Assembly: GCA_046761065.1 (NCBI GenBank)
Contig: JBHIFL010000097.1
Location: 1 to 13,126 of the forward strand
DNA from: Candidatus Heimdallarchaeota archaeon
Lineage (GTDB): Archaea; Asgardarchaeota; Wukongarchaeia; Wukongarchaeales; JBHIFL01
Direction: 5' to 3'
DNA: 13,126 nt
Positions 1-13,126 of this stretch are shown piece after piece (position 1 is the first letter of the stretch; every line of letters begins with the position of its first letter). The notes beneath the pieces were generated by a model. It had not been told where the DNA came from. It did no database searches and saw nothing but the letters and a program-made list of their open reading frames with translations. The position numbers and the translations under genes were made by a program.

Positions 1-665
1 GCTTCAGACTCAGATTTAGGAGGTCGAGTGAGCGCATGGTAGATCGCGCTTTTGTTTCCTTCCCTTAGAGCCTTAGCGACTAAATATTCAATTATCGACA
101 CATTCTCGGCGTGTACTCCTACAAGTCCTCGATATGGCTTTATTTTCTCAAAAATTGCCAGCAGTGCACCATCATCAACTATCCATCCTTCCTTTCTATA
201 AACCATGAATATTTTAAAGGATGGAATACCGTACTTAATTATTTCCGGGAGTTGCTCTATTGTATCGGGTGTAGGATCAGTAATACCAGAATGCACTGAG
301 TAATCAATAACAGCATTACCATCTGCCTCTTCTCTTCGAGCTTTAATAGCTTCCATTGGAAGGCTGCCTTTCTTTTGCATTGCGAAATCAATAACCGTAG
401 TCACTCCTCCAGAGGCAGCTGCCATTGTCCCTGTTTCCCAGGTATCCAAAGAGACAGCACCCATGAAATGAGTGTAAAAATGGACATGTGGATCAATAAG
501 TCCTGGCAGTACAAATTTTTCATTTGCATCAATTACCCTTTCTGCCTTAGGAATGGTTGCAGATGATCCGATTCCCACTATTTTTCCATTATCAATTGCA
601 ATGCTTGTATTAATAGAAGTATCTGGGAAAACCACTTTTCCATTTGTTATTAGGAGGTCTATCAT
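1..665 (-). CDS. hydA: Dihydropyrimidinase / D-hydantoinase (cyclic amidohydrolase family); 3' end lies beyond the left window edge
   Basis: Not in the ORF track. Manual translation from ATG at 665 gives MIDLLITNGKVVFPDTSINTSIAIDNGKIVGIG...VIDANEKFVLPGLIDPHVHF...DTWETGTMAAASGGVTTVIDFAMQ...IDYSVHSG...GIPSFKIFMVY...VGVHAEN...HALTRPPKSESEA, open to the edge. It has the HxH metal motif, GGVTT, SFK (carboxylated Lys), HAEN and RP..E.EA. Confidence 0.92.
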   Translation of the reverse strand, partial: MIDLLITNGKVVFPDTSINTSIAIDNGKIVGIGSSATIPKAERVIDANEKFVLPGLIDPHVHFYTHFMGAVSLDTWETGTMAAASGGVTTVIDFAMQKKGSLPMEAIKARREEADGNAVIDYSVHSGITDPTPDTIEQLPEIIKYGIPSFKIFMVYRKEGWIVDDGALLAIFEKIKPYRGLVGVHAENVSIIEYLVAKALREGNKSAIYHALTRPPKSESE

Positions 666-696
666 TTAAATCCCGAAAAGTATTCCTATTTAATTG

Positions 697-711
697 CTTT
701 ATATTTTTTCG
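697..711 (-). promoter_or_regulatory. Archaeal-type BRE + TATA promoter of the dihydropyrimidinase gene
   Basis: Minus strand reads CGAAAAAATATAAAG: purine-rich BRE followed by TATAAA about 33 nt upstream of the ATG, implying a very short leader. Confidence 0.5.
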
Positions 712-902
712 CACGCTCAAGAATTTCAGTAAAAATTCCTTTTTTTAATAAATCAACGTTTCAATCCAATAATGCCCTAGTAGTTTTAAAAACATGTTCA
801 TAATTTTCACATAAGGCCATTATAGATATAGATTATTATACAAAGAATCATTTAATGGGTTTCTTTGATTTAAAGTAAAATTTCCGTCTTTGAGGGAAAT
901 AA

Positions 903-2048
903 ATGACTGCGAAAAAAATCTTTGGCATCTATGCCCCTGGAACGAAAAAGGCGGTTGCTGACCTGATACAGTTTAACCTTAATACAATATTTACTGCTCC
1001 TAAGGAAACTTATGTCAATAATGCAAAAAAAGCAGGTTTAAACGTCTACGTCCATATTTGGACCTTTAAAGCTCCTGAATCATCTAATAAATACGGAATC
1101 CAAAATATTTATGGTGACACACTTTTGTGGGCCGACTCAGGGTGCCCCAATAATCCAGAGATCAAGAATCAAAGCCTTAAATGGATCGAAACAGACGCAA
1201 GCAACCTTGATATCGATGGGATCATCCTTGATGGGATAAGATTCCCTTCCCCTGCAAATGGATTAAACACATTTCTTTCTTGTTTTTGCAAGTATTGCCA
1301 CAACGCGGCCAGAGAATACGCTTTAGATCTTACGGAGATAAAAAAAGAGCTTAAAAATATTTTAAAAGATGGAGGTAAGTCTGTTTATAGCATTATGACT
1401 CCAATAGATATGTTACATCTTTTAGTTAGCCACCGAGCTGCATTCAACTGGATTATCTTTAAGTGCCAGACCATTGAGACACATCTACAAGCTGTAAGGC
1501 AAAAAATACAGGATTTGGGAATGGACCTAGACCTGGGTGTCGCCCTGTTCACCCCAAGTTTGGCTCCACTGGTAGGGCAGGATTATCAGAAAATAGCCGC
1601 TCATGTCGATTTAATACAACCAATGGTATATCATCGAGGGAAGGGGCCAGCTTGTATAAATCACGAATTAGCCAGCTTGATTCTAGCATTACCATCCAAC
1701 CGAGAAAAACCAGAAATACTCGATGCATTATATAGGGTTTTTTGGCAAAAAGATCTAAATTTTCCGAAAGAACTTGATTTACTTCAAAAGGACGGACTTC
1801 CACCGGAGGTGGTCTCAATTGAGATCAATCGCGCGATCCAATTGATACAAAGGGCTAACATAAAACTAAACCCTATAGTTTTCATCGAAGAGGCGACAGA
1901 TCAAGAACTGATTGAACTTTTCAGACCTATCAATCGGCGGAAAACTCATGGATTATCTTTGTTCGCATATTCTACACGACTAGCATGCACGAAATTAGAC
2001 CTAGGAAAATTGATGAAAACAGCATCACAAGATACTACAATACCGTAA
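903..2048 (+). CDS. Putative glycoside-hydrolase-like TIM-barrel protein (GHL10/GHL6-like), substrate unknown
   Basis: 381-aa ORF with GCPNNPEI, IDGIILDGIRFP, CFCKYC and GQDY..IA.HVD.I.PMVY motifs typical of GHL10-like barrels. No signal peptide. GAGGG precedes the ATG. Confidence 0.6.
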   Translation: MTAKKIFGIYAPGTKKAVADLIQFNLNTIFTAPKETYVNNAKKAGLNVYVHIWTFKAPESSNKYGIQNIYGDTLLWADSGCPNNPEIKNQSLKWIETDASNLDIDGIILDGIRFPSPANGLNTFLSCFCKYCHNAAREYALDLTEIKKELKNILKDGGKSVYSIMTPIDMLHLLVSHRAAFNWIIFKCQTIETHLQAVRQKIQDLGMDLDLGVALFTPSLAPLVGQDYQKIAAHVDLIQPMVYHRGKGPACINHELASLILALPSNREKPEILDALYRVFWQKDLNFPKELDLLQKDGLPPEVVSIEINRAIQLIQRANIKLNPIVFIEEATDQELIELFRPINRRKTHGLSLFAYSTRLACTKLDLGKLMKTASQDTTIP

Positions 2049-2318
2049 CTTACATAATTTAATCAGAAACGTCTTAGGATACAGCTAGATTGAGCAAAAA
2101 TTCTACTGGTAATTGCCAAATATTAGAAAATCAATTATTTCTTTATAAAAAGCAAAAGCTCTTATCATTTTAAAATAAATGTTTTTAAAGCACCGCTTCT
2201 CTTTTTTATTGGTTATGCAGATATGATAGATATGGTGCTGGTTAAACTTATCCTCTTTGAGCGGCTTACTCCATCTTATTTTAGAAACGCTCTTGGATTG
2301 AATAGATATTTTAACTGA

Positions 2319-3563
2319 TTAAAGGACTCTACTTACGCTTTCTCGAATGCGAATGTTTCTTTTGGCTAATTCCTCTAAGATACGTTCTGCAAGGTCTTTG
2401 TTACCTCCAACCTTTCCCACATGAATCACCCCTTTCTCCTTGAACTCCCCCCGAGCAAGCATCTGACTTACTATTGCACAAGGAAAGGCGGTAGTTCGTC
2501 CCATTGCTGTTACATTATCTTCGGGATCATAAAAATCGATCATTTCATAGGTATACATTGTTTGTTTTCCGTTTGTCTCACCACTCACTTCAACTCTCAA
2601 GACACAAGCATCTCCTTCGCCTTTTTCATATCTCCAATACCTTTCGCCTATCGCGACTAGAAATTCAAATGGACTAATCTCATATCCATCGTCGAGATAT
2701 GTGACTTCATCAAATACATGTCCCTCCTTAGGTGGTTTAACCTTAAATGAGATCTTTAACGGCTTAAAACTAGTTAGATTCAAATCAATTAGTTTTTTCC
2801 AGAGATCACAGTGGCCAGGCCACCGTACCGTTTTATCCCACGCGTCTGTTACGTCACTTAAGTTGAGCTGTTCGATCAGGTCAAATGGAGCGCCGGTATA
2901 GAATGCTTCGCACTCACCAATGGGTTCAGGAAATCGTATAAGCTCTGGATTTCCAGGACCGCCCAATCTATCGACGTCAACAATTTTTCCATCTCGAATA
3001 ATTTTAGTTTTCCCCAGATATGACTTCATTGCCCTAAACCAGGCCCAAGAAACTTTATAGCGTAATAAATTGTTGTACGCTGGCGTGTTTTTTTGAGGAA
3101 ACCCACCTGCGTACATATGGATTGATTTAACGTTATCCAGTTGGCTTACCCCTTTTCCTTTACAGAATAGATCAATTCCCACGTCAAAACCAAACGAGGG
3201 AATAACCGTAACCCCTGCATCCTTCGCCGCTTCATCAAGCTCAAATACCTGGGAAGGGTTCCCGATGTCTGTAAATGGGACACCTGCCTCAATGGCCGAT
3301 GCTGTTGCTCCAACTTGATGCTCTCTTAAGAGAGCGCTTGCAACCACGTCAAAATCCTTCCGCATAAGATTGACAAGTTGGACGTGATTTTCAGCATCGA
3401 TTTGCTCCGCTTGGATTTTGTCGCTCCCGAGTTCCTTTATAACCTGCTGCACCCATTTGACATTTCTATCCGCTGCAACGAGTTCTGATACCTCCTCACT
3501 TCGCGTTAATTCTTTGAGCAAAGTAGTACCTATTTTTCCGATACCTAACACCAGAATTCGCAT
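2319..3563 (-). CDS. Saccharopine dehydrogenase family / lysine 6-dehydrogenase-like NAD(P)-dependent oxidoreductase
   Basis: N-terminal Rossmann motif ILVLGIGKIG, then GGFPQ...YKVSW, EAFYT, KTVRWPGH and TAMGRTTAFP. Start moved to ATG 3563 (MRILVLG) because AGGTG lies 6 nt upstream. Confidence 0.85.
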   Translation of the reverse strand: MRILVLGIGKIGTTLLKELTRSEEVSELVAADRNVKWVQQVIKELGSDKIQAEQIDAENHVQLVNLMRKDFDVVASALLREHQVGATASAIEAGVPFTDIGNPSQVFELDEAAKDAGVTVIPSFGFDVGIDLFCKGKGVSQLDNVKSIHMYAGGFPQKNTPAYNNLLRYKVSWAWFRAMKSYLGKTKIIRDGKIVDVDRLGGPGNPELIRFPEPIGECEAFYTGAPFDLIEQLNLSDVTDAWDKTVRWPGHCDLWKKLIDLNLTSFKPLKISFKVKPPKEGHVFDEVTYLDDGYEISPFEFLVAIGERYWRYEKGEGDACVLRVEVSGETNGKQTMYTYEMIDFYDPEDNVTAMGRTTAFPCAIVSQMLARGEFKEKGVIHVGKVGGNKDLAERILEELAKRNIRIRESVSRVL

Positions 3564-3779
3564 ACAAGACACCTTAAGAGAGAAGTTTTAATAAACTAAT
3601 AAAAATATAACTCACTATTTCTAAAAATCAGGCGACTGAAAAAAAATACAGTGGGGTATCACTCAATTCAGGTAAAATTTCTATTATTTAAGGAATTGAA
3701 AGAACTACTTCTGGCATTGGTCTGTAACTTTAGGTTAAATTAAAAATTGGAAGGTATGTAAAAAGTCAATAATAAGCTG

Positions 3780-4364
3780 TTATACTGGTTTCTTTGGCTT
3801 ATACGGTTTCCAACCACGTTTTTTTCTAAACTCATTTAGTAATTTAATTGCCTTCTCTATGTCTTCGTTTTTCATCTTCTTCGATTTTAAAATTGCCATA
3901 TAAAGGATCCATGTGCGGCTATTGATTTTTCTTTCAGGCATTCCTTGAACTAAGTCTTCTTCAAGCTCATTCAAAATTGCCTGAATTTCGTTAAGATCGC
4001 TAAGCCCCTTTTGGCCGATATCTTGAACTTCACGCCCCAAGTACAAGTTACCTTTCTTAATTTCTACAAATTTTCCTTTCTCATATGTTACTCTTTTCTT
4101 CACAATACGATCAAAGTAGATATAATTATCATACCATTCCTCATTTCTTTTCCGTAATTCTTCCAGAAGGAAAGCTCTTATCTCGCGTGTAGTCGTTCTT
4201 TCTTCTATCTGTGCGCTGATTTTTTCAGCTATTTCAAAGGCCATATCTTCAGGAACGCCAACATTTAGAAGTGAGTTGACTATTTTTTGTTTTTCAAAGG
4301 TTTGCGAAGATCCATCCATTTTAACTATTTTCTTTGGAGAGTTTCTTGGCACCAATCCCACCAA
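3780..4364 (-). CDS. ATP-cone domain protein fused to an uncharacterised helical C-terminal domain
   Basis: N-terminus KIVKMDGSSQTFEKQKIVNSL...IAEKI...TTTREIRAFLLEEL fits the ATP-cone pattern (V.K.DG....FD..KI...I...T.EI). The ~100-aa C-terminus is not recognised. The start may be the in-frame GTG at 4352. Confidence 0.8.
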   Translation of the reverse strand: MVGLVPRNSPKKIVKMDGSSQTFEKQKIVNSLLNVGVPEDMAFEIAEKISAQIEERTTTREIRAFLLEELRKRNEEWYDNYIYFDRIVKKRVTYEKGKFVEIKKGNLYLGREVQDIGQKGLSDLNEIQAILNELEEDLVQGMPERKINSRTWILYMAILKSKKMKNEDIEKAIKLLNEFRKKRGWKPYKPKKPV

Positions 4365-4390
4365 AATTCATTAGTTATTATTGAATTTTG
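4362..4390. promoter_or_regulatory. 9-bp inverted repeat (candidate operator) at the 5' end of the ATP-cone gene
   Basis: CAAAATTCA (4362-4370) - 11 nt - TGAATTTTG (4382-4390), a perfect inverted repeat. Confidence 0.35.
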
Positions 4391-4474
4391 AGTCTTACTA
4401 TGATCACTATGTAGCACGCTATTAGCTATGTATACAAAATATCAATTAAGAATCAATAAATGAGTAAAATTGAA

Positions 4475-4756
4475 TTATATCACAGGTAATTCGTCAATAA
4501 CACTAGGTAAAGGTTTACCTTCTCTTAAATGACGCAAAAGCTCCAGTAGGCGTGCGACAATCACTCCCTTCCTGAATTTTTTCCGTTCTTGGGTTTCAAA
4601 GATAATTTTTGCAATTTCGTCTGGGGAAACCTGAAATCCTTGGGCTAGACTCCAAAGAGCGTTAAAAAGACCGTCTAACATTAACATTTCACTGCGTTCT
4701 TCGTCAAACAATAGTTCAATTGTTTGACGAATCATTGATAGTCCATGTTCTTGCAA
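4475..4756 (-). CDS. Small helical hypothetical protein, paralog A (93 aa), weakly GspF/PilC (T2SSF) cytoplasmic-domain-like
   Basis: Colinear, gap-free paralog of 5608-5889. Starting at TTG 4756 (M-QEHGLSM) gives exactly the same length and register as paralog B (M-FKHGVAM), so the track's longer start at 4792 is probably wrong. Confidence 0.85.
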   Translation of the reverse strand: MQEHGLSMIRQTIELLFDEERSEMLMLDGLFNALWSLAQGFQVSPDEIAKIIFETQERKKFRKGVIVARLLELLRHLREGKPLPSVIDELPVI

Positions 4757-4977
4757 ATTTAAATCCCTACATCCTTTGTTGATATTGAACATGTAATTTT
4801 TGCTAATATCTATAAGGGGCTGTACGGATCCTTTGATTCAGTAAGAATTCGTAGCTACAACTTTCCTGTACTATGCTACTTAAATGCAAGTGTTCTCTGG
4901 ATATATATTAAAGAAAATACAACCTATTCTTCGAATAACAATATAAGAATCTCTAATTCATTAATAGGAGAACAACA

Positions 4978-5574
4978 ATGGGACGAAAAAAAATCCCCGT
5001 TTTAAATGATTATATGGGAGAAAAGGCCCAAGTTTATGAGCGACGACGAGGTCTTAAACGAATAAAAACTACGACAACTACTAGAGCATTAGAACTTCTT
5101 GATTTAGAAAAAAAAGCTTTCATCCTTGATATCGGGTGTGGGACTGGCTGGTCTACAGAGATTATAAAAAACGAAGGTCATATTGTTATAGGTCTGGATT
5201 TATCAAAAGAAATGATTAAATTAGCCCAAAAAAAAGGATTTGAAACGATAATCGCAGATATGAGATATATTGGGATTAAAAGTAATTATCTTGACGGTAG
5301 CATCTCCATTTCTGCTTTAAATTTTGTTGCAGAAAAATCCAAAACAAAGAAGGAAGTAAGAAATAATTATACCAAGGTAGCAAGCGAAATATTTCGAATT
5401 TTAAAACCAGGAGGGAGAGCCATTTTTGAATATTATCCCCAATCAGATTTAGAATTAAAGATTTCAACACAAGTATTTTCTTCAGTTGGATTTCTGGGTG
5501 GGTTAATTATTGATGGAGTTGGAACAAGAAAAGAACAAAAATTTCTGGTTCTTGAGAAGCCCAAGAAAAAATAA
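4978..5574 (+). CDS. Class I SAM-dependent methyltransferase, Bud23/WBSCR22-like (putative SSU rRNA guanine-N7 methyltransferase)
   Basis: SAM motif FILDIGCGTG and GLDLS. Family-specific segments TRALELLDL, DGSISISAL, LKPGGRAIFEYYP and GFLGGLIID...K..KFLVL. AGGAG SD at 4966-4970. Confidence 0.85.
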   Translation: MGRKKIPVLNDYMGEKAQVYERRRGLKRIKTTTTTRALELLDLEKKAFILDIGCGTGWSTEIIKNEGHIVIGLDLSKEMIKLAQKKGFETIIADMRYIGIKSNYLDGSISISALNFVAEKSKTKKEVRNNYTKVASEIFRILKPGGRAIFEYYPQSDLELKISTQVFSSVGFLGGLIIDGVGTRKEQKFLVLEKPKKK

Positions 5575-5587
5575 CATTTAAAGGAGT

Positions 5588-5604
5588 AAAAAATGTCATT
5601 TTTT
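5588..5604. terminator. Probable bidirectional T-tract terminator between convergent genes
   Basis: Perfect dyad AAAAAATG-T-CATTTTTT places a T6 tract just downstream of both convergent stop codons (5574 on +, 5608 on -). Confidence 0.5.
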
Positions 5605-5607
5605 GAA

Positions 5608-5889
5608 TTAGAAGACGGAGGAATCTTCAATTGCGCCCGATAATGGTTTTCCCTCTCTTGAAGCTCGTATAAGCTCCATTAAGCGAGCAGCAATCACTCC
5701 TTTCTTGATTTTTTTCCGTTCCTGTGTTTCAAAGATAATTCTAGCAATTTCTGTGAGAGGGACTTGAAATTCTTGCGCCAAGACCCACAAAGCATTAAAA
5801 ATGCCATCTAATATTAACATTTCACCGCTTTCTTCTTCAAATAATAAATCGATGGTCTGTTGAATCATTGCAACTCCATGTTTAAACAA
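5608..5889 (-). CDS. Small helical hypothetical protein, paralog B (93 aa), weakly GspF/PilC (T2SSF) cytoplasmic-domain-like
   Basis: TTG start with AAGGA upstream. 61/93 residues are identical to paralog A by manual count and most differences are conservative, which supports both being coding. Confidence 0.85.
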   Translation of the reverse strand: MFKHGVAMIQQTIDLLFEEESGEMLILDGIFNALWVLAQEFQVPLTEIARIIFETQERKKIKKGVIAARLMELIRASREGKPLSGAIEDSSVF

Positions 5890-6464
5890 GGATTAATCCA
5901 TCCTTCATGTAAAATACAAAAAGGTGCAATCATTTGCAAAGATTACTATTTAAACTTAATTTACACCTCTGAGTAGTAAAACTATTTTCGGTGAAAACTT
6001 GATAACAATTAAAAGATCTATATAAAATTTGAAGCAATTAGTTCTCTTACATATCATTCATTCTCACTCGATGATTTGTAACGTATTACACAGCCGAAAA
6101 TTATTTTTCTTGCTAGATTTCACACTTATAGTGCGTTTTCTATATAATGACTAATGTAAAGGATTATAATGTGTACATTTTCTGCCTTGCTAAAGTTAAG
6201 AGCACATCCTGATCATTAACCCCCTCAAAAAGCTGCTTTATTGGGTTTAATGTGACAATAAACAGCCATAGTTCCCTTCTTCTGCTCCATAGTACTCTAC
6301 TTTGCTAAGTGATTCAAGTTACACCTTTATATTAAAGAAAATTAAATAATATTTAACTATCACCGCGAATTTAATTAAATATAATTAAGTAGTTGCTGCT
6401 ATCCCAAGATTTGAAGTGTATTTTAGTTTTTTATTTTTCATTCAATACAAAAGAGCAAGATTAT

Positions 6465-7094
6465 ATGATAAAAGTTGTCTCCCTTGATATTGGTGGCACT
6501 CTTATTGATGACCAATATGGGAACTATGTTTGGAAGGTAGAGATTCCTCAACTTTATGCTATCAAACGAGGCATAAACTTTGAAGAAGCACAAAATTATG
6601 TTTTAAGGGAATATAATCGTATTGGAAGCAACGATATCCGATGGTATATACCTGAATATTGGTTTGAACATTTCAATTTGGATGGAGATCCACTTGAGGT
6701 TTTTCGAGACCATATTGATAAAGTGAGATTTTATCCAGAGGTATCATCAGTGCTAGTAACCTTAAGTCAAAACTATGAGTTGATTATTACTAGTGGTGGT
6801 CTAACAAATATTATTGAACTTATTATAAAGCCATTCAGGCATTATTTCAAACAAATTTTCGCGTCATTAGATCATCGGGAGAGGAAGACTCCCCAATTCT
6901 ATGAAAGGATCTATAAGGTATTAAAAATTGAACCGGAAACCCTTGTACACGTTGGAGATGATTGGGAATTAGACTTCATTGCTCCACAAAGCATAGGCAT
7001 TAAAAGTTTATATTTGGATAGAACTGGCACGGAAAGCGGACAATTTATTATCAAAGACTTACAGGAATTGGAAGACTGTTTGGATAATTTTTGA
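6465..7094 (+). CDS. HAD-superfamily hydrolase (subfamily IA, phosphatase/nucleotidase-like)
   Basis: Motif I SLDIGGTL, motif II IITSG, motif III RKTP, motif IV HVGDDWELD. The likely start is ATG 6465 (MIKVVSLD) rather than TTG 6393. Confidence 0.88.
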   Translation: MIKVVSLDIGGTLIDDQYGNYVWKVEIPQLYAIKRGINFEEAQNYVLREYNRIGSNDIRWYIPEYWFEHFNLDGDPLEVFRDHIDKVRFYPEVSSVLVTLSQNYELIITSGGLTNIIELIIKPFRHYFKQIFASLDHRERKTPQFYERIYKVLKIEPETLVHVGDDWELDFIAPQSIGIKSLYLDRTGTESGQFIIKDLQELEDCLDNF

Positions 7095-7160
7095 ATTTAT
7101 TGAGCATCTAATCCAAAAAATAGGAATAAACGGGAGCCACATCTCCTAGATCTCCGAAAA

Positions 7161-8312
7161 TTATTGTTTCTTGCGGTTATCAAGTACTTTGCACTCCATC
7201 AACTCATGATCTTTCATTGAAATTCCCAAAACGGTTCTTAATGCATTTAACATTAACTTTCGCTCCTTGCGTTCTTGTTCAGTGATATTATCACTTGTCC
7301 ACACGAACTCTAGTTGCTTTTGATAAATTTCGAGATCGCGGGTTGTAGGAAGCGTGTCAACGCGTGTATGGGGGAATAATTTAGTAGTAAGGCTAGAAGT
7401 GGTACCTTTGATCGGAACAAGAGCCGTAACCACAATAAATCCGGCCAATAGAGTTGCTACCTGATTCCCACTGAATAAGAGATCCGAAATTAGGGAGATC
7501 AATGTTTCTCTGCTTAAAATAAAGATCCAGGCAAGACCTATGTTCAATAGTGTATACTGAACACTTTTCGAAACAATTACATCAATATCAAAAAGCTTAT
7601 CCTTCAGAATTCCATAAGCAATTATAGCTCCAGAGATTGAAAGAGATACAATAGTAAATTCTAATTTTGGGTGATATTTTTCAACAAATAACGATAAAAA
7701 GATAGTCAGATTTAGTAAAATGGCAGGAATTAAGCTCGATAAAACAAAATATGCAGCACGTCGCCTCAATTCTAGATCTACATTCTGTCTGAACATCCGA
7801 AAGAAGTTGATAGTGGCTAAAGTCGCCATCAATCCTATGTAAATGTAAAAGAAAAGGAATAGGAGGGAACTGAAGGACGTAGCTTCAATACCCCCATAGA
7901 GCCCAAAAAGGGAATATTCAGTTTCACCTACGTTGGGATAAATCCATTTAGAGTTTATTAAATAAATTGAGATATAAAATAATGGTACTGAATAAATAAC
8001 AACCAGTTTCTTCTTCTCAAATATTGAGCTATTTTTCAGAAATATATATGAGAAATGATATGTGGTTGCAGTTGCACAAGTTGATGCGATGAGATTAATA
8101 GCGGACCAAATAACCCAGATATTTGGATCTAAACTATTTGTAGCTAATGCCGCTGCAAAAGACAGAAGTGCGACAAAGAATTGAGAAAATATATATAATT
8201 GAATCTGTTTATCTGCTCGTTTCTTTGAAAATAAAAGTAATGTAATAACAAAACTAACGAAAAATGAAAAGAAATACGGAATGGACCACATATTAAAAAA
8301 ATATCGAGACAT
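7161..8312 (-). CDS. Membrane protein with HisKA_7TM-like sensor domain, two extra TM helices and a short cytoplasmic helical tail; no kinase domain
   Basis: About 9 hydrophobic segments. YHFSYIF and IAYGILKDKLFDID match the 7TM sensor signature (YAI.KY.LFDI). C-terminal tail LEIY...IT..E...ML..LR..LGIS...H. Confidence 0.7.
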   Translation of the reverse strand: MSRYFFNMWSIPYFFSFFVSFVITLLLFSKKRADKQIQLYIFSQFFVALLSFAAALATNSLDPNIWVIWSAINLIASTCATATTYHFSYIFLKNSSIFEKKKLVVIYSVPLFYISIYLINSKWIYPNVGETEYSLFGLYGGIEATSFSSLLFLFFYIYIGLMATLATINFFRMFRQNVDLELRRRAAYFVLSSLIPAILLNLTIFLSLFVEKYHPKLEFTIVSLSISGAIIAYGILKDKLFDIDVIVSKSVQYTLLNIGLAWIFILSRETLISLISDLLFSGNQVATLLAGFIVVTALVPIKGTTSSLTTKLFPHTRVDTLPTTRDLEIYQKQLEFVWTSDNITEQERKERKLMLNALRTVLGISMKDHELMECKVLDNRKKQ

Positions 8313-8413
8313 TTAATCCAATATCCTTTGAAGGGCTGTGTTTTGAGCAAATAAGCCTATAAGAAATAAACTTACATTATTGTTATTTCAATTTATTCAC
8401 ATGTTTGATAGTA

Positions 8414-9478
8414 TCATCCCTTATCATCTCTTAATTGATGCCATTCCCTAGCAAATTTAGCTTTCATAGTTTCTTTGTCATTCTCAGACATGAATGAGGC
8501 TTCGATACCGTTTATTGTCAGCTGTTTGATGTCATTTACTGTGAAATTTAGTTTCTGCGCGATCATTAGGTATTCTTGTGTAATAGTGGTATTGAACATT
8601 GTGGGATCATCAGAGTTCACAGTTACCATTAGTCCATCTTCATAGTATTGTTTAATAGGATGACTCTCCACAGACTCACACACTTTCGTCTTCACGTTGC
8701 TAACTACACATATTTCTAATGGAATTTGTCGTTCCTTAAGAAACGAGATAAGATGTGGATCCTCTTTTGCTCTTACACCATGACCAATCCGTTCACATCC
8801 TAATTTTCTTAATGCTGCCCATATCGAGTTTGCACCATCTGCTTCCCCAGCATGGGCGGTAAGTCTGAAGCCTCGCCGTTTCGCTTCTTTGTAAACGTAA
8901 GCATATGGATGTGCTGGGCATTTTTGTTCAGATCCTCCAAGACCAATACCTATGACCCCTTTACCCAAATAGGGAGTAACTTCATCTAAACGTTGCATGC
9001 CTACATCTGGTCCATGATTCCTTATGAGATCCACAATCAATTCGCTTCGAATACCAAAATCGTTGTATGCTCTTTCTTTCCCTTTAATCATGTATTCTGT
9101 GATCTTTTGGACGGATAAACCCTGTCTCCAGTAATCTCCTGGAGAATAAAATGCTTCAACATATTTAACATTCTGTTCGTTAAGATTACGCAGTACTTGA
9201 TAGGCTATTTCTTGAAAATCTTTTTCTTCTTTGATTAAAGTAGTCATCCAAGTCCATACATCAATGAAATGTGCAAAATCGGTATAGGTTAGTTTTTTTT
9301 CCAAATCATCAATCGATTTTATTGATGGATTATCACCATCATGTTGGATGAGCTCATACAGCGTCTCCAACGGGATGGCTCCTTCCAAATGGAGATGAAG
9401 TTCCGTTTTGGGCATTTCTCTTATTATTTTCTCAAACTTGTTTCTATTAATCATGTCGATCATAGTCCTGCTATTCAT
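8414..9478 (-). CDS. add: Adenosine deaminase family protein
   Basis: PKTELHLHLEG, TAHAGE, RIGHG, EIC..SN and VNSDDP catalytic/Zn motifs. The exact start among three Met codons is uncertain. Confidence 0.92.
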   Translation of the reverse strand: MNSRTMIDMINRNKFEKIIREMPKTELHLHLEGAIPLETLYELIQHDGDNPSIKSIDDLEKKLTYTDFAHFIDVWTWMTTLIKEEKDFQEIAYQVLRNLNEQNVKYVEAFYSPGDYWRQGLSVQKITEYMIKGKERAYNDFGIRSELIVDLIRNHGPDVGMQRLDEVTPYLGKGVIGIGLGGSEQKCPAHPYAYVYKEAKRRGFRLTAHAGEADGANSIWAALRKLGCERIGHGVRAKEDPHLISFLKERQIPLEICVVSNVKTKVCESVESHPIKQYYEDGLMVTVNSDDPTMFNTTITQEYLMIAQKLNFTVNDIKQLTINGIEASFMSENDKETMKAKFAREWHQLRDDKG

Positions 9479-9497
9479 TCAACACACAAATTTTCTT

Positions 9498-10312
9498 CTA
9501 GGCAGATAAGAATCCGCCACCAACCGGGATAAACGCTCCATGGACATAACTAGATAATTCACTAGATAATACCAACGCTATCTGGGCTACTTCATCTGGT
9601 TGCCCAAATCGTCCAAGCAGTAATCTTGTCTTAAACTCGATTCCTGATTTTATTCGACCTAATTTAAGCTTGAAAATTTCTTTTGCAACGTATTTAACTC
9701 CAGGAGTTATTATTCCTCCAGGTATAATTACATTAACTCGAAATCCATATTTGCCATATTCTTTAGCTAACGCTCTTGTGATCGCAAGGACTCCTGCCTT
9801 ACTCATAATATAATGGTTAGATCTTTCTCGAATGGTAATATCGCCTCAATTGACCCAACATTGATTATTACTCCTCCCGTCTTTAATTGTCGTTTTATAA
9901 AATTCTGGCACATCCAACAAACTGAATTCAAATTAATCCCCAATATCTTCTCCAAAAAGGGTTCATCACCTTCTAAGAAGTCCTGAAAAGGATATACTCC
10001 CGCATTGTTTACCAGAATATCTAGTTCTTTTCTCGTCAACTTCTCCCATAAACTATCAATATCCTCTTTTTTGGAAAGATCTACATTGTGCAAGTTTATT
10101 TCTAAATCGAACTGGGAAAGCTCTTCTTTTACCACTTTTAACCCTTCATCATTTATATCAACAAGTTCTAACGCAGCACCTGCTTCAACAAATCTATATG
10201 CAATTGCACATCCAATGCCTGTGGCGGATCCTGTAATTAGAGCCCTTTTTTCAGTTAACGAAATAAGTTCAGATATAGATTTCAAATTATTTGTTTTCGC
10301 CGGCTTCCTCAT
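9498..10312 (-). pseudogene. SDR-family (FabG-like) oxidoreductase split by a single-base frameshift
   Basis: The 5' part has TGSATGIG, NNAG and GS; the 3' part has SKAG...RVN...PG...GRFGQPDEVA. Adding one C to CTA ACC ATT ATA TTA TGA gives CTA ACC CAT TAT ATT ATG AGT AAG = LTHYIMSK, restoring YxxxK and a single 271-aa ORF. GAGGT SD upstream of 10312. Confidence 0.88.
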
Positions 10313-10435
10313 ATCTAAATACCTCTGAAAATCAGATGGACTTGACTCAACTGTAAGTTTTGTAAGTTAAACTCGCAATAGTCCAGCATGCAATCATAAT
10401 TTACAAATAGATAAAGTAGTAGATGATATCGAATT

Positions 10436-10446
10436 AGAAAAAAGAA
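10436..10446 (-). terminator. Possible T-tract terminator after the nucleoside hydrolase gene
   Basis: Minus strand TTCTTTTTTCT about 20 nt after the stop codon. Confidence 0.3.
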
Positions 10447-10466
10447 TTTATCTCTTTCTTTTCGAT

Positions 10467-11363
10467 TTATCCCGTATATCGAGCTACAAGGAAATCCAGA
10501 AAAGCATTCTGGTTTTTCCAAGCGATAGCAACATTCATTGATCGGCCGGAATTATCTTCTCGTATCTTCCCATCAGCGCCAACCTTGATTTTCATTTCTT
10601 TCATTACTAGATTTTCCTCGCTTAGAGCAAGATAAATGGCCACCGTATCAAAAAGGACTGTACTTTCCCTCTCAAAATTCTTATCTGGCTTATTCCATTT
10701 ATGATAATTTTCAATAACAGCCGCAGTAATGGGATTTCGACAGTTCTTCACAGCTTGGTAGCGTCGGCTTTGCAAGCGAATGAGACCACAAGTATCCAAT
10801 GGGGTAATTGTGATCGAACGCCAATTTGCTGAGAGCACTTTCTGAGCTGCTGGGATATCCTTGACCACATTGTATTCAGCTGTAATCCCCTCATGACCAT
10901 TATAACCTCGACAAATACTGCCCTGCATTCCGATGAAATGAGCATTTTTCACAATATCAGGCTCTTGATCTAGGGCTACTTTGATATTGGTTAGTGGGCC
11001 AATACAGATGAGCTTTATCACATCTGGTGAATCCATGATGGTCCGAATCATGGCTTCAATACCATTTTCATGGACTTTACCCTGGAATTGATCTAGGTTA
11101 TAATTTTCTATCCACGCAGTCTGTCTTTTAGCTAAAAGGTCCATCTCTTGGGCGATACCAATACCTACTGGGATATCAGTCCTTCCAGCTATGTCCAATA
11201 TCTTACAAACAATTTTTGCGCGATAATGAGTGTCACCGGTCGTAGTGGTTATTAATTTCACTTCCAACTCTGGAGATTTTAACATCAAGCCTAATGCCCA
11301 TGTATCATCAATATCTGTACCAATGTCCGTGTCCAGTATAACCGGAGTTTTCGATAAGTTCAT
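10467..11363 (-). CDS. Nucleoside hydrolase (IUNH family)
   Basis: N-terminal Asp cluster ILDTDIGTDIDD, IGPLTNI, AEYN...D..AA, PLD and LFD. GAGGAG SD upstream. Confidence 0.9.
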   Translation of the reverse strand: MNLSKTPVILDTDIGTDIDDTWALGLMLKSPELEVKLITTTTGDTHYRAKIVCKILDIAGRTDIPVGIGIAQEMDLLAKRQTAWIENYNLDQFQGKVHENGIEAMIRTIMDSPDVIKLICIGPLTNIKVALDQEPDIVKNAHFIGMQGSICRGYNGHEGITAEYNVVKDIPAAQKVLSANWRSITITPLDTCGLIRLQSRRYQAVKNCRNPITAAVIENYHKWNKPDKNFERESTVLFDTVAIYLALSEENLVMKEMKIKVGADGKIREDNSGRSMNVAIAWKNQNAFLDFLVARYTG

Positions 11364-11459
11364 TTAACTTCTCCTCAAATTTCAGAAATTTTGAAGTTAC
11401 TAATAAAAGAGGATCAACTCACCTCTATCTTTTTTCACGTGTATAAATCTCAGATAGTA

Positions 11460-13064
11460 TTAACGAAGTGTTTGCCAGTGGATCTTCCCACCCACCATCG
11501 TTAGATCGACCTCTACGTTCTTGATCTGCTCTGGCGGGATGACAGATAGGTCCTCTGATAGGATTGCTATATCAGCGAGCTTCCCTGGTTCGATCGATCC
11601 TTTGATATCTTCCTCGAAAGAAGCATAAGCGCCATAGAGGGTATAGCACTTAACAGCTTCCTCTAGACTGATCCGACTCTCTTCAATAGGGTGAAAAACA
11701 GCAGACCAGATACCGTAAAGAGGGTTGAAGGGCCATGGAGGACAGTAACCACAATCGGAGCCGAATGCCACTTTTATCCCTTCATCAAGCATTTTTCGGT
11801 AGGGATTGCTGAGTCTCAAGCGATCTAGGCCCAGACGCTGCTCATACATCCCGTCCGGCTGGCCCCACTCCCCGATAAAATTGGGTTGCATCGATGGCAC
11901 GATCTCTAAACGCTTGATCCTGTGGATCTGGTCCTCTGTGAGTATTTCACAGTGTTCAATCCTGTGACGATGATCCGCCCTCCACTCCTGTCCAAGCGCT
12001 GCCTCAATGGCGTTGAGGGCCTCTTCGATCCCCCTGTCGCCGATAGCGTGAATAGCAACTTGTAACCCTAATTTGTGTGCCCTCACCACCCGTTGTTCCA
12101 GATCCTCGAGAGGAATGTTGAAGATCCCAGTTGTAGAAGGATCATCCGCATAGGGTTCAAAAAAGACCGCGGTTCGTGCTCCCATGGAACCATCTACATA
12201 GATCTTTACTGAACCGATTCGAAAAACCTCATTACCAAATCGTGTTCTGACACCAAGAGCCTCCAATCCGTCTAACATCTTTTCTGTAAAACGCGCTGTG
12301 GGCATGACGTAAGATCTCACCTTTAATATTCCATTTTCACAGGCCGTCTGGTAGGTACTGATGTCGATGGGGTCTGAACCCAACTCGTGGATACTTGTGC
12401 AACCCCATCTCAAAGCAATCTCACATGCCTTTTGTAGACCATTCAAGGAATCCTCCTGCGTAGTTGGGGGTTTTACCTCATCAATAAGTTTAATCGCTTC
12501 CTCTCTCAGCACACCTGTGGCTTCACCTGATACAGGGTCTCGATCAATTTTGCCCCCTGGCGGGTCAGGGGTCTCTTTATTAATCTGAATGAGCTCAAGT
12601 GCCCGAGTATTCACCGATGCCAAATGCCCGTAAAAAGGAGTGAGTGCAACAGGATTATCCGGAGATACAGGATCAAGATCATCCTTTGTAGGATATCTTT
12701 TCTCACTCCAGACGCTTTCATCAAAACCATGACCATTGAGCCAAGTCCCTTTCGGCAACTCGGTTAACTTGGCTTTGACTCGTTCCACGACCTCAGAAAT
12801 GGATCTAGTTCTAGATAGGTTTAGCGTTGTAAGAGATCGGATTCCCATTATTATGAAATGGGTATGACTATCTATAAAACCAGGTATGATGGTCTTTCCT
12901 TGAGCTTCTAGGACCTTAGCACCCTTTGGGATATCAACTTCGTCTGAAGGTCCAACTTCAATAATCTTGGATCCAAAGATGACAACTGAGCTATCCTGAA
13001 TGGGAGGTTTTCCCGTTCCATCAATTAAGGTACCGTTCATTATTCCAATAGGACGGTCTGCCAT
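11460..13064 (-). CDS. YtcJ/NfdA-like metal-dependent amidohydrolase (amidohydrolase 3 family)
   Basis: PGFIDSHTH, KIYVDGSMGARTA, HAIGD, RIEH, FGSD and GSIEPGKLAD. Start moved to ATG 13064 (MADRP) because GAGGTG lies 7 nt upstream. Confidence 0.9.
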   Translation of the reverse strand: MADRPIGIMNGTLIDGTGKPPIQDSSVVIFGSKIIEVGPSDEVDIPKGAKVLEAQGKTIIPGFIDSHTHFIIMGIRSLTTLNLSRTRSISEVVERVKAKLTELPKGTWLNGHGFDESVWSEKRYPTKDDLDPVSPDNPVALTPFYGHLASVNTRALELIQINKETPDPPGGKIDRDPVSGEATGVLREEAIKLIDEVKPPTTQEDSLNGLQKACEIALRWGCTSIHELGSDPIDISTYQTACENGILKVRSYVMPTARFTEKMLDGLEALGVRTRFGNEVFRIGSVKIYVDGSMGARTAVFFEPYADDPSTTGIFNIPLEDLEQRVVRAHKLGLQVAIHAIGDRGIEEALNAIEAALGQEWRADHRHRIEHCEILTEDQIHRIKRLEIVPSMQPNFIGEWGQPDGMYEQRLGLDRLRLSNPYRKMLDEGIKVAFGSDCGYCPPWPFNPLYGIWSAVFHPIEESRISLEEAVKCYTLYGAYASFEEDIKGSIEPGKLADIAILSEDLSVIPPEQIKNVEVDLTMVGGKIHWQTLR

Positions 13065-13126
13065 ATCAAAACACCTCACAATTTACTCACTATCAAACCC
13101 CTAAGATTTTCCATCTTGTGGCAAAA

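Follow-up and report, generated by a model that had tools for sequence, protein, structure and literature searches.

The methyltransferase gene described here encodes a specific relative of the eukaryotic 18S rRNA methyltransferase Bud23/WBSCR22 in an Asgard archaeon, and the family to which it belongs is archaeal as well as eukaryotic. The stretch analyzed, hereafter the window, is 13,126 nt of a contig from a genome of the Asgard phylum (4.4 Mb in 234 contigs, 91.5% complete and with 8.2% contamination). Archaeal Bud23-like proteins occur in Asgard and DPANN genomes, and by their conserved positions they can be divided into two subfamilies, A, with the window gene among its members, and B. 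Our preferred reading, to which we assign a probability of roughly 0.6, is that the window protein is a base methyltransferase that belongs to the Bud23 family and depends on SAM, a subfamily A paralogue of the Bud23 lineage B that would be held by Trm112 and whose target would differ from the m7G made by Bud23. The Bud23-Trm112 pair is treated as a 40S biogenesis factor exclusive to eukaryotes, and an archaeal family runs against that view. A widespread archaeal family with two subfamilies would put the origin of the Bud23 step before eukaryogenesis, as had been proposed in an earlier note made from the letters of this DNA, and a family that is old in archaea (Asgard and DPANN) is compatible with that proposal.

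Both the reality of the open reading frame (Table 1) and the specificity of its homology to Bud23/WBSCR22 were confirmed. Inspection of the reading frames revealed that the strand opposite 4978-5574 is full of stops and holds no competing frame. The 198-aa product consists of the catalytic domain only, in which Pfam recognized just generic methyltransferase domains (PF08241, Methyltransf_11, was above the cut-off with an E of 2.7e-17), and none of the NCBIfam models matched the window protein at its cut-off. A phmmer search of the PDB gave yeast Bud23 (4qtt_B) and human WBSCR22 (7wtw_q and 6g4w_q) as the best matches (1.3e-25 to 3e-25, 92-94 bits). Over the Bud23 chains the E-values ranged from 1.3e-25 to 2e-23, with residues 13-192 of the 198 aligned, and the first match outside Bud23 was a generic methyltransferase at 9.2e-8 (35 bits). 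The AlphaFold2 model of the protein (pLDDT 95.6, pTM 0.91) has the alternating beta/alpha order of a Rossmann-like class I fold, with D74 and the motif LDIGCGTG conserved. When this model was compared with the PDB by Foldseek, the first eight ranks were all Bud23/WBSCR22 (E between 1e-19 and 2e-17, TM 0.79-0.92, rmsd 1.3-2.5 A), unrelated methyltransferases appearing from 2e-11 onward. The earlier note had claimed that the likeness to Bud23 goes beyond the generic SAM fold, which these searches bear out, and had listed a series of collinear motifs, every one of which was present in the HMMER alignments to yeast Bud23 and human WBSCR22. It had also located the C-terminus correctly, at the start of the eukaryotic extension. 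The model of this basic extension (PF12589, WBS_methylT) had no match in the window protein in the Pfam search, and a profile of the extension had zero matches among the archaeal members of both subfamilies. Because it is missing from all archaeal A and B members, the extension is a eukaryotic addition and is non-diagnostic within archaea. The contig, for which a eukaryotic or viral origin had been considered, is archaeal.

Table 1. Coordinates of the features discussed (window positions unless a genome and contig are given) and sequence signatures of subfamilies A and B.
Feature	Position	Strand	Remarks
ATP-cone protein, 194 aa	3780-4364	-	C-terminal half without assigned domain; neighbour kept in close relatives
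Small gene, 105 aa	4475-4792	-	no Pfam family; 67% identical to the 5608-5889 gene
Methyltransferase gene, 198 aa	4978-5574	+	ATG 4978, stop 5572-5574; Bud23-family class I SAM-dependent, subfamily A
Motif I LDIGCGTG, residues 50-57, SAM-binding glycine loop	5125-5148	+	conserved in A, B and eukaryotes
Beta3 and following loop, residues 89-102, predicted Trm112-binding edge	5242-5283	+	from the complex model
N115-F116, directly after beta4 (motif IV position)	5320-5325	+	Q-W in B and eukaryotes
E151-Y-Y-P154, end of beta5	5428-5439	+	QFYP in B and eukaryotes
Small gene, 93 aa	5608-5889	-	no Pfam family; brackets the methyltransferase gene with the 4475-4792 gene
Tandem A/B locus	G402:C20:4200-5437		
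Signature at the N-terminus			B and eukaryotes: RPE; A: MGRK-type
Signature after beta4			B and eukaryotes: SIS..QW; A: SIS..NF
Signature at the end of beta5			B and eukaryotes: QFYP; A: E(Y/F)YP
Signature in the C-terminal motif			B and eukaryotes: NP..KK-type; A: GTRKEQK-type

The contrast between the two subfamilies was drawn from an L-INS-i alignment of 98 sequences. At least 85% conservation within each of A, B and the eukaryotes was found at 14 positions, of which 11 are identical across all three groups, and subfamily A departs only at the other three, with N115, F116 and E151 in place of Q, W and Q. The N and the F were present in 33/33 rows of A, and the Q and the W in 33/33 rows of B and 22/22 eukaryotic rows, while position 151 was E in 94% of the A rows and Q in 97% of those of B and in 100% of the eukaryotic ones. 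The three sites are coupled: over 272 sequences we found the combination NF+E in 85 and QW+Q in 150, with no mixed case, and every eukaryote-type sequence with the motif carried QW+Q. The replacements of QW by NF and of QFYP by EYYP, which the earlier note had singled out as possible changes of specificity, are thus real, and they are fixed, coupled signatures of subfamily A. Of the marks of a Bud23 orthologue (SIS..QW, QFYP and the RPE N-terminus) the window protein has none. It begins MGRKKIPVLNDYMGEKAQVY and misses the motif RPE(H/E)..P.(I/V)(F/Y)Y, only the tyrosine (Y20) being in common. It has instead the coupled NF and E of subfamily A, together with its highest score on the A profile (see below). 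In annotation, neither the name "Bud23" nor "16S m7G methyltransferase" should be transferred to this gene; the NCBI name of a 94% identical relative is [quoted passage not shown]. Subfamily A itself is best read as distinct, and as undescribed in the literature that we found.

In a comparison with profiles of the three groups, the window protein scored 237 bits on the A profile (made without the window protein and without its nearest relative), 186 on that of B and 137 on that of eukaryotic Bud23. Without exception, the 22 eukaryotic sequences matched the profile of B better than that of A (medians of 157 and 125 bits), and generic methyltransferases reached at most 72 bits on the family profiles. 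The description of the window protein as a "minimal archaeal orthologue" of Bud23, put forward previously, finds no support, since it is subfamily B that keeps the eukaryotic signatures, holds the eukaryotic clade in our careful tree and has the better score against yeast Bud23, by about 34 bits (126 bits and 1.2e-35 for a B protein from another Asgard family vs 92 bits for the window protein). The clade in question comes from a careful IQ-TREE analysis (55 rows, LG+C20 PMSF, rooted on generic methyltransferases that have long branches). Subfamily A was monophyletic (UFBoot 91/SH-aLRT 73), B and the eukaryotes formed a clade (87/88) and the eukaryotes (100/100) were nested in B as sister to the B proteins of Loki-type Asgard and of some DPANN (93/84). 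In the AU test on these 55 rows the tree that joins eukaryotes with A was 10.3 lnL worse and was not rejected (p = 0.125). A quick 98-row tree, obtained with a short search, was dropped as evidence in favor of the 55-row tree because a constrained tree of eukaryotes plus A beat the free one (AU p 0.875), and a FastTree of 231 rows was set aside as too noisy. The deep topology of A, B and eukaryotes is, as far as these alignments go, not decisive. It is because of the motifs and the profile scores, which outweigh the tree, that we take B to be probably the orthologue-like lineage of Bud23 and A a paralogue.

Relatives of the window protein are widespread in archaea. An exhaustive search of 1.84 billion representatives yielded 260 at E<=1e-10, short (~185-215 aa) and long eukaryote-type forms (250-300 aa) mixed. 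One protein of the representative library (P0033, 412 aa) matched the window protein in two stretches, and is probably a fused double Bud23-like protein. When each species was represented by a single genome, matches at E<=1e-10 were obtained in 160 of 400 Asgard genomes, with a concentration of the strong and full-length ones in a few families, and full-length relatives were found as well in DPANN-labelled MAGs (Aenigmatarchaeota, Micrarchaeota, Nanoarchaeia, Woesearchaeota and Iainarchaeota). In a genome scan for related loci, seeded with a 9-row alignment, full-length matches came from archaea only. The bacterial ones reached just the generic core at about 25% identity, and we have therefore not followed the statement that BUD23 has "orthologs in all taxa including bacteria" (PMC3919561). 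Two matches per genome were detected in 13/13 matching genomes of one family (f21) and in about 90 of 127 of another (f22), and the two-copy genomes examined had one A and one B each time. Both genes were also present in two genomes labelled "Hodarchaeota". In four Asgard loci (L006, L017, L021 and L025) and in the archaeon UBA543 the A and B genes are adjacent, head to tail. That many Loki-type genomes carry both, some of them in tandem, argues that A and B would be non-redundant. As to the window genome, which is 91% complete, searches with a B protein and with the B profile returned the window gene only, and the Aenigmatarchaeota- and Micrarchaeota-labelled MAGs that have its closest relatives also carry A alone.

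The genes surrounding the methyltransferase in the window are metabolic, without a link to translation (amidohydrolases, a saccharopine-dehydrogenase-like protein, adenosine deaminase, nucleoside hydrolase and a HAD hydrolase), and include besides a 7TM sensor-like protein and the ATP-cone protein. Two of the reading frames, 9498-9806 and 9803-10312 (both on the minus strand), overlap by 4 nt and look as though a single short-chain dehydrogenase had been cut into an N-terminal and a C-terminal half just before the ..SKAGV.. catalytic region, perhaps through a frameshift or because the gene is split. The order ATP-cone gene, small gene, methyltransferase, small gene was found in close relatives only (80-91% identity). 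Those at 91% identity keep both small genes, and the one at 80% keeps the upstream small gene, its contig ending just past the methyltransferase. Elsewhere in the genome, on contig C53, there is a third copy of the small gene (37% identical). Possibly the methyltransferase gene entered between two small genes that had arisen by tandem duplication. We discarded the twin small genes and the ATP-cone gene as family-wide partners, as they are beside no other A or B locus. Among the relatives, Loki-type A genes were found near uS10 in 27/52 loci, a response regulator and a radical-SAM gene being also near, and B-type genes adjoin eS25 in 11/32 loci (in L006 the eS25 gene is a PF03297 match), counts that overstate independence, coming as they do from kin genomes. 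Because of this kinship the link of A and B genes to translation is weak.

These surroundings bear on the alternative that survives best, namely that the window gene is foreign to this Asgard lineage, through either a lateral transfer between DPANN and the lineage or the mis-binning of the contig. We regard this as a serious contender that still falls clearly short of even odds. The nearest relatives outside the genus are in Aenigmatarchaeota (49% identity) and Micrarchaeota (48%), the other Asgard A copies being at 30-37%, and the grouping with the DPANN-labelled copies was supported by 96/96 in the careful tree. The other two genomes of the same order have no member of the family, neither A nor B. 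The gene is flanked by two copies (67% identical) of one small gene, the GC content of the contig is 0.378 vs a genome mean of 0.42 (close to the 5th percentile), and the contamination of the bin is the 8.2% given above. However, independent assemblies have the same gene order, among them a contig of 98 kb and a Hodarchaeota-labelled MAG from NCBI, and the window contig carries large metabolic genes that are untypical for the tiny DPANN genomes, one of them 41% identical to that of a same-order genome and with no match in the DPANN-labelled MAGs. Besides, a third paralogue of the flanking gene is elsewhere in the bin, the tetranucleotide z-score is only -2.4 and the labels of the DPANN-relative MAGs are themselves unverified. 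Mis-binning is the less likely of the two because of the gene order on independent contigs, the mild shift in composition and the paralogue elsewhere in the bin. The closeness to the DPANN-labelled copies suggests a lateral transfer, and the lineage may have obtained the window gene from DPANN archaea or have it in common with them.

A base methyltransferase of the kind that we favor would be held by Trm112 as its partner, and a search of the window genome for Trm112, as the earlier note had envisaged, did find a small zinc-knuckle Trm112 gene on another contig (C41). One of three Pfam Trm112 matches in the genome (L003) turned out to be a false positive, the zinc ribbon of a TFB. Another locus (L002:649-1647, minus strand, contig C22) was rejected as a stand-alone Trm112, being a Trm112-methyltransferase fusion of 332 aa with an N-terminal Trm112 zinc knuckle and a class I methyltransferase domain; the fusion protein is rich in Arg, Ala and Gly, and the GC of its contig (0.432) is typical of the bin. 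The complex with the window protein was modelled with an 89-aa Trm112 homologue as partner. Over three runs the complex scored 0.87, compared with 0.00 for the best among three controls, and the mark of 0.87 in a benchmark was attained by 58/80 solved complexes and 2/110 mismatched pairs. At least 98% of the contacts agreed among runs and the pLDDT of the partner was 93. In the modelled interface, residues 89-94 (beta3) and 96-102 of the methyltransferase face 8-13 and 49-56 (beta4) of Trm112, and the solved Bud23-Trm112 complex has a beta-zipper between beta3 of the methyltransferase and beta4 of Trm112 (PMC5372719). The co-folding proposed in the earlier note thus gave the expected beta3/beta4 interface, with the qualification that the partner was a stand-in, 61% identical to the interrupted copy of the genome itself, and that the pair resembles a solved complex. 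Because the Bud23-Trm112 structure is already solved, the predicted complex may reflect likeness to it and not binding.

The Trm112 gene of the window genome (L001:1342-1647, minus strand, on C41; also L131:1498-1797) presents a peculiarity of its own. It contains an in-frame insert of 36 nt with two stop codons, exactly at the methyltransferase-binding beta4, and the interrupted translation reads ...VIDGIP*LARGVS*LARGSMLPDKL... In two genomes of the same order the gene is uninterrupted at this point (CCT CAC ATG). The insert can be folded in the canonical arrangement of helix-bulge-helix-bulge-helix, with an outer helix of 6 bp, a central one of 4 bp and an inner one of 8 bp, and with two bulges of 3 nt each on opposite strands. 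Symmetric cleavage would excise 36 nt and leave P-Y-M instead of P-H-M; the fold energy by itself is non-significant (z = -0.88). Splicing-endonuclease introns are rare in protein-coding genes, and known chiefly from cbf5 of Crenarchaeota. On the strength of the modelled fold, we consider the insert a candidate intron of this type (bulge-helix-bulge) in a protein-coding gene.

The positions that separate A from B are placed where the substrate would be expected. In the model of the window protein beta4 spans residues 105-111 and is followed by a short helix (113-116), and E151 closes beta5. The acceptor site of class I methyltransferases is lined by the loops that follow these two strands. From their place in the fold, and from a comparison of Bud23 with xanthosine methyltransferase, we take positions 115, 116 and 151 to have a role in the pocket, so that N115, F116 and E151 would be substrate-pocket residues. 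In the published comparison, the purine is held at those acceptor-site loops (PMC5372719). The mechanism that we propose is that the small zinc-knuckle Trm112 would hold the A protein via a beta-zipper on beta3, and that a purine in one of the RNAs that serve translation (16S rRNA being the likeliest) would be flipped into a pocket lined by Y20, N115, F116, E151 and Y153 and methylated there. The target nucleotide or atom would most likely be unlike the m7G that Bud23 makes at the equivalent of G1338 (E. coli numbering), given the altered pocket and the many genomes in which A occurs alongside B.

The competing possibility is that the window protein works as a functional Bud23, i.e., that together with Trm112 it makes m7G at the 16S equivalent of G1338 (yeast G1575) despite NF and E. 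This would be in keeping with the retained fold, SAM motifs and predicted Trm112 interface, and with the conservative nature of the replacements (amide to amide, aromatic to aromatic, and Q to E), which means that guanine might still fit and that a glutamate would be able to read its edge. The AU test, moreover, leaves the grouping of eukaryotes with A unrejected. The 16S rRNA gene holds the target guanine in GGAUUCCCUAGUAAUCG, which is presumably the equivalent of E. coli G1338, a universal base that says little. The site was located by reading the sequence, as the pattern GGAATNNNTAGTAA did not match, there being a U at the 1340 equivalent in this genome. The same gene (L004, C1:440-2273, minus strand) has 1834 nt vs the 1478 positions of the model, the roughly 350 extra nt being an insertion or an intron. 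That the window protein methylates the G1338 equivalent is possible, as its genome has no other member of the family; the two DPANN-labelled MAGs with the closest relatives are in the same situation. Such a methylation is not, however, the reading suggested by the comparisons as a whole, and we consider it unlikely. A and B occur together in most Loki-type genomes, sometimes in tandem, which points to different jobs, the three differing positions are invariant in B and in all eukaryotes, and Bud23 is placed with B by the profile scores and the careful tree. Finally, a small-molecule or protein methyltransferase of Bud23 ancestry, unconnected with RNA, would fit the metabolic neighbours (adenosine deaminase, nucleoside hydrolase and amidohydrolases) and the generic or small-molecule names given by Pfam and NCBIfam, but is very improbable, given that those matches cover the Rossmann core only (30-64 bits) while the ones to Bud23 span the whole protein, including the N-terminal helices and the C-terminal strands, that the predicted Trm112 interface is retained and that distant A-type genes are found near uS10 and beside B-type copies.

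Returning to a Trm112-held base methyltransferase with a target of its own, a broader evolutionary scenario can be offered tentatively, with chances that we place only a little below one half. The Bud23 family would have duplicated in archaea before the diversification of Asgard (and DPANN), B alone would have been inherited by eukaryotes, and A, with its N-F-E pocket, would depend on Trm112 to place a separate base methylation on the small-subunit rRNA (or tRNA) of archaea, a mark other than the m7G of the P site. It is predicted that organisms with B will have m7G at the P-site guanine, and those with A a second, different mark. If so, A-only lineages such as the window organism would be without the Bud23 mark and would have that of A instead.

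The specialist reviews on Trm112 deny archaea any protein with significant homology to Bud23, and describe the equivalent rRNA guanine as unmodified there (PMC5372719, PMC6144793). Among the eukaryotic ribosome biogenesis factors surveyed over 727 archaea, none was confined to Asgard, and Bud23 is not discussed in the text of that survey (PMC8481954). In the searchable literature we found no paper joining Bud23 with Asgard, Lokiarchae* or DPANN, and no readable archaeal Bud23 profile in the supplements of Birikmen and Juettner. The present analysis contributes the signature of three coupled sites, the comparisons by profile and by AU test, and a genome with A only that has an affinity to the DPANN copies.

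Among the known systems, the closest is Bud23 of S. cerevisiae and BUD23-WBSCR22 of humans, which with Trm112/TRMT112 is the 18S rRNA (guanine1575/1639-N7)-methyltransferase (PDB 4QTT/4QTU, 6G4W and 7WTS-7WTW). The window protein shares with it the whole catalytic domain at 32% identity (TM 0.85-0.92), the SAM motifs, the tyrosine of the N-terminal helix, the SIS after beta4, the YP after beta5, the GF.GG strand and, by prediction, the Trm112 beta-zipper on beta3. Unlike Bud23, it has neither the RPE motif nor the basic extension (PF12589), it carries N, F and E for Q, W and Q, and it falls outside the eukaryotic Bud23 clade in the careful tree, a placement that is statistically not decisive. 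With subfamily B it shares the short build of a catalytic domain alone (~185-215 aa), 37% identity, the same host groups and, in some genomes, a tandem location. B differs from A in that it keeps RPE, QW and QFYP, scores higher against Bud23 and is often beside eS25. The remaining Trm112-activated enzymes (Trm9, Trm11, Mtq2, METTL5 and Hvo_0019 of H. volcanii) are, like the window protein, of Rossmann fold and bind the Trm112 zinc knuckle by beta3, and AfTrm11 and Hvo_0019 were among the next-best fold matches after Bud23 in Foldseek. However, their matches were far weaker (2e-11 to 5e-11, TM about 0.63-0.72), and they differ from the window protein in their N- and C-terminal elements and in having motif IV of the NPPY/DPPY types.
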